A stretch of DNA of 64,000 nucleotides from Escherichia coli (GTDB lineage Bacteria > Pseudomonadota > Gammaproteobacteria > Enterobacterales > Enterobacteriaceae), in the NCBI RefSeq assembly GCF_044324875.1, contig NZ_CP172185.1. One strand, 5' to 3'. The notes under the pieces were generated by a model. The model saw nothing but the letters and a program-made list of their open reading frames with translations, was not told the origin of the DNA and searched no databases. The translations under genes were made by a program, and so were the position numbers. Positions 1 through 64,000 of this stretch are shown piece by piece. How positions within the stretch are numbered: the first letter of the stretch is position 1; each line of letters opens with the position of its first letter.

Positions 1-122
1 CGCTGAAAAGCGTGCTGTGCATCGGTGGCTCCTGGCTGGTTCCGGCAGATGCGCTGGAAGCGGGCGATTACGACCGCATTACTAAGCTGGCGCGTGAAGC
101 TGTAGAAGGCGCTAAGCTGTAA
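1..122 (+). CDS. eda: KHG/KDPG aldolase, C-terminal fragment (5' end lies outside the window)
   Basis: Frame 3 reads ...[14 protein letters not shown] then TAA at 120-122; matches the Eda C-terminus and the expected eda-purT synteny. Confidence 0.7.
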
Positions 123-128
123 AAGTCA

Positions 129-158
129 AAATGCCCGATCCTCGATCGGGCATTTTGG
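129..158. terminator. Hairpin plus T-tract between convergent eda and purT; likely bidirectional intrinsic terminator
   Basis: atgcccgatc-ctc-gatcgggcat followed by tttt. Confidence 0.5.
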
Positions 159-176
159 TAGCGTTTTTCGCCGGGG

Positions 177-1355
177 CTAAGCTTGTACTTTTATCTGTGC
201 TGCGGCGTGCTTTGCGCGCTCAATCGCTTCATCAACACTCTCTGCAGTAGCCAGTGCCACCCCCAGACGACGGCTGCCATCAATTTCCGGCTTACCAAAT
301 AAACGAATCTGCAAACCTGCGCCTACGGCATTCTGCACATTATCAAACGTGACATTCTCACTGGTCAGTTGTGGCAGGATAACGGCAGAAGCTGCAGGAC
401 CATACTGACGGATCCCGCCAACCGGAAGTCCGAGAAAGGCTCGCACATGCAGGGCAAACTCCGAGAGATCCTGAGAAATTAACGTCACCATCCCGGTATC
501 ATGTGGGCGAGGGGAGACCTCACTGAAAATCACCTCATCACCACAGACAAACAGCTCGACACCAAACAGACCATAACCGCCCAGTGCCAGCACCACTTTA
601 CGGGCAATCTCCTGCGCACGTTCAAGGGCAAGCGGGCTCATTTGTTGTGGTTGCCAGGATTCACGATAGTCGCCATTTTCCTGGCGATGACCTACCGGTG
701 CACAGAAATGGACGCCATCCACCGCGCTGACGGTTAGCAGGGTAATTTCGAAGTCAAACTTAACGACGCCTTCAACAATTACGCGGCCCGCTCCGGCGCG
801 ACCGCCTTGCTGAGCGTACTCCCATGCTTGAGCAAGTTGCTCTGCAGAACGAATAAACGTCTGCCCTTTACCGGAAGAGCTCATCACCGGTTTAACAATG
901 CAGGGATAGCCGATGTCAGCAACCGCCTCGCGGAAAAGGCTTTCGCTATCGGCAAAACGATAAGTGGAAGTGGGCAGCTGCAGCTCTTCTGCCGCCAGGC
1001 GACGGATACCCTCGCGATTCATCGTTAATTTCGTTGCGCGCGCGCAGGGGACAACATTCAGCCCTTCCTCTTCAAGTTGGATCAGCATATCGGTGGCAAT
1101 AGCTTCGATCTCCGGCACGATATAATGTGGTTTTTCCAGTTCAACCACACGGCGTAATGCATCACCATCAAGCATATTAATGACATGGGAGCGATGCGCG
1201 ACATGCATAGCTGGCGCGTCGGCATAGCGATCGACGGCAATCACCTCTACGCCGAGACGCTGACACTCGATTGCCACTTCTTTACCCAGTTCACCGGAGC
1301 CTAATAACATCACGCGAGTTGCTGCCGGACGCAGCGCAGTGCCTAATAACGTCAT
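177..1355 (-). CDS. purT: Formate-dependent phosphoribosylglycinamide formyltransferase (GAR transformylase T)
   Basis: 392 aa ORF; ATP-grasp protein beginning [27 protein letters not shown]; length and sequence match PurT. Confidence 0.93.
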
Positions 1356-1392
1356 AACGAATATCCCCTGATTAATTCCGCGCGCAGTATAA

Positions 1393-1408
1393 ACGAAAAC
1401 GTTTGCGT
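1393..1408. promoter_or_regulatory. Candidate PurR operator upstream of purT
   Basis: acgaaaacgtttgcgt is a 16 bp palindrome matching the PurR box consensus ACGCAAACGTTTTCGT on the complementary strand; sits 38 bp upstream of the purT start. Confidence 0.6.
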
Positions 1409-1452
1409 GTGTCTTTATTGTTGATGTTGATTTCCCAACCGAGAAGAAATAT

Positions 1453-1472
1453 ACTGTATAAAATCACAGTTA
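1453..1472. promoter_or_regulatory. LexA (SOS) box upstream of yebG
   Basis: TACTGTATAAAATCACAGTT has the CTGT-N8-ACAG core of the LexA consensus; yebG is a known SOS gene. Confidence 0.7.
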
Positions 1473-1488
1473 TTATGAGAGGCTGCAA

Positions 1489-1779
1489 ATGGCGGTTGAA
1501 GTTAAATACGTAGTCATTCGTGAGGGCGAAGAGAAAATGTCGTTTACCAGCAAAAAGGAAGCCGATGCTTATGACAAAATGCTTGATACGGCGGATCTGC
1601 TTGACACCTGGCTGACAAATTCTCCAGTGCAAATGGAAGACGAGCAACGTGAAGCCCTTTCGCTATGGCTGGCAGAACAAAAAGATGTGCTGAGCACCAT
1701 TCTGAAAACCGGCAAATTACCGTCCCCACAGGTCGTCGGTGCTGAATCCGAAGAGGAAGATGCCTCACACGCGGCCTGA
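1489..1779 (+). CDS. yebG: DNA-damage-inducible protein YebG
   Basis: 96 aa ORF directly downstream of the LexA box; sequence and position match YebG. Confidence 0.85.
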   Translation: MAVEVKYVVIREGEEKMSFTSKKEADAYDKMLDTADLLDTWLTNSPVQMEDEQREALSLWLAEQKDVLSTILKTGKLPSPQVVGAESEEEDASHAA

Positions 1780-1797
1780 AGCAACTTGCGCTCCTGA

Positions 1798-2202
<405 letters not shown>

Positions 2203-2229
2203 TGGCTTCTGATAATTCGATTGACCGTT

Positions 2230-2314
2230 GGCGGATGCGGCGCGAATGCCTTGTCCGCCCCACAACGCACCACAATCGTAGGCCTGAGAAGACGCAACAG
2301 CGTCGCATCGGGCA
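2230..2314. repeat. BIME: two REP (repetitive extragenic palindromic) units in inverted orientation
   Basis: GGCGGATGCGGCGCGAATGCCTTGTCCGCC (2230-2263) and GTAGGCCTGAGAAGACGCAACAGCGTCGCATCGGGCA (2278-2314) resemble E. coli REP consensus sequences; located just after the yebF stop. Confidence 0.6.
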
Positions 2315-2528
2315 ATCAGCTTCAAACAGTGCCACTCAAAACGTCAAATTACTTTCACCTAAAATACCCTTATCACCTGATATACAGTGAATACCTTACC
2401 TGGCGCGAATTTCTTTGAATAACGGCCTACCGACCCGCTTATTTGCGCATCTTTTGTCTCGATATACATTTTCTGACATCCTCATCCGCTATGCTACAGG
2501 CACTAAAAATGGTTATTGAGGAGCAAAT

Positions 2529-3188
2529 ATGGCTAACTGGTTAAATCAACTGCAATCCTTGCTTGGGCAAAGCAGTTCTTCTGCCTCCTCGTCTGCGGAT
2601 CAGGGATTGGGCAAACTTTTAGTGCCAGGCGCATTAGGCGGACTGGCTGGGCTGCTGGTCGCAAATAAATCAGCACGTAAACTTCTTACGAAATATGGCA
2701 CCAACGCGTTACTGGTTGGCGGCGGAGCGGTCGCGGGTACGGTGCTGTGGAATAAATACAAAGATAAAATTCGCGCGGCGCATCAGGACGAACCGCAGTT
2801 TGGCGCGCAAAGTACGCCGCTGGATGAGCGTACGGAACGTTTGATCCTTGCGCTGGTCTTTGCCGCTAAAAGTGATGGTCATATTGATGCCAAAGAACGT
2901 GCGGCAATCGATCAGCAATTGCGTGAAGCCGGTGTGGAAGAACAGGGGCGTGTACTCATTGAGCAGGCAATCGAACAACCGCTGGATCCACAACGCCTGG
3001 CTACCGGGATTCGCAATGAAGAAGAGGCGCTGGAAATCTATTTCCTGAGCTGCGCGGCTATTGATATTGACCATTTTATGGAACGCAGTTACCTGAATGC
3101 ACTGGGTGACGCGCTGAAAATCCCCCAGGATGTTCGTGACGGCATTGAACGCGATCTCGAACAGCAAAAACGTACTTTGGCGGAATAA
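2529..3188 (+). CDS. yebE: Inner membrane protein YebE (DUF533)
   Basis: 219 aa ORF in the expected position after yebF. Confidence 0.85.
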
Positions 3189-3351
3189 TTCCGCTCTCAG
3201 GATAGCCTGAAGTTGACTATTTCGGGCTATCCAGAACCGCACAGCCATTTGAACAGGCTGATTTTCTCTGTCTGCATAACATTCGATATCCGCGCCATTA
3301 CCTGTCATCATGTGACTGCTCCCCGCCCTGTCGGGCAAGGCTTCCCACTTC

Positions 3352-4521
3352 TTAAGCCGCAACCGTCTGTGCTACGGATTTATGCTGGCCTCCATGGGCA
3401 GAAACGACGAGTCCCGCCGCTTGTAATTCCAGTATGCCCTTGCGTTTGATGTTGAGCGCCGCGTTGATATCGCGGTCATGTTCAACTCCACACTCTGGAC
3501 ACTGCCAGATGCGCTTATGTAATGGCATCTCCGACATTTTGTGACCGCAGCAGTGGCAGGTTTTCGAACTGGCGAACCATTGATCCAGTTTCACCAGATG
3601 CACACCTTTCTCTGTTGCTTTGTATTCCAGTTTTGTGATGAATCCAGACCATCCAGCATCGCCTATCGCACGAGCCAGATGGTGATTTTTCATCATATTT
3701 GCCGTTTTCAATGTCTCGACAATTACCGCTTGGTTTTCGTCAACAATTGCGCGAGATAACTTGTGCTGGAAATCGGCACGGGCACTGGCTACCCGTTCGT
3801 GAACGGCTGCAAGTTGTATTCTGGCTTTGCGCCTGTTTGCGTTCCCTTTTTTCTTACGGGACAGTGCTTTCTGCTTCCGGCGAAGGTTGCGACTTGCATT
3901 GATTAGGTGGCGGGGACTGGCAATTTTATTGCCGTCCGATTTGATGACAAAATGCGCCAGCCCCATATCCAGCCCTGTCACATTTGATATCAGTGCAGGC
4001 TTTGCCGGCGCTTCCATCCCGTCGTCACAAAGTAACGACGCGTAGTATTTCCCGGTTGCGCTGCGGCTCAACGTGATACTTTTCAGCATTCCCGTAATTT
4101 CACGATGTAAACGCGCTTCAATCGGCAAGATTTTCGGTATTTTTATCGCACCATCAAGGACTTTTATGCCAACACAATGATAGCTCGATTGTCTGCCGTG
4201 TTTACTTTTAAAGGTAGGTTTACCTGCTTTCAGTTTCGGATTGAAAAAGTTAGAAAAAGCCACGTCGAGGTTAATTACCGCCTGCTGCAACGCAATAGAA
4301 TCATATTCTTTAAGCCATCCATACCGGCGGGATTTCTTCGCCACTGCAAGCAGTGGTTTGAGGTCTTTACGCGGGTTTAAATTTACGCGGTGCCGCTGGT
4401 AAGAATGTTTCTTGATATGCAGAGCTTTGTTGTACGCAAAACGCACTGCACCGAACTGGGCGTTGATAAATTCAGCCTGTTCTGGTGTCGGGTAGATGCG
4501 TACTTTTGTTGCTCTTAACAT
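3352..4521 (-). CDS. tnpB: TnpB (IS605 OrfB family, RuvC-like RNA-guided nuclease)
   Basis: 389 aa; N-terminus MLRATKVRIYPTPEQAEFINAQFGAVRFAYNKAL typical of OrfB; putative RuvC triad residues in GLDMGLAHF, IVETLK and HDRDINAALNI; C-terminal zinc-finger cysteines CHCCGHK...CPECG. Confidence 0.85.
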   Translation of the reverse strand: MLRATKVRIYPTPEQAEFINAQFGAVRFAYNKALHIKKHSYQRHRVNLNPRKDLKPLLAVAKKSRRYGWLKEYDSIALQQAVINLDVAFSNFFNPKLKAGKPTFKSKHGRQSSYHCVGIKVLDGAIKIPKILPIEARLHREITGMLKSITLSRSATGKYYASLLCDDGMEAPAKPALISNVTGLDMGLAHFVIKSDGNKIASPRHLINASRNLRRKQKALSRKKKGNANRRKARIQLAAVHERVASARADFQHKLSRAIVDENQAVIVETLKTANMMKNHHLARAIGDAGWSGFITKLEYKATEKGVHLVKLDQWFASSKTCHCCGHKMSEMPLHKRIWQCPECGVEHDRDINAALNIKRKGILELQAAGLVVSAHGGQHKSVAQTVAA

Positions 4522-4577
4522 AATCAGCGCTCATTGATATAATGCTTTTATTTTAACACTTTAGGTAAATATATCAA

Positions 4578-5003
4578 TTGAGTAATCATGATGATTTACT
4601 GGCGGGATTTCTCCGCAAACGACACAGTGTCAGTAAGCTGGTTGTGCACCTTATTTTTACGACAAAGTATCGACGCAAACTATTCGACAGTCAGATGATC
4701 GCTCAGTTGCGTGAGGCTTTTGGCTCCGCTGCGGCAAAGCTTGAATGCGAAATTATTGAGATGGACGGGGAGCCAGACCATGTACACCTGCTGGTTGCCT
4801 ACCCGCCAAAACTGGCGGTCAGTGTGATGGTCAATAATTTAAAATCGGTATCATCACGTTTGCTACGCCAGCAGAACGCGCATTTACGTATGCAGAGTAA
4901 AACGGGGCTTTTGTGGTCGAGATCGTACTTTGTCTGTAGCACCGGAGAGGCAACGATTGAAACGCTCAGAGCCTACGTTCAGAGTCAGTCAACACCTGAT
5001 TGA
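4578..5003 (+). CDS. tnpA: IS200/IS605-family TnpA (HUH Y1 transposase); start codon uncertain
   Basis: 141 aa; motifs HLIFTTKYRRKLF, HUH HVHLL and catalytic-Tyr region SRSYFVCSTG; no in-frame ATG near the 5' end, so the ORF track used TTG at 4578. Confidence 0.75.
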   Translation: MSNHDDLLAGFLRKRHSVSKLVVHLIFTTKYRRKLFDSQMIAQLREAFGSAAAKLECEIIEMDGEPDHVHLLVAYPPKLAVSVMVNNLKSVSSRLLRQQNAHLRMQSKTGLLWSRSYFVCSTGEATIETLRAYVQSQSTPD

Positions 5004-5132
5004 TCTTTAAAGCCCTGCGGGCTTTTCGCCTTATATCCCCGCCCGCATTGGGCGAGGGTTTACGGCGTTTTTCGCTAAGCAATGACTACCCTGTTTCGCT
5101 TGCATCTCCGGTGAGTTTTGCCACCCTTATAA

Positions 5133-7879
<2,747 letters not shown>

Positions 7880-7902
7880 GGCATGCTCCAGGCCGAAAAA
7901 GC

Positions 7903-8559
7903 CTAGCGTAATGGAATGATATCGCCTTGCCAACCCTGTGATGAACGCTGACCGACTAACAATAATGAACCACGATCGGCGCGAACGATGAGACGACCAT
8001 GTTCATCCCATAGTGCACTGTTACCACGGGCATTTGCCATCAGCACGGCAATCGAGTACTGATGTGAAAAAAATTGTAAGCGACGGGCCGACGCCAGCAG
8101 GTCGGGTTCTCCCAGACATTGCCCTGTCGTAAACAGTGAACAGGTCGGGTCCATATCCATACCTTGCGGTTGTTCATCGACCACCGTGATGGTTCTGGAA
8201 CGACGGCCCAGACATGCACCATGACTCTGATGGTAGATCCCAGGCGTTTTTCGCCACGGTGCGAACACCGCAATTCCACGAATAAAGCGATCGTTATATT
8301 CAACGGGAAGGCCGGCAATGATGGTCATTCGCCAGGTCGTTGCAGCATAACAAAGCGGGTCTAACAGCGAGAGATCGGGTGGGGCAGGAAGGGCACGTCG
8401 CGAATAATCACACCCCAGTAAAGAAAGCGATGGAAAAACTAACAGCTGACATTGTTGCCTGGCGGCGGCCCTCACAAACTCCAGATGATGAGCTACCTGT
8501 TCGGTCAGTGAGGTTTTACGAGGCTCATATTGCGCTGCTGCAACTTTCCAGAACGACAT
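7903..8559 (-). CDS. yobB: Carbon-nitrogen hydrolase family protein YobB
   Basis: 218 aa ORF immediately upstream of exoX on the same strand. Confidence 0.8.
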   Translation of the reverse strand: MSFWKVAAAQYEPRKTSLTEQVAHHLEFVRAAARQQCQLLVFPSLSLLGCDYSRRALPAPPDLSLLDPLCYAATTWRMTIIAGLPVEYNDRFIRGIAVFAPWRKTPGIYHQSHGACLGRRSRTITVVDEQPQGMDMDPTCSLFTTGQCLGEPDLLASARRLQFFSHQYSIAVLMANARGNSALWDEHGRLIVRADRGSLLLVGQRSSQGWQGDIIPLR

Positions 8560-8660
8560 AATGACTTCCTTTTCAAAATGACTGCAAATTATGGGTGCGG
8601 TTTAGAAAATACTCATAATTTAGCAGGCGTTATGTAAGAAAGTGTAACTCTGTATAAGTT

Positions 8661-8891
8661 TTATTTAAGTTTGGGCTCGTAAGGTAAACGTGACAGATTG
8701 ACCGAAGCCAAACGGTGGGCGATAAGCCGCTCGCGAAACCAGCTGCGCAAATGTTCAGGCTGTTCACGTTCAACCGCTTCAGCGATCACCGGCATATTGT
8801 AGCGTTCTTTAAATGCCACCCCGGCCGCCGCCAAATCGACATTCACTTTATCCATTTCTGTTTGATCCAGTTTAGCCAGATTCTTCAGCAT
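8661..8891 (-). CDS. holE: DNA polymerase III theta subunit
   Basis: 76 aa from [40 protein letters not shown]; the ORF track shows a longer N-terminally extended frame. Confidence 0.85.
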
Positions 8892-9029
8892 TCTTAATCT
8901 CCTCATCATTCGCGGGCAAAAGTTACTAAGAGTGAGCCTGGATGGCAAGCCGGAATTGATGATCCTCGACTCAGACATTAGACAAGGTTATGCTCTGTAA
9001 AAAAGTTATTACAAAAAGGAATAGATAAT

Positions 9030-9404
9030 ATGGCTTCAACTGCACGCTCCCTTCGCTACGCGCTGGCAATCCTGACCACTTCGTTGGTGACACCTTCCGT
9101 CTGGGCACATGCGCATTTAACGCATCAGTATCCTGCGGCAAACGCGCAAGTGACAGCTGCCCCGCAGGCAATCACTTTAAACTTCTCGGAAGGCGTTGAA
9201 ACAGGATTCAGTGGTGCAAAAATCACGGGGCCAAAAAACGAAAATATTAAAACATTACCGGCGAAGCGGAATGAGCAGGACCCAAAGCAACTGATTGTTC
9301 CACTGGCCGATTCGCTGAAACCCGGAACCTACACCGTTGACTGGCATGTTGTTTCGGTGGACGGGCATAAAACGAAAGGACACTACACCTTTAGCGTGAA
9401 ATAA
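9030..9404 (+). CDS. yobA: Periplasmic copper-binding protein, CopC family
   Basis: 124 aa with signal peptide; HxxxH-containing CopC-like sequence. Confidence 0.85.
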   Translation: MASTARSLRYALAILTTSLVTPSVWAHAHLTHQYPAANAQVTAAPQAITLNFSEGVETGFSGAKITGPKNENIKTLPAKRNEQDPKQLIVPLADSLKPGTYTVDWHVVSVDGHKTKGHYTFSVK

Positions 9405-9407
9405 ATC

Positions 9408-10280
9408 ATGCTGGCGTTTACCTGGATCGCGCTGCGATTTATCCATTTCACCTCGCTGATGCTGGTCTTTGGCTTCGCAATGTACGGTGCCTGGCTGGCT
9501 CCCTTAACGATTCGTCGCTTGCTGACGAAGCGTTTTCTGCGTTTACAACAACACGCTGCCGTCTGGAGTTTGATCAGTGCCACGGCAATGCTCGCCGTTC
9601 AGGGCGGGTTAATGGGAACGGGATGGACAGATGTATTTTCGCCAAACATTTGGCAGGCTGTTTTGCAAACGCAGTTTGGTGGCGTCTGGTTATGGCAAAT
9701 TGTTCTCGCCCTCGTAACGTTGATCGTCGCCCTTATGCAACCGCGGAATATGCCACGTTTGCTGTTTATGCTCACTACCGCGCAATTTATTCTGCTGGCG
9801 GGAGTCGGCCATGCGACGCTGAATGAAGGGGTAACGGCGAAAATCCATCAGACTAATCACGCGATTCACCTGATTTGTGCGGCGGCGTGGTTTGGGGGAT
9901 TACTGCCGGTGCTCTGGTGTATGGAACTCATCAAAGGCCGTTGGCGACACCAGGCTATTCAGGCGCTGATGCGTTTTTCCTGGTGCGGGCATTTTGCGGT
10001 GATCGGCGTACTGGCAAGCGGCGTGCTTAATGCATTGTTGATTACCGGATTTCCCCCCACGCTTACGACTTACTGGGGCCAACTCTTATTGCTCAAAGCC
10101 ATCCTGGTGATGATTATGGTGGTCATTGCGCTGGCTAATCGTTATGTTCTTGTACCGCGCATGAGGCAGGATGAAGATCGTGCGGCACCCTGGTTTGTGT
10201 GGATGACTAAACTCGAATGGGCGATAGGTGCGGTAGTGCTGGTGATCATCAGCCTGCTTGCGACTCTCGAACCTTTTTGA
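9408..10280 (+). CDS. yebZ: CopD-family inner membrane copper protein
   Basis: 290 aa polytopic membrane protein 3 bp after yobA. Confidence 0.85.
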   Translation: MLAFTWIALRFIHFTSLMLVFGFAMYGAWLAPLTIRRLLTKRFLRLQQHAAVWSLISATAMLAVQGGLMGTGWTDVFSPNIWQAVLQTQFGGVWLWQIVLALVTLIVALMQPRNMPRLLFMLTTAQFILLAGVGHATLNEGVTAKIHQTNHAIHLICAAAWFGGLLPVLWCMELIKGRWRHQAIQALMRFSWCGHFAVIGVLASGVLNALLITGFPPTLTTYWGQLLLLKAILVMIMVVIALANRYVLVPRMRQDEDRAAPWFVWMTKLEWAIGAVVLVIISLLATLEPF

Positions 10281-10292
10281 TGGATTACGAAA

Positions 10293-10634
10293 ATGATGAA
10301 AAAAAGTATTCTGGCGTTTCTGTTACTCACCAGTTCTGCAGCGGCGCTGGCGGCACCGCAGGTGATTACCGTCAGCCGTTTTGAAGTGGGTAAAGACAAA
10401 TGGGCGTTTAATCGCGAAGAGGTGATGCTGACTTGCCGACCGGGTAATGCTTTGTATGTCATCAACCCAAGTACCCTCGTGCAGTATCCTTTAAACGATA
10501 TCGCACAAAAGGAAGTTACCAGTGGGAAGACTAAAGCCCAGCCCATTTCGGTGATTCAGATTGATGATCCTAACAATCGCGGCGAAAAAATGAGTCTGGC
10601 ACCGTTTATAGAACGAGCTGAAAAACTCTGTTAA
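10293..10634 (+). CDS. yebY: Periplasmic protein YebY (DUF2511)
   Basis: 113 aa with signal peptide; third gene of the yobA-yebZ-yebY cluster. Confidence 0.8.
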
Positions 10635-10663
10635 TTACCTAAAATAACCTTTTGATTTCCAAT

Positions 10664-10706
10664 AAAAAAACCGCCTCAGTTCTTTCACCAGAACGGGCGG
10701 TTTTTA
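10664..10706. terminator. Intrinsic terminator after yebY (may also terminate antisense RyeA)
   Basis: accgcctcagttctttcaccagaacgggcggt stem followed by ttttt. Confidence 0.5.
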
Positions 10707-10792
10707 ACATTTAAGCTGATGACCACCGCGCTTTTTATTGACCATTTTGCACGCAAACTGGAAAACCTGGCGTCGTCATCTATTCTTAAAGG

Positions 10793-10895
10793 GCAAGGCA
10801 ACTAAGCCTGCATTAATGCCAACTTTTAGCGCACGGCTCTCTCCCAAGAGCCATTTCCCTGGACCGAATACAGGAATCGTGTTCGGTCTCTTTTT
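10793..10895 (+). ncRNA. sdsR: SdsR (RyeB) Hfq-dependent sRNA; antisense RyeA/SraC expected on the opposite strand across the same locus
   Basis: Recognised sequence GCAAGGCAACTAAGCCTGCATTAATGCCAACTTTTAGCGCACGGCTCTCTCCCAAGAGCCATTTCCCTGGACCGAATACAGGAATCGTGTTCGGTCTCTTTTT, ending in a terminator hairpin plus U-tract; located in the yebY-pphA intergenic region as in K-12. Confidence 0.7.
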
Positions 10896-11029
10896 ATCTG
10901 TTAAAAGCCAGAAGCATTCCCTTCGCTGACTTTATAGTCAACCATAACACACACTCTACTGTCTGAGTCCAGCGTTTTTTAACATTCTTGTTAAGATTAT
11001 GTGATCTTTAGCGCGGGAGGAAAATATTG

Positions 11030-11686
11030 ATGAAACAGCCTGCGCCCGTTTATCAGAGAATTGCGGGTCATCAATGGCGACATATCTGGCTTTCAGGCGA
11101 TATACACGGTTGTCTTGAGCAGTTGCGCCGCAAATTATGGCATTGTGGTTTTGATCCGTGGCGAGATTTACTTATCTCAGTGGGAGACGTTATCGATCGT
11201 GGGCCGCAAAGTTTACGTTGCCTGCAGTTACTGGAACAACATTGGGTTCGTGCGGTAAGAGGCAATCATGAACAGATGGCGATGGATGCGCTGGCATCCC
11301 AGCAGATGTCTTTATGGTTGATGAATGGCGGCGACTGGTTTATTGCGCTGGCAGATAATCAACAGAAACAAGCGAAAACGACGCTGGAAAAATGTCAGCA
11401 TTTGCCCTTTATTCTTGAAGTACACAGTCGCACCGGCAAACATGTTATTGCTCATGCCGATTATCCAGATGATGTTTATGAATGGCAAAAGGACGTTGAT
11501 TTGCATCAGGTCTTGTGGAGCCGCTCGCGATTAGGTGAACGCCAAAAAGGGCAGGGAATTACAGGTGCTGATCATTTCTGGTTTGGTCATACACCGTTGC
11601 GCCATCGCGTGGATATTGGCAACCTGCATTATATTGATACAGGTGCTGTCTTTGGGGGCGAACTGACTGTTGTGCAATTGCAATAA
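11030..11686 (+). CDS. pphA: Serine/threonine protein phosphatase 1
   Basis: 218 aa from MKQPAPVYQRIAGHQWRHIWLSGDIHGC; GDxHG and GNHE metallophosphatase motifs. Confidence 0.85.
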   Translation: MKQPAPVYQRIAGHQWRHIWLSGDIHGCLEQLRRKLWHCGFDPWRDLLISVGDVIDRGPQSLRCLQLLEQHWVRAVRGNHEQMAMDALASQQMSLWLMNGGDWFIALADNQQKQAKTTLEKCQHLPFILEVHSRTGKHVIAHADYPDDVYEWQKDVDLHQVLWSRSRLGERQKGQGITGADHFWFGHTPLRHRVDIGNLHYIDTGAVFGGELTVVQLQ

Positions 11687-11878
11687 TTAAAAATCACCGT
11701 ACTCCTGTGCAGGTCGCCAGAAACCATCTATAAAATCCTCAATCGGAAAACAACCGCCATGGCGGATCCGTTGATCGCTCATAGAATAAAGACACTGCTG
11801 TTCCGTGTTGTAGACATCCACAACAATATCTTCACAACCGCCATCCAGGTAGCAAACAAAAAGTACCAGCGCGAACAT
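11687..11878 (-). CDS. yebW: Small protein YebW
   Basis: 63 aa from MFALVLFVCYLDGGCEDIVVDVY; the ORF track extends 28 codons upstream. Confidence 0.7.
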   Translation of the reverse strand: MFALVLFVCYLDGGCEDIVVDVYNTEQQCLYSMSDQRIRHGGCFPIEDFIDGFWRPAQEYGDF

Positions 11879-11982
11879 TTCATCCCCGAAGTGTGGTGCC
11901 GTACCGTTAAGTTTAGGAGAGATTTTACAACGGGGGAATAACCAGGACAAATAACCCGCCATGCCGACGGGTTCTTTTTGGA

Positions 11983-12219
11983 TTAGGCAAGACGCATAAT
12001 CCAGGCATCAGATTGTTGATCGTAACGGGTACGGTAAAGGACAGAGTGTTCGCCATTTAGCAGGGCAGGAATACTGGTTTCAGCATCCCAGGCATCCAGT
12101 TGCATACATAAATCGGGGTCTGATTTACAAGGAATGGTTAACGTTCGATCACCCGGCGATTCGCCGTGTAATTCGCCGTCGTCGATTTCAAAAGCGCCTA
12201 TGCGCACACTGGTTTTCAT
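11983..12219 (-). CDS. yebV: Small protein YebV
   Basis: 78 aa from MKTSVRIGAFEIDDGELHGESPGDRTL. Confidence 0.75.
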   Translation of the reverse strand: MKTSVRIGAFEIDDGELHGESPGDRTLTIPCKSDPDLCMQLDAWDAETSIPALLNGEHSVLYRTRYDQQSDAWIMRLA

Positions 12220-12336
12220 CTTCGTGCTCTCCATTTAGCTGCCGATTGTGGTACGACCAGTCCGATCGCACCATTTTTCAGCCTAGTTGAGGCAGCCGAA
12301 TGTGCCAGTCAAAAAGTGCGCTTTTTTTGTGCGCTG

Positions 12337-13776
12337 TCAGGCGTTACCGGTAAAAAGTTTCCCGTCTCGCACCAGTTCACGCGGGTAGCTGTTTTTCAGT
12401 CGCGAACCAATTCGTTTGGCTAAACCAATCGGCTGATGCTGGAAAGTAACCAATACATCATCCGCTACTGGCGCGGCTTGCGGGTAAACATCGCGCCCGC
12501 GATACCACTCTTCCGCTTCCTGCGGTGTCAGTTCAAAAGCGTTCACATTGTCGGGGGAGGCAAGGGCAATAACCGCTTCATGCTGCCAGCGATAACCTTT
12601 GTTGTGCGTTTCGGCAAGTTTAATCCCCAGGCGAGAAAATCGGACTTTACCGATCAGGGCTTCAATGTCTACCGGAAACAACCACACTTCTTTGTCGCGC
12701 TGCCAGAGTCGCAGGTTTTCATCCCAGTTTAAGCCAACACCTGCAGCCGCCTGACGAATTTGTCCAGCTTCGCGATCTTTCACCGGGCTGAACGGGAAAT
12801 TGCCCACTTTGTATTTTGGAGCGGGTAAGGCGGGAATCGCCTGAGTTTTACGCAGACGAGCAACGAAGAAGCCTTCGCAGTCGTAAATTTGTGGGAAAAC
12901 ATGCAAAAAGCCTTCCTCGGTCAGCGCCTTGTTTGCACCAGGGAAGAGATCGCCAAGCGGTAAAAACTCTACTGCGTCGGGGTAAGTCTCTTTCAGCCAC
13001 CGGCAGACGGCTTCATTTTCTTCCTGGTTTAAGGTACAGGTCGAGTAAACCAGCGTACCGCCAGGGCGTAATGCATGAAAGGCGCTGTCGATCAGTTCCC
13101 GTTGGGTAGCTGCGATTTCCTGATTGCTTTCGGGTGACCAGTTTTTTAGCGCATCGGGATCTTTACGCACCACGCCTTCGCCGGAGCAGGGAGCGTCCAG
13201 CAAAATGGCATCGAACATTTCTGGCAATGCCGCACCAAACACGCGGCCATCAAAATGTGTGAGCGCAACATTACGGATACCACAGCGGCTGATATTGGCA
13301 TGTAACACTTTTACCCGACTGGCGGAAAACTCATTGGCAAGGATAGCCCCTTCGTTATTCATCCGCGCGGCAATTTGCGTCGTTTTGGAGCCTGGCGCAG
13401 CAGCGACATCCATCACCCGCTGTGGTGCATTACCGTCAGCAAACAAGGCGGCGACGGGCAACATTGAACTGGCTTCCTGAATATAAAACAGGCCACTTAA
13501 ATGCTCGGCGGTACTACCCAACGGCAATGCATCTTCATCGTCGCGTTCAATCCAGAAACCTTCTTCACACCACGGAATTGGCGTAAGCGTCCAGCCATAA
13601 GGAGCGGTTAATTGCAGGAAATCAGCAACGGAGATTTTCAGCGTATTAACGCGAATGCTGCGGCGCAACGGGCGCTGACAGGCGGCAAGAAAATCATCAA
13701 AAGAGAGCGTCGAAGGCATCGCTTCGCGCATTTGCGTCAGAAAGGCGTCCGGGAAATAAACGGTGTGTTGGGCCAC
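12337..13776 (-). CDS. rsmF: 16S rRNA m5C1407 methyltransferase
   Basis: 479 aa from a GTG start ([21 protein letters not shown]); SAM-dependent NOL1/NOP2/Sun-family sequence. Confidence 0.9.
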
Positions 13777-13855
13777 GAGCATATACCACTGGCAAAAAAA
13801 CAGGCGCGCAGTTTAGCATAAACGCTCCGGCGCAGGCACGCCGGAGCAGTGGGCA

Positions 13856-16489
13856 TTATTTGGGAAGCGCAGTACCCCATTCACGCCACTCTTTCGGTTC
13901 ACTTTCCTGCAACAGGAAGTGCTTGCCTTCCTGGGCTTTCGGTGCCAGTGGCGTACCTGGAGGCGTGGCGAAGGCGATGCCGCCACGGATAAACTGGTTA
14001 AAGGTGCCGGTTTTCACGACGCCGCCCGTCAGACCAAAGTCCAGACTGTAACCCGATGCCAACCAGAAGACGGAATTGTTACGCACCAGGTGTTGATAGC
14101 GTTTACTGATGCGCATCGCAATCATCACGCGATCTGACAATGTCCCCAGCGTCATTCCGGTAACCGTACCGACTTCCAGACCACGGAACAGCACAGGCGT
14201 ACCGATGCCTAACGAACCGGCTTCCGGCGCTTCAACAATAATGCTTAAGCCATCCAGGTAACGCGAATCAGTTATGGTGGCCTCTTGTAATTCAAAGTCG
14301 CGGCGAGGATTGCCCCGGCCTGGTTCGACGTTGATATACGGCTGGAGGATAGTATCAAGATGCTCAACGCCAGCTGCCGAAATTTGCGGTGTGACCACTG
14401 AGAAGCGTGTACCACCGCGTGCAAAGGTCTGGACATATTCCGGGTAAAGTACCGCCTTTGCCTGTACTTCATTGCGCGCGGTAATCAGATCCAGCGTCTG
14501 GATTTGCCCGATATCAATACCGAGATAGCGAATTGGCATCCCGACCGCCAGTTTTCCGGCATCGAAAGCGTGAAGCGTAATTTGCCCTCCAACCGCACGG
14601 GCCGCTGTTTCGGAAGCATACAGAATACGCTTGTCGCCTTTACGCTGACTGGCGCTGGCACCGCTGAGGTTATCGAAGCTAATAGCCCCCTTTAATGCTC
14701 TGGAGAGCGGAGATGCCTGTACGGTTAGGCCGCTGCCATTCAGCTGAACTTTCGCCCCACCTTCTGCCCAGAACACGCTGTTGCTGGTCAGAAGGTTGCG
14801 ATACTCCGGCTTAATATGCAGATCGATATCAAACGCGTTAGCTCGCGGACGCACAGTAATAACTTCACCAACTTCAAATTTACGGTACAGCACTACCGAT
14901 CCTGCCTGCACATCCGGCAGCGTCTCTGCACTCAAACTCACGGTTGTGGTGGGTAAATCGCTAAGGCTGTTCTCCAGCGCTTTTTCCAGATTGGCATACA
15001 GTGGATAGCTGGCTTTCATCTCGCCTTTATCGCCTGGCAGAATACGTATCCCGCCGTTAATCCATTCTGAGGCGCTGGCACCGAGAAACTCAACGCCATC
15101 CAGCCCCACCTTCACGTCGACACGGCTGTTGACGACAAATTTGCTATCGCCTTTTACCAGTTCGCGATGCTGAGGCTCGATGGCGACGGTAAAGGTGACG
15201 CCTTTGCTGGTGAGTTTACGATCAATAACCTGGCCTACCTGCACGCCGTGAAGAATGAGCGGCTGACCAGCATCAATGCCGTAACTTTCCGGCGCGGTCA
15301 GGGTCAGCGTCAGAACATCCGGCTCATGGAGCAGGGCTTTTTCACCTGGCACAACAATAAACTCTTTACGTGGCTCGCCATCGCCGGGCACCAACTCAAA
15401 GGTTTTTCCGGTCAGCAGGGCACTGAGATTGGCATCGCTAAGGGATAATTTCGGGTTGCGTAATTCGATGCGGGTATTTTCACGAAGCAGGGTGACGACG
15501 CTGGGATCAACGGTCATTTCCCCAGTGACTTTACCACCAGGATTTAAATCCAGTTTAGTCAGCTGTCCGACTTCCAGCCCCTGATACATTAACGGCGTCG
15601 AGTCGGCGGTTAATCCGGCCCCACTCGGCAGTTCCAGTTTTATTATTACGCCACGCTGGCTGTGGGCGAGATCTTCATACAGACCAAAGGTATCTTCCGC
15701 CTCGGCAGGTTTCGACTCTTCAGGTGAATCGAAGGCAATCGCACCGTTAACCAGTGCCGCCAGACTTTCCAGTTTCACCTTCGCGCCACTGATACTGACG
15801 TTGGCATCAACGCCAGAAACGTTCCAGAAACGGCTACCTTTTTTCACCAGGTCGGTAAAACGCCGCTCGATCAGGACATCAATCACCACGCCTTGCTTGT
15901 TGGGATTGATGGCATAGTCGTAGACTTTTCCGACCGGGATCTTGCGGAAATAGACCAATGAACCGCTGTTCAGCGAACCGAGATCGGGGGCTTGCAGGTG
16001 GATCATCAGATCGCCGTTATCCAGCCGATACTTCGGTTGGGTATCGAGTGCGACAAAGTGATCCTGCTCCTTACCTTTACCTGGCATCATGCCGATATAG
16101 TTACCACCGACGAGGGCGTCCAGTCCGGAGACACCTGCCAACGAGGCCTTTGGCGTCACCAGCCAGAACTGTGTCTCTTCGCGCAGCGCATCTTTCATAT
16201 CGGACTTGATGCTGACCTTGACTTCAATCTTACGAAGATCGTCGCTCAGGCTGATATCCTGCACAGTTCCGACTTCAACGCCCTGATAACGAACAGGGGT
16301 GCGGCCCGGGACAATGCCATCCGCCGACATAAAGTCGATGGTGACGGTATTACCCCGGTCCTGATAACTATCCCAAATCAGCCAACCGGCAATCATTAGC
16401 GCGATGAACGGCAGCAGCCAGAAAGGTGAGATACGGCGTTTATTTTTAATCTGCGCTTCAGTCGTCGAAGCGGGCGTTTCCTGACTCAT
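13856..16489 (-). CDS. letB: Lipophilic envelope-spanning tunnel protein LetB (multi-MCE domain)
   Basis: 877 aa from [39 protein letters not shown]; single N-terminal TM segment followed by repeated MCE domains. Confidence 0.9.
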
Positions 16490-17741
16490 GTGCATCCCAA
16501 AGTAAGCGGCTGTCCAGCCATTCCACAGCAAGAATAGTCAAAATTACCGCTGCGCCGAAATAAAACGCAGCCGGTCCCATAGTAAAAGCGAGGATCTGAT
16601 CGCGATTAATCAGCGACATGGTTAAAGATATGACAAACAGGTCGAGCATCGACCAGCGACCAATCCAGGTCACCATCCGCAGTAACAGAATGCGTGTGCG
16701 TAAACCTTGCTGGCATTTAAAATGAATACTCAACAGTAAAGTGAACATGACGATCACTTTAGTAAACGGTACCAGAATACTGGCGATAAACACGATTCCC
16801 GCAACGGCAATGTTGCTACTTGCCAGCGACATAATTCCGGAAAGAATTGTATCTTCCTGCCGGCCACCATTCAGATAAATGATAGAAATAGGCAACAGGT
16901 TGGCAGGTAACAATAAAACGATTGACGCTAACAGCGCCGCCCAGCATTTTTGCAGACTATGACGGCGACGCAGGCGTAGCGGGATATGGCAACGCGGGCA
17001 GCGACCACGCTGATCAGGATAGCCGGTAAAATGGCACCCAAGACAGACACGGAGTTTCTCGTCTCTACGCGTAGCGGGGCGCTGTGGATAAAATCGCTCC
17101 CACAGTTCTTCGACATTGAGATGTGACAACGTCACCGTCGTTAAAATCACTAACGCCACAAAAGAGAACAAGCCGACACCCGCCTGGATATGGGCATAAT
17201 CCTGTACCTTTATAGAAGCAACGCCAATGCCGACCAGGTAGATATCGAGCATTACCCACTCTTTCAGTCGCTCAAGCATCAGCAATACCGGACGTAAATT
17301 CATTCCCAGTCGGTTACCAAACCATAAATAAGCTATGGAGGTCACCAGAATGAGGGGGGCACCAATAACGCAAAAAAAGACCATTGATCCCGTTATCGCA
17401 TCGCCCTGTTTGGTCATTTGCCAGATGCCTTGCATGACGTTGGCGTCAATACGAATGCCTAACAGCCAGATATGCAACAGCGGTTCGCCCCAGGCAAACG
17501 GCATAAGCAACAGCATAGCGAACGCCATTGCCGCCAGGCGCGTCAGCGACCAGTCGCGCCCGTCACGAATTTTTGCCTGACAGCGCGGACAATAGGCACT
17601 TTGATGAGAATTTATCTCAGGCAGGCTAAACAGCATGTCACATTGCGGGCAACGTTGGTAATCACCACGCGGCAGTTCCTCGCCCATTGCCCTCACTGTT
17701 ATCTTTTTTGTCGGCGTAATTTGTGGTGTGTTAAGAGCCAT
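16458..17741 (-). CDS. letA: PqiA-family inner membrane protein LetA
   Basis: 427 aa polytopic membrane protein with Cys-rich zinc-ribbon-like segments ([10 protein letters not shown]...[14 protein letters not shown]...CPRCHIPL); 3' end overlaps the letB start by 32 bp. Confidence 0.9.
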
Positions 17742-17870
17742 GACGTGCCAAATGTAATAAGAATTAACATTAATCTTAACCCATGATGGGAATGATCTTG
17801 AGCATTAACGCATTTAATGCTTATTTTAATAGGCTGGCAGTTCCAGGTAAGACAACCAAGTGATTATATA

Positions 17871-18368
17871 ATGAACAAAACAGAATTTTACGCGGATTTA
17901 AATCGCGACTTTAACGCGCTGATGGCAGGAGAAACCAGTTTTCTGGCAACGCTTGCTAACACCAGTGCGTTGTTATATGAGCGTCTCAGTGACGTTAACT
18001 GGGCAGGTTTTTATTTGCTTGAGGACGATACACTGGTGCTCGGACCATTTCAGGGCAAAATTGCCTGTGTCCGGATACCCGTCGGGCGCGGCGTGTGCGG
18101 CACTGCGGTTGCCCGCAATCAAGTGCAGCGTATCGAGGATGTTCATGCGTTTGACGGGCATATTGCCTGTGATGCGGCGAGTAATTCTGAAATTGTTCTG
18201 CCGCTGGTGGTGAAAAATCAGATTATTGGTGTTCTCGACATCGACAGTACCGTCTTCGGTCGCTTTACAGACGAGGACGAGCAAGGCTTACGTCAGCTTG
18301 TGGCACAGCTTGAAAAGGTGCTTGCAACGACGGATTACAAAAAATTCTTTGCGAGCGTCGCAGGATAA
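17871..18368 (+). CDS. msrC: Free methionine-(R)-sulfoxide reductase (GAF domain)
   Basis: 165 aa from MNKTEFYADLNRDFNALMAG; the ORF track starts 18 codons upstream. Confidence 0.85.
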   Translation: MNKTEFYADLNRDFNALMAGETSFLATLANTSALLYERLSDVNWAGFYLLEDDTLVLGPFQGKIACVRIPVGRGVCGTAVARNQVQRIEDVHAFDGHIACDAASNSEIVLPLVVKNQIIGVLDIDSTVFGRFTDEDEQGLRQLVAQLEKVLATTDYKKFFASVAG

Positions 18369-18464
18369 TCAACGGATAACGTAGCATTTACTGATAGCGT
18401 CATTATAATGACGCCTGTTCATGCCTGCGCTTGTTGGCTACGTCCGTTGTAATCAGGAAATTTC

Positions 18465-19163
18465 ATGGAAAATCAACCTAAGTTGAATAGCAGTAAAGAA
18501 GTAATCGCGTTTCTGGCCGAACGTTTTCCCCACTGTTTCAGTGCGGAAGGTGAAGCGCGTCCGCTGAAAATCGGTATTTTTCAGGATTTGGTCGATCGTG
18601 TTGCCGGGGAAATGAACCTGAGCAAAACGCAATTGCGATCCGCTTTACGTCTCTACACTTCTAGCTGGCGTTATCTTTACGGTGTTAAACCCGGCGCAAC
18701 GCGTGTCGATCTTGATGGCAACCCATGCGGTGAGCTGGACGAGCAACATGTAGAGCATGCTCGCAAGCAGCTTGAAGAAGCGAAAGCGCGTGTTCAGGCA
18801 CAGCGTGCTGAACAGCAAGCGAAAAAACGCGAAGCTGCCGCAGCTGCTGGTGAGAAAGAAGACGCACCGCGCCGTGAACGCAAGCCACGTCCGACCACGC
18901 CACGCCGCAAAGAAGGCGCAGAGCGTAAACCACGTGCGCAAAAGCCGGTAGAGAAAGCGCCAAAAACAGTAAAAGCACCTCGCGAAGAACAGCACACCCC
19001 GGTTTCTGACATTTCAGCTCTGACTGTCGGACAAGCCCTGAAGGTGAAAGCGGGTCAAAACGCGATGGATGCCACCGTATTAGAAATCACCAAAGACGGC
19101 GTCCGCGTCCAGCTGAATTCGGGTATGTCTTTGATTGTGCGCGCAGAACACCTGGTGTTCTGA
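18465..19163 (+). CDS. proQ: RNA chaperone ProQ
   Basis: 232 aa; FinO-like N-domain and Lys/Arg/Ala-rich linker. Confidence 0.92.
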
Positions 19164-19182
19164 AACGGAGGCCGGGCCAGGC

Positions 19183-21231
19183 ATGAACATGTTTTTTAGG
19201 CTTACCGCGTTAGCTGGCCTGCTTGCAATAGCAGGCCAGACCTTCGCTGTAGAAGATATCACGCGTGCTGATCAAATTCCGGTATTAAAGGAAGAGACGC
19301 AGCATGCGACGGTGAGTGAGCGCGTAACGTCGCGCTTCACCCGTTCTCATTATCGCCAGTTCGACCTCGATCAGGCATTTTCGGCCAAAATCTTTGACCG
19401 CTACCTGAATCTGCTCGATTACAGCCACAACGTGCTGCTGGCAAGCGATGTTGAACAGTTCGCGAAAAAGAAAACCGAGTTAGGCGATGAACTGCGTTCA
19501 GGAAAACTCGACGTTTTCTACGATCTCTACAATTTGGCGCAAAAGCGCCGTTTTGAGCGTTACCAGTACGCTTTGTCGGTACTGGAAAAGCCGATGGATT
19601 TTACCGGCAACGACACTTATAACCTTGACCGCAGCAAAGCGCCATGGCCGAAAAACGAGGCTGAGTTGAACGCGCTGTGGGACAGTAAAGTCAAATTCGA
19701 CGAGTTAAGCCTGAAGCTGACAGGAAAAACGGATAAAGAAATTCGTGAAACCCTGACTCGCCGCTACAAATTTGCCATTCGTCGTCTGGCGCAAACCAAC
19801 AGCGAAGATGTTTTCTCGCTGGCAATGACGGCGTTTGCACGTGAAATCGACCCGCATACCAACTATCTTTCCCCGCGTAATACCGAACAGTTCAACACTG
19901 AAATGAGTTTGTCGCTGGAAGGTATTGGCGCAGTGCTGCAAATGGATGATGACTACACCGTTATCAATTCGATGGTGGCAGGTGGCCCGGCAGCGAAGAG
20001 TAAAGCTATCAGCGTTGGTGACAAAATTGTCGGTGTTGGTCAAACAGGCAAGCCGATGGTTGACGTGATTGGCTGGCGTCTTGATGATGTGGTTGCCTTA
20101 ATTAAAGGGCCGAAGGGCAGTAAAGTTCGTCTGGAAATTTTACCTGCTGGTAAAGGGACCAAGACCCGTACTGTAACGTTGACCCGTGAACGTATTCGCC
20201 TCGAAGACCGCGCGGTTAAAATGTCGGTGAAGACCGTCGGTAAAGAAAAAGTCGGCGTGCTGGATATTCCGGGCTTCTATGTGGGTTTGACAGACGATGT
20301 CAAAGTGCAGTTGCAGAAACTGGAAAAACAGAATGTCAGCAGTGTCATCATCGACCTGCGTAGCAATGGCGGTGGGGCGTTGACCGAAGCGGTATCGCTC
20401 TCAGGTCTGTTCATTCCATCTGGTCCGATTGTTCAGGTCCGTGATAACAACGGTAAAGTTCGTGAAGACAGCGATACCGACGGGCAGGTTTTCTATAAAG
20501 GCCCGCTGGTGGTGCTGGTTGACCGCTTCAGTGCTTCGGCTTCAGAAATCTTTGCTGCTGCCATGCAGGATTACGGTCGTGCGCTGGTTGTGGGTGAACC
20601 GACGTTTGGTAAAGGCACCGTTCAGCAATACCGTTCATTGAACCGTATTTACGATCAGATGTTACGTCCTGAATGGCCAGCGCTGGGTTCTGTGCAGTAC
20701 ACGATCCAGAAATTCTATCGCGTTAACGGCGGCAGTACGCAACGTAAAGGCGTAACGCCAGACATCATCATGCCGACGGGTAATGAAGAAACGGAAACCG
20801 GTGAGAAATTCGAAGATAACGCGCTGCCGTGGGATAGCATCGATGCCGCGACCTATGTGAAATCGGGAGATTTGACGGCCTTTGGACTGGAGCTGCTGAA
20901 GGAACATAATGCGCGTATCGCGAAAGATCCTGAGTTCCAGAACATCATGAAGGATATCGCGCGCTTCAACGCTATGAAGGACAAGCGCAATATCGTTTCT
21001 CTGAATTACGCTGTGCGTGAGAAAGAGAATAATGAAGATGATGCGACGCGTCTGGCGCGTTTGAACGAACGCTTTAAACGCGAAGGTAAACCGGAGTTGA
21101 AGAAACTGGATGATCTACCGAAAGATTACCAGGAGCCGGATCCTTATCTGGATGAGACGGTGAATATCGCACTCGATCTGGCGAAGCTTGAAAAAGCCAG
21201 ACCCGCGGAACAACCCGCTCCCGTCAAGTAA
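19183..21231 (+). CDS. prc: Tail-specific (C-terminal processing) protease
   Basis: 682 aa from MNMFFRLTALAGLLAIAGQTFA; the ORF track starts at an upstream TTG. Confidence 0.92.
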   Translation: MNMFFRLTALAGLLAIAGQTFAVEDITRADQIPVLKEETQHATVSERVTSRFTRSHYRQFDLDQAFSAKIFDRYLNLLDYSHNVLLASDVEQFAKKKTELGDELRSGKLDVFYDLYNLAQKRRFERYQYALSVLEKPMDFTGNDTYNLDRSKAPWPKNEAELNALWDSKVKFDELSLKLTGKTDKEIRETLTRRYKFAIRRLAQTNSEDVFSLAMTAFAREIDPHTNYLSPRNTEQFNTEMSLSLEGIGAVLQMDDDYTVINSMVAGGPAAKSKAISVGDKIVGVGQTGKPMVDVIGWRLDDVVALIKGPKGSKVRLEILPAGKGTKTRTVTLTRERIRLEDRAVKMSVKTVGKEKVGVLDIPGFYVGLTDDVKVQLQKLEKQNVSSVIIDLRSNGGGALTEAVSLSGLFIPSGPIVQVRDNNGKVREDSDTDGQVFYKGPLVVLVDRFSASASEIFAAAMQDYGRALVVGEPTFGKGTVQQYRSLNRIYDQMLRPEWPALGSVQYTIQKFYRVNGGSTQRKGVTPDIIMPTGNEETETGEKFEDNALPWDSIDAATYVKSGDLTAFGLELLKEHNARIAKDPEFQNIMKDIARFNAMKDKRNIVSLNYAVREKENNEDDATRLARLNERFKREGKPELKKLDDLPKDYQEPDPYLDETVNIALDLAKLEKARPAEQPAPVK

Positions 21232-21236
21232 TATCA

Positions 21237-21267
21237 ATCAGGCACAAGAAATTGTGCCTGATTTTTT
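21237..21267 (+). terminator. Intrinsic terminator after prc
   Basis: atcaggcacaa-gaa-attgtgcctgat followed by ttttt. Confidence 0.5.
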
Positions 21268-21345
21268 AACAGCGGCAAGATGCCGTAAATCAGATGCTAC
21301 AAAATGTAAAGTTGTGTCTTTCTGGTGACTTACGCACTATCCAGA

Positions 21346-21372
21346 CTTGAAAATAGTCGCGTAACCCATACG
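21346..21372 (+). promoter_or_regulatory. Candidate sigma-32 heat-shock promoter of htpX
   Basis: CTTGAAA, a 12-13 bp spacer, then CCCATACGA; resembles the sigma-32 -35 CTTGAAA and -10 CCCCATnT consensus. Confidence 0.45.
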
Positions 21373-21422
21373 ATGTGGGTATCGCATATTGCGTTTTGTT
21401 AAACTGAGGTAAAAAGAAAATT

Positions 21423-22304
21423 ATGATGCGAATCGCGCTCTTCCTGCTAACGAACCTGGCCGTAATGGTCGTTTTCGGGCTGGTACTGAGCCTGACAGGG
21501 ATACAGTCGAGCAGCGTTCAGGGGCTGATGATCATGGCCTTGCTGTTCGGTTTTGGTGGTTCCTTCGTTTCGCTTCTGATGTCCAAATGGATGGCATTAC
21601 GATCTGTTGGCGGGGAAGTGATCGAGCAACCGCGTAACGAAAGGGAACGTTGGCTGGTCAATACTGTAGCAACCCAGGCTCGTCAGGCGGGGATCGCTAT
21701 GCCGCAAGTGGCTATCTACCATGCGCCGGACATCAACGCTTTTGCAACCGGTGCGCGCCGTGATGCCTCTCTGGTTGCTGTCAGCACCGGTTTGCTGCAG
21801 AACATGAGCCCGGATGAAGCCGAGGCGGTAATTGCTCACGAAATCAGCCACATCGCCAATGGTGATATGGTCACCATGACGCTGATTCAGGGCGTGGTGA
21901 ACACCTTCGTTATCTTTATTTCCCGTATTCTGGCGCAGCTTGCCGCGGGTTTTATGGGCGGAAATCGTGATGAAGGTGAAGAGAGCAACGGCAACCCGCT
22001 GATCTACTTTGCGGTTGCAACGGTTCTGGAACTGGTGTTTGGTATTCTGGCGAGCATTATCACCATGTGGTTCTCGCGTCATCGTGAATTCCACGCCGAT
22101 GCGGGTTCAGCAAAACTGGTTGGTCGCGAGAAAATGATTGCTGCATTGCAGCGCCTGAAAACCAGCTATGAACCGCAAGAAGCAACCAGCATGATGGCTT
22201 TCTGCATTAACGGTAAGTCGAAATCGCTCAGTGAGTTGTTCATGACTCACCCGCCGCTGGATAAACGTATTGAAGCTCTGCGTACGGGTGAATACCTGAA
22301 GTAA
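21423..22304 (+). CDS. htpX: Membrane zinc metalloprotease HtpX
   Basis: 293 aa; HEISH zinc-binding motif. Confidence 0.93.
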
Positions 22305-22317
22305 TATGAAGTAAATA

Positions 22318-22352
22318 CTAAAAAGCGCGTCCTGATCGACGCGCTTTTTTTG
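22318..22352 (+). terminator. Intrinsic terminator after htpX
   Basis: aaaaagcgcgtc-ctgat-cgacgcgc followed by ttttttt. Confidence 0.55.
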
Positions 22353-23068
22353 TGCACAGAAAACCCCCAGCTAGGCTGGGGGTTCCGGAAAGCTTTCAGC
22401 TTTGAGCCAGTTATTAAAACCCCTTTTGATTTGTTAAAACACCTTGCGGTCTGGCAACTGCAAGTGTCAAACAAGTGTCAAACAAGAAATCAAAAGGGGG
22501 TCCCAATGGGGAACGAAAAGAGCTTAGCGCACACCCGATGGAACTGTAAATATCACATAGTATTTGCGCCAAAATACCGAAGACAGGTGTTCTACAGAGA
22601 GAAGCGTAGAGCAATAGGCTGTATTTTGAGAAAGCTGTGTGAGTGGAAAAGTGTACGGATTCTGGAAGCTGAATGCTGTGCAGATCATATCCATATGCTT
22701 GTGGAGATCCCGCCCAAAATGAGCGTATCAGGCTTTATGGGATATCTGAAAGGGAAAAGCAGTCTGATGCTTTACGAGCAGTTTGGTGATTTGAAATTCA
22801 AATACAGGAACAGGGAGTTCTGGTGCAGAGGGTATTACGTCGATACGGTGGGTAAGAACACGGCGAAGATACAGGATTACATAAAGCACCAGCTTGAAGA
22901 GGATAAAATGGGAGAGCAGTTATCGATTCCCTATCCGGGCAGCCCGTTTACGGGCCGTAAGTAACGAAGTTGGATGCAAATGTCAGATCGTGTGCGCCTG
23001 TTAGGGCGCGGCTGGTAAGAGAGCCTTATAGGCGCATTTGAAAAACCTCCGGCTATGCCGGAGGATAT
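22353..23068 (+). mobile_element. IS200-like insertion sequence (about 0.7 kb; boundaries approximate)
   Basis: Contains an IS200-type tnpA; 5' region has a perfect hairpin (cccccagc-tagg-gctggggg, 22364-22382) and a long stem pairing ccccttttgatttgtt with aacaagaaatcaaaaggggg that would sequester the RBS; inserted between the htpX terminator and the yebQ stop. Confidence 0.6.
22506..22964 (+). CDS. tnpA: IS200 TnpA (HUH Y1 transposase)
   Basis: 152 aa from MGNEKSLAHTRWNCKYHIVFAPKYRRQVFY; HUH motif DHIHMLVEIPPK; near-identical to Salmonella IS200 TnpA as I recall it. Confidence 0.88.
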   Translation: MGNEKSLAHTRWNCKYHIVFAPKYRRQVFYREKRRAIGCILRKLCEWKSVRILEAECCADHIHMLVEIPPKMSVSGFMGYLKGKSSLMLYEQFGDLKFKYRNREFWCRGYYVDTVGKNTAKIQDYIKHQLEEDKMGEQLSIPYPGSPFTGRK

Positions 23069-23071
23069 TTA

Positions 23072-24445
23072 TTATGCCCAGGCTCGTGGCTGAGTGATAC
23101 GTAAACCACTGACACAGGCAGCAATTACTGCCAGAATAGCCGCAGCCATCAGCGAGACGTGCGTACCATTATCACCAAACTGATTTAGCATCAGCGCCAC
23201 CAGCGCCGCGCCACTACTCTGACCCAATAGACGAGCCGTCCCTAACATGCCACTGGCCCCACCGCTACGTTCGCGCGGAGCGGAGGTTATAATGGTGTGG
23301 TTATTGGGTGACTGGAATAAGCCAAATCCAGCGCCACATAAGATCATCGGCCAGATAATATTGATATCCGCAGGTGACGCGGGCAGCAGAACCAGGGAAA
23401 AAAGCCCCGCAGCCATGATGAACAACCCTAAAGCACCCAGCAATCCTGCATGTACGCGTTCAATCAAATAGCCTGCCAGCGGAGCCATCACCATCGTTGC
23501 TAACGGCCACGGTGTCAGAAGTAAACCTGTTTCGACTTCACTACGCCCGAGCACGGTTTGCAGGTAAAAGGGCAGGGAAACCATTGCCAGCATTTGTGCG
23601 CAGAAAGAGCAAACAGATGTGCAAATAGAAAGTGAAAACAGCGGGATACGCAGTAAATCCACCGGTAGCAGCGGTACGGGAAGAGAAAGCTGGCGGCGAA
23701 TAAAGAAAATACCAACGACAACCATTACCACCAGTTCCGCACCAATCAATGTCAGCGATTGCCCCTGAGCGAAACCACTCAACGCAGTGATAAGCAGGCC
23801 GAAGGTTAACGCGTTCATCACGGCGCTGGGCAGGTCGAAACGGGGTTTACTGGCGCGAGAACCATTGGGTGGCAGAAAACGCATTGCCAGAAGCAGGGCG
23901 ATAATACCCAACGGTACGTTGATTAAAAATAACCATTTCCAGGATGCGATGGAGAGGATTGCTGCAGCAATTGTCGGCCCGGCAGCAGAAGAAACGGCAA
24001 CAATAAACGAGTTTATGCCCATCCCTCTACCCAGAAAACGTTGTGGATAGATCAGGCGGATAAGTGCGGTATTAACGCTCATCAACGCTGCACCGCCGAA
24101 ACCTTGTATGACACGCGCAAGGGTGAGCATTTGCAGCGAATCAGAAAGGGCGCAGAACAGTGAAGACAACAGAAAAACGACCAGACCGCATTTATAAATA
24201 CGTCGATAGCCAAACATATCGCCCAGAAACGAAAACGAGAGCAGGGAGATGACAATGGCGATTTGATAGGCGTTCACTACCCAGATGGAACTGGCTGGCG
24301 TGGCATGAAGGTCCGTGGCGATTGTTGGCAGGGCGACGTTGGCGATTGCGCCGTCAAGGACAGCCATCGAAATACCAATCACAATGGTTAATATCGCACC
24401 GTATCGCTGGGGCAATGGCAGGCCGTCGGCCTGAACTTTTGGCAT
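23072..24445 (-). CDS. yebQ: MFS transporter YebQ
   Basis: 457 aa from MPKVQADGLPLPQRYGAILTIVIG; 14-TM drug/H+ antiporter-like. The ORF track extends 37 codons upstream. Confidence 0.85.
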   Translation of the reverse strand: MPKVQADGLPLPQRYGAILTIVIGISMAVLDGAIANVALPTIATDLHATPASSIWVVNAYQIAIVISLLSFSFLGDMFGYRRIYKCGLVVFLLSSLFCALSDSLQMLTLARVIQGFGGAALMSVNTALIRLIYPQRFLGRGMGINSFIVAVSSAAGPTIAAAILSIASWKWLFLINVPLGIIALLLAMRFLPPNGSRASKPRFDLPSAVMNALTFGLLITALSGFAQGQSLTLIGAELVVMVVVGIFFIRRQLSLPVPLLPVDLLRIPLFSLSICTSVCSFCAQMLAMVSLPFYLQTVLGRSEVETGLLLTPWPLATMVMAPLAGYLIERVHAGLLGALGLFIMAAGLFSLVLLPASPADINIIWPMILCGAGFGLFQSPNNHTIITSAPRERSGGASGMLGTARLLGQSSGAALVALMLNQFGDNGTHVSLMAAAILAVIAACVSGLRITQPRAWA

Positions 24446-24621
24446 AGGAATTTTATATCTTTGGTGAATAATCAACAGGGGTATGATTCTAGCACTGATA
24501 TTCACGGTGGATGTCGCAGAATTGTAACTAACCGGCAAAAGATGGATTGCGACCACCCAGGTGCGAAATTATAATAAAAAACAGTTCTGATTTTTATAAA
24601 ACACTCGCAATGAGGTGATAA

Positions 24622-25413
24622 ATGGCTAACGCAGATCTGGATAAACAGCCTGATTCTGTATCTTCCGTGCTAAAAGTTTTTGGCATTTTGCAGGCGCTGG
24701 GTGAAGAGCGCGAAATAGGGATAACCGAGCTGTCGCAGCGCGTCATGATGTCAAAAAGCACCGTTTATCGCTTTTTACAGACCATGAAAACCTTAGGTTA
24801 TGTGGCGCAGGAAGGGGAGTCGGAGAAATATTCCCTGACCCTGAAATTGTTTGAACTGGGCGCTCGCGCGTTACAAAACGTCGATTTAATTCGTAGCGCA
24901 GATATCCAGATGCGTGAGATCTCCCGCCTGACCAAAGAAACTATCCACCTCGGCGCACTGGACGAAGACAGTATTGTTTACATTCACAAAATTGACTCTA
25001 TGTACAATTTGCGCATGTATTCACGGATTGGGCGTCGTAATCCGCTGTACAGCACCGCGATTGGTAAGGTACTGCTGGCATGGCGCGATCGCGATGAAGT
25101 GAAGCAAATTCTTGAGGGCGTGGAGTATAAACGCAGTACCGAGCGGACCATCACCAGTACAGAAGCGTTATTACCCGTTCTGGACCAGGTGCGTGAGCAG
25201 GGGTATGGCGAAGATAACGAAGAGCAGGAAGAAGGACTGCGTTGCATTGCGGTTCCGGTATTTGATCGCTTTGGCGTGGTCATTGCCGGTCTTAGCATCT
25301 CCTTCCCGACGTTGCGTTTCTCTGAAGAGCGTTTACAGGAATATGTCGCAATGTTGCATACCGCGGCGCGCAAAATTTCTGCCCAAATGGGTTATCACGA
25401 CTATCCATTCTGA
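24622..25413 (+). CDS. kdgR: IclR-family repressor of 2-keto-3-deoxygluconate/pectin catabolism
   Basis: 263 aa; IclR helix-turn-helix near the N-terminus. Confidence 0.92.
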   Translation: MANADLDKQPDSVSSVLKVFGILQALGEEREIGITELSQRVMMSKSTVYRFLQTMKTLGYVAQEGESEKYSLTLKLFELGARALQNVDLIRSADIQMREISRLTKETIHLGALDEDSIVYIHKIDSMYNLRMYSRIGRRNPLYSTAIGKVLLAWRDRDEVKQILEGVEYKRSTERTITSTEALLPVLDQVREQGYGEDNEEQEEGLRCIAVPVFDRFGVVIAGLSISFPTLRFSEERLQEYVAMLHTAARKISAQMGYHDYPF

Positions 25414-25556
25414 TGAGAGTAAGAACCTGTCTGAATATCAAACAGACAGGTTCTTTATTGAGCATGAGAAAAATAAAGTTGAAGGTGGCGTTATATTAAA
25501 CGCACTTGCGATAAGAATATTTTACTCATGAGTGAGAATCTGGTTATTTATTACCC

Positions 25557-25796
25557 TTAACCATTATCGACCACAATATTGCTTTTACGTAACAACGGGC
25601 AATCTGTTATCCCCAGAAAACCACTTTTAGTGTGCAGGTATTGTACCGTGCTGGTGCCTCTGGCGGTCAGATAGGTACATTGCAAACCTAATCCCGCGGC
25701 ATTCTCTTTGCTTCCAATCAAAACGCCATATCCGCTGAGTAATAATCCTATCCATACCAGTGCTATCAGCATAACTGTGCGAATGATGAATCGCAT
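25557..25796 (-). CDS. yobH: Small membrane/exported protein YobH
   Basis: 79 aa beginning MRFIIRTVMLIALVWIGLLLSGYGVLIG. Confidence 0.75.
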   Translation of the reverse strand: MRFIIRTVMLIALVWIGLLLSGYGVLIGSKENAAGLGLQCTYLTARGTSTVQYLHTKSGFLGITDCPLLRKSNIVVDNG

Positions 25797-25954
25797 TACA
25801 ACCTCTTCTCTTTTTATGTTCGCTTAATCGTAGCGGCAATATGCGCTGAAGCAAGCGACTCATTCTGAAAAAGCACGAATATCGACATAGTTAGGCGCTG
25901 TTTAACTAACGCATGCTAGTTTAATGACATAAGGTAGGTGAAACGGAGATTGGA

Positions 25955-26098
25955 GTGAAAAAGTTTCGATGGGTCGTTCTGGTTGTCGTGGTGTTGGCTT
26001 GCTTGCTGCTTTGGGCGCAGGTATTCAACATGATGTGCGATCAGGATGTACAATTTTTCAGCGGAATTTGTGCCATTAACCAGTTTATCCCGTGGTGA
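25955..26098 (+). CDS. mgrB: PhoQ-inhibiting small membrane protein MgrB (47 aa; below the ORF-track length cutoff)
   Basis: GTG start preceded by GGAG; translation [47 protein letters not shown] read directly from the sequence. Confidence 0.8.
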
Positions 26099-26172
26099 TA
26101 TCATTTTTTCAGCACTAGATTTTCTTCCTCTCCAGCAGTGGTAGAATAGCGCCTCTACTCAGAGGTGGTGAA

Positions 26173-26460
26173 ATGAACGAAGTTGTAAATTCAGGCGTGA
26201 TGAACATTGCGTCTTTGGTTGTATCGGTGGTGGTTCTTTTTATCGGGCTTATCTTGTGGTTTTTTATCAATCGTGCCAGTTCACGGACTAACGAACAGAT
26301 TGAACTGCTTGAGGCGTTGCTGGATCAGCAAAAACGTCAAAATGCTCTGTTACGTCGTTTGTGCGAAGCAAACGAACCTGAGAAAGCAGATAAAAAGACC
26401 GTTGAGAGTCAAAAATCGGTTGAAGACGAAGATATTATTCGTCTGGTCGCCGAACGATAA
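26173..26460 (+). CDS. yebO: Small membrane protein YebO
   Basis: 95 aa beginning MNEVVNSGVMNIASLVVSVVVLFIGLILWFF; followed by terminator hairpin gagtaaccc...gggttactc at 26476-26503. Confidence 0.8.
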   Translation: MNEVVNSGVMNIASLVVSVVVLFIGLILWFFINRASSRTNEQIELLEALLDQQKRQNALLRRLCEANEPEKADKKTVESQKSVEDEDIIRLVAER

Positions 26461-27129
26461 TCCTTCCTCAATCTTGAGTAACCCCGTCGTTGAAGGGTTA
26501 CTCAATTCATCCTGATTATACGCACTGTCATGGTGCAACTGCTTCAAATTAAAACTCTGGTCTGACTTCAAATAATTATCATATTATTTATTTGCGTAAC
26601 GGGATATCAGAAAAAGATATTTAGCCCATTAATTTATTAGGATGTTTACATCGGATTTGTGATTAAGCGTGGTATTATTTATTAGCGAAACGTTTCTCTC
26701 TTGATTTTTTTGCGCATTTATCAATTTTTCTTATTTTAAATTTACAATACCTTTGGCGATTGACTTCTCTTTGGGGTGATCTATAGCCGTTAACTGACTG
26801 TTTTATGAGAAAAAGTGATATAACTTTTTATTCATTGCATAGCAGAAAATGTGATATTGCACGCACTATGTAATAACTTCTCCCACTGGCCTGGAACAAC
26901 TGAACTTATTGAACTATGTTAGAAAATACGTCAGTTTAAGTATCTGCCTGAACTGGCAAGGTTAAGCACAATGATATATCGGCGCGTATTCCGTTGCATA
27001 AGTGTGCAAAAAAAGTGGAAGACGTATCGAGATTTGTGCGTCTGATCGAGACATGTTTAAAAATGGCTTGCCATAATTAACGTTGTATGTGATAACAGAT
27101 TTCGGGTTAAACGAGGTACAGTTCTGTTT

Positions 27130-27273
27130 ATGTGTGGCATTTTCAGTAAAGAAGTCCTGAGTAAACACGTTGACGTTGAATACCGCTTCTCTGCCGAGCC
27201 TTATATTGGTGCCTCATGCAGTAATGTGTCAGTTTTATCTATGTTATGCCTGCGGGCGAAGAAAACAATCTAA
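27130..27273 (+). CDS. yobF: Small protein YobF (47 aa; missed by the ORF track)
   Basis: ATG at 27130; translation [47 protein letters not shown]; ends 12 bp before cspC. Confidence 0.75.
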
Positions 27274-27285
27274 GGAATTTTTCAA

Positions 27286-27495
27286 ATGGCAAAGATTAAA
27301 GGTCAGGTTAAGTGGTTCAACGAGTCTAAAGGTTTTGGCTTCATTACTCCGGCTGATGGCAGCAAAGACGTGTTCGTACACTTCTCTGCTATCCAGGGTA
27401 ATGGCTTCAAAACTCTGGCTGAAGGTCAGAACGTTGAGTTCGAAATTCAGGACGGTCAGAAAGGTCCGGCAGCTGTTAACGTAACAGCTATCTGA
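27286..27495 (+). CDS. cspC: Cold-shock-domain protein CspC
   Basis: 69 aa [40 protein letters not shown]1/RNP2 motifs. Confidence 0.93.
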
Positions 27496-27660
27496 TCGAA
27501 TCCACTGATCTGAAGTGTGAATACGCTTCAATCTCGCTATAAAGCCTCGTCGAATGCGAGGCTTTTTACTTTGCTTTATCTTCGCTCCAGTCGTTCGGAT
27601 ATTTGCCCGCCGCGTGATTCGCGTTACACTTGCGGCCTTTAGTGTCCTGCCGGAGTTGTC

Positions 27661-28470
27661 ATGTCGTTTTCCTGTCCACTTTGCCATCAGCCTCTTTCGC
27701 GTGAAAAAAACAGCTATATCTGTCCCCAGCGACATCAGTTTGATATGGCGAAAGAAGGGTATGTCAATCTGCTGCCCGTTCAGCATAAACGGTCTCGTGA
27801 TCCGGGGGACAGCGCGGAAATGATGCAAGCACGCCGCGCATTCTTAGATGCCGGACATTATCAGCCGCTGCGTGATGCAATTGTCGCTCAACTGCGGGAA
27901 CGGCTTGATGAAAAGGCCACAGCGGTGCTGGATATTGGCTGTGGTGAAGGGTATTACACACACGCATTTGCCGATGCGCTGCCCGAAATCACCACGTTTG
28001 GCCTGGATGTCTCGAAGGTAGCGATAAAAGCGGCGGCGAAACGCTATCCGCAGGTCACTTTTTGTGTTGCTTCCAGCCACCGTTTGCCGTTTTCCGATAC
28101 CAGTATGGACGCCATAATACGTATTTACGCGCCGTGTAAAGCAGAAGAATTAGCGCGAGTAGTGAAGCCTGGCGGTTGGGTCATTACTGCCACGCCGGGA
28201 CCGCGACATTTGATGGAGCTGAAGGGGCTGATTTACAATGAAGTACATCTTCATGCACCACATGCAGAACAACTGGAAGGTTTTACATTACAGCAGAGTG
28301 ATGAGTTGTGTTATCCGATGCGTCTTCGCGGTGATGAAGCCGTCGCATTATTGCAGATGACGCCGTTTGCCTGGCGTGCGAAGCCAGAAGTCTGGCAAAC
28401 ACTGGCAGCAAAAGAAGTGTTCGACTGCCAGACGGACTTTAATATTCACCTCTGGCAGCGTTCTTATTAA
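27661..28470 (+). CDS. rlmA: 23S rRNA m1G745 methyltransferase
   Basis: 269 aa; N-terminal Cys4 zinc-binding motif (CPLCHQ...CPQRH) and SAM-binding DIGCGEGYY. Confidence 0.9.
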
Positions 28471-29033
28471 CCGTGGAAGTGCGTCCAGAGGATCTGGACG
28501 CCGATGCCGATCAGCACCAGCCCGCCGAGAATTTCCGCTTTTTTCCCAATAATTGAGCCGATAAAGCGACCAACCATCATCCCTAATGTCGACATAATCA
28601 AGGTTGCACAACCAATGGCCAATGCGGTCGCGATAATGTTGACCTGAAGGAAAGCAAGACCAACACCCACAGCCATGGCATCCAGGCTGGTGGCAATCGC
28701 GGTGGTTACCAGTAGCCAGAAACCGTGCCGACGGCGCGGCTCTTCATCTTCATCATCAGCGCCACGAAAACCCTCAATAATCATTCGCCCGCCGAGGAAT
28801 ATCAGCAGCACAAACGCAATCCAGTGGTTCCATTCAAGGACAAACCGGCTGGCTAACATGCCCATTCCCCAGCCGATCAGCGGCGTCAGGGTTTCGACAG
28901 CACCAAAAATAAGGCCGGTTCGCAACGCTTCAGAAAATTTCGGTTTATGGAGGGTGGCACCTTTACCGATTGATGCAGCAAATGCATCCATCGACATACC
29001 AAACGCAAGAAGAATAGTAGCAGTGATATTCAT
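28467..29033 (-). CDS. mntP: Manganese efflux pump MntP
   Basis: 188 aa from [21 protein letters not shown]; the ORF track extends 18 codons upstream. Confidence 0.88.
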
Positions 29034-29089
29034 GACAACGTCCTGACCGGGGTATCCATAAAACACATCATCGCCCCCAGCAAACATGC

Positions 29090-29265
29090 ATACATGAACG
29101 ACAAACCGCGATGGTTTTCGCGTTCATGCAGGCATAGCGATTGATGTGCATATGGTCTCGCCTGACTGAAAGTGTTCAGTCCGTACGTGCCACGTTTTGC
29201 AACGAGTATGTTGACACGTACATTTCCGGAATCTGGAAATCGGCTACTCCCCAAATGAGGGCGCA
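29090..29265 (-). promoter_or_regulatory. Candidate yybP-ykoY Mn2+ riboswitch in the mntP 5' leader (boundaries approximate)
   Basis: Minus-strand leader contains GGGGAGUAGCC and other structured, GC-rich conserved-looking segments between a promoter-like region and the mntP start; a spurious 81 aa ORF in the track covers it. Confidence 0.55.
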
Positions 29266-29461
29266 ACCTTAACATATTTTGAGAATATAAAACAACTGTT
29301 GGAATATATTATTTCATTGCTTTATTGATAACGATTTTCATTTAGATTTATATATCAATGAAACGTTAAAATAAATAACAAATAAGGGAAGGGGTAATAT
29401 AGCCTAAGCTATGTCTGATTATTAAAAATACACTAAACATAGCTTTGGCTAAATTGATAAC

Positions 29462-29920
29462 TTATTGAGTTGAAACGAGAAGCTTATAAATTTTTTCCAG
29501 ATCGTCGATATTTCGAACGCGGATTAACAGCCGACGCTGTTCTAATTGCATCACCAACACGCCATCTTCCGACAAGTTCATCGCTTTGATTCGGCTATAT
29601 TCAATCCAGACATTGGCGAAGAAAAAACCTTTTTGTTTAAAGATGATCTTCGGAACGCGGATCCAGAATATATAAAAACCCATCAGAGCCAGTGCACTTA
29701 ATAACCATGTTGTTATTAGCGCGCCATGATTCGTGACGTTGTTATAGATAAGAATGACAATCAATCCGACGAAGATAACGCTATCGATGCGACCACGCCG
29801 GAGCAAAGGAATTGCCAGCAGAGTGAGGCCGTTACGGCGGGGCATGATGAACTGATCGTAGATCGCGAAGGCCAGGAGTGCGGCGATGAAAAGAATCAGT
29901 ACCAGGTCCGTGATTGTCAT
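29462..29920 (-). CDS. yobD: Inner membrane protein YobD
   Basis: 152 aa membrane protein in the expected position. Confidence 0.8.
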
Positions 29921-29974
29921 TAATCCTCCAGATAAAAAAACGGGGCCAAAAGGCCCCGGTAGTGTACAACAGTC

Positions 29975-30835
29975 TTACAGTCCCAGCAGGCCGCAAGCGT
30001 AACCAGCGATACCGATGACGAAGAAGCCAACGATGATCCACAGCGGGTTAACTTTTTTGCGCAGTAGCCACATACAAGCAAAGGTCAGCAGCAGTGGTAC
30101 CAGGCCTGGCATTAACTGGTCCAGAATAGTCTGGACAGTGGTAACGTGTTCTTTGCCCGTCTGGTCAGTAATGCGAGAGACCACCAGCGGGATGTTGACA
30201 TGTGTCCACTTGTTAACCAATGCCCCCATGACAAACAGGCCGAGGATAGACGCCCCTTCCGTCAGTTTTTGCAGGAAGCCACCACCCATATCTTTAACGA
30301 TATCGATACCTTTGGAGTAACCATACGCTACGCCGTAGTAACGGGTTGCCAGACGCACCAGGTTAAACAAGATGAAGAACAGCAGCGGACCTAACAGGCT
30401 GCCGCTCATTGCGATACCGGCACCCAGCGCTGCAAATACCGGACGTACGGTTCCCCAGAAGATCGGGTCGCCTACACCAGCCAGCGGCCCCATCAAACCG
30501 ACTTTGATACCGTTGATAGCACCGTCATCGATCTCTGCGCCATTAGCACGCTGTTCTTCCAGCGCCAGGGTTACGCCGAGAATCGGCGCAGCCACGAACG
30601 GCTGGGTGTTAAAGAACTCCAGGTGACGGCGAATAGCTTGTTTACGAGCTTCGTTGTTCTCAGGGTAGAGGCGACGAATTGCCGGTACCATAGAGAAGCA
30701 GAAACCCAGTGCCTGCATACGTTCGAAGTTCCATGAACCCTGGAAGAGGTTAGAACGCAGGAAGACGCCACGAATATCACTTTGAGTGAGTTTTTTCTCG
30801 GTGGTAGTTTGAGTTGTATCAACCATTTCGCTCAC
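29975..30835 (-). CDS. manZ: Mannose PTS enzyme IID
   Basis: 286 aa beginning MSEMVDTTQTTTEKKLTQSDIRGVFLRSNLFQGSWNFERMQA. Confidence 0.92.
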   Translation of the reverse strand: MSEMVDTTQTTTEKKLTQSDIRGVFLRSNLFQGSWNFERMQALGFCFSMVPAIRRLYPENNEARKQAIRRHLEFFNTQPFVAAPILGVTLALEEQRANGAEIDDGAINGIKVGLMGPLAGVGDPIFWGTVRPVFAALGAGIAMSGSLLGPLLFFILFNLVRLATRYYGVAYGYSKGIDIVKDMGGGFLQKLTEGASILGLFVMGALVNKWTHVNIPLVVSRITDQTGKEHVTTVQTILDQLMPGLVPLLLTFACMWLLRKKVNPLWIIVGFFVIGIAGYACGLLGL

Positions 30836-30838
30836 CTG

Positions 30839-31639
30839 TTAGTCCAGTTCGTTATCGAGATCGTTGTTACCAGCTGCCTGAGCAGGCGCACCGGCTACGC
30901 GGTTGTATTTCGGGCTAAGTTGGATGTAGAGGACTGCCATAACAGTACCAATCACACCCAGAGCAACCAGGTTAAAGTTGGTGAATGCTGCGGTTACGAA
31001 GCCGAGGTAGAAGAACGGCATCAGGTAGCCAGCACGCATCATGTTGATAACCATCGCATAACCAACCACCACGATCATGCCACCGGCGATATTCAGACCA
31101 TTGGTCACCACTTCCGGAATCGCGTTCAGCATGTTCTGTACTTCGCTGGTACCAACAGACAGCGCAACGATGACGGCCGGAATAGCCACACGCATTGCTT
31201 GCAGGAACAGAGAAGAAACGTGGATCCAGGAAATCGCTGTCAGGTTGCCGTTATCAGCAGCCTTATCCGCAGCGTGCTGGAAAGCAACGGTAATAGTACG
31301 AACGATGATGGTCAGTACCTGGCCCGCAGCGGCCAGAGGGATTGCCAGTGCAATACCTGCACCAATGCTCTGATGACCTGCGATAACCAGAATGGTAGAA
31401 ATGATGGAAGCCAGAGCGGCGTCAGGCGCAACTGCAGCACCGATGTTCATCCAGCCCAGCGCGATCATTTCCAGCGTACCACCGATAATAATACCGGTTT
31501 TCATATCGCCAAGAACGATACCCACCAGGGTACACGCGATTAGCGGACGGTGAAACTGAAATTCATCGAGGATTGATCCCATACCTGCGATACAGGCTAC
31601 GATAAATACCAGCACAATTTGAAGAGTGGTAATCTCCAT
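30839..31639 (-). CDS. manY: Mannose PTS enzyme IIC
   Basis: 266 aa polytopic membrane protein. Confidence 0.92.
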   Translation of the reverse strand: MEITTLQIVLVFIVACIAGMGSILDEFQFHRPLIACTLVGIVLGDMKTGIIIGGTLEMIALGWMNIGAAVAPDAALASIISTILVIAGHQSIGAGIALAIPLAAAGQVLTIIVRTITVAFQHAADKAADNGNLTAISWIHVSSLFLQAMRVAIPAVIVALSVGTSEVQNMLNAIPEVVTNGLNIAGGMIVVVGYAMVINMMRAGYLMPFFYLGFVTAAFTNFNLVALGVIGTVMAVLYIQLSPKYNRVAGAPAQAAGNNDLDNELD

Positions 31640-31701
31640 TGTACTTCTCCTGTTTACGTAAGACTAAAGTGTGAAAACTGAGTGATAATCAACACAATAC
31701 G

Positions 31702-32673
31702 TTACTTATCGATTTTGCTGATCAGATCCATCATTTTCAGTTTCGGATCGGTGGAAACCTTACGGACTTCCAGCTCAATACCGCGCGCATTCAGTTTCTT
31801 GAACGCCTCGATATCTTTTTCATCAACCGAAACCGCGTTATTCACCTGGGTTTTACCCTGACGGAATGCCATACCACCGACGTTAACAGAGGTGATTTTC
31901 ACGCCGCCTTCAACGAGACGCTCTACATCTGTTGGATTGGTAAATAACAGCATTACGCGTTCGCCAGCATATTTCGGGTTGTTGTAGACGCGAATCATTT
32001 TGGCAACATCAACTACGTGTGCTGTTACGCCCGGAGGTGCAACCTGGGTGAGCAGTGTCTTACGAACGGTATCCGCAGCCACTTCATCACTAACAACAAT
32101 AATACGGGAGACATTGGTTTCTTTGGTCCAGCGGGTGGCGACCTGACCGTGAATCAGACGGTCGTCGATACGCGCAAGGCCAATAACCATGTAGTCGTTT
32201 GGTCCCATTGGTTTTGCCGGAGTTGGAGCCGCTTTTGGTGCTGCGGCAGCGGGTGCTGGCGCGGCTTTTTCAACCGGTTTGGCTTTCAGTGCTTTCACGC
32301 CTTCACGGCCTGTTTCTACTGCCAGCGCCACCAGTTCATCAAAGCTTGGGTCATCATCACGGGCCATTAACGTTTCCACGAGCATTGGAATGTTAACGCC
32401 TGCAATGACTTCATAATGCTCTTTGTCGACGACAATGCGGCTGGCAGCATTGAACGGGCTGCCTCCCCATGTATCAACGAGAAACAGCACGCCTTTAGTG
32501 GTGTCGAGTTTTGCCAACTGAGCGTTGTACTTTTCAATCAGCGTTTCGGCATTTTCACCTGGAACGAAATCGATCCAGCCGACGTTTTCCTGCTCGCCTA
32601 ACAGCATTTCTGCGGTTTTAAGCAACTGCTCTGCAGCCCAACCATGTGTGCCTATAACAATAGCAATGGTCAC
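31702..32673 (-). CDS. manX: Mannose PTS enzyme IIAB
   Basis: 323 aa; IIA and IIB domains joined by an Ala/Pro-rich linker (KAAPAPAAAAPKAAPTPAKP). Confidence 0.92.
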   Translation of the reverse strand: MTIAIVIGTHGWAAEQLLKTAEMLLGEQENVGWIDFVPGENAETLIEKYNAQLAKLDTTKGVLFLVDTWGGSPFNAASRIVVDKEHYEVIAGVNIPMLVETLMARDDDPSFDELVALAVETGREGVKALKAKPVEKAAPAPAAAAPKAAPTPAKPMGPNDYMVIGLARIDDRLIHGQVATRWTKETNVSRIIVVSDEVAADTVRKTLLTQVAPPGVTAHVVDVAKMIRVYNNPKYAGERVMLLFTNPTDVERLVEGGVKITSVNVGGMAFRQGKTQVNNAVSVDEKDIEAFKKLNARGIELEVRKVSTDPKLKMMDLISKIDK

Positions 32674-33135
32674 TTGCTACCTCCTTTATTATCGTTAACA
32701 CCTCAACGTGCCAGATGTATTTTTGAATCGTCGTCCACAATCGAATCGATTCAGATAAGGGCTACAACCAAAAACCCCTGCGTTTCGCGATTTATTTTAG
32801 ATATCGAAAAAATTATTTTATGTGATGAAGATCCGTAATTTAACTTTCGATTAGCAGAAATTTCGAAAGGTAAAATATCCTTGTCACATTCGTTTGCAAA
32901 GGAAGGTAAATCTTTGCCAAATCAGAGGCGTCTCTGATATGTTTAACTCCCGTTTAACAACCATGGAGTATAGGGCAGTAGCCCGCAGTATGGATCGTCA
33001 CCGACGTCATTTCAGCATCAGGCCTTTTAACGCCTGCCTTTCTGGCACTCTATGCCGCACCTTTCGTTTGCATTTTGTCGTTACGCCTGCATTATTTCTG
33101 GCGTCGAATAGCTATTCCTTAAGCAGGAGCTTGTC

Positions 33136-34692
33136 ATGGAATTCTTAATGGACCCCTCAATTTGGGCGGGGCTACTCACGCTTGTTGTTCTCGAAATTGT
33201 GCTGGGTATCGATAACCTGGTCTTCATCGCCATTCTTGCTGACAAACTGCCGCCAAAACAACGCGATAAAGCGCGTTTGCTGGGATTATCACTGGCGCTG
33301 ATTATGCGTCTGGGGCTGCTGTCGCTGATTTCATGGATGGTCACGCTGACCAAACCGCTATTTACCGTCATGGATTTCTCCTTCTCCGGACGCGACCTGA
33401 TTATGTTGTTCGGGGGGATATTCTTGCTGTTCAAAGCAACAACCGAACTGCATGAACGGCTGGAAAACCGCGATCATGATTCCGGCCACGGTAAAGGCTA
33501 CGCCAGTTTCTGGGTGGTCGTCACACAGATTGTCATCCTTGACGCCGTCTTCTCATTGGATGCGGTAATTACGGCAGTAGGGATGGTTAACCATCTGCCA
33601 GTGATGATGGCGGCGGTAGTGATTGCGATGGCGGTTATGCTGCTGGCATCGAAACCGCTGACGCGATTTGTTAACCAGCATCCCACGGTGGTGGTGCTCT
33701 GTCTGAGCTTCCTGTTAATGATAGGTCTGAGTCTGGTGGCAGAAGGTTTCGGTTTCCACATTCCGAAAGGTTACCTGTATGCCGCGATTGGCTTCTCGAT
33801 CATCATCGAAGTGTTTAACCAGATTGCGCGTCGCAACTTTATTCGTCACCAGTCGACTTTGCCGCTGCGAGCGCGTACTGCCGATGCCATCCTGCGTTTG
33901 ATGGGCGGGAAACGTCAGGCCAATGTTCAGCACGATGCCGATAACCCGATGCCGATGCCGATCCCGGAAGGTGCGTTTGCCGAAGAAGAACGTTACATGA
34001 TTAACGGCGTACTCACGCTGGCGTCGCGTTCTCTGCGCGGGATCATGACGCCGCGCGGTGAAATAAGCTGGGTTGACGCTAATCTCGGGGTCGATGAAAT
34101 CCGCGAGCAGCTGCTCTCCTCACCGCACAGCCTGTTCCCGGTATGTCGCGGTGAACTGGATGAAATCATCGGAATCGTACGTGCTAAAGAACTGCTGGTG
34201 GCGCTGGAAGAGGGCGTTGATGTGGCGGCGATTGCTTCGGCGTCTCCGGCGATTATCGTCCCTGAAACCCTCGATCCGATCAACCTGCTGGGCGTGCTGC
34301 GTCGTGCTCGCGGGAGCTTTGTTATCGTGACCAACGAGTTTGGTGTGGTACAAGGCTTGGTCACGCCGCTGGATGTGCTGGAAGCCATTGCGGGTGAATT
34401 CCCGGACGCTGACGAAACGCCGGAAATCATTACTGATGGTGACGGCTGGCTGGTAAAAGGCGGTACAGATTTGCATGCCTTGCAGCAGGCGCTTGATGTT
34501 GAGCACCTTGCCGATGACGATGATATCGCGACGGTCGCGGGCCTCGTGATCTCGGCAAATGGTCACATTCCCCGTGTGGGCGATGTGATTGATGTAGGGC
34601 CACTGCATATCACCATCATTGAAGCCAATGATTATCGTGTTGATCTGGTTCGCATTGTTAAAGAGCAACCGGTGCACGATGAAGATGAGTAA
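33136..34692 (+). CDS. yoaE: TerC-family membrane protein with C-terminal CBS/CorC domains
   Basis: 518 aa; N-terminal TerC-like TM domain and C-terminal CBS pair plus CorC-type domain. Confidence 0.9.
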
Positions 34693-34695
34693 GCG

Positions 34696-36294
34696 TTAAC
34701 GTAACGGCATAATGGGTGTGATATGTCCATTATGCCGGGCGGGCGGCGGTTGGCTGCCCGCCAGCCATTTGGGAAAATCACATAGTGGCATCGGCTGTGC
34801 GTACAAATACCCTTGCAAAATATGGACGCCATGACGGCGCAAATATTTCGCCTGTTCTTGCGTTTCCACACCCTCCGCCACCAGTTCAATATTCAGTCTT
34901 TGCCCCAGTGCGATGATGATATCGGTCACCGTCGAGTTAACCGCGTCAGAACCTATAGCTGCGGTAAATGACTTATCAATTTTCAGCACGTCAGGACGTA
35001 ATGTTTCAAGCCAGGAAAACGAGCTGTTGCCGGTGCCGAAGTCATCAATCGCCAGTTTGACGTTTTTACGATGCAGCTCGCGGGCAATCCGATAATCAAC
35101 ATCCAGTAAGGCATCGCGTTCGGTGATTTCGAGGATCAGTTGCTGAATCGGGTGAGCGCTAAACCAGTACTGATTGAGATCTTTTATCAGCACACCACGG
35201 CGAAAATGGCTGGGTGCGACGTTAATGCCAACATGAAACTGACTACTCATTGGGAAAACATGCCGCTGACGGATGGTTTCTGCCATCACATAGCGGGTCA
35301 GTGGCACAATTAAATGATGTTCTTCCGCGATAGGAATAAACACATCCGGTGAAATCCAGCCCTGACGTGGATTGTTCCAGCGCAGCAAAATCTCTACACC
35401 AATACATTGCTGGCTGCGCGCATTAAGCAAAGGCTGGCAGAACAATTCGAACTCATGTTGCGCCAGGCCCAGATTGATCTCGCGGGAAAAGCTCATTCGG
35501 TAAGCGGTCGCCAGCCAGGCGATGTAGCCCACCAGTAAACTTAGCAGTACCGCCAGCGGTAATTGTGTTGGAAGATAGTGCCATGCCAGCGCCGTAGCCC
35601 CCGGGCCATTAACGTTAATGGTAAAAGGAAAGCGTTGCGAAGAAACCTGATAGTTTTCATTGTTTTCAGGTTGCGGAAGGGAATCTACCAGCCCATTACC
35701 ATAGAGCAAATGCCGACTGTCCACCGTCAGGCTGGCGCTACTGATTTGCGGCAGTTGTGGCTCAAGCAGCATTGCCGTCAGTAAGTCGATGTTAATCATC
35801 TCCATGACCCCAGCATTGCTACTGCTCGCTGCAGGCGTCCATTGAATCAAAACCGGACTGCCTTTAATCAGGACACGGTCGATCGTCAGGCGTAAAAGTG
35901 GTTGCGGTGCAGGAAGTTCAGCCAGAATGTCCACGACGGGCACATTGCGATAACCAAAAATGCTGGAGCAATAAAGTGTGCCGTCTTGCACCAGGCCAAT
36001 GGATCGCACAGTTTGGAGTTTTGCCGCCTGTTTACGTAATGGCAAATGGGCGACAGAGCAGGGCAGACCAATCAGCGGAAGCAAGACTTCGCTACCTGCC
36101 TGTAGGGGAAGCAGTACTTTATCTAATTCCTCTACAGCGTGATTAGCGAATTGTACTACCCGTTGTTGATTTAAGTTACGCTGTGAAATAAATCGCACGC
36201 TCAGGGTCGAAGCGAGCGTAACGAGTGCGCAAATCGTACAAACAATCATTCGATTACGGCGATAGGTTTTAATGATCCGTTGTGCTTTTTGCAT
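34696..36294 (-). CDS. pdeD: c-di-GMP phosphodiesterase (CSS periplasmic domain + EAL)
   Basis: About 532 aa from MQKAQRIIKTYRRNRMIV; EAL domain motifs at the C-terminus; the track starts 10 codons upstream. Confidence 0.85.
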   Translation of the reverse strand: MQKAQRIIKTYRRNRMIVCTICALVTLASTLSVRFISQRNLNQQRVVQFANHAVEELDKVLLPLQAGSEVLLPLIGLPCSVAHLPLRKQAAKLQTVRSIGLVQDGTLYCSSIFGYRNVPVVDILAELPAPQPLLRLTIDRVLIKGSPVLIQWTPAASSSNAGVMEMINIDLLTAMLLEPQLPQISSASLTVDSRHLLYGNGLVDSLPQPENNENYQVSSQRFPFTINVNGPGATALAWHYLPTQLPLAVLLSLLVGYIAWLATAYRMSFSREINLGLAQHEFELFCQPLLNARSQQCIGVEILLRWNNPRQGWISPDVFIPIAEEHHLIVPLTRYVMAETIRQRHVFPMSSQFHVGINVAPSHFRRGVLIKDLNQYWFSAHPIQQLILEITERDALLDVDYRIARELHRKNVKLAIDDFGTGNSSFSWLETLRPDVLKIDKSFTAAIGSDAVNSTVTDIIIALGQRLNIELVAEGVETQEQAKYLRRHGVHILQGYLYAQPMPLCDFPKWLAGSQPPPARHNGHITPIMPLR

Positions 36295-36424
36295 GCGGGC
36301 CACCCTGTAAGCGTATGGCGACAAACGCCTGACGCAACAGTGGAAGTGTAGTGGGGAAAATTACAGCAGACGAGAAAGCGGGGATAAATTCGCCCATCCG
36401 TTGCAGATGGGCGAGTAAGAAGTA

Positions 36425-37789
36425 TTAGTCACACTGGACTTTGATTGCCAGACCACCGCGTGAGGTTTCGCGGTATTTGGCGTTCATGTCCTTACCGGTT
36501 TCGTACATCGTTTCGATGACCTTATCCAGCGAGACGCGCGGTGCACTGGTGCGGCGCAGAGCCATCCGTGCGGCGTTAATCGCCTTCACAGAGGCAATGG
36601 CATTACGCTCAATGCACGGCACCTGAACCTGCCCTGCAACCGGGTCGCAGGTTAAACCAAGGTTGTGTTCCATGCCAATTTCCGCCGCCACGCAAACCTG
36701 TTCCGGGCTACCGCCCAGCAGTTCTGCAAGACCCGCAGCAGCCATTGAACAGGCAACACCCACTTCGCCCTGGCAACCAACTTCCGCACCGGAAATAGAG
36801 GCGTTCATTTTATACAATGCACCAATCGCGCCCGCTGCCATAACGTAACGGGTATAGATGTCCGGGCTGACCGATTCAATAAAGTGGTCATAGTAAGCCA
36901 GCACTGCCGGAACGATACCGCAGGCACCGTTGGTTGGCGCAGTTACCACACGACCACCGGCGGCGTTTTCTTCGTTAACTGCCAGCGCAAACATGTTTAC
37001 CCAGTCAATGACATTCATCGGATCGTTAGACAGTTTATCGCTGGAAACCAGCATCCGGCGCAGGGCAGACGCACGACGTGGCACGCGCAGCGGGCCTGGC
37101 AGTACACCTTCGGTGTTCATCCCGCGATCGATACATGCCTGCATGGTTTGCCAGACATGAGCGAAATACTCGTCGATCTCTTTCTTGCTGTGCAGCGCCA
37201 GTTCGTTCTGCATGGCGAGACCAGACAGCGAATAGCCGGTTTCATTACAGTACGCGAGCAGTTCGGTGGCAGATTTGAACGGATACGGCACGCTCACTTC
37301 GTTGGCGGCATCCTGACCAAAGTGTTCTTCATCGACGATAAAACCGCCGCCGATGGAATAATAAGTTTTGCTGTAGACGACTTCATCGCCATTATAGGCG
37401 TGGATTTGCATACCGTTTTCATGCAGCGGCAGGTTGCCGTTATGAAAACGCATCCCGTTGTCGCGCGGGAAATCCACTTCATGCCGTCCCTGTGCCAGCA
37501 GCAGACGTTCGCGCTCTTCTACGTCGCGAATAAAACCGGGAATACTGTCGATATCCACGGTGGCAGGTTCGTTACCTGCAAGACCCATAATAATGGCGAT
37601 ATCGGTGTGGTGGCCTTTACCCGTCAGCGACAGTGAACCATAAACGTCCACGGCAACGCGAGTAACGCTATCCAGTAAGCCTTTTTCGACCAGATCATCG
37701 ACGAACTGTTTACCCGCCTTCATAGGCCCTACGGTATGGGAAGATGAGGGACCAATCCCCACCTTAAACATGTCGAATAGACTAATCAC
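36425..37789 (-). CDS. sdaA: L-serine dehydratase 1 (Fe-S)
   Basis: 454 aa beginning [26 protein letters not shown]. Confidence 0.93.
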
Positions 37790-37972
37790 GATAATACTCC
37801 TGACAAGGTGACTGGACTTCCAGTAACGAACTAATAACAGCGCATAGTGTAAGAGGGAACGCGGCGACTGGCTTAACTATTCACATGAATTAAACTAATC
37901 AAAAACCGCGATTTAACTAATATTGCGATGATTGTCTCAAGTAGTGTTTTGTAGATGTAAAGATAAGTATAG

Positions 37973-38551
37973 TCAGGGTTTCACACCAATTTGCAGCGCC
38001 AGCTCACGAATTATGCCTGCGGTCATTCCCCATACAAAATACTGTTCGTACCAGGACAGCCATACCCGATGTGAATCGCCACGGCGGTAGATATCTAAAG
38101 GGTGATAACGACCCAGATGTAATGCCTGGGCGAGCGGCATTTCAAACACCGCCGAGACTTCATCTTCACTGGCGCGATACGGCAGATCGGGCGGGATAAT
38201 GCCGACCACTGGGGTTACCTGGTAGCCAGTTACGCTATCGACGGGCGGCAGCACGCCGATAACTTCAACGGCGGAAGGCGGTATAGCGACCTCTTCTTCA
38301 GCTTCGCGCAGCGCGGCGGCGATAACTGATGCATCCGTGTCATCGACTGCGCCTCCAGGGAATGCCACTTGTCCAGCGTGTTTACGCAGATGAATTGAAC
38401 GCTGAGTCAGCAACAACCCCGGTTGCGGTCGACGGACGATGGGGATTAACACGGCAGCCTGACGATGATTTAGGGTTTCCCGGTTAATTTGCGGGCGCAA
38501 AAGTTGAAAGCGCGATAAAAAATCATCAAGCGTCAGGCTACGGTATTCCAC
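37973..38551 (-). CDS. nudL: Nudix CoA pyrophosphohydrolase
   Basis: 192 aa; Nudix box [26 protein letters not shown]. Confidence 0.85.
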
Positions 38552-38554
38552 GTA

Positions 38555-39916
38555 TTACTTCTCCAGTTGGCGTAATATCTTATTAACTTTATCAAAAGTT
38601 TCCTGATATTCCGCTTCTTCCTGGCTATCGGCGACAATTCCACCGCCCGCAGAGCAGTATATTTGTCCGTTAATGGCAGTCAGAGTGCGGATAGTAATGC
38701 TGGTATCCATGTTGCCGCAAAAGCTCAAATAGCCAATGCTGCCGCACCAGGCATTGCGTCGCTGCGGTTCCAGTTCGTCGATAATTTCCATAGCCCGTAC
38801 TTTCGGAGCCCCGGTTATTGAGCCACCAGGAAAAGCTGCGCGCAGCAGATCGCTGGTGTGTAACTGTTCTGGTAGCCGCGCCGTTATGGTGCTGACCAGA
38901 TGATGCACGGCAGGGAAAGGTTCGACCACGAACAGCTCTGGTACTTTTACCGAACCGGCTACGGCAACGCGACCGATATCATTACGCATTAAATCGACAA
39001 TCATCAGATTTTCAGCGCGATCTTTGGGGGAGTTCGCCAGTTTCTCTGCTTGTTTGCTATCTTCCTGAGGATCGGGCAGGCGTGGTAGCGTGCCTTTAAT
39101 CGGGCGGGTCTGGATTTCACTATTATCACAAAGGATAAACCGCTCTGGCGAAAGGCTTAAAATCGCGCCCTGTTCAAGGCGTAAAAAAGCGCTAAACGGC
39201 GCGCGGTTGGCCTGATTAAGCTGAAGGAATGCCTGCCATTCATCGCCAGAATAGGCCGCTTGAAAACGCTGGGCGAGATTCACCTGATAGCAATCACCAC
39301 TGTGCAGATATTCCTGTACCTGGCGAAATTTTTCGCCGTACTGCTCGCGGGTCATATTGGATTGCCAGTCGGAAGTGAGCGCGAAATCTTCCTGAGGGGA
39401 GAATTGCTGGCTTTCCAGCCAGGCCAGACGGGTATTGACATCATTATGACTCAGCAAAGAAACTGTTTGACGCTGGTGGTCAACAACCAGCGCCCAGTCG
39501 TAGATACCCACTGCCATATCAGGCAGAACGATATCTTGCTGCGCAATTTCTGGCAGTGACTCAAAACGGCGGCCCAGATCGTAGCCAAACAACCCCAGTG
39601 CGCCGCCCTGAAATGGCAAATCTTCGTTATGCGTTGGGCGAATGTCTGCGCGATCCAGCACCTGCTGGAGCACCTGTAGCGGGTCATCAGTGGTCGTTGT
39701 GCGTTTTTCGCTTTCACTAACAACGGTTTCTTTACCGAAAGTGGTTAAAGTGCAAATCGGCTCGGCGACCACAATATCAAAGCGGCTATATGGATGATCG
39801 GCATAGCCGGAGTGTAAAAGCATCGCCCACGGCAGGTGGCTTAAGCGGGAGAAATAAAATTCAGCGGCGTCCTGACGCCAGGGTAAAGTAATCACAGCGG
39901 GAGATAACGTCTTCAT
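38555..39916 (-). CDS. pabB: Aminodeoxychorismate synthase component I
   Basis: 453 aa; chorismate-binding family protein. Confidence 0.92.
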   Translation of the reverse strand: MKTLSPAVITLPWRQDAAEFYFSRLSHLPWAMLLHSGYADHPYSRFDIVVAEPICTLTTFGKETVVSESEKRTTTTDDPLQVLQQVLDRADIRPTHNEDLPFQGGALGLFGYDLGRRFESLPEIAQQDIVLPDMAVGIYDWALVVDHQRQTVSLLSHNDVNTRLAWLESQQFSPQEDFALTSDWQSNMTREQYGEKFRQVQEYLHSGDCYQVNLAQRFQAAYSGDEWQAFLQLNQANRAPFSAFLRLEQGAILSLSPERFILCDNSEIQTRPIKGTLPRLPDPQEDSKQAEKLANSPKDRAENLMIVDLMRNDIGRVAVAGSVKVPELFVVEPFPAVHHLVSTITARLPEQLHTSDLLRAAFPGGSITGAPKVRAMEIIDELEPQRRNAWCGSIGYLSFCGNMDTSITIRTLTAINGQIYCSAGGGIVADSQEEAEYQETFDKVNKILRQLEK

Positions 39917-39989
39917 CAGTCCTGACTCTACTGGCTATGTGCCGGGTAGCATGAAATAATTAGCGCCAACAATTTAGCAGGAGTTAACA

Positions 39990-40169
39990 ATGTTTGCAGG
40001 TTTACCTTCACTCACCCATGAACAGCAGCAAAAAGCCGTCGAGCGGATCCAGGAACTGATGGCACAAGGGATGAGCAGCGGCCAGGCAATCGCGTTGGTG
40101 GCAGAAGAGCTGCGTGCCAACCATTCCGGCGAGCGAATCGTGGCGCGTTTTGAGGATGAAGACGAGTAA
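39990..40169 (+). CDS. yoaH: UPF0181 small protein YoaH (59 aa; below ORF-track cutoff)
   Basis: ATG at 39990 preceded by GGAG; translation [59 protein letters not shown]. Confidence 0.7.
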
Positions 40170-40221
40170 CACACTAACCCGTATCGCTTTCGTTATACAA
40201 GCCGATGGTTATTTGATTGTG

Positions 40222-40260
40222 AGAAAAAGGACGCTTTTCATATGTGATTAAAAGCGTCCT
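40222..40260. terminator. Hairpin between convergent yoaH and yoaC; likely bidirectional terminator
   Basis: aggacgctttt-catatgtgatt-aaaagcgtcct. Confidence 0.45.
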
Positions 40261-40288
40261 GACCCATTTATGCTGATGTAAATTTTAC

Positions 40289-40588
40289 TCAGACCAGTGC
40301 TTTTAGTTCTTCCTGCATATATGTTGAAAAGTATTCAGGATTTTTAATCACAGAGCGTTCACCAGACTCCATTTTTTTTGCCCATCCAACCATTTTTTCC
40401 GTGAATCCAGGGTTCCAGCCTTCCTGGTCAGCTCGCGCCGTAATATCAGCGGCACTCGCGGGTACTCCCAGTTCTTTTAAATATTTAAAGATTCCCTTCG
40501 CCGTGCTTTCATTCATCGAACTTGGTGTTGGCGCTGATACATCCATGGCACCAATGAAATCCAGGGCTTTATCTATTACAGCAGGCAT
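40289..40588 (-). CDS. yoaC: DUF1889 protein YoaC
   Basis: 99 aa from MPAVIDKALDFIGAMDVSAPTP; the ORF track extends 20 codons upstream. Confidence 0.75.
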   Translation of the reverse strand: MPAVIDKALDFIGAMDVSAPTPSSMNESTAKGIFKYLKELGVPASAADITARADQEGWNPGFTEKMVGWAKKMESGERSVIKNPEYFSTYMQEELKALV

Positions 40589-41009
40589 ATTCTTATCCTT
40601 AAATTTAACCATGTTATCGATAAGGCTATATATGACCTTAATTTGCATCTAATATCAAAGGGATTATAACGATATGGCACGAGTTAACCTGTTGACATTC
40701 AGGTGTTTTAAAGGTAGCAGCTCATGGTGTGTTATCCAGTAAGAGGGAGAAAATTAACGGTCAGTCCGCACGCTATAACCAGATTGTTCAGCTAAGAAAG
40801 AAAACCAGAGTTGCTAATCAAAGGGCGAACACAACGGCATGGTTATGTTTATTTATATAGCTAGTTTTATAGATGAAATTGAAATTATAAAAATAAATAA
40901 TGAATTAGCAGGAGCATCAACAGTAATAACTTAATCTCTGGTCGATTTATGTAAAACCGACCAGTATTATCGATAAATTATCGTCTGACTTATTTTGCTT
41001 CGATAAAGC

Positions 41010-41354
41010 TTACACCGCAGCCACAATCTTAATTTCAACTTTATACTTCGGGTTCATCAAACCCGCTTGTACCGTGCAGCGCACCGGCGCATGACCCGCG
41101 ACAACCCAGGCATCCCACGCTTTATTCATCGCCGCGAAGTCGTTTTTATCGGCCAGGAAAATGGTGGCATCCAGAATGCTCGATTTATTGCTGCCCTGTT
41201 TTTCCAGCACGGCGTCAATCTGCGCCAGCGTGTTGGCAGTTTGCTCGAAAGCATCGGCGTCGAGGTTTTCCGGTACACCAGTGTAGTAGAGCGTGTTGTT
41301 GTGGATCACCACATCAGACCAGCGGGCTTCAGCATCGATACGAACGATAGTCAT
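41010..41354 (-). CDS. yoaB: RidA/YjgF-family protein YoaB
   Basis: 114 aa from MTIVRIDAEARWSDVVIHNNTLYYTGV. Confidence 0.8.
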   Translation of the reverse strand: MTIVRIDAEARWSDVVIHNNTLYYTGVPENLDADAFEQTANTLAQIDAVLEKQGSNKSSILDATIFLADKNDFAAMNKAWDAWVVAGHAPVRCTVQAGLMNPKYKVEIKIVAAV

Positions 41355-41459
41355 CATTTTGTCCTCATTATACTTCCATTTTCGTGCTGCAAAGACTGCC
41401 ACAATGTGAGGTCGCCGTCATCACTTCAACTGGCGAAAGCGCCCTCATCCTGACATAAT

Positions 41460-41479
41460 CCCTGTTCAAATCAACAGGG
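41460..41479. promoter_or_regulatory. Candidate LexA box immediately upstream of yoaA
   Basis: CCCTGTTCAAATCAACAGGG contains CTGT-N8-ACAG; yoaA (DinG-like helicase) is an SOS gene. Confidence 0.5.
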
Positions 41480-41485
41480 GGTAGT

Positions 41486-43396
41486 GTGACGGACGATTTT
41501 GCACCAGACGGTCAGCTGGCGAAAGCGATACCAGGCTTTAAGCCGCGAGAACCACAGCGACAGATGGCGGTAGCCGTCACCCAGGCGATAGAAAAAGGCC
41601 AGCCGCTGGTGGTGGAAGCCGGAACCGGTACGGGCAAAACCTACGCTTACCTGGCCCCTGCGCTGCGGGCGAAAAAGAAAGTTATTATCTCGACCGGTTC
41701 AAAAGCGTTGCAGGATCAGCTCTACAGCCGCGATTTGCCAACAGTCTCAAAGGCATTGAAATATACGGGCAACGTGGCGCTGCTGAAAGGGCGCTCAAAC
41801 TACCTCTGCCTCGAGCGTCTCGAACAGCAGGCGCTGGCGGGGGGCGATCTGCCGGTACAAATCTTAAGCGATGTGATCCTGCTGCGCTCCTGGTCTAATC
41901 AAACAGTCGATGGTGATATCAGCACCTGCGTCAGCGTGGCGGAAGATTCACAGGCGTGGCCGCTGGTCACCAGCACCAACGACAACTGTCTTGGCAGCGA
42001 CTGCCCGATGTATAAAGATTGCTTTGTGGTCAAAGCACGCAAAAAAGCGATGGACGCCGATGTGGTGGTGGTAAACCATCATCTCTTTCTGGCGGATATG
42101 GTGGTGAAAGAGAGTGGATTTGGCGAACTGATCCCGGAAGCTGACGTGATGATCTTCGACGAAGCCCACCAACTGCCCGACATTGCCAGCCAGTATTTTG
42201 GTCAGTCACTCTCCAGTCGACAACTGCTCGACCTGGCAAAAGACATCACCATCGCCTATCGCACCGAATTAAAAGATACTCAGCAGTTACAAAAGTGCGC
42301 CGACCGCCTTGCCCAGAGCGCGCAGGATTTTCGTCTGCAACTCGGTGAGCCTGGTTATCGTGGCAACCTGCGCGAACTGTTAGCTAATCCGCAAATTCAA
42401 CGGGCGTTTTTACTGCTCGATGACACCCTGGAACTTTGTTATGACGTGGCGAAACTGTCGCTGGGGCGTTCCGCCTTGCTGGATGCGGCATTTGAGCGCG
42501 CCACGTTGTATCGTACGCGGCTGAAACGGCTAAAAGAGATCAATCAGCCGGGCTACAGCTACTGGTACGAATGCACTTCGCGCCATTTTACTCTGGCACT
42601 CACGCCGCTCAGCGTGGCGGATAAATTCAAAGAGTTAATGGCGCAAAAGCCAGGTAGCTGGATTTTTACCTCGGCAACGCTGTCGGTGAATGACGATCTG
42701 CATCATTTCACCTCGCGGCTTGGCATTGAACAGGCAGAGTCGTTGCTGTTACCCAGCCCGTTTGATTACAGCCGCCAGGCGTTACTCTGTGTGCCGCGCA
42801 ACCTGCCGCAAACCAATCAACCGGGCTCCGCAAGGCAACTGGCGGCAATGTTGCGACCGATCATCGAGGCTAACAACGGTCGTTGTTTTATGCTTTGTAC
42901 CTCGCACGCCATGATGCGCGATCTGGCCGAGCAGTTCCGCGCTACCATGACGCTTCCCGTTTTGTTGCAGGGAGAAACCAGCAAAGGGCAACTGTTGCAG
43001 CAATTTGTCAGCGCCGGTAACGCGCTTCTTGTGGCAACCAGTAGTTTCTGGGAGGGGGTGGACGTGCGTGGCGATACATTGTCATTGGTGATTATCGACA
43101 AGTTGCCGTTTACCTCACCGGATGATCCACTATTAAAAGCGCGCATGGAAGATTGCCGTTTGCGTGGTGGTGACCCGTTCGATGAAGTACAGCTGCCGGA
43201 TGCGGTGATTACTCTCAAGCAGGGAGTAGGGCGACTGATTCGCGACGCCGACGATCGCGGCGTGCTGGTGATTTGCGATAATCGGCTGGTGATGCGCCCT
43301 TACGGCGCGACGTTTCTCGCCAGTCTGCCGCCAGCGCCGCGCACCCGTGACATTGCCCGTGCGGTTCGTTTCCTTGCGATACCATCCTCCAGGTAA
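41486..43396 (+). CDS. yoaA: DinG-family ATP-dependent helicase YoaA
   Basis: 636 aa from a GTG start; Walker A AGTGTGKT, DEAH box (DEAH) and Fe-S Cys cluster. Confidence 0.9.
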   Translation: MTDDFAPDGQLAKAIPGFKPREPQRQMAVAVTQAIEKGQPLVVEAGTGTGKTYAYLAPALRAKKKVIISTGSKALQDQLYSRDLPTVSKALKYTGNVALLKGRSNYLCLERLEQQALAGGDLPVQILSDVILLRSWSNQTVDGDISTCVSVAEDSQAWPLVTSTNDNCLGSDCPMYKDCFVVKARKKAMDADVVVVNHHLFLADMVVKESGFGELIPEADVMIFDEAHQLPDIASQYFGQSLSSRQLLDLAKDITIAYRTELKDTQQLQKCADRLAQSAQDFRLQLGEPGYRGNLRELLANPQIQRAFLLLDDTLELCYDVAKLSLGRSALLDAAFERATLYRTRLKRLKEINQPGYSYWYECTSRHFTLALTPLSVADKFKELMAQKPGSWIFTSATLSVNDDLHHFTSRLGIEQAESLLLPSPFDYSRQALLCVPRNLPQTNQPGSARQLAAMLRPIIEANNGRCFMLCTSHAMMRDLAEQFRATMTLPVLLQGETSKGQLLQQFVSAGNALLVATSSFWEGVDVRGDTLSLVIIDKLPFTSPDDPLLKARMEDCRLRGGDPFDEVQLPDAVITLKQGVGRLIRDADDRGVLVICDNRLVMRPYGATFLASLPPAPRTRDIARAVRFLAIPSSR

Positions 43397-43453
43397 TTTG
43401 TTACGGAGTATGGTATGATGCGCGCCTTTTTATTGATCTAAGCACGAAGACCC

Positions 43454-44149
43454 ATGCGAATTCTGGCTATCGATACCGCGACAGAGGCCTGCTCTGTCGC
43501 CCTGTGGAACGACGGTACTGTCAACGCTCATTTTGAGCTTTGCCCTCGTGAACATACTCAACGAATCTTACCGATGGTGCAGGATATCCTGACCACCAGC
43601 GGAACTTCCCTGACTGATATTAACGCTCTGGCTTACGGGCGCGGCCCTGGTAGCTTTACCGGCGTGCGCATTGGTATTGGTATTGCGCAGGGGCTGGCGC
43701 TTGGCGCGGATCTGCCGATGATTGGCGTTTCCACGCTCATGACCATGGCGCAAGGGGCGTGGCGCAAAAACGGCGTAACCCGCGTGCTGGCAGCCATTGA
43801 CGCGCGAATGGGGGAAGTTTACTGGGCCGAATATCAGCGCGATGAAAACGGCGTCTGGCACGGCGAAGAAACAGAAGCCGTACTGAAACCAGAACTCGTT
43901 CATGAACGGTTGCAACAGCTTTCCGGCGAATGGGTAACCGTGGGTACGGGCTGGCAAGCCTGGCCGGATCTCGGTAAAGAGAGCGGGTTGGCCCTGCGCG
44001 ATGGCGATGTGTTACTGCCTGCCGCCGAAGATATGCTGCCGATTGCCTGCCAGATGTTTGCCGAGGGAAAAACCGTCGCGGTAGAACATGCCGAACCGGT
44101 TTATTTACGTAACAACGTCGCGTGGAAGAAACTTCCTGGCAAAGAATGA
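43454..44149 (+). CDS. tsaB: tRNA t6A37 threonylcarbamoyladenosine biosynthesis protein TsaB
   Basis: 231 aa beginning [18 protein letters not shown]. Confidence 0.9.
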
Positions 44150-44187
44150 ATCTTAAGAGTATGCCCTGAGAAAAAAGGAGTCGCATC

Positions 44188-44769
44188 ATGGCGGTTCAAA
44201 AGAATGTTATCAAAGGCATACTGGCAGGTACGTTTGCGCTAATGCTGAGCGGTTGTGTTACTGTGCCGGACGCCATTAAAGGCAGCAGTCCCACGCCGCA
44301 ACAAGATTTAGTTCGGGTGATGAGTGCGCCGCAGCTGTACGTTGGTCAGGAGGCTCGCTTTGGTGGCAAAGTGGTTGCGGTACAAAACCAGCAAGGGAAA
44401 ACCCGCCTGGAAATTGCCACCGTACCACTGGACAGCGGAGCCAGACCGACGCTGGGAGAACCTTCTCGCGGTCGCATTTATGCTGATGTGAACGGTTTTC
44501 TGGACCCGGTAGATTTCCGTGGACAACTGGTTACGGTAGTCGGGCCAATCACCGGTGCGATTGACGGCAAAATCGGCAACACGCCCTATAAATTTATGGT
44601 GATGCAGGTAACGGGTTACAAACGTTGGCATTTAACCCAGCAGGTGATTATGCCGCCTCAGCCGATTGATCCATGGTTTTATGGCGGTCGTGGCTGGCCC
44701 TATGGCTACGGCGGATGGGGCTGGTATAATCCCGGCCCCGCGAGAGTACAAACAGTTGTAACTGAATAA
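44188..44769 (+). CDS. yeaY: Slp-family outer membrane lipoprotein YeaY
   Basis: 193 aa; lipobox LSGC. Confidence 0.8.
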
Positions 44770-44798
44770 TTGCTTGTTTTTAAAGAAAAAGAAACAGC

Positions 44799-44815
44799 GG
44801 CTGGTCCGCTGTTTC
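44799..44815. promoter_or_regulatory. Candidate distal FadR operator of fadD (overlaps the yeaY terminator hairpin)
   Basis: ggCTGGTCCGCTGTTtc resembles the FadR consensus AnCTGGTCnGACCnGTT; also sits within hairpin aaacagcgg-ctggtc-cgctgttt. Confidence 0.4.
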
Positions 44816-44884
44816 TGCATTCTTACGGTAAAGATAAAAATAAATAGTGACGCGCTTCGCAACCTTTTCGTTGGGTAATTATCA

Positions 44885-44901
44885 AGCTGGTATGATGAGT
44901 T
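44885..44901. promoter_or_regulatory. Candidate proximal FadR operator of fadD
   Basis: AGCTGGTATGATGAGTT; about 86 bp from the distal site, matching the spacing I recall for the two fadD FadR sites. Confidence 0.45.
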
Positions 44902-44973
44902 AATATTATGTTAACGGCATGTATATCATTTGGGGTTGCGATGACGACGAACACGCATTTTAGAGGTGAAGAA

Positions 44974-46659
44974 TTGAAGAAGGTTTGGCTTAACCGTTAT
45001 CCCGCGGACGTTCCGACGGAGATCAACCCTGACCGTTATCAATCTCTGGTAGATATGTTTGAGCAGTCGGTCGCGCGCTACGCCGATCAGCCTGCGTTTG
45101 TGAATATGGGGGAGGTGATGACCTTCCGCAAGCTGGAAGAACGCAGTCGCGCGTTTGCCGCTTATTTGCAACAAGGGTTGGGGCTGAAGAAAGGCGATCG
45201 CGTTGCGTTGATGATGCCTAATTTATTGCAATATCCGGTGGCGCTGTTTGGCATTTTGCGTGCCGGGATGATTGTCGTAAACGTTAACCCGTTGTATACC
45301 CCGCGTGAACTTGAGCATCAGCTTAACGATAGCGGCGCATCGGCGATTGTTATCGTGTCTAACTTTGCCCACACTCTGGAAAAAGTGGTTGATAAAACCG
45401 CCGTTCAGCACGTAATTCTGACCCGTATGGGCGATCAGCTATCTACGGCAAAAGGCACGGTAGTCAATTTCGTTGTTAAATACATCAAGCGTCTGGTGCC
45501 GAAATACCATCTGCCAGATGCCATTTCATTTCGTAGCGCCCTGCACAACGGCTACCGGATGCAGTACGTCAAACCCGAACTGGTGCCGGAAGATTTAGCT
45601 TTCCTGCAATACACCGGCGGCACCACAGGTGTGGCGAAAGGCGCGATGCTGACTCACCGCAATATGCTGGCGAACCTGGAACAGGTTAACGCGACCTATG
45701 GTCCGCTGTTGCATCCGGGCAAAGAGCTGGTGGTGACGGCGCTGCCGCTGTATCACATTTTTGCACTGACCATTAACTGCCTGCTGTTTATCGAACTGGG
45801 TGGGCAGAACCTGCTTATCACTAACCCGCGCGATATTCCAGGGTTGGTAAAAGAGTTAGCGAAATATCCGTTTACCGCTATCACTGGCGTTAACACCTTG
45901 TTCAATGCGTTGCTGAACAATAAAGAGTTCCAGCAGCTGGATTTCTCCAGTCTGCATCTTTCCGCAGGCGGAGGGATGCCTGTTCAGCAAGTGGTGGCAG
46001 AACGTTGGGTGAAACTGACTGGACAGTATCTGCTGGAAGGTTATGGCCTGACCGAGTGTGCGCCGCTGGTCAGCGTTAACCCGTATGATATTGATTATCA
46101 TAGTGGTAGCATCGGTTTGCCGGTGCCGTCGACGGAAGCCAAACTGGTGGATGACGACGACAACGAAGTACCACCGGGTCAACCGGGTGAGCTTTGTGTC
46201 AAAGGACCGCAGGTGATGCTGGGTTACTGGCAGCGTCCGGATGCTACCGATGAGATCATCAAAAATGGCTGGTTACACACCGGCGACATCGCGGTGATGG
46301 ATGAAGAAGGATTCCTGCGCATTGTCGATCGTAAAAAAGACATGATTCTGGTTTCCGGTTTTAACGTCTATCCCAACGAGATTGAAGATGTCGTCATGCA
46401 GCATCCTGGAGTACAGGAAGTCGCGGCTGTTGGCGTACCTTCCGGCTCCAGTGGTGAAGCGGTGAAAATCTTCGTAGTGAAAAAAGATCCATCGCTTACC
46501 GAAGAGTCACTGGTGACTTTTTGCCGCCGTCAGCTCACGGGCTACAAAGTACCGAAGCTGGTGGAGTTTCGTGATGAGTTACCGAAATCTAACGTCGGAA
46601 AAATTTTGCGACGAGAATTACGTGACGAAGCGCGCGGCAAAGTGGACAATAAAGCCTGA
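44974..46659 (+). CDS. fadD: Long-chain fatty acyl-CoA synthetase
   Basis: 561 aa from a TTG start ([25 protein letters not shown]); AMP-binding motif [11 protein letters not shown]. Confidence 0.92.
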
Positions 46660-46678
46660 GCGTTAAGTCAGTCGTCAG

Positions 46679-46704
46679 ACGCCGGTTAATCCGGCGTTTT
46701 TTTT
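46679..46704 (+). terminator. Intrinsic terminator after fadD
   Basis: cgccgg-ttaat-ccggcg followed by tttttttt. Confidence 0.55.
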
Positions 46705-46728
46705 GACGCCCACTAAAGAGAATACAAT

Positions 46729-47856
46729 TTGAATTACCAAATGATTACCACGGACGATGCGCTGGCTTCTTTGTGTGAAGCCGTCCGTGCCTTTCCGGCG
46801 ATAGCCCTGGATACTGAATTTGTTCGTACGCGCACCTATTACCCGCAACTGGGTCTAATTCAACTTTTTGATGGTGAGCATCTGGCGCTAATTGATCCTC
46901 TCGGGATCTCCGACTGGTCACCGCTGAAAGCGATCCTGCGCGATCCGTCCATCACAAAATTTCTCCATGCGGGCAGTGAAGATCTGGAAGTGTTCCTCAA
47001 TGTCTTTGGCGAATTACCACAACCCTTGATTGACACGCAAATCCTTGCTGCCTTCTGCGGACGCCCGATGTCATGGGGTTTCGCTTCCATGGTGGAAGAG
47101 TATTCCGGCGTTACGCTGGACAAGAGTGAATCGCGCACCGACTGGCTGGCCAGACCGCTGACCGAACGTCAGTGTGAATACGCAGCGGCGGATGTCTGGT
47201 ATCTGTTACCGATCACCGCAAAGCTTATGGTAGAAACGGAGGCCTCCGGCTGGCTACCTGCGGCGCTGGATGAATGCCGCCTGATGCAAATGCGTCGTCA
47301 GGAAGTCGTTGCACCGGAAGATGCCTGGCGTGATATCACCAATGCCTGGCAGTTACGCACACGCCAACTGGCCTGTCTGCAACTGTTAGCCGACTGGCGA
47401 CTGCGCAAGGCGCGGGAGCGCGATCTGGCGGTGAACTTTGTCGTGCGTGAAGAGCATTTGTGGTCGGTAGCGCGTTATATGCCGGGAAGTTTAGGCGAAC
47501 TGGACAGCCTGGGCTTATCCGGTAGCGAAATCCGCTTTCACGGTAAAACGCTGCTGGCGCTGGTGGAAAAAGCGCAGACATTGCCGGAAGAGGCCTTACC
47601 GCAGCCGATGCTTAACCTGATGGACATGCCGGGTTATCGTAAAGCGTTTAAAGCGATTAAGTCGCTGATTACTGACGTGAGCGAAACGCACAAGATCAGC
47701 GCCGAATTGCTGGCATCGCGTCGGCAAATCAACCAACTGCTGAACTGGCACTGGAAACTGAAACCGCAGAACAATTTGCCGGAGCTGATTTCCGGCTGGC
47801 GTGGTGAGCTGATGGCGGAAGCATTACACAATTTATTGCAGGAATATCCGCAGTAA
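46729..47856 (+). CDS. rnd: Ribonuclease D
   Basis: 375 aa with a TTG start (MNYQMITTDDALASLCEAV); DEDDy exonuclease, HRDC domain. Confidence 0.92.
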   Translation: MNYQMITTDDALASLCEAVRAFPAIALDTEFVRTRTYYPQLGLIQLFDGEHLALIDPLGISDWSPLKAILRDPSITKFLHAGSEDLEVFLNVFGELPQPLIDTQILAAFCGRPMSWGFASMVEEYSGVTLDKSESRTDWLARPLTERQCEYAAADVWYLLPITAKLMVETEASGWLPAALDECRLMQMRRQEVVAPEDAWRDITNAWQLRTRQLACLQLLADWRLRKARERDLAVNFVVREEHLWSVARYMPGSLGELDSLGLSGSEIRFHGKTLLALVEKAQTLPEEALPQPMLNLMDMPGYRKAFKAIKSLITDVSETHKISAELLASRRQINQLLNWHWKLKPQNNLPELISGWRGELMAEALHNLLQEYPQ

Positions 47857-47862
47857 AATCTT

Positions 47863-47898
47863 CCGAAGCCGGACTGGGCGTGCTCAGTCCGGCTTCGG
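47863..47898. terminator. Hairpin between convergent rnd and yeaX; likely bidirectional terminator
   Basis: ccgaagccggactg-ggcgtgct-cagtccggcttcgg. Confidence 0.5.
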
Positions 47899-47902
47899 CA
47901 AA

Positions 47903-48868
47903 CTACAAATCCAACACCAGGCGTTTACCTTTCGCACGCGAACAACAGATCAACATACTTTGCTGGCTGGCACGCTCTTCATCGCTAAAATACTGATCCC
48001 GATGGTCAGCTTCACCTTCCAGTATTGCCGTTTCGCAGGTTCCGCATACCCCTTCACGACATAAACATTCCACTTTCGCTGCTTTATTATTTTCAATAAC
48101 CTGCAAAATAGTCATCTCTTCCGGCACCACAAACTCTTTACCGGAACGGGCAAGCACCAGGGTAAATGCATCGCCGGTTTTGTCTTCGATAGCAAATTGC
48201 TCAAAGTGCAGCGTATCGGCGGCGATGTCCAGACGCGCAGCTTCACTTCTTACCGCTTCATTTAGCGCCTCGGGGCCACAGGTATAAACATGTGTGCCAG
48301 GTTCGATATCCGCCAATAATCGCGCTAATTCCAGTCGTGTTCCGGTTGATGAATGATGCAAATGGACTTTCTCAGCCTGCGGATGCTGGACTAGCTCATC
48401 ACGAAATGCGCAACTTTCTGGATTTCGCGTGCAGTAATGTAGCTGCCAGTCGACGTCGCTGTGTTGCAACTCTGCCATGTGCGACAGGAAAGGGGTGATA
48501 CCAATGCCGCCCGCGATAAACAGATGCTTTCTGGCCGAGGGAATTAGCGCAAACAGGTTATTAGGCGTTGAAATCGTTAACCGATCGCCCACTTTTACCT
48601 GCTGATGTAAAAAGCGTGAACCGCCGCGCGAGTTTTCTTCCAGCCGAACGGCAATCTGATAACTAGAGGTGTCATGCGGCGAGCTCAGGAGTGAATAAGC
48701 ATTGCTGTACTGGTTATCACCATCGCTCATCTGCACAATGATGTGACTTCCTCCGGTAAACGCAGGTAATGGTTTGCCATCGGTTGCCACCAGCGTGAAG
48801 CGTTTCACCTGTTCGGTAAGCGGTTCAACCTGGCTCACCTGTACTTCAAACATTTGATAGTCTGACAT
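47903..48868 (-). CDS. yeaX: Carnitine monooxygenase reductase subunit (ferredoxin-NAD reductase with 2Fe-2S)
   Basis: 321 aa; FMN/NAD-binding and C-terminal CxxxxCxxC...C ferredoxin motif. Confidence 0.85.
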   Translation of the reverse strand: MSDYQMFEVQVSQVEPLTEQVKRFTLVATDGKPLPAFTGGSHIIVQMSDGDNQYSNAYSLLSSPHDTSSYQIAVRLEENSRGGSRFLHQQVKVGDRLTISTPNNLFALIPSARKHLFIAGGIGITPFLSHMAELQHSDVDWQLHYCTRNPESCAFRDELVQHPQAEKVHLHHSSTGTRLELARLLADIEPGTHVYTCGPEALNEAVRSEAARLDIAADTLHFEQFAIEDKTGDAFTLVLARSGKEFVVPEEMTILQVIENNKAAKVECLCREGVCGTCETAILEGEADHRDQYFSDEERASQQSMLICCSRAKGKRLVLDL

Positions 48869-48923
48869 TGCTGTACTCCATCAAAAATCAGCCCAGCGGC
48901 GGAAAATACCGCCGCCGATGTCA

Positions 48924-50048
48924 TTAGTCCTTAAACACCTGCGCCAGCAGATTATGGAAATGGGCGATACCATGTTCGGAAATTCCGCTACCGCTACTGT
49001 CGGCCATGATGCGCCCCTGACCACGATAGCCACGCGATTTCAGCCCTTTCTGTACGCTTTCAACCAGACGTAAATCTTCCGGACGGAACACATCGCGATA
49101 CCATTCAATCAGCGATTTTTGCTCGTCGGTTAACTCTTCATTGGTGAAGTAAATATCGTAGTTTTGCAGGGTAGTTTCAGAATCCACCGGGAATTCATAA
49201 ATGACCGTCATCATCCCTTTGATTGGGGTGACGTTCAGCATCGTGCACGGCCACAGCCAGAAACCGTGGAATGCCGCATCCGTGCCCTCTTCGAATTTGA
49301 AAGACTGTTCTGACGGTTTGGCGAAACCGTATTGCAGCGTCCAGTTACCGTGCATGGTGTGCCAGTAACGATCAACCTGAACGGAGTCGGAGAAACCTGG
49401 ATGCGCCGGACCACAGTGATAGCACTCGAGATAGTTATCGACAATGTTCTTCCAGTTGGCAGGCGTGCGGGTGGTAAAGCGGGCCGCCAGTTTCAGATCG
49501 TGGACTTCCGGGCAGGCTTCCAGCACTTTCGCGCCCAGACCGGGTAACTGATCTTCTACGCTGGTGGCGTTAGGGTCCATGTTGATGAAGACGAATCCGG
49601 CATATTCTTCCAGACGCACCGGAACCAGTTGCGCTTTGTCGCTATCGAAATTGGCGACGTTTTCGCAGTTACGTGCATGGGCCAGGTTGCCATCGAGTTT
49701 GAATGCCCATGCGTGATACGGGCAGGTAATCACATTTTTCGCTTTCCCTTCGCCGCTCAACAACTGATGACCACGGTGCGGACACACGTTATAGAACGCG
49801 CGCAAAACCTTATCACGACCGCGTACCAGCACAATGCTTTCGCCAATGATCTCACGCGTCACATAATCATTGGCATTCGCCAGTTCGCTGCTGTGAGCGA
49901 CGCAAATCCAGCTTTTGGCGAAGACGTTCTCTTTTTCGTGTTCAAAGGCGTTCTGATCGGTATAAAAACGGGCAGGAATGGTCCACGCCTCTTGCGGGTT
50001 AGCGCAAAAATTTTCGGGTAGTACAAAGTCAGGGCTCAGATTGCTCAT
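48924..50048 (-). CDS. yeaW: Carnitine monooxygenase oxygenase subunit (Rieske non-heme iron)
   Basis: 374 aa from MSNLSPDFVLPENF; Rieske motif CPHRGH...CPYHAW. Confidence 0.88.
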   Translation of the reverse strand: MSNLSPDFVLPENFCANPQEAWTIPARFYTDQNAFEHEKENVFAKSWICVAHSSELANANDYVTREIIGESIVLVRGRDKVLRAFYNVCPHRGHQLLSGEGKAKNVITCPYHAWAFKLDGNLAHARNCENVANFDSDKAQLVPVRLEEYAGFVFINMDPNATSVEDQLPGLGAKVLEACPEVHDLKLAARFTTRTPANWKNIVDNYLECYHCGPAHPGFSDSVQVDRYWHTMHGNWTLQYGFAKPSEQSFKFEEGTDAAFHGFWLWPCTMLNVTPIKGMMTVIYEFPVDSETTLQNYDIYFTNEELTDEQKSLIEWYRDVFRPEDLRLVESVQKGLKSRGYRGQGRIMADSSGSGISEHGIAHFHNLLAQVFKD

Positions 50049-50079
50049 AGGGATACCTTTATCGTTAGGATGATGGCGC

Positions 50080-51690
50080 TCAGTTGTCGCCTTTGAATAC
50101 GGTTCCCGCAGGGAGCACTGGCGTTTTTTCCAGGACTTCAACCGGTGTCTGCGGGAGATAATGTTCAACTTGATGAGCCGGAATGTCGGCGTAATCCTGT
50201 TTCAGCCAGCGAATAAATCCGCCGACTTTCACCAGTAAAATGACGAGGAACGGAAGGGCTGTGAGTACGACGGTGGTTTTCATCGTTTCCAGCGACGCGC
50301 CAGTGAAAAGAATTGAAAGCGGGATCAGGGTAATTACCACGCACCAGAAAAGACGCAGCCCACGGTCAGGATCGTCACCTTCCTGGAGATTACGCGTACT
50401 GGTTGCCGCCATGGTGTAGGCCACCGCATCCATATGCGAGGCAAGGAAAATAATCATCACGCCCAGGTATGCGGCGAGGAACAATTTACCGGCTGGCAAC
50501 GACATCAGAACTTGCTGCACAGCTGTCTCGCCGCCCAGTGTTTCCAGCACCTGTGGGACGTTGATTACACCATTGATAAACTGGTGAATGGCATAGCTTT
50601 CCATTACGCCGAAGAAGAACCAGCAACCGACGGTGCTGCCGAGGATCAGTCCCCAGATAACTTCTTTAATCTTACGACCGCGGGAAACGCGGGTGACAAA
50701 CATTGCTACGCCAGGCGTGTATGAGATCCACCACAGCCAGTAGAAAACGGTCCAGTTGCGGGTAAATGAACCATCGCCAAGCGGATCGGTGAATAAGCTC
50801 ATTTGCAGGAAGTTTTGCGTGGTCAGGCCGATGGCATTGATGATGCTGTTGGTAATAAATTCGGTTGGACCGACAATCAGCACCAGTAATGGCAGCAGGA
50901 ACGCGCCCCAGCCAACCATTTTGCTCAGACGTTGCAAACCGTTGTTGATACCAATCCACGAGCTTAGGCAAAAAATGCCGCCGGAAAGCAGTATCACAAA
51001 TGCCTGCACGGTGAAGTTATCGGGTAAACCGGTCAGCGCGGAAAGCCCACGAGTAAAGGTTGCTGCGGTAACAACAAGGGAAATGGTCAGCGCACCGACA
51101 GTGGCGATCAGGAACATCAAATCGACCAGTTTTCCCCACGGGCCTTGCGGGCGAACGCCGGTAATCGCGGCAATAATGCCGGAAAGGCTCAGACCTTTGT
51201 TTTTCCGCACATGAAAGTGATAAGCCATGATTAATGAGGCCAGCGTATAAGTTGCCCAGGCGCTGATGCCCCAGTGGAAGAAGGAGTAAGGGACGCTAAA
51301 TTCGAGTGCCTGTTGTGAACGCGGTGCGATATTTAATCCAGGTGTTTGATAATAATAGGCCCATTCAGCAACCCCCCAATAAAGCGTAGAAGAACCTAAA
51401 CCGGCACAAATAAACATAAACAGCCAGGAGAGCGTGCTGTATTCCGGTTTTCCTTCGCCAAGACGAATATTGCCGTATTTACTGGTGGCTAAATAAATCA
51501 CCAGTCCCATTGCCAGCAAAACCAATACCTGTACGGCGGAACCTAACGTACGCGTAACAAAAGTGTATATAGCGTTGGCCGCGTCGGCCGATTGTTGTGG
51601 GAAAAGGCTTAATGCAGCTGCGATGAAAAGAATGGCCACCAGGCTGATGCTTATCAACGGCACATCTTTTTTCTTAACATTGCTCATCAT
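50080..51690 (-). CDS. yeaV: BCCT-family transporter (carnitine/betaine type); start codon uncertain
   Basis: 536 aa ORF, 12-TM BCCT-like; I recall the K-12 annotation as shorter, so the start may lie downstream. Confidence 0.8.
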
Positions 51691-51897
51691 GAGTCATCTC
51701 CTGGGCATAAAAGCCCGTCTCTGGCTTTTGCCAGTTGTAATTATTTGCAGGGTATGAGTTGTATGTTGTGTTTAACAAATTTATTATTTACATGTTACAT
51801 AAATTAAACAATTAAGAATACGGAAAGCCATAAAACACGAAACGGAAACAATAAAAGGTGAAATGACGCAGGTTATTTACTGCAAAGAACGAATAAA

Positions 51898-51925
51898 AAA
51901 ACCGCGTCAGTGACGCGGTTCAAAT
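51898..51925 (-). terminator. Intrinsic terminator after dmlA (minus strand)
   Basis: ccgcgtca-g-tgacgcgg palindrome with a U-tract on the minus strand. Confidence 0.5.
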
Positions 51926-51939
51926 AAACTGGTTTGACC

Positions 51940-53025
51940 TTAACGCAAAATAATTTTGCAAATCGCGTCGGCAACCTGTGGCGTGGTGGCATTGCCTTTC
52001 ATATCAGGTGTTTTCGGCCCGTGAGCAATCACTTCTTCAATCGCGGCCAGAATACCGTTATGCGCTTGCTGGAAACGCTCATCGCCATTGCCGAGAAAAT
52101 CGAGCATCATTGCACCAGCCCAAATTGTGGCGATAGGGTTAGCAATGTTTTTCCCGTAGATATCCGGCGCGGAACCGTGGACTGGCTCGAAGAGCGACGG
52201 GAAAGTGCGTTCCGGATTCAGGTTGGCGGATGGGGCAATGCCAATGGTGCCGGTGCAGGCCGGGCCAAGATCGGAAAGGATATCGCCAAACAAATTGGAC
52301 GCCACTACCACATCGAAGCGTTCCGGCTGCATCACAAAACGTGCGCAAAGAATGTCAATATGCTGCTTGTCCCAGCGGATCTCCGGGTAATTCTCAGCCA
52401 TTGCTTCCACTCGCTCATCCCAGTACGGCATGCTGATGGCTAAACCGTTCGATTTAGTGGCAGAAGTTAGCGTCTTACGTGGGCGGCTTTGCGCAAGTTC
52501 AAAGGCATAGCGCAAAATGCGATCGACACCACGACGCGTAAATACCGATTCCTGAATGACGACTTCATGCTCTGTACCTTCATTCACTCTGCCGCCGAGC
52601 GAGGAATATTCGCCTTCGGTGTTTTCCCTGACCACGTAAAAATCGATGTCGCCAGGCTGTTTTCCCGCCAGCGGGCAGGGAACGCCAGGAAAGAGACGAA
52701 CCGGGCGCAGGTTGACGTACTGGTCGAATTCACGACGAAATTTCAGCAGCGAACCCCACAACGAAATATGGTCCGGAACGGTATCCGGCCAGCCGACGGC
52801 ACCAAAATAGATGGCGTCGAAACGGCTAAGTTGCTCATGCCAGTCGTCCGGCATCATTTTACCGTGATGGCTGTAATACTCGCAGCTCGCCCACTCCACT
52901 TGCTCAAAACTCAAGGCGAAGCCCCAGCGCTCAGCGGCAGCCTGTAACACGCGAATCCCTTCAGGAAGGACTTCTTTGCCAATCCCGTCTCCCGGGATCG
53001 CAGCAATACGCATCGTTTTCATCAT
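51940..53025 (-). CDS. dmlA: D-malate/3-isopropylmalate dehydrogenase (decarboxylating)
   Basis: 361 aa; isocitrate/isopropylmalate dehydrogenase family. Confidence 0.9.
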   Translation of the reverse strand: MMKTMRIAAIPGDGIGKEVLPEGIRVLQAAAERWGFALSFEQVEWASCEYYSHHGKMMPDDWHEQLSRFDAIYFGAVGWPDTVPDHISLWGSLLKFRREFDQYVNLRPVRLFPGVPCPLAGKQPGDIDFYVVRENTEGEYSSLGGRVNEGTEHEVVIQESVFTRRGVDRILRYAFELAQSRPRKTLTSATKSNGLAISMPYWDERVEAMAENYPEIRWDKQHIDILCARFVMQPERFDVVVASNLFGDILSDLGPACTGTIGIAPSANLNPERTFPSLFEPVHGSAPDIYGKNIANPIATIWAGAMMLDFLGNGDERFQQAHNGILAAIEEVIAHGPKTPDMKGNATTPQVADAICKIILR

Positions 53026-53127
53026 TGGGTTCTCACTTCCTGACCATCAAAATTGACAATACCCTCATCCTATAATTGACTGAAAAGGAATTAATCCCCG
53101 TAACTGGTGAAACATAAAACACGAATC

Positions 53128-54051
53128 ATGAATAATTTACCGCTGCTGAACGATTTGCGCGTCTTTATGCTGGTAGCTCGCCGGGCTGGTTTTGCCGCCG
53201 TGGCGGAAGAACTGGGCGTTTCACCGGCGTTCGTCAGCAAGCGCATCGCCTTGCTGGAGCAAACGCTAAACGTGGTGTTGTTACACCGCACCACCCGCCG
53301 CGTCACCATTACCGAAGAAGGAGAGCGGATTTATGAATGGGCGCAGCGGATTTTGCAGGATGTCGGTCAAATGATGGACGAACTTTCTGACGTGCGTCAG
53401 GTGCCGCAGGGGATGCTGCGTATTATCAGCAGCTTTGGTTTTGGACGACAGGTAGTGGCTCCGGCGTTATCAGCGCTGGTGAAGGCGTATCCGCAACTGG
53501 AATTACGTTTTGATGTGGAAGACCGGTTGGTCGATTTGGTCAATGAAGGTGTCGATCTCGATATTCGCATTGGCGATGATATCGCCCCTAATTTAATCGC
53601 CCGCAAACTGGCGACTAATTACCGCATTCTCTGCGCGTCGCCGGAATTTATTGCGCAACATGGCGCGCCGAAACATTTAACCGATCTTTCTGCATTGCCG
53701 TGCCTGGTCATTAAAGAGCGCGATCATCCTTTTGGTGTCTGGCAATTACGCAATAAAGAAGGCCACCATGCGATTAAAGTTACCGGCCCACTGTCGTCTA
53801 ATCATGGAGAAATTGTCCATCAGTGGTGTCTCGATGGGCAGGGGATTGCTCTGCGCTCCTGGTGGGATGTTAGCGAAAACATTGCCAGTGGTCATTTAGT
53901 ACAAGTGCTACCGGAATATTACCAGCCAGCGAACGTCTGGGCCGTTTATGTTTCAAGGCTGGCGACGTCAGCGAAAGTGCGGATAACGGTAGAATTTTTA
54001 CGCCAGTATTTTGCCGAGCACTACCCGAATTTTTCACTGGAGCATGCCTGA
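53128..54051 (+). CDS. dmlR: LysR-family regulator of dmlA
   Basis: 307 aa from MNNLPLLNDLRVFMLVARRAGFAAVAEELGVSPAFVSKRI; divergent from dmlA. Confidence 0.85.
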   Translation: MNNLPLLNDLRVFMLVARRAGFAAVAEELGVSPAFVSKRIALLEQTLNVVLLHRTTRRVTITEEGERIYEWAQRILQDVGQMMDELSDVRQVPQGMLRIISSFGFGRQVVAPALSALVKAYPQLELRFDVEDRLVDLVNEGVDLDIRIGDDIAPNLIARKLATNYRILCASPEFIAQHGAPKHLTDLSALPCLVIKERDHPFGVWQLRNKEGHHAIKVTGPLSSNHGEIVHQWCLDGQGIALRSWWDVSENIASGHLVQVLPEYYQPANVWAVYVSRLATSAKVRITVEFLRQYFAEHYPNFSLEHA

Positions 54052-54108
54052 TTAATGATTCAATTATCGGGTTGATATCGGGTTAAAACCTGATTTTCTC
54101 CTTTCTAA

Positions 54109-54816
<708 letters not shown>

Positions 54817-55037
54817 TACTTTCAGCCCGCGTTGTCGCGGGCTTCCCATCTGTAATCCTCCCTGATTCTTCTCTGATATGGTGCTAAAAAGTAACCAATA
54901 AATGGTATTTAAAATGCAAATTATCAGGCGTACCCTGAAACGGCTGGAATAAACCATTTTCAGCGCATTCACCGAAGGAGGGAAAAGGATGCTGCAAATC
55001 CCACAGAATTATATTCATACGCGCTCAACGCCTTTCT

Positions 55038-55045
55038 GGAATAAA
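55038..55045. repeat. Target-site duplication (GAATAAAC), left copy
   Basis: Identical 8 bp directly flanking both IS66 ends (55038-55045 and 57489-57496). Confidence 0.75.
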
Positions 55046-55083
55046 CGTAAGCGTACAGCGAGGGCCGTATTGACGGGGATGTG

Positions 55084-56622
55084 TTATTCAGCTGGCAGTG
55101 CTATGCGCCACGGAAGCAGTTCGCTGACCCGGTTGACCGGCCAGTCTGCTATGACGCCAAGCACATGGCGAAGGTAGCTTTCTGGATCCACGTCATTCAG
55201 TTTGCACGTCCCTATCAGGCTGTACAGTAGCGCTCCCCGCTCACCACCATGGCCAGAGCCGAAGAACAGGAAGTTTTTACGACCCAGACTTACCGCCCGC
55301 AGGGCATTTTCAGCGATGTTGTTGTCGATTTCCACCCAGCCATCGTTCGCATAGTACGTCAGTGCCGGCCACTGGTTAAGTGCGTACGCGAACGCCTTCG
55401 CCAACTCTGAGTGTCGCGACAGGGTCTTCATCTTTTCACGCAACCAGCTTTCCAGGGATTTCAACAGCGGTTTCGTTTTTCGCTGACGTTCAGCAAGCCG
55501 CTGCTCTGCCGGCATTCCCCTTATATCCGCCTCTATGGCGTACAACTGACCGATCTGCTCCAGGGCTTCTTCCGTCAGTGCTGACGGGATGCGGACGTGC
55601 ACATCGTGGATCTTTCGGCGGGCATGAGCCCAGCAGGCAGCTTCCGTTATCCCACCATTGCGATACAGCTCGTTGAACCCGGCGTACGCATCCGCTTGCA
55701 GCACACCGCTGAAGCAAGCAAGATGAGTCTGCGGATGGATGCCTTTTCTGTCCGGGCTGTAAGCGAACCACACTGCAGGTGCCAACGCTGACCCGGCATT
55801 GCGGTCATCACGAACATACGCCCACAACCGCCCGGTCTTCGTCTTCTTATTACCCGGCATCAGTACCTGGACCGGGGTATCATCGGCATGGAGTTTGCCG
55901 TCAGTCATGACATAGCCATGAAGCGCCTCTTCCAGCGGAGACAGCAGCCGGCAGCATGCATCCACCCAGCCCGACAGCAGTGAACGGCTCAGCTCCACAC
56001 CTTGCCGGCCGTATATTTCTGACTGGCGATACAGCGGGGTGTGCTCTGCATACTTCGAGGTCAGCACGCGGGCCAGCAGCCCCGGTCCGGCGATACCCCG
56101 CTCGATGGGCCGCGAAGGTGCAGGTGCCTGCACGATGGCATCGCACTGAGTACAGGCATGTTTTTCCCGTACCGTCCGGATAACCCGGAAGGCGCTACGC
56201 ATCAACTCCAGCTGTTCGGCGGTATCCTCGCCCAGATAGCTCAGTGAACCGCCGCAGTTCGGGCAGCACGGCGCCGCAGGCAACAGTCGCTTTTCGTCAC
56301 GGGGTAGTGATTCAGGGAACGGCTTACGGATGCGGGTCTGACGCAACGGACGCTGTACTGCCGGGTCATACACCCTACCAGTCAGCGTATCGCTCTCTTT
56401 CTGAAGCTGGTTCAGATCGGCTTCCATTTGTGCGATACGGCGGGAGACTTTTTCGGAACGACTGCCGAAGTTCATCCGGCGGAGTTTATCCAGCTGCGCC
56501 TGCAGATGGTCTATTTCGCGCTCCCGGTTGCTCAGCTTTTCCTGCAGGGCGTGGATCAGCGCTTCCTGTTCGGCCAGGCGCTGTTTCAGCAGGAAGATGT
56601 CGTCAGAAGAGATGTCGTTCAT
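55084..56622 (-). CDS. IS66-family transposase (TnpC/Orf3)
   Basis: 512 aa; leucine-zipper-like N-terminus, CPNCGG zinc motif and conserved DDE-type core typical of IS66 transposases. Confidence 0.88.
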
Positions 56623-56671
56623 AAGCCCGTATTTTACCGGGCTTATTCTGTGACAACCAGGATAAAGAGAT

Positions 56672-57019
56672 TTACAGCATGGTCAGGGAGGTCAGCAGCC
56701 GCTTAGGCTGTCGCCAGTCGATACCTTCCAGCAGCATCGCCAGCTGCGCCTGTGTAAGGAACACTTTGCCATCACGGGCTGACGGCCAGGCGAAGCGCCC
56801 ACGCTCCAGCCGTTTGGTCAGGAGGCACAGTCCGTCACCGGTGGACCACAGCAGTTTAACCTGACTGCCGCTGCGGCCCCGGAAAATGAAAACATGGCCG
56901 GACATGGGATCGTCTTTCAGCGCCGTCTGTACTTTCGCAGCCAGGCCGTTGAAGCCATTTCTCATATCGGTGATACCGGCAACCAGCCAAATTTTGGTCC
57001 CGGAAGGTAAAGGGATCAT
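56672..57019 (-). CDS. IS66 Orf2 (TnpB-named accessory protein; unrelated to IS605 TnpB)
   Basis: 115 aa beginning [31 protein letters not shown]; overlaps orf1 by 4 bp. Confidence 0.85.
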
Positions 57020-57417
57020 CGCTTCAGTTCCTGTATCAGCAGAGTCAGGAGCTTTTCGCTGACATTGCCATTGAAGCGGAGCGTCCCGTGCCGGAACGTT
57101 ACCTCACAGCTGATACTGAGGGTTTCCGGGTCCTCTGCGAGCGATTCTGGCTGTTCGGCAGCTGCATCGAGAGTCACAGGAAGTAGCTGGGGGCTCTCTG
57201 AAGAAGGTAATAGCAGCTTTCCCTCGCGCCATTGTTGTCGCCATTTGAACAACAGATTGGCGTTAATGCCATTTTCAAGAGCAAGTTTTGAGATGGATAT
57301 CCCGGGTTCACAGGAGGCAGCAACGAGCTGCTGTTTAAATTCGGGAGGATAATTAGGGCAGCCTTTTCGCCTGCCGGGAGTCACATTTTTCTGCATATCT
57401 GACACTTTGGTTCCCAC
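57016..57417 (-). CDS. IS66 Orf1 (TnpA-named accessory protein, helix-turn-helix)
   Basis: 133 aa; first ORF of the IS66 operon. Confidence 0.8.
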   Translation of the reverse strand: MGTKVSDMQKNVTPGRRKGCPNYPPEFKQQLVAASCEPGISISKLALENGINANLLFKWRQQWREGKLLLPSSESPQLLPVTLDAAAEQPESLAEDPETLSISCEVTFRHGTLRFNGNVSEKLLTLLIQELKR

Positions 57418-57488
57418 TACTTATTTGGTGGACACCACTTTGTCTAATTCGTCAGATTCTGACCAGACGGTTCAGGCTGTACGCTTAC

Positions 57489-57496
57489 GAATAAAC
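57489..57496. repeat. Target-site duplication (GAATAAAC), right copy
   Basis: See left copy. Confidence 0.75.
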
Positions 57497-57801
57497 AAAC
57501 TGCGCCTGCCGGAATATTCGAACGTCATCTTGATAAAGGAACGCGCCCGGGAGTTTACCCACGCCTTTCCGTTATGCATGGGGCGGTCAAATATCTCGGC
57601 TACCCTGATGAACACAGTGCAGAGCCTGATCAAGTGATCCTTATCGAAGCGGGGCAGTTTGCGGTGTTCCCTCCAGAAAAGTGGCACAACATTGAAGCCA
57701 TGACTGACGATACTTATTTCAACATTGACTTCTTCGTTGCTCCTGAAGTCCTGATGGAAGGCGCGCAACAACGGAAAGTCATTCATAACGGGAAATGAAT
57801 C

Positions 57802-57984
57802 ATGGGCAAAGCAACGTATACCGTGACCGTCACCAATAACAGCAATGGCGTTTCTGTCGATTATGAAACAGAGACGCCGATGACTTTGCTGGTGCCAGAA
57901 GTGGCGGCTGAAGTGATAAAAGATCTGGTGAATACCGTGCGTTCTTATGACACGGAAAACGAACATGATGTTTGTGGTTGGTAA
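57802..57984 (+). CDS. yoaG: Small protein YoaG (DUF1869)
   Basis: 60 aa ORF 3 bp after the yeaR stop; forms the yeaR-yoaG operon in K-12. Confidence 0.8.
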   Translation: MGKATYTVTVTNNSNGVSVDYETETPMTLLVPEVAAEVIKDLVNTVRSYDTENEHDVCGW

Positions 57985-58131
57985 TTATCTCTGATCGTTG
58001 ATGGCGCAATTTCTGCGCCATCGCAAAAAAATCCTCCGTGATGCTCGTCACAAATCTTGCCCTCCCGATGTTGTGCTATGCTTTTTATCAGCGACTAACC
58101 CGCTAATGCAAAACAGATAAGTGAGGAAACA

Positions 58132-58380
58132 ATGGGCATTCTGTCATGGATTATTTTTGGGCTTATTGCCGGTATTCTGGCGAAGTGGATCATGCCAGGT
58201 AAAGATGGTGGTGGATTCTTTATGACTATCCTGCTGGGGATAGTCGGTGCCGTAGTCGGCGGATGGATCAGCACGCTGTTTGGCTTTGGTAAAGTCGATG
58301 GCTTCAATTTTGGCAGCTTCGTGGTTGCCGTTATTGGCGCGATTGTCGTGCTGTTTATCTACAGAAAGATTAAAAGTTAA
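58132..58380 (+). CDS. yeaQ: GlsB/YeaQ/YmgE-family small membrane protein
   Basis: 82 aa; two glycine-rich TM helices. Confidence 0.8.
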   Translation: MGILSWIIFGLIAGILAKWIMPGKDGGGFFMTILLGIVGAVVGGWISTLFGFGKVDGFNFGSFVVAVIGAIVVLFIYRKIKS

Positions 58381-58438
58381 CGCGTAAATTGCACAAAGGC
58401 TGCACACAGGCAGCCTTTGCTATTTTCTAGATGTGACG

Positions 58439-58513
58439 TTACCACCATCCCAGCTCAGTGCCGAGTACGACAATAATAGCCACACCCATCATAATAATCG
58501 TTGTTTTTTTCAT
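58439..58513 (-). CDS. yoaJ: Small membrane protein YoaJ (24 aa)
   Basis: Minus-strand translation MKKTTIIMMGVAIIVVLGTELGWW read directly; too short for the ORF track. Confidence 0.6.
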   Translation of the reverse strand: MKKTTIIMMGVAIIVVLGTELGWW

Positions 58514-58515
58514 CT

Positions 58516-58614
58516 TTATGCTCCCGGGGCAGCATAGCCGCCAATAAAAAACCATGCTAAAAATACGACCGCTGTAATAAAGATTACAACCGGAAAAATA
58601 ATACCGATTCGCAT
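58516..58614 (-). CDS. yoaK: Small membrane protein YoaK (32 aa)
   Basis: Minus-strand translation MRIGIIFPVVIFITAVVFLAWFFIGGYAAPGA; stop lies 2 bp from the yoaJ start. Confidence 0.6.
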   Translation of the reverse strand: MRIGIIFPVVIFITAVVFLAWFFIGGYAAPGA

Positions 58615-58646
58615 GTTATCACCAATCAAAAGGATGTGAATACGCC

Positions 58647-59672
58647 TCAGGAATGTAGCGCTGGATGCGCGACAAAAGGTGTTTTCTGTTTGTGTTTTTT
58701 CTCCTGATACATCGCGATATCGGCAGCATGCAGGGCACTGTCTGCATCGGTCGTTTCAGGATCGACTTCTACTATGCCAAGACTGGCACCGGGATAATAC
58801 AAATCAACATCACCTAAGTGATATTCTCCGCGTATTTGCTGCTGAATACGTTCTCGCAGAGACGAAATATCCGCATTCTCGTTGTTCAGTGAAACAACCA
58901 AAAACTCATCACCGCCGAGACGACCAATAACTTCGCCATTTTGCTGGAGCGTATTAAGGCGCTCGCCAACCTGAATGAGGAACAAATCACCACTATTATG
59001 ACCAAAACGATCGTTGATTAATTTGAAGTTATCCAGATCGATAAACGCGATCATTATCTTATGGTTAAGATGTCGGGCGAGAGAAAACAGCGTCGTCAGG
59101 TTTTCAAAAATCGCCCGCCGATTCGGTAGCCCGGTTAACGAGTCGGTATACGATTGCGCAATCAGCGCAGCATTGGCTTCGCGCAGCTGTTCAACCAGTG
59201 CCTCTTTTTGAATATATTGTGCAATCAGTCCGGCGAATAACTGTAAAACCTGTTCCGCGCGTTCACTCCACTGGCGCTTCTCACTACTGGCGGCGCAAAG
59301 CGTGCCATAGAATGATCCATCCGGTAAGTGAATTGGCGTGCTCAGAAATGTGGTGATGCCAAGATTGCGTGCCGCAATACAGTCGCCCCAACGGTCAGGG
59401 ACTTCATCGCTGAAAAAGCAGTTTTCATCAATGGCGCGTTTGCATAACGAGTAATCCCACGAGACGGTAAAATTCTCCGGGATGTGCATTTTCTGGCTGT
59501 TACGGGCAAACATAATATGCTGCAGGCGCGCTTCGACATCCACTTTGGTCAGGTAGGTTGATTCCATATCAGTGACCATTTCCAGCATCTCCAGAAGCTG
59601 TCGGACCAGACTTTCCAGTGACTGTTCTTTGGCAAGGGATTGTGAGACGCGGGCGATAATCTGATCTGACAC
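58647..59672 (-). CDS. dgcP: Diguanylate cyclase (GAF + GGDEF)
   Basis: 341 aa from a GTG start (VSDQIIARVSQSLAKEQ); GGDEF motif RLGGDEF; the ORF track extends 43 codons upstream. Confidence 0.85.
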   Translation of the reverse strand: MSDQIIARVSQSLAKEQSLESLVRQLLEMLEMVTDMESTYLTKVDVEARLQHIMFARNSQKMHIPENFTVSWDYSLCKRAIDENCFFSDEVPDRWGDCIAARNLGITTFLSTPIHLPDGSFYGTLCAASSEKRQWSERAEQVLQLFAGLIAQYIQKEALVEQLREANAALIAQSYTDSLTGLPNRRAIFENLTTLFSLARHLNHKIMIAFIDLDNFKLINDRFGHNSGDLFLIQVGERLNTLQQNGEVIGRLGGDEFLVVSLNNENADISSLRERIQQQIRGEYHLGDVDLYYPGASLGIVEVDPETTDADSALHAADIAMYQEKKHKQKTPFVAHPALHS

Positions 59673-59854
59673 GAAACAACTCCAGGATACGGCGGGTAAA
59701 TGCTGATTATTTAATCTTTGCAGGCATGATAAAACATCATCAACAAAGATGAAACAAGGCGTAATATGATTTGAGTGAATGTAATAAAAATAGTGCTGCA
59801 AAACAAAACGATACCGCGATACTCTAAGTCTGGATAAATATGTGAGATCAATAA

Positions 59855-60109
59855 ATGAAAATTATCAGTTTTGTTCTGCCTTGCTTGCTGGTCCTGGCTG
59901 GTTGTTCAACCCCTTCTCAGCCAGAAGCACCCAAACCGCCGCAGATTGGTATGGCAAATCCGGCGTCGGTCTATTGCCAGCAGAAGGGCGGGACGCTCAT
60001 TCCAGTGCAGACAGCGCAAGGGGTCAGCAACAATTGCAAATTACCGGGCGGTGAAACGATTGATGAATGGGCATTGTGGCGACGGGACCATCCGGCTGGT
60101 GAAAAATAA
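59855..60109 (+). CDS. yoaF: Lipoprotein YoaF (DUF333)
   Basis: 84 aa; lipobox LAGC. Confidence 0.8.
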   Translation: MKIISFVLPCLLVLAGCSTPSQPEAPKPPQIGMANPASVYCQQKGGTLIPVQTAQGVSNNCKLPGGETIDEWALWRRDHPAGEK

Positions 60110-60130
60110 CCGCCGGATGCTGTACTAAAA

Positions 60131-60478
60131 TCATAAGCTACGTAGCCAGTCGGCCAGCACCAGCGCATGGTTCTGCGTGGTGTTTTTGGCTGAGTAGAGC
60201 AGGGTCAGCGGCTGTTTTTTGGCGATGTCCGCCAGCCGCTTTCCTTCTTGCTCGTGTTGCGCCAGTTCTGCAAGATATTGCTCGCGAAAGGTTGCAAAAT
60301 CGACGACTTCGCCGTGAAAGGCTTTGCGCAGTTCCGTTGACGGCGTGATTTCTTTATCCCACTCATCAAGGGCTAAATCGGTTTTTTTGATACCGCGCGG
60401 CCAGAGGCGGTCGACCAGTACGCGATATCCATCGCTCTGTTCAGCCGGATCATAAACGCGTTTGCACTGAATATTCAT
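60131..60478 (-). CDS. yeaO: DUF488 protein YeaO
   Basis: 115 aa from MNIQCKRVYDPAEQSDGYRVLVDRLWPRG. Confidence 0.75.
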   Translation of the reverse strand: MNIQCKRVYDPAEQSDGYRVLVDRLWPRGIKKTDLALDEWDKEITPSTELRKAFHGEVVDFATFREQYLAELAQHEQEGKRLADIAKKQPLTLLYSAKNTTQNHALVLADWLRSL

Positions 60479-60532
60479 CGTGTTTGTTCTCCCTTCCACG
60501 CATGATTGGTCACGTCACTATAGCACCGGATA

Positions 60533-61714
60533 TTAGCGAATTTCTTTGTCTCTCCCGGCGCAAAGTCCGAAAATCGCCATCAGTAGTGAAAGTATGGCAA
60601 CACCCATCAATGGTATGGACCAGTCACCGTTAGTATCGTGTATTTTACCCATCAGCGGCGGCCCACAGGCTGCCAGCAAATACCCGACGGATTGTGCCAT
60701 CCCCGAGAGTGCCGCCGCCTGATGCGCAGAACTTGCCCGAAGACCAATGAACGTCAATCCCAGTATCATTGTTGCGCCGGAACCAAAGCCGAAAAGCAGA
60801 GTCCAGGTGATCGCGTGCGCTGGCATAAAGCAGAGCCCAACCGCGCCCACTGCGCACATCAAGGCAACGAACGCTGCAATACCACGCTGATCTTTCACAT
60901 GATGTAAGAAAAGTGGGATCAGCAAACCGGGAGCTGCTGTGGCTAGTTGCAGCAAACCATGCAGTGAACCCGCCTGTGCTTCGCTATAGCCGTGACTGAT
61001 GAGGATCGCCGGAAGCCAGCCAATAATCACGTAATAGACCAGTGAGTTGATCCCAAGAAACAATGTTACCTGCCAGGCAAGCGGAGAACGCCAGATACCC
61101 CGAGTATGTAAGGCGCGTGAGGTACTCAAATTTTCATGTTGTTGACTTCGCCACTGTGGCAGCCATAAAAAAAGAGCCAGCAGAGGAAAACACATCAGCA
61201 TGAGCAACGCGCCTTGCCAGCCAAAACCGTTCAAAGCCAGCGGCACGACCATAGCCGATCCCAGTGCCGCTGCAGCTCCCATTGTCAGGGAATATGCGCC
61301 GGTAAGTCTGGCGACGGAATGAGGGAAATCGCTTTTAATTAATCCTGGCAGTAAGACATTGCCTAATGCAATCCCACCGCCAATGACCGCTGTACCGCCA
61401 AATAAGAAGTAAGGCGAAGGGAGAGAGCGAATTGCGATGCCAGCACAGATCAAAAGTAACGCGGCAAACAGGCTACGTTCCATACCAAAACGTCGCGCCA
61501 CCGGGGCAGCCAGAGGTGAGATTAGCGCAAAGGCTAATAATGGCAGGGTGGTCAATAAGCCGGTTTGCGCCGTCGTCAGCGAGTAAGCGGAACGAATCGT
61601 ATCCAGTAACGGTGCTGCGCCGGTAAAGGTGACGCGTAATGTTGTGGCAATCATCAGAATACCAGCGATAAGGACAATCCTGTTTTTGCCGCTTAATGAA
61701 GTTGAACAGGTCAT
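60533..61714 (-). CDS. yeaN: MFS transporter YeaN
   Basis: 393 aa, 12-TM MFS-like. Confidence 0.85.
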   Translation of the reverse strand: MTCSTSLSGKNRIVLIAGILMIATTLRVTFTGAAPLLDTIRSAYSLTTAQTGLLTTLPLLAFALISPLAAPVARRFGMERSLFAALLLICAGIAIRSLPSPYFLFGGTAVIGGGIALGNVLLPGLIKSDFPHSVARLTGAYSLTMGAAAALGSAMVVPLALNGFGWQGALLMLMCFPLLALFLWLPQWRSQQHENLSTSRALHTRGIWRSPLAWQVTLFLGINSLVYYVIIGWLPAILISHGYSEAQAGSLHGLLQLATAAPGLLIPLFLHHVKDQRGIAAFVALMCAVGAVGLCFMPAHAITWTLLFGFGSGATMILGLTFIGLRASSAHQAAALSGMAQSVGYLLAACGPPLMGKIHDTNGDWSIPLMGVAILSLLMAIFGLCAGRDKEIR

Positions 61715-61810
61715 ATGCTTCTCATTGTTACAAACGAGGCTGTACCTTACCGTTTTTATTGTTATGTTGAATCAAGCTAAAATGACAAATTATCGCTAAA
61801 TTCGGACAAA

Positions 61811-62632
61811 ATGATGCACAGGTTGAATCTCAATGGCTATGAACCCGACCGACACCATGAAGCCGCGGTCGCATTTTGTATTCACGCCGGAACGGATGAG
61901 TTAACCAGTCCTGTACATCAGCACCGCAAAGGACAGCTGATACTGGCGCTACATGGTGCAATTACCTGTACGGTGGAAAATGCTTTGTGGATGGTGCCAC
62001 CGCAATATGCGGTTTGGATACCGGGCGGGGTGGAACATAGCAATCAAGTGACAGCTAACGCTGAACTCTGTTTTCTGTTTATCGAACCCAGCGCAGTGAC
62101 AATGCCGACAACCTGTTGCACATTGAAAATATCGCCCTTATGCCGGGAATTAATTTTAACCCTGGCAAACAGAACGTCGACTCAGCGTGCTGAGCCGATG
62201 ACCCGCAGATTAATTCAGGTCCTGTTTGATGAACTCCCTCAGCAGCCACAACAACAGCTGCACCTACCCGTTTCTTCTCATCCTAAAATTCGCGCGATGG
62301 TGGAGATGATGGCGAAAGAGCCCGTCGAGTGGGGGTCATTGGGGCAATGGGCTCGCTTTTTTGCGATGAGTGAACGCAATCTTGCCCGACTGATAGTGAA
62401 AGAGACGGGGTTGAGTTTTCGCCAGTGGCGTCAGCAGTTACAGCTGATTATGGCGCTTCAGGGATTAGTGAAAGGCGATACTGTACAGAAAGTTGCTCAT
62501 ACGCTGGGGTATGATTCAACAACGGCCTTTATTACTATGTTTAAGAAAGGCCTGGGGCAAACGCCAGGCCGATATATTGCGGGATTAACTACTGTTTCCC
62601 CACAATCAGCGAAACCAGACCCGCGGCAATAA
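61811..62632 (+). CDS. yeaM: AraC-family transcriptional regulator (NimR/YeaM)
   Basis: 273 aa; cupin-like N-domain plus AraC helix-turn-helix; divergent from yeaN. Confidence 0.85.
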
Positions 62633-63035
62633 GCGGGCCAACCGGTACGCCGCGAAACAGCGCCACGCCCAAAACAGTGCCCACCAGCAGCCCGGCGACC
62701 AGTTGCGGCTGGCTGCCCATTAACGTCACGCCGCGCCCACCTAGCCAGGAGACAATAACGCCTACTGCAATTGCCACCAGCGATTTCCAGTTCAGAAACG
62801 AGTGAATCAGGGTTGAGGGCGGTAGCGTGCCGCTGGCGATGGGGGCCATAACGCCAATCGTCAGAATGATTATCCCGATACTTAGCCCCTGTTTTTCAAT
62901 CCACGGGAAAAAGGTGCTTAACGGTGTGACGCGGACAATGATTAACACCAGAATTGAAACGGCGACAGTGGTGTTATGACTGATAAAGCCCAGCGCAGCT
63001 AACCCGAGCAGGATCAGCAAAGTGACATCAAACAT
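62589..63035 (-). CDS. yeaL: UPF0756 membrane protein YeaL
   Basis: 148 aa, 4 TM; 3' end overlaps the yeaM 3' end by 44 bp (convergent). Confidence 0.8.
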
Positions 63036-63204
63036 CGTGGTTTCCTTGCCAAAAAATAATAAGCCTGCTTACTTTACGCTTGCTGCAGGAAGGAAGTAGA
63101 AAATCTTTACGTTTTTTGCATAAAAAATCAGGCGAACTGTCATCAAACTGCAATTTGTGCACGCTAACAATAACGTGAAAACAGCTATCTCCCGGGGGCA
63201 TACT

Positions 63205-63309
63205 ATGAACGATCAAATGTTCGTCGAGACACTGATTATCACGTCATCGTTTTTTGCCATTGCTGTTGTGCTGGTTTTGTCCGTTCTTCTTATCGAACGG
63301 ACAGGCTAG
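63205..63309 (+). CDS. yoaI: Small membrane protein YoaI (34 aa)
   Basis: Translation [34 protein letters not shown] read directly; too short for the ORF track. Confidence 0.55.
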
Positions 63310-63813
63310 TTACGCAGTGCGGCGGAAATTGACCAGTTCTGGTTGCGCAATGCGCAAATAATCCGCGGTTTTCAAAATAACGGATTTATCCAGCATGCCT
63401 GCATTGAAGGCGATTTCATCAAATCGTTCGAAGAGTAGGGGATCGGCAACCAGTTTGAGTTTTGGATGGAAGCTGAAAGGGGTGATCGCGCCGAAGACAC
63501 AGCCTGTGAGTTCATCGACTTCCGCCGGGCTGGCCAACGAAGCGCGTAATCCGCCTATATGGCTGGCGAGTTGGCTCAGATCGGCCTGTTGATCGGCCGC
63601 GAGGATCGCCAGAACATGTTGATTTACACCATTGCCTTTGACTTTACATACCAGTGCCTTAGCCCCCTGGCCTAAAGCGGTGCCACGAATTTCTGACACC
63701 GCTTCACATTTACCTACCGCTTCATGGGTAACGACGCGGAAGTCAGCACCTTCTTGTGATAATAAAGCGATTAACCGCTGATGCGTCACGCTTCCTTTAG
63801 CCATTTCAGTCAT
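63310..63813 (-). CDS. yeaK: YbaK/ProX-family aminoacyl-tRNA deacylase YeaK
   Basis: 167 aa; YbaK-like deacylase domain. Confidence 0.85.
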   Translation of the reverse strand: MTEMAKGSVTHQRLIALLSQEGADFRVVTHEAVGKCEAVSEIRGTALGQGAKALVCKVKGNGVNQHVLAILAADQQADLSQLASHIGGLRASLASPAEVDELTGCVFGAITPFSFHPKLKLVADPLLFERFDEIAFNAGMLDKSVILKTADYLRIAQPELVNFRRTA

Positions 63814-63855
63814 TTCATGCTCCTGAGATTACAAGCAAACAACCACAGAAGGTTA

Positions 63856-64000
63856 TCATGAACGGCTGTTTTTGTTCTGCTTATTGACATATAAACGCTC
63901 ATCGGAAGCTTTATACGCATCATGTAACGTATCGTTTTCTTTCATCGCGTAAATACCGGAAGAGAAGCCGATCTCTTTCTGCGGCGCGATATGTTGCAGA
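63856..64000 (-). CDS. dgcJ: Diguanylate cyclase DgcJ, C-terminal fragment (5' end lies outside the window)
   Basis: Minus-strand translation ends ...LQHIAPQKEIGFSSGIYAMKENDTLHDAYKASDERLYVNKQNKNSRS; GGDEF-protein C-terminus in the expected position. Confidence 0.6.
   Translation of the reverse strand, partial: LQHIAPQKEIGFSSGIYAMKENDTLHDAYKASDERLYVNKQNKNSRS

Follow-up and report, generated by a model that had tools for sequence, protein, structure and literature searches.

PurR and LexA operators on two back-to-back promoters in the purT-yebG intergenic region of Escherichia coli

The SOS box of yebG was reportedly described by Lomba et al. in 1997. The closest described system to the locus analysed here is the yebG-purT region of E. 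coli K-12 MG1655, in which experiments are available for both of the divergent genes. On the purT side, ChIP-chip, published together with expression data, located a PurR peak at purT (enrichment 2.00 with adenine versus 1.02), placed purT among the genes that PurR represses directly and located the PurR motifs at -10/-35 elements (Cho et al. 2011, PMC3159470). Both promoters of the region, which is described as being of 'approximately 120 bp', were then dissected by Sort-Seq, with a summary in Fig. 5E (Belliveau et al. 2018, PNAS, PMC6003448). That paper reports that the purT promoter carries a repressor site between its -35 and -10 elements that is present only with adenine, pulls down PurR with hypoxanthine and is gone in a purR deletion strain; on the other side, yebG was found to have sites for LexA and for RNA polymerase and to be induced by mitomycin C. 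In keeping with SOS control, a 4.4-fold induction of yebG by AZT and a 9.7-fold lexA dependence have been measured (PMC11228462). UV induction and LexA-dependent yebF expression have been reported as well, and RT-qPCR in lexA mutants placed yebF under full and yebE under partial LexA control (PMC3009722). Expression of purT also depends on SspA (PMC11228462), so that a picture with two repressors is not the whole of the regulation. A literature search for other yebG regulators (H-NS, cAMP) gave nothing specific.

We compared with this system the corresponding locus of the window, by which we mean the whole stretch of E. coli DNA that was analysed (64,000 nucleotides). The genes stand in the order eda(kdgA)-purT-yebG-yebF-yebE, according to the RefSeq annotation of E. 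coli strain MEI003; an 801-bp stretch around the purT-yebG region is 100% identical in that strain, where RefSeq annotates purT, and 5,425 of the 5,426 complete E. coli genomes have it with an identity of at least 95%. An earlier note on this DNA had named purT and yebG as the divergent flanking genes, which is borne out by the open reading frames, the NCBIfam equivalogs and RefSeq (Table 1); the intergenic length of 130 bp that it gave has to be replaced by the measured 133 bp. The locus of K-12 MG1655 is identical in gene order, operators, hexamers and 133-bp length: neither box and none of the four promoter hexamers shows a difference, and the intergenic region departs from the window by three single bases only, all in non-conserved linker (positions 1421, 1435 and 1443). 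The K-12 experiments therefore apply directly to the window. A scan for terminator-like sites found none within 1100-1900, and an Rfam scan found no known RNA element in the purT-yebG intergenic region. Elsewhere in the window, Rfam matches at the gathering threshold lie at 10755-10899, 22362-22496, 27110-27570 and 46618-46703; the RNAs there are the overlapping antisense pair SraC/RyeA and SdsR/RyeB, STnc490, a cspA-type thermoregulator leader and sroD. The window also differs from K-12 MG1655 by a downstream insertion that is unrelated to the control region, an IS200/IS605-family element annotated as ISEc46 at 3312-5159, between yebE and ptrB. The yebE-ISEc46 junction is found in only 400 of the 5,426 complete E. 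coli genomes, the match ending at about 3311 elsewhere.

Table 1. Coordinates of the features in the window, with the evidence for each and its identity to the window across the orthologous regions
Feature	Position	Strand	Evidence and remarks	Identity to window
purT CDS	177..1355	-	392-aa ORF; formate-dependent GAR transformylase; NCBIfam equivalog NF006766 (656 bits), TIGR01142 purT (648 bits); PurR-repressed gene	
purT-yebG intergenic region	1356-1488	divergent	133 bp	
purT promoter -10, TATACT	1386..1391	-	promoter scan AAGACA-18-TATACT	96% (mean, 88 distinct orthologous intergenic regions)
PurR operator (PUR box), ACGAAAACGTTTGCGT	1393..1408	no strand	fills the purT -35/-10 spacer; consensus, PWM, ChIP-chip table, Sort-Seq, conservation	95% (four free positions)
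purT promoter -35, AAGACA	1410..1415	-	promoter scan; AAGACA in 52/89 orthologous regions	71%
Variable linker between the back-to-back -35 hexamers	1416..1426	no strand	11 bp; no conserved element	37% (mean)
yebG promoter -35, TTGATT	1427..1432	+	promoter scan TTGATT-17-TATACT	66%
yebG spacer	1433-1449			34%
yebG promoter -10, TATACT	1450..1455	+	promoter scan; overlaps the left arm of the LexA box; TATACT in 69/89 species	98% (positions 1450-1451)
LexA operator (SOS box), TACTGTATAAAATCACAGTT	1452..1471	no strand	covers the yebG -10 and predicted start; ends 17 bp before the ATG	71% (twelve free positions)
Rest of the region overall				47%
yebG CDS	1489..1779	+	96-aa ORF; DNA damage-inducible protein YebG; NCBIfam equivalog NF007475 (206 bits); RefSeq annotation; LexA-repressed gene	
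yebF, 3' of yebG	1846..2202	+	NCBIfam YebF match; RefSeq coordinates; LexA control reported as common with yebG	
RNA-guided endonuclease TnpB/InsQ ORF	3352-4521	-	within ISEc46	
tnpA	about 4578-5003	+	within ISEc46	

The PurR box has the form of a PUR box, a 16-bp imperfect palindrome (ACGCAAACGTTTGCGT / ACGNAAACGTTTGCNT) with a central CG. It shows one mismatch to the palindromic consensus ACGCAAACGTTTGCGT and is the sole match with at most three mismatches in the 64-kb window. Such a consensus search is weak by itself: chance alone should give 0.51 matches per window, and at least one was present in 44 of 100 shuffled windows; we therefore used leave-one-out position weight matrices (PWMs) instead. 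The PurR matrix was built from the 28 motifs of the published ChIP-chip table (PMC3159470), with the purT site itself left out. The box scores 23.5 bits out of a possible 24.8, which ranks it first of the 28 published sites, above all 27 others, and the next-best score in the window is 11.0 bits. The best scores of dinucleotide-shuffled windows averaged 14.8 ± 2.2 bits with a highest value of 22.1, so that none of 200 shuffles reached the score of the box. In addition, the purT motif listed in the ChIP-chip table (PMC3159470) is the identical 16-mer. Set in the promoter of a gene of nucleotide metabolism, the box overlaps the core elements, since the 18 nt that separate AAGACA from TATACT upstream of purT are occupied by it. 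No other published PurR site is as close to consensus as that of purT, a small addition made by this analysis.

The LexA box likewise has the form of its class in E. coli, a 20-bp palindrome of the TACTGT(AT)4ACAGTA type with an exact CTGT-N8-ACAG core: TACTGT-N8-ACAGT is matched exactly at 1452-1470 and the symmetric 20-mer extends to 1471. Scored with a matrix of 18 boxes (PMC3009722) from which the yebG site itself was left out, it reaches 20.4 bits, while the next-best score in the window is 12.5 bits. The shuffled windows gave maxima of 11.8 ± 2.2 bits, the highest being 20.0, and none of 200 reached the score of the box. The 20-mer is the published yebG SOS box (PMC3009722, Table 4), for which a heterology index of 6.3 is given on a published scale from 1.8 to 13 (PMC11228462). 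Two weak LexA-like 20-mers occur elsewhere in the window, at 2535-2554, where the start of yebE is overlapped, and at 15536-15555; they score 12.3 and 12.5 bits. We rejected both as LexA sites: their scores are no better than the typical best of a shuffled window (mean 11.8), and they are therefore probably due to chance.

These results bear directly on what the earlier note had read in the sequence. It had pointed to a consensus-like PurR palindrome at 1393-1408, which holds at 23.5 bits, above every shuffle and identical to the published motif, and to a strong LexA box at 1453-1472, for which the box itself stands at 20.4 bits while the coordinates were one base off (1452-1471). The word 'strong' is fair, yet the box is of middle rank, 13th of the 18 published boxes, as its heterology index also indicates. 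It had proposed matrix scans as a check, and neither operator turned out to be a low-scoring match, the PurR box having the top score of its 28 sites and the LexA box lying above all 200 shuffles. The distance of 45 bp between the boxes follows from the note's own coordinates; the corrected gap is 43 bp (1409-1451), or 61 bp from centre to centre. Finally, the assignment of the two boxes to PurR and LexA, with two regulons meeting in one short divergent region, is supported by the published tables and by the K-12 Sort-Seq data.

A consensus scan of 1100-1900 revealed exactly two sigma-70-like promoters, one per gene. Their -35 hexamers stand back to back, 11 bp apart, and therefore each operator overlaps its own core promoter only. 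The predicted yebG start has the PurR box about 54-69 bp upstream of it, and that of purT has the LexA box about 73-92 bp upstream. The LexA box begins inside the yebG -10 hexamer, crosses the predicted start site and stops 17 bp short of the yebG ATG. Other -10-like hexamers can be seen by eye a few bases downstream of the yebG TATACT and likewise inside the LexA box, and the Sort-Seq paper places the yebG RNA polymerase site 9 bp downstream of a 1997 computational annotation (PMC6003448). Since these alternative hexamers are covered by the LexA box, the mechanism is unchanged whichever -10 holds. Conservation would favour TATACT at 1450-1455, as positions 1450-1451 are outside the LexA 20-mer yet 98% conserved, which fits a role in the -10 element.

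The conservation of this arrangement was examined by scanning one genome per species for CTGT-N8-ACAG followed, after 30-60 nt, by CG-N-AAACGTTT-N-CG. The scan returned 105 matches, of which 88 are flanked by purT and yebG, 3 others reach the end of the fetched locus and are truncated there, and 14 are in unrelated taxa; about 17 matches were estimated to arise by chance (roughly 6 x 10^11 positions x 31 gap lengths / 4^20). Both boxes are thus held between purT and yebG in 88 other species genomes, with YebG identities to the window going down to 54%. These genomes belong to 17 enterobacterial genera (Escherichia, Salmonella, Citrobacter, Klebsiella, Raoultella, Enterobacter, Kosakonia, Phytobacter, Intestinirhabdus, Pseudescherichia, Superficieibacter, Siccibacter, Cedecea, Buttiauxella, Pantoea, Mixta and Erwinia). 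As the pattern requires both box cores, this sample shows the breadth of the arrangement and not its frequency or the share of species lacking the boxes. For the same reason, only the positions that the pattern leaves free were scored in the boxes, as a way of dealing with the ascertainment bias of the fixed cores (Table 1). Among the Escherichia matches of the scan, PurT is 85-98% identical to that of the window; the exact LexA 20-mer of the window was seen in the window alone, every Escherichia match that was read (E. albertii, L014, which is labelled E. coli, and L046) being different. The representative genome of E. coli seems to be missing from the one-per-species collection.

On the purT side, the whole PurR 16-mer is identical in 72 of the 89 orthologous regions, a set picked on the box core, and the -10 element, at a fixed distance from the box, reads TATACT in 69 and TATAAT in 19 of them; the -35 element has diverged in the Erwinia/Pantoea/Buttiauxella group. 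On the yebG side, a hexamer starting with TTG at a spacing of 17 nt is the commonest -35 (TTGATT in 28 and TTGAGT in 16, plus other TTG variants among the hexamers listed), and the overlap of the LexA box with a TATACT -10 is kept in 69 of 89 species. The LexA box itself takes 34 different 20-mer forms, yet all 89 orthologous boxes score between 16.9 and 29.0 bits (median 24.9), and the free LexA positions contribute +10.4 bits (median), the null being -6.8 ± 5.3. The inner region of the box is closer to consensus in most other genera, for instance TACTGTATAAAAATACAGTA. At about 20.4 bits against the median of its orthologues, the LexA box in front of E. coli yebG is weaker than most of them, which is another small addition made by this analysis. 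An alignment with one sequence per genus shows two conserved islands, GCAGTATAAACGAAAACGTTTGCGT and TATACTGTATAAA..ACAGT, and a length variation between genera that resides mainly in the linker between the islands and in the purT leader; the gap between the PurR and LexA boxes ranges from 40 to 53 bp across species and is usually of 42-45 bp. This linker, variable both in sequence and in length, argues for two independent modules.

Within E. coli, a short-query megablast of each operator module matched 3,853 and 4,462 of the 5,426 genomes. We rejected the reading of the unmatched genomes as having lost a box: the shortfall is due in part to the requirement for an exact word of 28 bases, and the aligned strains keep the cores intact. 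The differences between aligned strains cluster in 1408-1446. A T/C polymorphism at 1408, the outermost position of the PurR box, is common; 16 of 89 species share it, and so do true PurR sites, that of purHD for example, and it probably explains the approximately 1,570 genomes without an exact 28-mer across the PurR box. Inside the LexA box, one strain among those aligned, HB6, carries an A to G change at 1461.

Taken together, the region very probably consists of two back-to-back sigma-70 promoters with one repressor site each, which act independently by blocking RNA polymerase. The sequences, scores, promoter geometry and conservation are direct observations, and for binding and regulation we rely on the published K-12 experiments, made with identical boxes; where exactly transcription starts, and that the two modules are independent, we infer. 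According to this model, purT is transcribed leftward from AAGACA (1415-1410) and TATACT (1391-1386), with the PurR operator in the spacer. In the presence of abundant purines, PurR carrying hypoxanthine or guanine sits on the box and keeps RNA polymerase off purT, a case of simple repression. In the other direction, yebG and then yebF are transcribed rightward from TTGATT (1427-1432) and TATACT (1450-1455), and a LexA dimer on the 20-bp box over the -10 and the start represses yebG(-yebF). DNA damage then activates RecA, leading LexA to cleave itself and yebG to be induced. We found no evidence contradicting the explanation by two independent modules and no indication of a joint action of PurR and LexA, each repressor being on its own promoter.

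The least probable alternative is that one of the boxes, or both, would match a consensus by chance only and play no part in regulation. The lack of significance of the three-mismatch PurR search taken alone would be compatible with it, but both PWM scores exceed those of all 200 shuffled windows, both boxes sit on core promoter elements, their unfixed positions are conserved across 17 genera, and binding and genetic evidence has been published on the identical K-12 sequence. Taken with the conservation and the published experiments, the PWM controls exclude a chance origin of the boxes, and we give this possibility a negligible weight.

A coupling of the two operators, such that PurR modulates yebG or LexA modulates purT through DNA bending, contacts of the alpha subunit or supercoiling by divergent transcription, also appears improbable, though somewhat less remote than chance; it would connect the SOS response with the supply of purines. 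In its favour are the adjacency of purT and yebG with both boxes in at least 88 species, at a gap that is usually of 42-45 bp, and the tendency of purine genes to be lowered in expression after an inhibition of replication, upon which yebG rises (PMC11228462); the down-regulation is reported there for the purine biosynthesis genes collectively and not specifically for purT, and its mechanism is left unexplained. The linker, however, is the least conserved part of the region (34-37% identity), with indels and gaps from 40 to 53 bp, which speaks against a fixed phase or contact, and the narrow range of spacings is explained by two promoters of fixed geometry standing back to back. Moreover, the Sort-Seq paper treats the features as directional, each tied to a single promoter, and its model of purT is one of simple repression with PurR alone (PMC6003448), and yebG has no occurrence in the PurR regulon paper (PMC3159470). 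We also hold it for very doubtful that the side-by-side placement of purT and yebG is not neutral and couples the two responses, for example through SOS-induced divergent transcription or repressor bending that changes the output of purT. If true, such a coupling would tie a formate-dependent step of purine synthesis to the repair of DNA damage across the Enterobacterales.

The reading that we prefer, two independent modules, makes the region a clean textbook case of two simple-repression promoters within 133 bp, which already serves as a model in quantitative promoter dissection. The purT-yebG PurR/LexA arrangement is already published and ordinary, and little is gained for this locus beyond the confirmation of its annotation. 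What is added is the range of the paired arrangement: at least 88 further species genomes, from 17 genera of enterobacteria, have it too, their two conserved islands being separated by a free linker.

A LexA box in a short divergent SOS intergenic region is also found between uvrA and ssb. In that system, the two divergent genes are credited with a single common LexA box, whereas the LexA box between purT and yebG serves yebG only and the other promoter has a different repressor; uvrA and ssb are listed with the same heterology index of 6.2 (PMC11228462). On the purine side, the other PurR-repressed pur promoters (for example cvpA-purF, purHD and purMN) likewise have one PUR box each, 16 bp long and with CG at its centre, which overlaps the core promoter and imposes a corepressor-dependent steric block. 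The purT promoter differs from them in that its box is the nearest to the PWM optimum among the 28 listed sites and in that an SOS gene lies on the other side of its intergenic region. On the SOS side, the yebG orthologue of Salmonella enterica likewise has one SOS box at 17 bp from the ATG, with a heterology index of 7.03 and a 41-fold induction by damage (PMC8072944), although the inner sequence of that box differs from that of the E. coli window. A natural single-base variant of the Salmonella box changes the fraction of undamaged cells that express yebG (PMC8072944), and E. coli strains likewise show occasional variants of the inner box, such as the one at 1461 in HB6.

Follow-up and report, generated by a model that had tools for sequence, protein, structure and literature searches.

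An intact ISEc46 copy between yebE and ptrB of Escherichia coli and its predicted omegaRNA, with a guide matching the empty site

Introduction

Between yebE and ptrB, the stretch of Escherichia coli DNA analysed here (the window, 64,000 nucleotides of contig NZ_CP172185.1) carries a tnpB gene and a divergent tnpA gene. Is this pair an intact transposon or a remnant, and if it is intact, where would the guide RNA of its TnpB come from and what would it target? We find that window positions 3312–5074 hold an intact copy of ISEc46, an element of the IS200/IS605 family with divergent genes as in IS605. ISEc46 has already been catalogued and its TnpB is already labelled as an RNA-guided endonuclease in RefSeq, and the locus is therefore of little importance beyond its correct annotation. 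What our analysis adds is the anatomy of the element, read from sequence alone: its exact ends, its TTAG target and inferred target-adjacent motif (TAM), an omegaRNA scaffold of about 111 nt supported by covariation, and the 16-nt guide of this particular copy. We found no such description in the searchable literature, where a search for functional work on ISEc46 (omegaRNA, TAM or activity) returned mobile-element inventories or unrelated matches only.

Identity, ends and insertion site

Alignment with empty yebE–ptrB sites (K-12 and L001) defines the insertion exactly. The empty site reads CATCAT/CTAAG, and the occupied allele gains exactly 1,763 bp with zero bases repeated, so that target duplication is absent. 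The preliminary description had placed the element at 3190–5080. The segment 3190–3311, including the hairpin at 3200–3232, is native intergenic DNA that is found too in element-free genomes. The preliminary description was right that K-12 has no insertion here, the spacer in MG1655 being empty and 208 bp long.

Near-identical copies carry the PGAP labels 'IS200/IS605-like element ISEc46 family transposase' and 'RNA-guided endonuclease InsQ/TnpB family protein'. The copies annotated in this way are 99.2–99.8% identical to the window element across positions 1–1763, and the ISEc46 identity is judged from this RefSeq annotation. Family membership is further borne out by an HUH/Y1 TnpA, a fixed motif at the left end (LE), mobility as a unit and the lack of both inverted repeats and a duplication. 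Instead of terminal inverted repeats, imperfect subterminal hairpins (5037–5058 and 3321–3340) are present at the two ends, and both are kept in relatives.

The functional top strand of the element corresponds to the minus strand of the window; LE lies at 5074, and 3312 is the right end (RE). The minus strand is taken as the active one because its 5′ flanks at the two E. coli insertion sites share CTTAG. The plus strand was considered and rejected, since its 5′ flanks at these sites (TCATCAT and ATCAAGG) have no common motif. The RE boundary, directly after AGTCAC, is conserved in about 60 related copies, which come from many genera and whose flanks are unrelated.

Table 1. Features of the ISEc46 copy and its immediate surroundings (window coordinates).
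Feature	Position	Strand	Basis
Complete ISEc46-family IS200/IS605 element, 1,763 bp	3312..5074	-	Empty-site comparison; NCBI PGAP naming
tnpB, 389-aa RNA-guided endonuclease homologue	3352..4521	-	PDB alignment, Pfam, NCBIfam
tnpA, 141-aa Y1 (HUH) transposase, TTG start	4578..5003	+	Pfam, NCBIfam, alignment with solved transposases
TTAG adjoining LE on the 5′ side, host DNA outside the element	5075..5078	-	Also in empty sites
LE subterminal imperfect hairpin CCCTCGCCC-AATGC-GGGCGGGG	5037..5058	-	Read from sequence; conserved in relatives
Hairpin AAAGCCC-TGC-GGGCTTT then T, directly past the tnpA stop	5009..5026	+	Read from sequence
Promoter-like site TTAACA-17-TATAAT (11/12), tnpB–tnpA spacer	within 4515..4577	+	Consensus scan alone
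Promoter-like site TTGATA-16-TAAAAT (10/12), tnpB–tnpA spacer	within 4515..4577	-	Consensus scan alone
Core of the predicted omegaRNA scaffold, positions -111 to -1	3312..3422	-	RNAalifold and pair counts, 39 sequences
omegaRNA stem 1	3422-3402	-	Comparative structure
omegaRNA stem 2	3398-3394 paired with 3348-3344	-	Comparative structure
omegaRNA stem 3	3390-3355	-	Comparative structure
omegaRNA stem 4	3340-3321	-	Comparative structure
RE subterminal hairpin CCTTGCCC-GACA-GGGCGGGG	3321..3340	-	Compensatory changes
Candidate pseudoknot, stem 1 loop GACU with AGUC	3413-3410 with 3317-3314	-	Complementarity
Predicted 16-nt guide AUGAUGACAGGUAAUG, host DNA 3′ of RE toward yebE	3296..3311	-	RE boundary after AGTCAC

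The two proteins

Both reading frames are as first described, one of 389 residues on the minus strand and a divergent one of 141 residues on the plus strand, and their Pfam domains and opposite orientation agree with the proposed IS605-type arrangement. TnpB contains the domains HTH_OrfB_IS605, OrfB_IS605 and Cas12f1-like_TNB and scores 339.7 bits against NCBIfam guided_TnpB (cutoff 100). It aligns with ISDra2 TnpB in the PDB over residues 4–380 (E = 9e-74) and is about 45% identical to it over the full length, as estimated from this alignment. Asp185, Glu269 and Asp351 align to Asp191, Glu278 and Asp361 of ISDra2 TnpB, and the corresponding motifs are GLDMGL (183), IVETLK (267) and HDRD (348). 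The zinc finger has both CxxC pairs in place, Cys322/Cys325 (CHCC, 322) and Cys341/Cys344 (CPEC, 341). The RuvC-I/II/III residues and the C-terminal zinc finger that had been picked out from the letters thus survive alignment, with no substitution in the triad. Relative to WP_000942660.1 the protein is one residue apart (Ala384 instead of Thr), and dN/dS of tnpB against its relatives is 0.07–0.09.

Nuclease-dead derivatives of TnpB of the TldR type reportedly occur in Enterobacterales, and TnpB could in principle be such a domesticated RNA-guided regulator rather than a transposon nuclease. Nothing specific speaks for this, and a full-length protein with an intact triad and zinc finger, accompanied by tnpA and both transposon ends in a unit that is mobile as a whole, makes the probability negligible.

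TnpA matches Pfam Y1_Tnp (6e-39) and NCBIfam transpos_IS200 (141.8 bits, cutoff 55). Its HUH motif (His68-Val-His70) and catalytic Tyr133 align with those of solved IS200/IS605 transposases, and the protein is 100% identical to WP_000064873.1 (the copy in L002).

The left end and the target motif

Of 40 distinct LE junctions in relatives, 38 have TTAG abutting LE, as do the two insertion sites in E. coli. Given the 38 junctions in relatives, we take TTAG to be the target of TnpA and infer that it would also serve as the TAM of TnpB. The LE hairpin at 5037–5058 is presumably the one recognized by TnpA. The hairpin immediately downstream of tnpA (5009–5026) is likely to terminate tnpA transcription and to act as a second hairpin of LE; its stem is kept by distant relatives in other letters, for example AAGACGC...GCGTCTT or TTGAGGC...GCCTCAA. 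The spacer between the divergent genes is 56 bp long.

A conserved structure at the right end

A conserved minus-strand structure covers the 3′ end of tnpB together with RE and stops at the transposon boundary. In an alignment of 39 sequences, 98.9% of the cells are paired and compensatory changes occur at 15 pairs. The covariation score is 0.354, compared with 0.05–0.09 (4–7 times lower) in slid controls, and none of 500 shuffles reaches the observed score. Synonymous divergence falls from 0.55–0.74 to 0.14–0.42 over the final 111 nt of tnpB. These tests address the conservation of a structure and not the existence of an RNA. A covariance model, a check that had been proposed for this strand, gives 125.7 bits at 3312–3422 as its sole match, so that no second omegaRNA-like element is detected by it within the window. 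Rfam shows no family at RE, neither in E-value mode over positions 1–9000 nor in gathering mode over the whole window; as Rfam holds no matching omegaRNA model, this says nothing against an RNA. The preliminary description had put a guide RNA on the minus strand at about 3190–3400. Its strand and its location over the 3′ end of tnpB and the end of the element fit the covarying structure, but with the left boundary of the element at 3312 the scaffold becomes 3312–3422 and the guide 3296–3311.

In the RE hairpin, one C–G pair is replaced by G–C in 14 sequences and by U–A in three, and another C–G pair by A–U in nine. The pseudoknot GACU/AGUC can form in 96.6% of the cells; its 3′ strand is invariant and it consequently shows no covariation. 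It was adopted by analogy with ISDra2 in place of a 3-bp helix, proposed by RNAalifold, that would join the HDRD codons to AGTCAC (columns 46–48 with 215–217) and for which covariation is nil. Two pairs of stem 3 are non-standard in the window copy, A–C (3383/3359) and A–G (3373/3367). As a single sequence, 3312–3540 folds only marginally better than shuffles do (z = -1.9), with pairings that are partly unlike the comparative structure, and this fold was set aside.

Could the structure at 3312–3422 be a signal in single-stranded DNA, an extended RE read by TnpA, with no guide RNA being produced? Hairpins of the type seen at 3321–3340 are bound by TnpA in IS608 and ISDra2, the terminal hairpin resembles that of LE, and covariation alone cannot separate DNA stems from RNA stems. 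Against this, G–U (G–T in DNA) is invariant or frequent at pairs 103/119, 106/116, 132/178, 144/166 and 188/208; RNA accommodates such pairs stably and DNA poorly, which favours RNA without proving it. Stems 1–3 moreover reach 111 nt inwards, far past the single subterminal hairpin that transposases of this family use, and have no counterpart at LE. The order of the stems and the complementarity between loop and 3′ end reproduce the omegaRNA of ISDra2 as seen by cryo-EM, and the accompanying TnpB is a full-length homologue of that of ISDra2. We therefore consider a DNA signal very improbable and prefer a guide RNA scaffold, in which the hairpin at 3321–3340 presumably has a dual role, being recognized by TnpA on single-stranded DNA and forming stem 4 of the omegaRNA.

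The guide and a model for retention

The position of the predicted guide follows from the conserved RE boundary, and its length of 16 nt is borrowed from ISDra2. The flank 3′ of RE runs toward yebE, on the side from which the guide had been expected to derive. K-12 and strain 103 carry TTAG followed by AUGAUGACAGGUAAUG, letter for letter, at their empty sites. In a search of the window for TTAG plus the guide target, only the occupied junction was matched.

Starting from the observed boundaries, target motif, protein integrity, conserved structure and match between guide and empty site, we propose the following model. Judging from the family, TnpA would cut out and insert the element's minus (top) strand in single-stranded form, recognizing the imperfect hairpins close to each end and placing LE directly 3′ of TTAG without target duplication. 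Transcription of tnpB would start from the central divergent promoter. The 3′ portion of this transcript, made up of the terminal ∼111 nt of the element, would fold into a four-stemmed omegaRNA scaffold, probably with a pseudoknot beside the guide, and after processing the ∼16 nt of host sequence past RE would form the guide. The TnpB–omegaRNA complex, if expressed and active as a nuclease, would then cut DNA that bears TTAG as the TAM followed by AUGAUGACAGGUAAUG. This sequence is the joint that would be restored upon excision, and it is that of every unoccupied yebE–ptrB site examined. The cut would then be repaired preferentially from an element-bearing copy, and the IS would thus be retained. 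We consider it probable that the intact ISEc46 copy works in this way, combining TnpA-mediated transposition at TTAG, an omegaRNA with a host-derived guide and retention through cleavage of the empty site by TnpB.

About 93% of sequenced E. coli strains carry a perfect natural target of the predicted guide, namely the empty site, and ISEc46 would be a convenient native system in which to test TnpB-mediated transposon retention in E. coli.

Distribution in E. coli and mobility

Among 5,426 complete E. coli genomes, the yebE–ptrB site is occupied in 400 (∼7%) and empty in 5,025. The insertion is hence not specific to the strain, contrary to what had been supposed. The element also occupies a second site, within an IclR-family gene (L003), as an identical 1,763-bp unit with the same CTTAG adjoining LE and an RE flank unrelated to that at yebE–ptrB; this site demonstrates at least one transposition within E. 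coli.

These data bear on whether the element is a dormant passenger, inherited vertically at one ancestral site, with reading frames that are intact as the insertion is young or drifts slowly and with a TnpB–omegaRNA that has no present role. Carriers nearly always have one copy (median one) and the 5,426 genomes reveal only two insertion sites, which suggests that current transposition in E. coli may be rare. Occupied yebE–ptrB sites have flank haplotypes of their own, the nearest empty site being 99.0% identical over 1,200 bp; no empty site with flanks more than 99.0% identical to those of the window was found that would point to a recent gain or loss in its own lineage. Between E. coli copies of tnpB, six of 12 and four of eight nucleotide changes are non-synonymous, and with half of the changes altering an amino acid there is little sign of purifying selection inside the species. 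The two broken, peripheral pairs in the predicted omegaRNA of the window copy are also in line with dormancy, but they fall within a portion of stem 3 for which the ISDra2 structure shows disorder. Dormancy is further at odds with the second insertion site and with the E. coli copies inspected, none of which has lost a reading frame, an end or a catalytic residue even though they diverge from one another by up to 0.8%. Close relatives in Photorhabdus, moreover, are multi-copy with many distinct flanks. On balance a dormant passenger appears unlikely, and we favour the functional element outlined above.

The 400 occupied genomes span several different yebE and ptrB alleles. The guide together with TTAG matches the empty yebE–ptrB allele of the other ∼5,000 genomes, and on this ground one may envisage homing, in which an incoming TnpB would cut the resident empty allele and the IS would be copied into yebE–ptrB, such that occupancy of the same site would not be purely vertical. 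We regard this as improbable; if true, it would amount to a natural gene-drive-like spread among E. coli lineages.

Comparison with known systems

The window element is a copy of ISEc46, a name that comes from ISfinder and is used by NCBI PGAP and MobileElementFinder, and differs from it in nothing of substance. Another close system is ISDra2 of Deinococcus radiodurans (PDB entries 8EXA, 8H1J and 8BF8), with which the window element shares full-length TnpB homology, the catalytic equivalents and the zinc finger. In both, the omegaRNA (predicted in the case of ISEc46) overlaps the tnpB 3′ end and RE, with a scaffold of about 111–116 nt. The stem order, the stem 4 tetraloop, the loop/3′-end complementarity, the 16-nt guide and the partial disorder of stem 3 are published for ISDra2 (PMC10097598). 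The predicted structure likewise has stem 1, stem 3 nested within stem 2 and a tetraloop-capped stem 4 right before the guide, together with a candidate loop-to-3′-end pseudoknot, and many relatives of ISEc46 have a UUUA tetraloop in stem 4. The two elements differ in the orientation of tnpA (co-directional in ISDra2, divergent here) and in the target and TAM (TTGAT in ISDra2, TTAG here with a predicted TAM role), and activity is demonstrated for ISDra2 and predicted for ISEc46.

IS608 of Helicobacter pylori has an HUH/Y1 TnpA, to structures of which (PDB entries 2A6M and 2VHG) that of ISEc46 was aligned. IS605, from the same species, shares the divergent tnpA and tnpB. Like both of these elements, ISEc46 lacks inverted repeats and a duplication and inserts 3′ of a fixed short motif; this motif is TTAC in IS608 and TTTAA in IS605 compared with TTAG here, and the end sequences and host range are also different. 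For IS608, Barabas and coworkers reportedly described in 2008 a rule by which a guide tetranucleotide lying 5′ of each hairpin is matched to the target and to the terminus (TTAC/AAAG and TCAA/GAAT). ISEc46 presumably follows the same rule, the LE hairpin being preceded by AAAC, which corresponds to TTAG, and that of RE by GAAG, which corresponds to the terminal TCAC. Relative to IS608 the last pair would then be changed on both sides at each end.

Boundaries and distribution of the insertion

Alignment of the window with the empty yebE–ptrB locus of strain 103 places the insertion point at ...ACCTGTCATCAT|CTAAGCAATG..., with 1,763 extra bases in the window (3312–5074). Both junctions of this alignment are free of duplicated or ambiguous bases. 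The yebE–ptrB spacer of K-12 MG1655 is 208 bp long and lacks the insertion, as anticipated in the preliminary description. Alignment to empty sites, of which K-12 had been proposed there, thus defines the insertion exactly, and the span of 3190–5080 that it had assigned stands as an insertion but reaches 122 bp too far out on the left, because the empty-site alignments begin it at 3312. Bases 3190–3311 are native intergenic DNA, including an inverted repeat at 3200–3232 (GGATAGCC...GGCTATCC) located 12 bp past the yebE stop codon. The repeat is also present in empty sites and thus belongs to the host, probably as the terminator of yebE; transcripts of tnpB or the omegaRNA that read through the right end would reach it after a further ∼80 nt. 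Only 85 bp (5075–5159) separate the left end of the element from the start codon of ptrB, toward which tnpA points. In carrier strains, some of the regulatory sequence upstream of ptrB may thus be displaced or replaced by the insertion.

The element is of a well-understood type of insertion sequence and already has a name, ISEc46. Its TnpA is identical to WP_000064873.1, labelled in RefSeq as 'IS200/IS605-like element ISEc46 family transposase' in a near-identical unit, and the TnpB differs from that of the same unit (WP_000942660.1, 'RNA-guided endonuclease InsQ/TnpB family protein') in one residue, having A384 for T. In the searchable literature, ISEc46 was found only within mobile-element-finder lists.

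Using 2900–5400 as a megablast query, a match was obtained in all but one of 5,426 complete E. coli genomes, with full coverage in only 400 and the two flanks alone in the others. A joined-flank query gave the complementary result, an uninterrupted empty site in 5,025 genomes, the most similar of which are 99.0% identical to the window flanks. The insertion is therefore limited to a minority of lineages and is not, as had been supposed, specific to one strain. With the element alone as query, 455 genomes contain at least 80% of its length (median one copy per genome). Six of seven occupied loci that were fetched are at yebE–ptrB, while the seventh is inside an IclR-family gene adjoining yfaY. 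TnpB-assisted homing is unlikely to have contributed to this same-site occupancy across E. coli lineages, since the flanks of occupied sites form haplotypes of their own. A 1,960 bp contig labelled as a Collinsella sp. metagenome-assembled genome (JAIJJM010000608.1) carries ISEc46 flanked on either side by exactly the E. coli yebE–ptrB sequence found in the window; it almost certainly stems from E. coli and was mis-binned into an actinobacterial assembly.

TnpA and TnpB

Features of ISEc46 in the window
Feature	Position	Strand	Remarks
tnpB ORF	3352–4521	minus	389 aa
tnpA ORF	4578–5003	plus	141 aa, TTG start, divergent
Stem 1	3422–3402	minus	RNAalifold comparative structure
Stem 2	3398–3394 with 3348–3344	minus	RNAalifold comparative structure
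Stem 3 (nested)	3390–3355	minus	RNAalifold comparative structure
Stem 4 (terminal)	3340–3321	minus	RNAalifold comparative structure
Promoter-like hexamers	4515–4543	plus	11/12, consensus matching only
Promoter-like hexamers	4577–4550	minus	10/12, consensus matching only

The two divergent genes are separated by a 56 bp spacer, where promoter-like hexamers are found in both directions. A hairpin followed by T (5009–5026) lies past the tnpA stop codon and is kept with compensatory changes in distant relatives. The assignment to the IS605 family with a divergent TnpA is borne out by the Y1_Tnp domain of the latter (6e-39) and its NCBIfam transpos_IS200 score (141.8 bits against a curated cutoff of 55). 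It aligns with solved IS200/IS605 transposases, and the HUH motif (His68, His70) and Tyr133 are present.

TnpB contains the Pfam domains HTH_OrfB_IS605, OrfB_IS605 and Cas12f1-like_TNB, and scores 339.7 bits with NCBIfam guided_TnpB (curated cutoff 100). All motifs previously quoted are found (GLDMGL at residue 183, IVETLK at 267 and HDRD at 348), together with CHCC/CPEC at 322 and 341. Residues 4–380 align with the TnpB of the Deinococcus radiodurans element ISDra2 (PDB entries 8EXA, 8H1J and 8BF8; E = 9e-74), placing Asp185, Glu269 and Asp351 opposite Asp191, Glu278 and Asp361 of the latter. Both CxxC pairs are conserved, and the RuvC triad and C-terminal zinc finger described earlier are thus intact.

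The dN/dS ratios of 0.066–0.089 against seven relatives with co-linear ORFs indicate that purifying selection has been strong across the family. The differences within E. coli are few and half are non-synonymous (6/12 and 4/8), so that no selection can be demonstrated within the species. From ISDra2 and related work, this TnpB would be expected to be active and, like its RNA, to be expressed. Related TnpBs (∼83% protein and 78–81% DNA identity) are common on Escherichia and Salmonella plasmids, for example on the E. coli plasmids NZ_AP027555.1 (25193–26445) and CP082497.1 (90976–92148). They often lack an annotated adjoining tnpA, and in one case the neighbour is an antirestriction gene. They may derive from a sister element of which only tnpB is left.

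Ends and target site

Read on the minus strand, CTTAG directly precedes the tnpA-side end at both E. coli sites, while the two sites have unrelated sequences past the tnpB-side end. No common motif is seen in the plus-strand orientation, which was rejected for this reason; 5074 is thus the left end (LE) and 3312 the right end (RE). A scan of a genome collection yielded 80 related loci with 63–100% protein identity in Photorhabdus, Serratia, Xenorhabdus, Proteus, Rahnella, Cedecea, Pantoea, Vibrio, Idiomarina, Shewanella and other genera. In about 60 of these, homology to the window breaks off exactly at ...AGTCAC|, with unrelated DNA beyond. TTAG precedes the element at 38 of 40 distinct LE junctions, the two exceptions (TTCG and TTAA) each being one base off; it is therefore the target of TnpA. 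The target-adjacent motif of TnpB would be expected to be TTAG as well, following the rule known from ISDra2 and related elements. The four bases before each hairpin (AAAC at LE for TTAG, GAAG at RE for the terminal TCAC) fit the guide-tetranucleotide scheme of IS608, reportedly set out by Barabas et al. 2008.

In ISEc46-like copies of Photorhabdus (L027, 857–1369; also L013 near 956 and L023 near 1260), a non-coding element of ∼510 bp is located inside the LE-hairpin loop. With its terminal inverted repeats GAGGGTGTCGCAAAAG / CTTTTGCGACATCCTC and a duplicated CAGTGCG on both sides it looks like a MITE, which probably immobilizes these copies by splitting the presumed TnpA recognition hairpin.

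The predicted omegaRNA and its guide

Rfam contains no family matching the right end and the single-sequence fold is marginal (z = −1.9), and a comparative analysis was therefore used. Aligned over their last 200 nt, 39 non-redundant copies (66–93% identical to the window) give an RNAalifold structure of 36 pairs, with standard pairs in 98.9% of cells (88.7% in shuffles) and both-sided changes at 15 pairs. The covariation score is 0.354 compared with 0.164 in shuffles, none of 500 being as high, and drops to 0.05–0.09 when partners are slid by 1–3 columns. All supported helices are within the last 111 nt of the element; the tnpB coding sequence includes stems 1 and 3 and one half of stem 2, and its synonymous divergence there is 0.14–0.42 compared with 0.55–0.74 in the rest of the gene. 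Several conserved G–U pairs argue for RNA rather than DNA. The proposed minus-strand guide RNA across the tnpB 3' end and element end is thus matched by a conserved structure, although not over ∼3190–3400 but with stems in 3422–3321. The covariance-model search that had been suggested, run with a model of the core, scores 125.7 bits at 3431–3312 and gives no other match in the 64 kb window.

In the cryo-EM structure, the 116 nt scaffold of ISDra2 omegaRNA has stem 1, stem 2 enclosing stem 3, a pseudoknot joining the stem 1 loop with positions −5 to −3, and stem 4 with a UUUA tetraloop ahead of the guide (PMC10097598). The predicted scaffold reproduces this order of stems, and many relatives also have the UUUA loop in stem 4. 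A candidate pseudoknot would pair GACU of the stem 1 loop with AGUC at −6 to −3 (pairable in 96.6% of cells), the 3' strand being invariant.

The window copy differs from the IclR-site copy at 13 positions, four of which fall within 47 bp (3337, 3372–3373 and 3383), in predicted stems 3 and 4 and the overlapping C-terminal tail of TnpB. Two of these break peripheral pairs and one gives Ala384 instead of the common Thr384. In this copy, stem 3 has two non-standard pairs (A–C 3383/3359 and A–G 3373/3367), and stem 4 has one G–U pair. These deviations would not be expected to matter, since they are located for the most part where stem 3 of the ISDra2 structure is disordered (PMC10097598).

The predicted guide consists of the 16 nt that follow RE on the minus strand, ATGATGACAGGTAATG (3311–3296), and is taken from the flank toward yebE as had been proposed. 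TTAG + ATGATGACAGGTAATG (20 nt) is found verbatim in the empty sites of K-12 and strain 103; within the window only the occupied junction resembles this target. For other IS605-family elements, TnpB has reportedly been shown to cleave the excised donor joint and so to retain the transposon (PMC10055086). The match is the configuration that would be expected if the same holds for ISEc46: TnpB would cut the excised donor joint at TTAG and the guide match, and the transposon would be retained. The preliminary observation is confirmed with corrected boundaries, and its interpretation is supported.

Other features of the window

Two sub-threshold naRNA4 matches between yebF and yebE (2184–2260 and 2281–2332, minus strand; 29.4 and 26.3 bits, gathering score 59.5) look like REP-type palindromic repeats. 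Rfam matches above the gathering score are ordinary small RNAs of E. coli: SraC/RyeA and, on the opposite strand, SdsR/RyeB (10755–10899), STnc490 (22362–22496), the cspA thermoregulator (27110–27570) and sroD (46618–46703).

What the first reader, a model, noticed from the sequence alone, without database searches (positions are those of the whole stretch)
3321..5058. Matching GC-rich hairpins near both ends of the IS605-like element (candidate TnpA recognition hairpins)
CCCCGCCCTGTCGGGCAAGG at 3321-3340 and CCCCGCCCGCATTGGGCGAGGG at 5037-5058 share the motif CCCCGCCC-loop-GGGC-(A/G)AGG on the same strand, each just outside a transposase gene. IS200/IS605 elements are excised and inserted through subterminal hairpins recognised by TnpA, so these likely mark the functional ends and put the element at roughly 1.75-1.8 kb.
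Basis: seen in the sequence. Interest (0 to 1): 0.45.

Follow-up and report, generated by a model that had tools for sequence, protein, structure and literature searches.

The report
Transposase-binding hairpins of insertion sequence ISEc46
The two matching GC-rich hairpins are real and are the DNA hairpins just inside the two ends of a known 1,763-bp E. coli jumping gene (ISEc46, IS200/IS605 family), where its transposase is expected to bind, so the finding is correct but ordinary.

Summary
CCCCGCCC-loop-GGGC(A/G)AGG occurs exactly twice in the 64-kb window, at 3321-3340 and 5037-5057(58), with 0 expected by chance.

An IS-free E. coli K-12 locus places the element at window 3312-5074, 1,763 bp, with no target duplication. 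Both hairpins lie inside it and are missing from the empty site, so they are not native terminators.

RefSeq names the element ISEc46. It carries an intact Y1/HUH tnpA and a divergent tnpB.

The active ("top") strand is the window minus strand. The left end (LE) is therefore at 5074 and the right end (RE) at 3312.

In about 55 independent copies from other gammaproteobacteria the stem is invariant, including a T·G wobble, while the loop varies. The LE flank always ends in TTAG, and every RE ends in TCAC.

The IS608 guide rule predicts both cleavage sites from the 4 nt 5' of each hairpin: AAAC gives TTAG, and GAAG gives TCAC.

The RE hairpin also lies in a covarying fold that is probably the 3' part of the TnpB guide RNA.

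Three smaller points stand out:
- This copy has a private stem substitution at 3337.
- Its active strand sits on the disfavoured leading-strand template.
- Its LE hairpin is enclosed by a covarying outer helix.

Verdict: already known and low interest.

The parts
3312..5074 (-). Complete ISEc46 element (IS200/IS605 family), 1,763 bp, with no target-site duplication. The top (active) strand is the window minus strand.
   Evidence: The K-12 empty site reads ...CCTGTCATCAT|CTAAGCAATGAC..., and the filled site has the insert exactly between 3311 and 5075. A second copy at another locus in strain WEC has the same ends. RefSeq annotates the tnpA of identical copies as an 'ISEc46 family transposase'.
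5075..5078 (-). Flanking target and left cleavage site C_L: 5'-TTAG-3' on the top strand (CTAA on the plus strand). It is not part of the element. It is also the predicted TAM for TnpB.
   Evidence: TTAG immediately precedes the conserved LE in 54 of 55 distinct flanks (one has TGAG), and positions further out show no conservation. It is also present in the empty K-12 site.
5058..5061 (-). Left guide G_L: 5'-AAAC-3' on the top strand, immediately 5' of the hairpin foot.
   Evidence: It is nearly invariant in 36 distinct LE sequences; one copy has ACAC. Under the IS608 pairing rule (G1:C-3, G2:C-4, G4:C-1; PMC5934647) AAAC predicts TTAG, which is what is observed.
5037..5057 (-). Left-end subterminal imperfect palindrome IP_L. 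The top strand reads CCTCGCCC-AATGC-GGGCGGGG, an 8-bp stem with a T·G wobble.
   Evidence: The motif match is and the fold. In 36 distinct relatives 99% of stem cells are paired, the T·G is present in 36 of 36, and the loop varies in sequence and in length (3-7 nt). There is one compensatory C-G to T-A change, and every one-sided change gives T·G or G·T on this strand.
5027..5067 (-). Outer helix (5027-5030 CGCC pairing with 5064-5067 GGCG) that encloses IP_L, G_L and the conserved ATATAA in an internal loop.
   Evidence: It is predicted. It covaries in relatives: GC 25 / CG 11 at one pair, and CG 19 / GC 11 / UA 5 at the next. In 0 of 500 shuffles was the covariation score reached, and slid registers collapse.
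5009..5025 (-). Second LE hairpin (AAAGCCC-TGC-GGGCTTT) between the tnpA stop and IP_L. On the plus strand it is followed by a T-run, so it could terminate tnpA.
   Evidence: The fold is. Relatives carry a hairpin of different sequence at the same place. IS608 has a comparable second hairpin at +46 to +60 (PMC5934647). Covariation was not counted formally because the alignment register shifts.
4578..5003 (+). tnpA, a Y1 HUH transposase of 141 aa.
   Evidence: NCBIfam NF033573 gives 141.8 bits against a cut-off of 55. It matches IS608 TnpA (2a6m, E 5e-19) and ISDra2 TnpA (2xm3, E 6e-15). The HUH motif (DHVHL) and the C-terminal Tyr (LRAYVQSQ) align with those of the best structural match, 2ec2.
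3352..4521 (-). tnpB, an RNA-guided endonuclease of 389 aa.
   Evidence: NCBIfam NF040570 gives 339.7 bits against a cut-off of 100, over the full length. RefSeq calls it an 'RNA-guided endonuclease InsQ/TnpB family protein'.
3341..3344 (-). Right guide G_R: 5'-GAAG-3' on the top strand, immediately 5' of the IP_R foot.
   Evidence: GAAG is present in 16 of 17 distinct RE sequences, and one has GGAG. The IS608 rule predicts TCAC from GAAG, which is what is observed.
3321..3340 (-). Right-end subterminal imperfect palindrome IP_R. The top strand reads CCTTGCCC-GACA-GGGCGGGG. The consensus is CCTCGCCC; this copy has a private C-to-T change at window 3337 (A on the plus strand).
   Evidence: The same stem is found in 17 distinct REs with loops of 3 to 18 nt. 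The best E. coli matches all have G at 3337. The variant costs about 2.3 kcal/mol (-6.1 versus -8.4).
3312..3315 (-). Right cleavage site C_R: 5'-TCAC-3' on the top strand, the last 4 nt of the element, 9 nt from the IP_R foot.
   Evidence: Every RE in relatives ends in AGCAGTCAC and is followed by unrelated flank. The boundary is fixed by the empty site.
3312..3422 (-). Probable 3' part of the TnpB guide-RNA (omega/reRNA) scaffold. It overlaps the tnpB 3' end and the RE and ends with the IP_R stem.
   Evidence: RNAalifold on 13 relatives gives 35 pairs, 10 of them with compensatory changes, and a covariation term of -4.31. The position matches the origin of the ISDra2 reRNA (PMC8612924). No Rfam family matches. 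Expression was not tested.
3296..3311 (-). Flank that would supply the roughly 16-nt guide of the omega RNA (top strand ATGATGACAGGTAATG...).
   Evidence: This is inferred from the ISDra2 model. In the empty K-12 site the sequence follows TTAG directly, which is the predicted TnpB target (the donor joint).
4515..4577 (.). Divergent promoter-like sites in the tnpB-tnpA spacer: 4515-4543 on the plus strand, and 4577-4550 on the minus strand.
   Evidence: These are consensus matches of 11/12 and 10/12. They are pattern matches only.

Best explanation
The two hairpins are the subterminal imperfect palindromes IP_R (3321-3340) and IP_L (5037-5057) of a complete copy of the known insertion sequence ISEc46 (IS200/IS605 family, divergent tnpA/tnpB). 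This copy is inserted between yebE and ptrB.

Proposed mechanism, by analogy with IS608:
- When the window's minus strand becomes single-stranded, both palindromes fold into 8-bp hairpins with a T·G wobble.
- Each hairpin is bound by one site of a TnpA dimer.
- The four bases 5' of each foot act as DNA guides. AAAC at the left end pairs with the flanking TTAG, and GAAG at the right end pairs with the terminal TCAC.
- The catalytic tyrosine cuts 3' of TTAG (between 5075 and 5074) and 3' of TCAC (between 3312 and 3311).
- This releases a single-stranded circle and reseals the donor as TTAG|ATGATG.
- The circle re-inserts 3' of another TTAG in single-stranded DNA, without target duplication.

The right-end hairpin is probably also the last stem of the TnpB guide RNA. 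That RNA would target TTAG plus the flank, in other words the emptied donor site.

What is shown: the exact ends, the absence of duplication, conservation of the hairpins at both ends, the invariant TTAG and TCAC, guide-to-site complementarity, and intact genes. What is inferred: folding in vivo, TnpA binding, cleavage, circle formation, and production and use of the guide RNA.
For: - The ends are fixed, and both hairpins are absent from the IS-free locus. A second copy elsewhere has identical ends.
- The motif occurs twice in the window, with 0 expected by chance.
- TnpA and TnpB are confirmed as family members and are intact.
- In 36 distinct LE and 17 distinct RE sequences from other genera, the stem is invariant, the T·G is present in every sequence, and the loops vary. 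There is one compensatory change, and all one-sided changes are wobble-compatible only on the minus strand.
- TTAG is present in 54 of 55 distinct LE flanks, and nothing else in the flank is conserved. All REs end in TCAC.
- In IS608, GL AAAG goes with CL TTAC and GR GAAT with CR TCAA, through the pairings A+16:T-3, A+17:T-4 and G+19:C-1 (PMC5934647; PMC3201880). The same rule turns ISEc46's AAAC into TTAG and GAAG into TCAC. The fourth position therefore covaries between the two elements at both ends.
- The foot-to-cut distances are 17 and 9 nt, against 19 and 10 nt in IS608.
- The bases 3' of each foot are AT at LE and AG at RE, the same as the triplet-forming A+42/T+43 and A-10/G-9 of IS608.
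- The region next to the RE shows a covarying RNA-like fold. Its position matches the ISDra2 reRNA.
Against: - There is no biochemical or in vivo evidence for ISEc46 itself. No paper in the searched library describes its ends; some searches found only catalogue mentions.
- Because the stem hardly varies, covariation support for the inner hairpin rests on a single compensatory change.
- On DNA energy parameters the LE hairpin is about as stable on the plus strand (-8.9 kcal/mol) as on the minus strand (-8.8). The strand assignment therefore rests on the TTAG/TCAC geometry, the tnpB orientation and the wobble pattern.
- This copy has a weakened RE stem (3337).
- Its active strand appears to lie on the leading-strand template, which is the disfavoured orientation for IS608 and ISDra2. 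This particular copy may therefore move rarely or not at all.
Confidence: 0.9

Rival explanations
1. The hairpins are native transcription terminators: of yebE on the left, and of the region upstream of ptrB on the right. On this reading they existed before the insertion.
For: Both are GC-rich stem-loops in intergenic DNA. On the plus strand the right-hand structure is followed by TTTTT at 5068-5072.
Against: K-12 and about 5,000 other E. coli genomes have the IS-free locus, a 288-bp match with no CCCCGCCC or GGGCGGGG. Both hairpins travel with the element to other loci and to other genera. The terminator scan flags neither one. The left-hand hairpin has no T-run on either strand. The native inverted repeat downstream of yebE is a different one, at 3200-3232.
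Confidence: 0.01
2. The hairpins act only as RNA elements, not as single-stranded DNA signals for TnpA. On this reading the right-end hairpin is a stem of the TnpB guide RNA, and the left-end hairpin plus the outer helix and U-run is the tnpA terminator.
For: The right-end hairpin sits inside a covarying RNA-like fold at the tnpB 3' end. On the tnpA sense strand the left-end composite stem is followed by a T-run in this copy and by TTTTG in many relatives.
Against: This does not explain why two RNAs transcribed from opposite strands would share one identical stem sequence on the same DNA strand. It does not explain the invariant TTAG flank and TCAC terminus. It does not explain why the 4 nt 5' of each foot predict those sites under the IS608 rule. 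The invariant T·G would be a C·A mismatch in the tnpA-sense RNA. A dual role, DNA signal plus RNA element, remains likely and is part of the best explanation.
Confidence: 0.04
3. The hairpins are REP/BIME-type repeats served by a REP-associated tyrosine transposase (RAYT), not the ends of an insertion sequence.
For: REPs resemble IS200/IS605 subterminal hairpins (PMC3333891, listed). TnpA gives a weak hit to the RAYT model.
Against: The RAYT model scores 39.1 bits against a cut-off of 80, whereas the IS200 model scores 141.8 against 55. There are only two copies in 64 kb, both inside one mobile unit that is present or absent as a block. A tnpB gene is present, as in the IS200/IS605 reference elements ISDra2 and IS608.
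Confidence: 0.01
4. The ends are genuine ISEc46 ends, but this particular copy is effectively immobile, a fixed relic of one E. coli lineage, so the hairpins no longer function here.
For: The 3337 substitution is private to this copy and adds a second T·G next to the first, costing about 2.3 kcal/mol. The active strand lies on the G-rich strand's complement, which is the leading-strand template. The same insertion is shared by 400 of 5,426 complete genomes, which suggests long residence.
Against: Both genes are intact, both guides and both cleavage sites are intact, and TTAG is retained. The same C-to-T stem variant occurs in the LE of two Photorhabdus copies. The orientation bias is a preference, not an absolute rule.
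Confidence: 0.15

Closest known systems
ISEc46 (ISfinder/RefSeq name; IS200/IS605 family)
   Same: It is the same element. Copies in other E. coli genomes at this site and elsewhere are 99.1-99.9% identical over the element and its flanks, and RefSeq annotates their tnpA as an 'IS200/IS605-like element ISEc46 family transposase'.
   Different: This copy differs from its nearest relatives only at 3337 (in the RE stem) and at 3372-3373. I could not read the ISfinder entry, so I cannot say whether its recorded ends and target agree with 3312/5074 and TTAG.
IS608 of Helicobacter pylori (mechanistic paradigm)
   Same: - Both have a Y1 HUH TnpA (PDB 2a6m, E 5e-19).
- Both have subterminal imperfect palindromes at both ends and cause no target duplication.
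- Both insert 3' of a tetranucleotide next to LE.
- Both have a 4-nt guide 5' of each foot that follows the same pairing rule.
- Both have AT (LE) and AG (RE) 3' of the foot, a second small hairpin inside LE, and similar spacings.
   Different: - tnpA and tnpB are divergent here, whereas in IS608 they point the same way.
- The target is TTAG rather than TTAC, and C_R is TCAC rather than TCAA, with matching guide changes (AAAC, GAAG).
- The linkers are 17 and 9 nt rather than 19 and 10.
- The stem imperfection fits a T·G wobble register here, whereas IS608 is drawn with an extrahelical T.
- A covarying outer helix encloses IP_L and G_L here. I found no description of one for IS608.
ISDra2 of Deinococcus radiodurans
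   Same: It belongs to the same family and shares a TnpA homologue (2xm3, E 6e-15). Its TnpB uses an RNA derived from the tnpB 3' end, the RE and about 16 nt of flank, and its TAM equals the transposon target. The RE region here has a covarying fold in the corresponding place.
   Different: ISDra2 uses a pentanucleotide target (TTGAT), and its genes partly overlap in the same orientation. The ISEc46 guide RNA and TAM have not been tested.
REP/BIME repeats with RAYT transposases
   Same: These are GC-rich hairpins thought to be recognised by a Y1 HUH enzyme as single-stranded DNA.
   Different: They are high-copy, scattered, non-autonomous repeats. Here there are only two copies, bounding one autonomous element, and TnpA scores below the RAYT cut-off.

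Membership tests
IS200/IS605 family insertion sequence | Encodes a small Y1 HUH transposase (TnpA) | tested here: met
   NF033573 scores 141.8 bits against a cut-off of 55. It is homologous to solved IS608 and ISDra2 TnpA structures, and the HUH motif and catalytic Tyr align with the best structural match, 2ec2.
IS200/IS605 family insertion sequence | No terminal inverted repeats; instead, subterminal imperfect palindromes near both ends on the same strand | tested here: met
   The hairpins lie at 3321-3340 and 5037-5057, which is 9 and 17 nt inside the mapped ends. They are on the same strand and have the same stem.
IS200/IS605 family insertion sequence | Insertion without target-site duplication, with precise presence/absence | tested here: met
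   The empty K-12 site reads CATCAT|CTAAGC, and the filled site has 1,763 bp inserted exactly there with no duplicated or lost base.
IS200/IS605 family insertion sequence | Insertion 3' of a conserved tetra- or pentanucleotide that abuts the left end | tested here: met
   TTAG abuts LE in 54 of 55 distinct flanks from many genera, with no other conservation in the flank.
IS200/IS605 family insertion sequence | Cleavage sites recognised by 4-nt guide sequences 5' of each hairpin foot (the IS608 rule) | tested here: met
   At the level of sequence, AAAC predicts TTAG and GAAG predicts TCAC, and both are observed. Physical pairing was not tested.
IS200/IS605 family insertion sequence | Strand-specific TnpA binding and cleavage, and a single-stranded circular intermediate | not testable with these tools
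   This needs EMSA and cleavage assays, or junction PCR. The only indirect support is that the T·G and all one-sided stem changes are pair-compatible only on the minus strand.
IS200/IS605 family insertion sequence | Active strand on the lagging-strand template (a statistical preference, not strictly defining) | tested here: not met
   The window plus strand corresponds to the K-12 minus strand at about 1.91 Mb and is G-rich (skew +0.019), so it is the lagging-strand template. The active strand is the minus strand. This is a single copy, and the replichore is inferred from the K-12 map.
TnpB guide RNA (omega RNA / reRNA) scaffold | Structured RNA encoded by the tnpB 3' end plus the RE on the tnpB sense strand, ending at the transposon boundary | tested here: inconclusive
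   There is a covarying fold with 35 pairs, 10 of them with compensatory changes, in the 111 nt that end at the RE. No Rfam model matches, and no expression data are available.
Rho-independent terminators native to the yebE-ptrB locus | Present in the locus independently of the IS | tested here: not met
   Both hairpins are absent from the IS-free locus, and neither is called by the terminator scan.
REP/BIME-RAYT system | A RAYT-type transposase and many dispersed solo REP copies | tested here: not met
   NF047646 scores 39.1 bits against a cut-off of 80. The motif occurs only twice in 64 kb, both times inside the IS.

The most novel reading that the evidence does not exclude
In the ISEc46 clade the left-end TnpA hairpin and its DNA guide sit inside an internal loop closed by a 4-5-bp outer helix (window 5027-5030 pairing with 5064-5067). 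This helix covaries across genera. I found no description of such a helix for IS608 in the papers read. It could be a new structural element that pre-organises the guide/target docking platform, or that gates access to it. Because a T-run follows it on the tnpA sense strand, it might also double as the tnpA terminator, coupling end recognition to transposase expression.
Probability: 0.3. Interest if true: 0.3.

Novelty: already known. Interest (0 to 1): 0.12.

Why it matters
The main value is for annotation.
- It fixes the exact ends (3312 and 5074), the active strand, the target (TTAG) and the guide and cleavage sequences of ISEc46. About 7% of complete E. coli genomes carry this element at the yebE-ptrB site.
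- It shows that the IS608 guide rule transfers to a divergent-gene family member with different sites.
- It gives a testable TAM (TTAG) and scaffold region for an E. coli TnpB.

None of this changes what is understood about the family.

Tried and rejected
- **Rfam.** A permissive scan of 3000-5400 found no RNA family. The whole-window scan found only unrelated sRNAs.
- **Terminator reading.** The terminator scan flagged neither hairpin, and the empty site lacks both, so the native-terminator reading was rejected.
- **REP/RAYT reading.** Rejected on model score and copy number.
- **T-bulge register for the LE stem.** This is the ViennaRNA minimum-energy fold. It would make the guide TAAA, which predicts TAAT rather than TTAG, and it is broken by the L047 double change. 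I therefore prefer the 8-bp T·G register, though only weakly.
- **Strand assignment from hairpin energy.** This was inconclusive for LE (-8.8 versus -8.9 kcal/mol).
- **Second LE hairpin.** Formal covariation counting was not possible because the alignment register shifts between clades.
- **Literature.** Searches for ISEc46 ends, or for TnpB with a TTAG motif, found only catalogue mentions or nothing.
- **Related plasmid match.** One plasmid match at 85.6% identity turned out to be a truncated tnpA-plus-LE remnant.
- **Whole-window scans.** Repeat and tRNA scans added nothing relevant.
Full report
**Observation**

CCCCGCCCTGTCGGGCAAGG lies at 3321-3340 and CCCCGCCCGCATTGGGCGAGGG at 5037-5058. 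The pattern CCCCGCCC-N3-8-GGGCRAGG matches only these two places in the 64-kb window on either strand. None of 100 dinucleotide-preserving shuffles gave any match. Each folds as a hairpin in single-stranded DNA.

The two flanking ORFs are:
- a 389-aa TnpB (3352-4521, minus strand), scoring 339.7 bits on NF040570;
- a 141-aa Y1 HUH TnpA (4578-5003, plus strand), scoring 141.8 bits on NF033573.

TnpA is homologous to the solved IS608 and ISDra2 transposases. Its HUH motif and C-terminal tyrosine align with those of the best structural match, 2ec2.

**Where the element ends**

A megablast against 5,426 complete E. coli genomes shows that almost all have the yebE-ptrB locus without the insert. About 450 records carry the element, whose tnpA RefSeq annotates as an 'IS200/IS605-like element ISEc46 family transposase'.

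The IS-free K-12 locus reads ...CCTGTCATCAT|CTAAGCAATGAC.... The window has 1,763 bp inserted exactly at the bar, at 3312-5074, with no duplicated or missing base. The K-12 locus contains no copy of the hairpin stem.

A second copy at an unrelated locus in strain WEC has identical ends. Both hairpins belong to the mobile DNA, 9 nt and 17 nt inside its ends.

**Which strand and which end**

tnpB is on the minus strand, and its 3' end faces the 3312 end. Read on the minus strand, the two ends are:
- the 5074 end: 5'-...GCTTAG|CGAAAAACGCCGT-AAAC-[CCTCGCCC AATGC GGGCGGGG]-ATATAAGGCG...
- the 3312 end: ...GTGG-GAAG-[CCTTGCCC GACA GGGCGGGG]-AGCAG-TCAC|ATGATG...

On this strand the imperfection in each stem is a T·G wobble. 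In family terms, the left end (LE) is the window's right-hand end, and the active 'top' strand is the minus strand.

**Comparative evidence**

I fetched 72 loci encoding TnpA relatives, mostly gammaproteobacteria (Photorhabdus, Serratia, Shewanella, Vibrio, Idiomarina, Endozoicomonas, Halomonas and others). Most of their TnpAs are 57-99% identical to this one.

- **Stems.** The same stem is present next to tnpA and next to tnpB in these loci, while the loops differ in sequence and length (3-7 nt at LE, 3-18 nt at RE).
- **LE pair counts.** In 36 distinct LE sequences, 99% of inner-stem cells pair and the T·G is present in 36 of 36. One sequence has a compensatory C-G to T-A change. Every one-sided change gives T·G or G·T, which pairs only on the minus strand.
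- **LE flank.** Immediately outside LE the flank reads TTAG in 54 of 55 distinct flanks (one has TGAG). Positions further out show no conservation.
- **RE terminus.** Every RE ends in AGCAGTCAC and is followed by unrelated DNA.

**Fit to the IS608 mechanism**

In IS608 the cleavage sites are read by 4-nt guides 5' of each hairpin foot, not by the protein. GL AAAG goes with CL TTAC, and GR GAAT with CR TCAA. The known pairings are A+16:T-3, A+17:T-4 and G+19:C-1, and the third guide base inserts into the protein. The cuts lie 19 nt (LE) and 10 nt (RE) from the foot (PMC3201880; PMC5934647).

Applying that rule to the 4 nt 5' of the ISEc46 feet gives AAAC to TTAG and GAAG to TCAC. These are exactly the observed flank and terminus. 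Relative to IS608, only the fourth guide base differs at each end, and the cleavage-site base changes to match.

Other features also correspond:
- The spacings are 17 and 9 nt.
- The two bases 3' of each foot are AT (LE) and AG (RE), as in IS608, where they form base triplets.
- A small second hairpin lies inside LE (5009-5025), as in IS608.

I take this as strong sequence-level support that the hairpins work as TnpA recognition hairpins. Binding, cleavage and circle formation remain inferred.

**Additional layers**

*Outer helix.* The LE hairpin, its guide and the conserved ATATAA are enclosed by an outer helix (5027-5030 CGCC with 5064-5067 GGCG). This helix covaries in relatives: GC 25 / CG 11 at one pair, and CG 19 / GC 11 / UA 5 at the next. 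In 0 of 500 shuffles was the covariation score reached, and slid registers collapse. On the tnpA sense strand a T-run follows it, so it could also act as a terminator. I found no description of such a helix for IS608 in the papers read.

*Guide-RNA scaffold.* The 111 nt that end at the RE on the minus strand give a consensus fold with 35 pairs, 10 of them with compensatory changes. The RE hairpin is the last stem of that fold. This is where the ISDra2 TnpB guide RNA comes from: the tnpB 3' end, the RE and about 16 nt of flank, with a TAM equal to the transposon target (PMC8612924). By inference, the ISEc46 TnpB would use TTAG as its TAM and ATGATGACAGGTAATG... as its guide. That combination is exactly the sequence of the emptied site. 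No Rfam family matches the region.

**Peculiarities of this copy**

- **Distribution.** The left junction is present in 400 of 5,426 complete genomes.
- **Private substitution.** None of those genomes matches the 120-nt junction perfectly. The best matches differ at 3337, where they and all relatives have G. The A at 3337 is therefore private to this copy. It turns a C-G pair of the RE stem into a second T·G and costs about 2.3 kcal/mol. The same variant exists in the LE of two Photorhabdus copies, so it need not be inactivating.
- **Orientation.** The window plus strand corresponds to the K-12 minus strand at about 1.91 Mb and is slightly G-rich. The active strand therefore appears to lie on the leading-strand template. 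That orientation is disfavoured for excision and insertion of IS608 and ISDra2 (PMC5027513). Both points suggest, but do not show, that this copy is relatively immobile.

**Rivals**

- Native terminators are excluded by the empty site and by the terminator scan.
- An RNA-only role cannot explain why both ends share one stem on the same DNA strand, or the TTAG/TCAC geometry.
- REP/RAYT repeats are excluded by copy number and by the model score, 39.1 bits against a cut-off of 80.

**Verdict**

The element is a catalogued insertion sequence, and its hairpins behave as the family model predicts. The finding is therefore already known and of low interest. The covarying outer helix at the left end is the only feature that may not have been described before.

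Noticed in passing
window 3337: There is a private A (C-to-T on the active strand) in the right-end hairpin stem. All of the best-matching E. coli copies and all relatives have G here. The change adds a second T·G wobble and weakens the hairpin by about 2.3 kcal/mol.
   Followed up: partly
window 3312-5074 relative to the whole window: The element's active strand is the complement of the G-rich strand (GC skew +0.019), and the locus maps to the K-12 left replichore. The active strand therefore appears to lie on the leading-strand template, which is the orientation disfavoured for IS608 and ISDra2.
   Followed up: partly
window 5027-5030 with 5064-5067: An outer helix encloses the left-end hairpin and its guide. 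It covaries across genera. A T-run follows it on the tnpA sense strand, so it may also act as a terminator.
   Followed up: partly
window 3312-3422, minus strand: A covarying multi-helix fold (10 pairs with compensatory changes) overlaps the tnpB 3' end and the right end. It is probably the TnpB guide-RNA scaffold. No Rfam family matches it.
   Followed up: partly
window 3200-3232: A native inverted repeat, GGATAGCC...GGCTATCC, lies just downstream of the yebE stop. It is also present in the IS-free K-12 locus, apart from a single base in its loop, so it is the locus's own hairpin and is unrelated to the IS.
   Followed up: no
window 5075-5159: The IS sits 86 nt upstream of the ptrB start and 123 nt downstream of the yebE stop. 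It therefore separates ptrB from most of its native upstream region. The effect on ptrB expression is unknown.
   Followed up: no
L030 3447-3509 (Idiomarina loihiensis SN11): One copy has two left-end hairpin units in tandem, 43 nt apart.
   Followed up: no
L005 and L010 (Photorhabdus), downstream of tnpA: In these copies the left end is cut inside the hairpin. The 5' arm is replaced by unrelated DNA, leaving only ...AATGCGGGCGGGG. These copies are probably immobilised.
   Followed up: no
L017 and L035, right ends: The right-end hairpin loops are expanded to 18 nt and 9 nt, and the longer one could form its own small stem. The 8-bp stem is unchanged in both.
   Followed up: no
L077 2398-2678 (E. 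coli plasmid NZ_OZ546942.1): A truncated tnpA plus left-end remnant, 85.6% identical to the window element, sits among other IS fragments on a 132-kb plasmid.
   Followed up: no
window 10755-10899, 22362-22496, 27110-27570, 46618-46703: Rfam gathering-threshold matches are unrelated to the finding: SraC/RyeA overlapping SdsR/RyeB, STnc490, the cspA thermoregulator, and sroD.
   Followed up: no

What the first reader, a model, noticed from the sequence alone, without database searches (positions are those of the whole stretch)
4522..4640. IS605-like tnpA has no canonical ATG start
The HUH transposase frame has no in-frame ATG before the conserved HLIFTTKYRR block; the longest frame needs TTG at 4578. 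Either TnpA starts at a rare codon or the gene is N-terminally damaged. That would leave the element unable to move itself while still carrying an intact tnpB, an arrangement common for domesticated TnpB loci.
Basis: seen in the sequence. Interest (0 to 1): 0.3.

Follow-up and report, generated by a model that had tools for sequence, protein, structure and literature searches.

The report
ISEc46 transposase gene starts at TTG
The transposase gene of this E. coli insertion sequence (ISEc46) starts at a TTG codon, but that is the normal, conserved start for its family and the protein is complete, so the finding is ordinary; this copy does, however, carry an untested change in the transposase hinge.

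Summary
The tnpA frame has an in-frame TAA at 4566-4568, no ATG before HLIFTTKYRR, and TTG at 4578.

The "N-terminally damaged, immobile" reading is not supported.
- The insertion (window 3312-5074, 1763 bp, between yebE and ptrB) is ISEc46. RefSeq annotates the same TTG-initiated 141-aa TnpA.
- Pfam and NCBIfam profiles and crystallised TnpAs (IS608, ISDra2) align from residues 13-17, so nothing is missing.
- In 60 distinct related loci from many gammaproteobacteria, the homologous codon is GTG (42), TTG (11) or ATG (7).
- That codon sits in a conserved context. The 6 nt before it form the -35 box of the divergent tnpB promoter, an SD-like motif usually lies 7-11 nt upstream, and a stop lies a median of 7 codons upstream.
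- TTG-starting ISEc46 copies sit at four E. coli sites, each abutting 5'-TTAG. Two of them split genes.

Non-ATG initiation therefore looks like a family trait, probably keeping transposase levels low.

One unexpected point: this copy encodes G124E, at the position of IS608 hinge glycine G118. The E124 allele was seen only at yebE|ptrB, while G124 copies occupy four sites.

The parts
3312..5074 (-). Complete ISEc46 (IS200/IS605 family, IS605-type divergent tnpA/tnpB), 1763 bp. The element's top strand (the tnpB sense strand) is the window's minus strand.
   Evidence: Alignment with the K-12 yebE-ptrB empty site places the insertion exactly between 3311 and 5075, with no target duplication. PGAP names it ISEc46.
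3321..3340 (-). Right-end (RE) subterminal hairpin, CCTTGCCC-GACA-GGGCGGGG on the top strand, 9 nt from the RE tip at 3312.
   Evidence: DNA fold. It has the same CCYTYGCCC...GGGCGGGG motif as the LE hairpin on the same strand. All other copies compared have G at 3337, which gives a perfect C-G pair.
3352..4521 (-). tnpB, 389 aa, ATG start. RNA-guided endonuclease, full length.
   Evidence: Pfam HTH_OrfB_IS605, OrfB_IS605 and Cas12f1-like_TNB; NCBIfam guided_TnpB positions 2-389 of 389. Residues 4-380 align to ISDra2 TnpB 6-389, E = 9e-74. The GLDMG, IVETL and HDRD motifs match the RuvC motifs of the best-aligned chain.
4515..4543 (+). Promoter-like site for tnpA: TTAACA, 17 nt spacer, TATAAT, with TG at 4535-4536 (extended -10). 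Its -35 box overlaps the tnpB start codon.
   Evidence: Consensus scan, 11 of 12 matches. A -10-like hexamer (at least 5/6) is present in 51 of 58 family sequences, and at -40/-41 from the start in 44 of them.
4550..4577 (-). Promoter-like site for tnpB: TTGATA (4577-4572), 16 nt spacer, TAAAAT (4555-4550), preceded by TG. Its -35 box is the 6 nt directly before the tnpA start codon.
   Evidence: Consensus scan, 10 of 12 matches. The hexamer before the start codon, read on the other strand, matches TTGACA at 4/6 or better in 52 of 58 family sequences. Codon -1 is CAA in 46 and AAA in 11, never CAG or AAG.
4563..4566 (+). Weak Shine-Dalgarno-like AGGT, 11 nt before the TTG. Most other ISEc46 copies have G at 4567, giving AGGTGA.
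   Evidence: Sequence. SD-like motifs of at least 4 nt occur in 36 of 58 family sequences; in 31 of these the spacing is 7-11 nt (16 nt in the other 5). The 4567 A/G polymorphism is.
4566..4568 (+). In-frame TAA that closes the tnpA frame upstream of the start.
4578..4580 (+). TTG start codon of tnpA.
   Evidence: Same start in the PGAP annotation, WP_000064873.1. The homologous codon is GTG in 42, TTG in 11 and ATG in 7 of 60 distinct loci.
4578..5003 (+). tnpA, 141 aa Y1 HUH transposase. HUH = H68/H70 (4779-4787), catalytic Tyr133 (4974-4976), Gln137.
   Evidence: Pfam Y1_Tnp 1-121 of 121 at aa 17-137, 133.5 bits. NCBIfam transpos_IS200, 141.8 bits against a cutoff of 55. Alignment to IS608, ISDra2 and Sulfolobus TnpA structures. 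Invariant columns.
4564..4600 (+). Possible RNA hairpin in the tnpA leader and first codons that would bury the SD and the UUG.
   Evidence: RNA fold -17.6 kcal/mol, z = -2.25. Kept in the closest relatives L004 (one compensatory change) and L020, but not in Photorhabdus or the GTG clade. Weak evidence.
4947..4949 (+). Codon 124 GAG (Glu) where the family has Gly (GGG in other ISEc46 copies). It aligns with IS608 TnpA hinge glycine G118.
   Evidence: The AF2 model puts residues 121-126 in the loop between strand 113-120 and the Tyr-bearing helix 127-136. IS608 G117A/G118A data are in PMC3597680.
5009..5029 (+). Terminator-like hairpin (AAAGCCC-TGC-GGGCTTTT) just after the tnpA stop codon.
   Evidence: Sequence and fold (second stem). 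The simple terminator scan did not flag it.
5037..5058 (-). Left-end (LE) subterminal hairpin, CCCTCGCCC-AATGC-GGGCGGGG on the top strand, 16 nt from the LE tip at 5074.
   Evidence: DNA fold -19.4 kcal/mol, z = -3.48 for the 71-nt LE.
5075..5078 (-). Target tetranucleotide 5'-TTAG (CTAA on the window's + strand) abutting the LE. Present in the empty site and not duplicated.
   Evidence: The same CTAA flanks the LE at all four E. coli insertion sites, while the other flank differs.

Best explanation
TTG at 4578 is the authentic start codon of a complete, 141-residue Y1 (HUH) transposase of the named insertion sequence ISEc46.

Shown here:
- The reading frame is closed four codons upstream.
- The protein covers the whole family profile.
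- Relatives start at the same position with GTG, TTG or ATG.
- The codon lies in a conserved, tightly packed divergent control region. The 6 nt before it are the -35 box of the tnpB promoter on the other strand, an SD-like motif usually lies 7-11 nt upstream, and a -10 box lies about 40 nt upstream.

Inferred:
- tnpA is transcribed from the TTAACA-17-TGnTATAAT promoter.
- It is translated inefficiently from UUG with a weak, distant SD, and perhaps a leader hairpin.
- This keeps TnpA scarce, as is usual for transposases.
- TnpA then moves the element by single-strand 'peel and paste', using the LE and RE hairpins and inserting 3' of TTAG.
- TnpB and its guide RNA favour retention.
For: - PGAP annotates exactly this TTG-started 141-aa CDS as 'IS200/IS605-like element ISEc46 family transposase' (the same in all rows).
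- Pfam Y1_Tnp matches positions 1-121 of 121 at residues 17-137. NCBIfam transpos_IS200 matches from profile position 3 at residue 13.
- Residue 15 aligns to residue 10 of IS608 TnpA, 7 of the Sulfolobus TnpA and 14 of ISDra2 TnpA.
- The AF2 model puts strand beta-1 at residues 21-29, so a start at GTG 4644 would cut it.
- In 60 distinct loci the start-position codon is GTG 42, TTG 11, ATG 7. Val at +2 uses GTG 18 and GTA 18. Codon -1 is CAA or AAA without synonymous variants. The in-frame stop lies a median of 7 codons upstream.
- Residues 8-22 are nearly invariant, with synonymous codon changes such as Arg CGC/CGT/AGA.
- Promoter-like elements are positionally conserved.
- Mobility: four insertion sites, all abutting TTAG and all with TTG. 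rhmR/yfaX and ybhM are split into two pseudogene halves. One genome has two copies. There are 483-495 places in 447-448 genomes, up to 5 per genome.
- Idiomarina loihiensis carries at least 4 copies of a GTG-starting relative.
Against: - There is no direct evidence of translation initiation (no proteomics or ribosome profiling) and no transposition assay for ISEc46 or any close relative.
- My tally kept only loci with a start-type codon followed by Ser or Gly. Four alignable loci (L053, L057, L063, L064) have diverged N-termini, and two (L010, L058) have a stop soon after the start.
- Loci are phylogenetically related, so the counts are not independent events.
- Promoters and the SD are consensus matches only, and I ran no shuffled control for their family-wide conservation.
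- The low-expression rationale is inference by analogy with IS200 (PMC4513863).
Confidence: 0.9

Rival explanations
1. The N-terminus is fine, but this particular copy is transposition-impaired by G124E. This is a derived Gly-to-Glu change in the flexible hinge that lets the Tyr-bearing helix swing during strand transfer. The yebE|ptrB copy would then be a 'frozen' element that still has an intact tnpB.
For: - E124 aligns with IS608 G118 and lies in the loop 121-126 before helix 127-136.
- The IS608 G117A/G118A double mutant lowers transposition from 3.55e-5 to 6.6e-7 and gives no detectable strand transfer (PMC3597680).
- The family has GG in 102 of 111 sequences and GE in 5.
- For the exact E124 protein, 75 contigs were read. 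All 10 contexts shown, plus 58 similar ones, are yebE|ptrB.
- For the exact G124 protein, 27 contigs were read, covering three sites and one genome with two copies. A fourth site (ybhM) in strain GF43 is G124, while that strain's yebE copy is E124.
- In one search, 0 of 41 sampled records of the E-type haplotype have two places, against 5 of 17 for the other haplotypes.
- 362 records have the E-allele 61-mer as their best match, and 87 differ at one base.
Against: - Only one of the two glycines is changed. Archaeal TnpAs with solved structures have Asn at this position.
- The new sites may stem from as few as three transposition events, so 0 versus 3 events is weak.
- E124 may simply have arisen in place in a successful lineage.
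- 7 of the 75 E124 contigs were not shown.
- An E124 copy could still be moved in trans.
- No assay has been done.
Confidence: 0.35
2. One reading: tnpA is N-terminally truncated or damaged, so the element cannot move itself and tnpB is on the way to domestication.
For: - No ATG.
- The element is fixed at one chromosomal site in about 400 of 5426 complete E. coli genomes.
- tnpB is intact.
Against: - Profile and structure alignments show no missing N-terminal residues.
- The same TTG or GTG start is the rule in the family.
- TTG-starting copies have inserted at three further sites.
- Both ends and their hairpins are intact.
Confidence: 0.03
3. Translation starts at the internal GTG 4644 (Val23), giving a 119-aa protein that begins MHLIFTTKYRR.
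For: GTG is usually a better start codon than TTG, and it directly precedes the conserved block.
Against: - It would remove residues 13-22, which match the family profiles. These are nearly invariant, with synonymous codon variation.
- It would also remove the first two residues of strand beta-1.
- No SD-like motif precedes it.
- This codon is an ordinary Val in all relatives.
Confidence: 0.04
4. The original start was the out-of-frame ATG at 4588 or 4591, and a frameshift mutation (or programmed frameshifting) links it to the transposase frame.
For: Two ATGs lie 10-13 nt after the TTG.
Against: - That frame ends after 36 codons.
- Relatives mostly lack these ATGs (for example agtgtgcatcataaa), yet they keep the residue 2-22 frame.
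- All E. coli copies compared have the same frame.
Confidence: 0.01

Closest known systems
ISEc46 (IS200/IS605 family), as named in RefSeq/PGAP annotation
   Same: The same element. The best full-length matches (H1-H30) are 99.8-99.9% identical over 2051 bp including flanks. The TTG-started 141-aa tnpA and 389-aa tnpB are identical in those copies.
   Different: Nothing in the start codon. This copy's TnpA is the E124 variant (WP_000064873.1), whereas copies at other sites are G124 (WP_000064874.1). The ISfinder reference entry could not be consulted.
IS608 of Helicobacter pylori (TnpA structures 2A6M, 2VJV; mechanistic model of the family)
   Same: Y1 HUH transposase with the same core: HUH, Tyr on a C-terminal helix, Gln four residues later, and a GG hinge. 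Subterminal hairpins lie about 16-19 nt (LE) and 9-10 nt (RE) from the tips. Insertion is 3' of a tetranucleotide without duplication. The hairpin spacing in IS608 is from my own knowledge.
   Different: - Sequence similarity is remote (phmmer E = 5e-19).
- In IS608, tnpA and tnpB are co-directional; here they are divergent, as in IS605.
- The target is TTAG here rather than TTAC.
- Here the start codon is non-ATG, and in this copy the second hinge Gly is Glu.
IS200 of Salmonella/E. coli (translational repression of tnpA)
   Same: Same family. Transposase output is limited at translation initiation. In IS200 this is done by a leader stem-loop that hides the SD, the antisense RNA art200 and Hfq (PMC4513863). 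Here it would be a weak start codon, a weak and distant SD, and possibly a leader hairpin.
   Different: - IS200 has no tnpB.
- The mechanism here (TTG or GTG start) is inferred, not measured.
- No Rfam family matched the region.
- The hairpin is not conserved beyond the closest relatives.
ISDra2 of Deinococcus radiodurans (TnpA 2XM3; TnpB 8EXA/8H1J)
   Same: The TnpB here aligns end to end with ISDra2 TnpB (E = 9e-74). TnpA aligns at residues 15-138 against 14-137. It is an autonomous tnpA + tnpB element.
   Different: Different target or TAM (TTGAT in ISDra2, from my own knowledge; TTAG here) and a different host range.

Membership tests
IS200/IS605 family insertion sequence (IS605 group) | Encodes a Y1 HUH transposase (Y1_Tnp domain) | tested here: met
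   Pfam PF01797, 133.5 bits (cutoff 23), full profile. NCBIfam NF033573 equivalog, 141.8 bits (cutoff 55).
IS200/IS605 family insertion sequence (IS605 group) | Catalytic residues: HUH histidines, the nucleophilic Tyr on the C-terminal helix, and Gln four residues after it | tested here: met
   H68, H70 and Y133 are invariant and Q137 nearly invariant in 30 sequences. They align to IS608 H64, H66, Y127 and Q131.
IS200/IS605 family insertion sequence (IS605 group) | No terminal inverted repeats and no target-site duplication | tested here: met
   Comparison of the K-12 empty site with the filled site shows a clean 1763-bp insertion with no duplicated bases. The ends GTGACTGC... and ...GTTTTTCG are not inverted repeats.
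IS200/IS605 family insertion sequence (IS605 group) | Similar subterminal hairpins at both ends on the same strand | tested here: met
   LE hairpin CCCTCGCCC-AATGC-GGGCGGGG and RE hairpin CCTTGCCC-GACA-GGGCGGGG, both on the window's minus strand. The fold z-score is strong for the LE (-3.48) and weak for the RE (-1.18).
IS200/IS605 family insertion sequence (IS605 group) | Insertion next to a fixed short target sequence at the left end | tested here: met
   5'-TTAG abuts the LE at 4 of 4 independent E. coli sites.
IS200/IS605 family insertion sequence (IS605 group) | Accessory tnpB encoding an RNA-guided RuvC nuclease | tested here: met
   NCBIfam guided_TnpB, 339.7 bits (cutoff 100), full length. 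The stricter NF038281 model scores 380 against a cutoff of 425. End-to-end alignment to ISDra2 TnpB. The guide RNA was not modelled, and there was no Rfam hit.
IS200/IS605 family insertion sequence (IS605 group) | Demonstrated TnpA-dependent excision and integration | not testable with these tools
   There is only indirect evidence: several insertion sites and multi-copy genomes.
ISEc46 (specific IS name) | Near-identity to the ISfinder reference entry | not testable with these tools
   ISfinder is not available here. The name rests on PGAP's product label for the identical protein.
Domesticated or immobilised TnpB locus (TldR-like or tnpA-less) | Loss or inactivation of tnpA and/or of the transposon ends | tested here: not met
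   tnpA has a full-length open frame with its catalytic residues, and both ends are intact. The effect of the G124E hinge change is unknown.
Domesticated or immobilised TnpB locus (TldR-like or tnpA-less) | TnpB nuclease motifs lost or the protein truncated | tested here: not met
   Full-length TnpB with GLDMG, IVETL and HDRD motifs aligned to the RuvC motifs of the best-aligned solved nuclease, a close relative of ISDra2 TnpB.

The most novel reading that the evidence does not exclude
The copy of ISEc46 resident between yebE and ptrB, whose E124 allele is the best match in 362 E. coli records (about 7% of complete genomes), is a hinge mutant (G124E, equivalent to IS608 G118). It can no longer complete strand transfer, so the element is frozen in place while its TnpB and guide RNA remain intact. 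This would be a naturally occurring early step towards a tnpA-dead, TnpB-retained locus. Separately, the family's systematic use of GTG or TTG (53 of 60 loci), with the start codon wedged directly against the -35 box of the divergent tnpB promoter, would be a conserved built-in throttle coupling tnpA and tnpB expression.
Probability: 0.25. Interest if true: 0.45.

Novelty: already known. Interest (0 to 1): 0.18.

Why it matters
It matters little for the question asked. A TTG start on an IS transposase that RefSeq already annotates that way is routine, and it should not be read as gene decay.

Two by-products may be useful.
- For this clade of IS605-type elements, non-ATG starts are the norm. 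Pipelines that demand ATG, or that extend to the longest ORF, will mis-call TnpA; several database proteins carry spurious N-terminal extensions. Such pipelines will also mis-score elements as non-autonomous.
- The G124E hinge allele gives a concrete, cheap test of whether a very common resident E. coli IS copy is still autonomous. That bears on how tnpB-carrying elements become fixed.

Tried and rejected
- **Rfam scan** of 3100-5300 at E <= 1 found no family, so no known leader or guide-RNA model applies.
- **Leader hairpin** that would bury the SD and the UUG. I folded 61 family leaders individually. The hairpin holds only in the closest relatives (WIN, L004, L020), so I do not rely on it.
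- **The repeat finder** on the element gave only short two-copy matches that look like chance, and it missed the end hairpins. These were found by folding instead.
- **Separating E124 from G124 copies by insertion site** using BLAST summary counts. The counts (400 at-site genomes, 362 E-allele records, 87 one-mismatch records) fit any distribution, so they are not informative. I fell back on exact-protein context look-ups and one two-copy genome.
- **Literature on ISEc46.** 23 papers mention it. By title and abstract the 20 listed are resistome or mobilome surveys or unrelated papers, and none looked like a functional study. None was opened.
- **Frameshift from the ATGs at 4588/4591** was rejected.
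- **Start at GTG 4644** was rejected.

Full report
**1. Observation.**

The window region is E. coli chromosome in the order yebG, yebF, yebE, then an insertion, then ptrB and exoX. In the transposase frame the nearest upstream in-frame stop is TAA at 4566-4568. It is followed by ATA TAT CAA and then TTG at 4578.

There is no in-frame ATG before HLIFTTKYRR. The only other in-frame start-type codon is GTG 4644 (Val23). The ATG ATG at 4588-4593 is out of frame and opens only 36 codons.

**2. What the locus is.**

Alignment with the K-12 yebE-ptrB spacer shows a clean 1763-bp insertion at window 3312-5074, with no target duplication. RefSeq/PGAP annotates the identical DNA in other strains as follows:
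- an 'RNA-guided endonuclease InsQ/TnpB family protein', 389 aa, at window 4521..3352 on the minus strand;
- 'tnpA: IS200/IS605-like element ISEc46 family transposase', at window 4578..5003, 141 aa, accession WP_000064873.1.

That annotation uses the very same TTG start.

TnpB is full length and aligns end to end with ISDra2 TnpB. Its RuvC-type motifs match those of the best-aligned solved nuclease, a close relative of ISDra2 TnpB.

On the element's top strand (the window's minus strand), both ends carry similar subterminal hairpins:
- LE: CCCTCGCCC-AATGC-GGGCGGGG, 16 nt from the tip;
- RE: CCTTGCCC-GACA-GGGCGGGG, 9 nt from the tip.

The LE abuts 5'-TTAG, which is already present in the empty site.

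**3. Is the N-terminus complete?**

Pfam Y1_Tnp matches profile positions 1-121 of 121 at residues 17-137. NCBIfam transpos_IS200 matches from profile position 3 at residue 13.

Against solved structures, residue 15 aligns with residue 10 of IS608 TnpA, residue 7 of the Sulfolobus tokodaii TnpA and residue 14 of ISDra2 TnpA. The TTG-initiated protein thus has 14 residues ahead of the aligned core, against 6-13 in those crystallised proteins.

An AlphaFold model (mean pLDDT 75.8) gives the following:
- a low-confidence tail at residues 1-17;
- strand beta-1 at 21-29;
- the loop 121-126;
- the Tyr-bearing helix at 127-136.

Starting at GTG 4644 would cut beta-1 and remove residues 13-22. These residues are nearly invariant in the family. 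They are encoded with synonymous variation, for example Arg13 as CGC, CGT or AGA. They are therefore coding.

H68, H70 and Y133 are invariant and Q137 is nearly invariant.

**4. Comparative test of the start codon.**

A protein search found over a thousand homologues. Most of the top 120 are 141-142 aa long and cover the query fully. Several gene calls that had been extended upstream show L or V, and one F, where the others have M.

I fetched 80 loci from one-genome-per-species contigs and read the DNA. Among 60 distinct sequences with an alignable N-terminus:
- The codon homologous to TTG 4578 is GTG in 42, TTG in 11 and ATG in 7.
- TTG occurs in the close Enterobacterales relatives (Photorhabdus, Serratia, Proteus, Pluralibacter, Xenorhabdus).
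- GTG occurs in Idiomarina, Vibrio, Shewanella, Endozoicomonas, Aeromonas and many others.
- No synonymous non-start codon for Leu or Val is ever seen at this position. Two codons downstream, Val uses GTG 18 times and GTA 18 times.
- The in-frame stop lies a median of 7 codons upstream.
- Codon -1 is CAA (46) or AAA (11), never CAG or AAG. The constraint there is on DNA, not on protein.

Caveats:
- The tally kept only loci with a start-type codon followed by Ser or Gly.
- Four further alignable loci (L053, L057, L063, L064) have diverged N-termini.
- Two loci (L010, L058) have a stop shortly after the start and look like pseudogenes.
- The loci are related, so these are not independent events.

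'Functional' remains inferred.

**5. How it probably works.**

The 56-bp spacer between the tnpB ATG (4521, minus strand) and the tnpA TTG holds two interleaved promoter-like sites:
- Plus strand: TTAACA (4515-4520, overlapping the tnpB start codon), 17 nt, TGATATAAT (extended -10, 4535-4543).
- Minus strand: TTGATA (4577-4572, the six bases directly before the tnpA start codon), 16 nt, TGTTAAAAT (-10 hexamer at 4555-4550).

An alignment of the family anchored on the start codon shows the same layout. Among 58 sequences:
- the pre-start hexamer, read on the other strand, matches TTGACA at 4/6 or better in 52;
- a minus-strand -10-like hexamer matches at 4/6 or better in 56;
- a plus-strand -10-like hexamer matches at 5/6 or better in 51, lying at -40/-41 in 44 of them;
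- an SD-like motif of at least 4 nt is present in 36, spaced 7-11 nt from the start in 31 of them (16 nt in the other 5).

These are consensus matches, and I ran no shuffled control for the family numbers.

In the window the SD is only AGGT, 11 nt upstream. Most other ISEc46 copies have G at 4567, giving AGGTGA.

The leader can fold into a hairpin (4564-4600) that buries the SD and the UUG (z = -2.25). This hairpin is kept only in the closest relatives, so I give it little weight.

My reading is that initiation at UUG or GUG with a weak, distant SD keeps TnpA scarce. IS200 is the experimental precedent for limiting transposition at translation initiation (PMC4513863). That step is inference.

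**6. Is the element immobile?**

ISEc46 sits at yebE|ptrB in 400 of 5426 complete E. coli genomes. The tnpA 5' region and a 61-nt tnpA segment are found in 447-448 genomes, at 483-495 places, up to 5 per genome.

I found copies 99.1-99.3% identical to the window's (13-15 differences in 1763 bp) at three other sites:
- inside the IclR-type regulator gene next to yfaU and yfaY, which is split into two pseudogene halves;
- between the sucrose-utilisation genes and a truncated integrase next to tRNA-Arg and yfdC;
- inside ybhM, also split.

All have TTG at the start, and all have CTAA (TTAG on the top strand) next to the LE, while the other flank differs. One genome has copies at two sites, and so does strain GF43.

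The element type has therefore moved repeatedly with this start codon. The 'domesticated TnpB' reading fails its defining tests: tnpA and both ends are present, and the TnpB nuclease motifs are kept.

**7. An unexpected point.**

The window's TnpA differs from the copies at the other sites by one residue. It has Glu124 (GAG, 4947-4949) instead of Gly.

- The family has Gly-Gly here in 102 of 111 sequences.
- In the alignment to IS608 TnpA, G123 and E124 correspond to G117 and G118.
- The model places them in the loop before the Tyr helix.
- For IS608, the G117A/G118A double mutant reduced transposition from 3.55e-5 to 6.6e-7 and gave no detectable strand transfer. This was interpreted as loss of hinge flexibility (PMC3597680).

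Distribution of the two alleles:
- For the exact E124 protein, all 10 contexts shown and 58 similar ones, out of 75 contigs read, are yebE|ptrB.
- For the exact G124 protein, 27 contigs cover yebE|ptrB plus two other sites. The ybhM copy is also G124.
- In sampled rows, no record of the E-type haplotype has two places (0 of 41), against 5 of 17 for the others.

This fits an E124 copy that no longer moves, but it is far from proof:
- only one glycine is changed;
- archaeal TnpAs have Asn at this position;
- the new sites could reflect as few as three events;
- E124 may simply be a variant that arose in place and spread clonally.

I give this 0.35.

**8. Comparison, novelty and score.**

This is a named IS with its TTG start already in RefSeq, a member of IS200/IS605 by every feature I could test. 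The finding is therefore 'already known' and ordinary, with interest 0.18.

Two things are modestly new. First, non-ATG starts are the rule (53 of 60) in this clade, and the start codon is locked against the -35 box of the divergent tnpB promoter. Second, there is the G124E hinge allele of the resident copy. Both are cheap to test (see next steps).

Noticed in passing
window 4947-4949 (nt 4948 A): The TnpA of this copy has Glu124 where the family has Gly. The position equals IS608 hinge glycine G118. The E124 allele was seen only at yebE|ptrB, whereas G124 copies occupy four sites.
   Followed up: partly
window 4515-4577: Two interleaved divergent promoter-like sites. Each promoter's -35 box touches or overlaps the other gene's start codon, and the predicted transcript starts are only about 7 bp apart. 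RNA polymerase could probably not occupy both at once. The layout is conserved across the family.
   Followed up: partly
window 4567: A/G polymorphism among ISEc46 copies. G gives AGGTGA, a 6-nt SD match. The window's A gives AGGTAA (4 nt) but makes a perfect A-U pair in the possible leader hairpin. 8 of 10 E124 copies compared have A (L089 and L105 have G), and all G124 copies have G.
   Followed up: no
window 3337: The window copy alone, among 21 copies compared (20 plus L106), has A here. On the top strand this is T instead of C, turning a C-G pair of the RE hairpin into a T-G wobble.
   Followed up: no
window 5009-5029: A GC-rich hairpin followed by TTTT lies right after the tnpA stop codon, inside the left end. 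It looks like a tnpA terminator, but the simple terminator scan did not list it.
   Followed up: no
L090, L093, L102 (yebE|ptrB copies in other strains): tnpB was not called, and the element sequence is out of register (indels) in these strains, while tnpA is intact.
   Followed up: no
L003 (Collinsella sp. MAG contig, 1960 bp) and L008 (Paceibacterota MAG contig, 3353 bp): Short MAG contigs assigned to an actinobacterium and to a CPR bacterium carry TnpA 99% and 91% identical to ISEc46. These are probably mis-binned enterobacterial DNA rather than real host range.
   Followed up: no
E. coli plasmids H60-H65: Plasmid-borne relatives at about 78-81% DNA identity match mostly the tnpB part. Only one (H60) has an annotated tnpA next to it. 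These look like tnpB-only relatives of ISEc46 on plasmids.
   Followed up: no
window 4322-4341 and 4597-4616: A 20-nt direct repeat, 90% identical (TACCGGCGGGATTTCTTCGC / TACTGGCGGGATTTCTCCGC). One copy is inside tnpB (antisense) and the other is in tnpA codons 7-13. It may be chance.
   Followed up: no
L021, L022, L023, L037 (Idiomarina loihiensis SN11): At least four near-identical copies of a GTG-starting relative lie at different chromosomal positions in one genome. This is a good candidate for an actively transposing member of the clade.
   Followed up: no

Follow-up and report, generated by a model that had tools for sequence, protein, structure and literature searches.

The genes yobA, yebZ and yebY at positions 9030-10634 are the known chromosomal AZY operon of E. 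coli, which has been characterised both structurally and functionally and to which the DNA analysed here adds only an allelic variant. They lie in a window (the whole stretch of DNA that was analysed) of 64,000 nucleotides from Escherichia coli (GCF_044324875.1, NZ_CP172185.1). The locus is best explained, with a probability that can be put at roughly 85%, as a copper uptake module of the CopC/CopD type with a third, DUF2511-family component. This reading draws on domain and equivalog matches, collinearity with K-12, invariant residues in all three proteins, a conserved gene order, the match of YebY to a solved structure (PDB 7N0J), published experiments, an FnrS pairing site and a terminator.

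The original prediction described a tight three-gene unit with spacers of 3 and 12 bp, and the ORF list of the window places three plus-strand open reading frames at exactly the predicted positions (Table 1). The yobA-yebZ spacer is ATC (3 nt) and the yebZ-yebY spacer is TGGATTACGAAA (12 nt). The features that mark an AZY operon (copC-copD-DUF2511 order, one strand, short spacers and one terminator) are all present, and yobA-yebZY has been given as a single operon in published work (Myers et al. 2013, PMC3688515). The upstream neighbours exoX, yobB and holE are on the minus strand and the downstream neighbour pphA is on the plus strand, with yebW and yebV also named among the flanking genes. 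At 51.0%, the GC content of the yobA-yebZ-yebY stretch is on a par with the 50.3% of the window, and so a foreign origin is not suggested. No second DUF2511, CopC or CopD copy was found within the window. Antisense and overlapping ORFs across positions 9030-10634 are without support and represent ordinary ORF-caller noise. Because of the 12-nt spacer, yebZ and yebY share a reading frame, such that YebZ and YebY would be fused if the yebZ stop codon were lost. This shared frame explains the rare YebZ-YebY fusions noted in the literature (PMC8689200) as well as protein P0071, which bears both domains.

Table 1. Coordinates of the features of the AZY locus in the window
Feature	Position	Strand	Description
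yobA	9030-9404	+	124 aa, predicted periplasmic CopC-family Cu(II)-binding protein
yebZ	9408-10280	+	290 aa, predicted CopD-family inner-membrane copper importer
yebY	10293-10634	+	113 aa, predicted periplasmic DUF2511 protein
holE-yobA divergent intergenic region	8892-9029	+	138 bp; includes the yobA Shine-Dalgarno and the greater part of the FnrS pairing site
Intrinsic terminator hairpin	10666-10705	not assigned	A-run and T-run on its flanks

From holE through pphA, the window aligns collinearly and without indels to K-12 MG1655 (b1841-b1839). The K-12 AZY operon (yobA b1841, yebZ b1840 and yebY b1839) is alike in genes, order, lengths and spacers; it also has holE upstream and SdsR/RyeA and pphA downstream, and it has the same functional residues and FnrS site. 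The encoded proteins are 97-99% identical to those of K-12, with one to three substitutions per protein (YobA Q85P; YebZ A40T, I93V and Q173E; YebY A76T, N81K and P96R), none of which touches a functional residue. The residues central to the published work (YobA H27, D111 and H113, YebZ H135 and H154, and YebY C48 and C113) are all found in the window's proteins, and other E. coli carry the very same YebY allele. Of 5426 complete E. coli genomes, 5425 carry the stretch according to a megablast search with positions 8600-11000 (best identity 99.7%), and the matched genomes are annotated as holE / yobA / copD / yebY.

The prediction that YobA is CopC-like, YebZ CopD-like and YebY a DUF2511 protein is upheld by Pfam and NCBIfam scores far above the curated cut-offs. 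YobA has the conserved domain PF04234 (CopC; E-value: 2.5e-27, 96.1 bits against a cut-off of 23.3) and matches over its full length the NCBIfam equivalog "CopC domain-containing protein YobA" (E-value: 4.7e-79, 262.3 against 129). It also scores above the cut-off of the NCBIfam equivalog "copper homeostasis periplasmic binding protein CopC" (E-value: 2.1e-41). A PDB sequence search finds CopC and PcoC proteins as its nearest solved relatives, and the CopC domain of YcnJ (9C14) is detected as well. The predicted signal peptide ends at VWA26, which makes His27 the mature N-terminus. YobA has all three Cu(II)-site residues (H27, D111 and H113). These do not vary among 78 sequences, and the same holds for other positions including A28, H29, V110 and G112. 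Methionine is absent from the mature protein (residues 27-124), which therefore lacks a Met-rich Cu(I) site. Judged from its sequence, YobA belongs to the Cu(II)-only class of CopC proteins on every feature that was checked (profile, Cu(II)-site residues and no Met-rich site). K-12 YobA binds one Cu(II) with a KD of about 3 nM and does not bind Cu(I) (Hadley et al. 2021 JBC, PMC8689200).

YebZ has the conserved domain PF05425 (CopD; E-value: 1.5e-26, 93.3 bits against a cut-off of 32.1) and matches the NCBIfam copper_CopD equivalog ("copper homeostasis membrane protein CopD"; E-value: 5.8e-89, 298.6 against 195) over residues 4-290. YebZ has both periplasm-proximal histidines, H135 and H154, which do not vary across the 78 sequences, and H13 is among the further invariant positions. 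A simple Kyte-Doolittle scan gives seven separate segments of at least 1.6 and, by eye, a weaker one below this threshold at about residues 45-65; the model in the literature has eight transmembrane helices (PMC11923076). No solved structure for YebZ is detectable by sequence in the PDB. In the DigH paper (PMC12288456), yebZ is mentioned solely because a deletion ends there, so the paper has no bearing on the operon.

YebY has the conserved domain PF10709 (DUF2511; E-value: 6.7e-44, 148.7 bits against a cut-off of 21), which is matched over the complete profile (1-87 of 87), and no NCBIfam model matches the protein. Its hydrophobic N-terminus is a signal sequence ending in ALA20. The cysteines C48 and C113, the latter at the C-terminus, are invariant in the 78 sequences and are also kept in Proteus and in phage homologues; W37 and YPLN (residues 65-68) are likewise invariant in the 78. 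In a PDB sequence search, YebY is 97% identical to 7N0J (three substitutions; E-value: 1.7e-56), the 1.8 Å crystal structure of the K-12 protein (Hadley et al. 2021 JBC, PMC8689200). An AF2 model of the window's YebY (pLDDT 89.5, built from a 38-sequence alignment) superposes on 7N0J with an rmsd of 0.5 Å and a TM score of 0.98. Both the domain assignment and the predicted structure thus agree with published work. K-12 YebY is a periplasmic monomer whose C48-C113 disulfide is seen in 7N0J, and it binds copper weakly (KD 50-100 µM), non-specifically and only once this disulfide is reduced (PMC8689200).

In Foldseek, the sole other fold match to the YebY model is MlbQ (2MVO/6QFP; E-value: 8e-4, TM score 0.63, rmsd 1.8 Å over 90 columns), with nothing else at an E-value below 0.1. 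MlbQ was found by the fold search alone and was not recovered by a PDB profile search with the YebY alignment. According to the model, then, YebY adopts the YebY/MlbQ fold, a four-stranded antiparallel sheet with helices around it. MlbQ is a lantibiotic NAI-107 self-resistance lipoprotein of Microbispora, and its disulfide is reported to be equally placed (PMC8689200). It differs from YebY in sequence (22% identity), in its lipoprotein nature and long unstructured linker, and in gene context, which consists of ABC transporters for lantibiotic immunity rather than CopC and CopD (PMC8689200). The description of YebY as a protein with a poorly defined role is only partly accurate: its structure has been solved and an effect damping copper import has been published (PMC8689200, PMC11923076), so that the description still holds for its molecular mechanism only.

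The signals surrounding the operon are also consistent with the K-12 system. The holE-yobA intergenic region differs from that of K-12 at 1 of 138 nt, and yobA is preceded by a good Shine-Dalgarno match (AAGGAA, 9016-9021). Nucleotides 39-70 of K-12 FnrS pair with positions 9003-9033 of the window, spanning the Shine-Dalgarno sequence and the start codon. The pairing energy is -22.0 kcal/mol, and only 1 of 1000 shuffled targets (-9.3 +/- 2.8 kcal/mol) pairs as well. Repression of yobA-yebZY by FnrS/FNR is published (Myers et al. 2013, PMC3688515; PMC8689200). A sigma-70 consensus scan found no promoter site in the holE-yobA intergenic region. Two "copper boxes" upstream of yobA are mentioned in the literature (PMC8689200). 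An approximate PcoR/CusR-type consensus (TGACAAnnTTGTCA) has no match with up to three mismatches in the same intergenic region, which is a weak negative, and across the window it has 35 matches against 30 expected, which is chance level. The hairpin that follows yebY has a predicted folding energy of -19.1 kcal/mol (z = -5.9; none of 200 shuffles as stable). It was missed by a simple terminator scan on account of its interrupted stem and was recovered by RNA folding. Downstream is the sRNA pair SraC/RyeA (minus strand; Rfam E-value: 2e-41) and SdsR/RyeB (plus strand; 1.3e-22). The K-12 RyeA annotation maps to positions 10662-10933 on the minus strand, and this 3' end at 10662 suggests that the hairpin serves both convergent transcripts, AZY and RyeA.

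A scan of 100,044 species genomes identified 292 relatives, of which the best 80, all Enterobacteriaceae, were analysed. The order yobA-yebZ-yebY is found in 77 of these 80 species, while one locus is truncated, so that the cluster is conserved as had been predicted and the co-occurrence of yebY with CopC and CopD agrees with published work. The yobA-yebZ spacer ranges from -1 to 6 nt and the yebZ-yebY spacer from 11 to 29 nt, with one exception of 111 nt, and the key residues of all three proteins are invariant across 77 other Enterobacteriaceae species. Salmonella and Klebsiella have the same trio in the same tight spacing and share the holE-side synteny. In Proteus mirabilis, the same three genes are flanked by unrelated ones, which encode a ferritin and an MlaD-repeat protein, and this suggests that the trio travels as a module. 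In the literature, approximately 52% of YebY homologues adjoin copC and copD and about half are outside AZY contexts (PMC8689200).

When the three proteins are compared across the same genomes, YebY ranks as the most conserved, by mean pairwise identity (YebY 79%, YobA 63%, YebZ 57%), by the proportion of invariant positions (39%, 23% and 8%) and by median dN (0.13, 0.30 and 0.41), in a sequence comparison that somewhat favours YebY since the loci were picked by YebY similarity. At this locus, Silvania confinis and S. hatchlandensis lack yobA and the greater part of yebZ; holE is separated from an intact yebY by approximately 170 bp, which include a remnant of the yebZ 3' end. Between the two species, yebY has a dS of 0.39 and a dN of 0.024, and the resulting dN/dS of 0.06 indicates that the gene is kept under purifying selection.

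The function of the operon has been studied with the K-12 genes. At native expression, deletion of all three (Delta-AZY) brings a 3-4 fold drop in the signal of a cytoplasmic copper reporter that depends on CueR, while single deletions leave the signal unchanged (Palmer et al. 2025 Commun Biol, PMC11923076). Overexpression of YebZ increases cellular copper in a specific and energy-dependent manner, and in this protein H135A lowers copper uptake and H154A abolishes it (PMC11923076). YobA raises uptake, and YebY co-expressed with YebZ lowers accumulation; a "safety valve" role for YebY was proposed by Palmer et al. 2025 (PMC11923076). The damping effect of YebY on copper rests on overexpression (PMC11923076). 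The weak, non-specific and reduction-dependent copper binding of YebY makes a copper-based brake mechanism doubtful. Delta-AZY loses 80-90% of mar operator activity, with mar activation requiring both AZY and copper, and it shows a copper-dependent gain in sensitivity to norfloxacin, ciprofloxacin and ampicillin (PMC11923076). It has no copper-tolerance or oxidative-stress phenotype (PMC8689200). NDH-2 activity in membranes requires YobA and YebY (PMC8689200).

The proposed model for the AZY proteins is as follows. YobA would be exported and cut after Ala26, so that a nanomolar Cu(II) site would be built from His27, its free N-terminal amine, Asp111 and His113. YobA may then dock on the periplasmic face of the eight-helix YebZ near His135 and His154 and pass its copper on, and YebZ would carry the metal into the cytoplasm in an energy-dependent step. 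YebY, as a small, disulfide-locked periplasmic protein with an MlbQ fold, would reduce the net uptake of copper, probably serving as a brake when copper is high. Imported copper would bring about Cu-dependent derepression of MarR, and hence of the mar regulon, leading to quinolone and beta-lactam tolerance. YobA and YebY may in addition support the activity of the membrane enzyme NDH-2. Under anaerobic conditions, the operon would be repressed by the sRNA FnrS pairing over the yobA ribosome-binding site. The experimental steps of this model were established on the K-12 proteins, and we infer from 97-99% sequence identity that they transfer to those of the window. Metal transfer from YobA to YebZ and the manner of YebY inhibition are likewise matters that we, like the published authors, infer.

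Alternative explanations have also been weighed for the locus as a whole. The CopABCD system of Pseudomonas syringae and the plasmid-borne PcoABCD system also encode CopC- and CopD-family proteins side by side. YobA exceeds the NCBIfam CopC equivalog cut-off, and its closest solved relatives are the PcoC and CopC structures, which could point to classical copper resistance of this kind, with CopC and CopD helping in the sequestration or detoxification of surplus copper. Those systems, however, have CopA, CopB and CopRS partners; no multicopper oxidase (copA/pcoA), copB/pcoB or copRS gene adjoins the window locus, where the neighbours are holE, yobB, exoX and pphA and where there is an extra DUF2511 gene. 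Mature YobA has no Met-rich Cu(I) site, and the K-12 operon confers no resistance phenotype: between 0 and 2 mM copper, growth of Delta-AZY is like that of wild type, and a copA mutant is not rescued by overexpression (PMC8689200). A resistance function of this type is thus highly improbable. Another related system is YcnJ, the fused CopC-CopD copper importer of Bacillus subtilis, which uses the two domains for copper uptake (PMC11923076), as is proposed here. YcnJ is a single fused chain, whereas the CopC and CopD proteins of the window are separate polypeptides from genes 3 nt apart, and the window locus has a DUF2511 protein instead of a YcnI/DUF1775 partner. It is also conceivable, although distinctly unlikely, that the main role of the operon is chaperone-like delivery of copper to cuproproteins, such as NDH-2, that are in the membrane or face the periplasm, with import into the cytoplasm being a side effect of overexpression. 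The dependence of NDH-2 activity on YobA and YebY fits such a role (PMC8689200), as do the unresponsiveness of the cytoplasmic reporter to single deletions (PMC11923076) and the soluble nature and nanomolar Cu(II) affinity of YobA (PMC8689200). The fall in the CueR-dependent signal in the triple deletion was nevertheless recorded at native levels, H154A in YebZ abolishes uptake, and mar activation needs both AZY and copper (PMC11923076), all of which argue for import. Delivery and import are not mutually exclusive.

A further alternative concerns YebY and is compatible with the rest of the AZY model. YebY may function chiefly independently of copper and of YebZ, as an envelope binder of a non-metal ligand (such as a peptide antibiotic, a bacteriocin or an envelope component) in the way of MlbQ, the sole structural relative of YebY that has been characterised, its influence on copper import being secondary. 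In addition to the poor copper binding of the protein, which requires reduction of a structural disulfide, this alternative is favoured by the higher conservation of YebY relative to its partners, by the retention of an intact yebY under selection in Silvania, by the roughly half of all homologues that are found outside AZY contexts (PMC8689200) and by homologues encoded by phages. The latter, which are 32-34% identical to YebY, are found in 186-like phages of the P2 family (PsP3 orf28, SEN1, SW9, Midge and others). In ten phage records, the homologue is always located between the cI repressor and integrase genes on the same strand, and the cI-DUF2511-int arrangement is present in 20 of 20 IMG/VR contigs. 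The phage proteins retain the signal peptide, W37, C48, YPLN, G78-K79 and C113. A "XerD / CI repressor" context is mentioned in PMC8689200, which does not discuss a phage lysogeny module. On the other side, yebY follows yebZ at 11-29 nt, or 111 nt in one case, in 77 of 80 species (among the best 80 of 292 relatives) and also follows yebZ in Proteus, and this proximity across species argues for a shared function. Cells that co-express YebY and YebZ contain less copper, and NDH-2 activity requires YebY. YebY has no known non-metal ligand, the conservation comparison carries the bias already described, and the loss of yobA and most of yebZ from Silvania is established at this locus only. On balance, a role for YebY that is chiefly independent of copper is somewhat unlikely.

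The retention of yebY without yobA and most of yebZ, together with the homologues in phage lysogeny modules, nonetheless suggests that the role of YebY may exceed its link to YebZ. The Silvania genes, the conservation of YebY above its partners and the fixed phage arrangement could be accounted for if the YebY family has a conserved envelope function that operates without CopC and CopD, for example through a non-metal ligand in the manner of MlbQ and its lantibiotic. The 186-like phages might then use their homologue as a lysogenic-conversion factor, either for host protection or for tuning of the copper/mar signalling of the host. This suggestion is a tentative one that we consider rather unlikely.

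As a CopC/CopD-type uptake module, AZY is one of the few defined routes by which copper enters the bacterial cytoplasm, and it is tied to mar-dependent multidrug tolerance. The conservation of YebY, its retention in Silvania and its phage homologues hint at an additional role that is independent of its partners; these hints fit the doubt that the authors of PMC8689200 themselves expressed about YebY as a physiological copper binder, and they provide testable leads.

YebY is markedly more conserved than either of its partners, YobA and YebZ. Among the 77 species with all three genes at loci L009-L088 (the best 80 of 292 relatives from the genome scan), mean pairwise identity is 79% (YebY), 63% (YobA) and 57% (YebZ), and invariant positions make up 39%, 23% and 8%, respectively. 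This comparison carries some bias because similarity to YebY was the criterion for inclusion. Silvania confinis and S. hatchlandensis have lost yobA at this locus by deletion, along with all of yebZ except a remnant of its 3' end, and have an intact yebY (dN/dS between the two species: 0.06).

The yebZ and yebY genes share a reading frame and are separated by a TGA stop codon and 12 nt (window 10278-10295), such that one stop-codon change would fuse them. Rare YebZ-YebY fusion proteins are found in the literature, and the protein match P0071 has both PF05425 (CopD-like) and PF10709 (DUF2511). The shared frame across this junction probably explains both the rare fusions and P0071.

Upstream of the operon, two "copper box"-like sites have been placed at -34 and -22 (PMC8689200). 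The holE-yobA intergenic region (8892-9029) had no matches to a PcoR/CusR-type box consensus (a weak negative result), and a consensus scan of the same region found no sigma-70 consensus promoter. Two flanking ORF predictions were rejected as ORF-caller artefacts: a 105 aa holE ORF from an upstream ATG (8661-8978, minus strand; annotated HolE is 76 aa, 8661-8891) and a pphA ORF with a TTG start at 11027 (11027-11686, plus strand; the annotated start is ATG at 11030).

Two overlapping sRNAs, SraC/RyeA and SdsR/RyeB, are encoded antisense to each other between yebY and pphA. As the hairpin that terminates yebY is also where RyeA has its 3' end, deletions of yobA-yebZ-yebY could disturb RyeA termination. 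The ryeA/ryeB locus has reportedly been described as an insertion hot spot (by Balbontin et al. in 2008). Integrase and XRE-regulator genes are located shortly 3' of the yebY/SdsR region in Salmonella and Silvania. By comparison with K-12, the ryeA/ryeB locus of the window is collinear and without insertion.

Features at the yebY locus and at related loci (L-handles: loci of other genomes or phages, own coordinates)
Feature	Source	Position	Strand	Basis or remark
SraC/RyeA sRNA	window	10755-10899	-	Rfam, 2e-41
SdsR/RyeB sRNA	window	10796-10895	+	Rfam, 1.3e-22
RyeA	window	10662-10933	-	transferred K-12 annotation
SdsR/RyeB	window	10792-10895	+	transferred K-12 annotation
yebY terminator hairpin	window	10666-10705		same place as RyeA 3' end
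yebZ-remnant/yebY locus	S. confinis, L062	3830-4339
yebZ-remnant/yebY locus	S. hatchlandensis, L077	3829-4339
Integrase/XRE-regulator stretch	Salmonella, L006	4345-7336
Integrase/XRE-regulator stretch	Silvania, L062	4660-5745
DUF2511 homologue	phage PsP3, L002	2405-2743
DUF2511 homologue	phage Midge, L003	2408-2746
DUF2511 homologue	IMG/VR contigs, L089-L108

DUF2511/YebY homologues are also encoded by 186-like phages of the P2 family, where their gene is flanked by the cI repressor gene on one side and the integrase gene on the other. This gene order was found in 10 phage records and in all 20 of 20 IMG/VR contigs. The phage proteins are 32-34% identical to YebY and retain the signal peptide and both cysteines. 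These genes look like accessory genes that are expressed in lysogeny.
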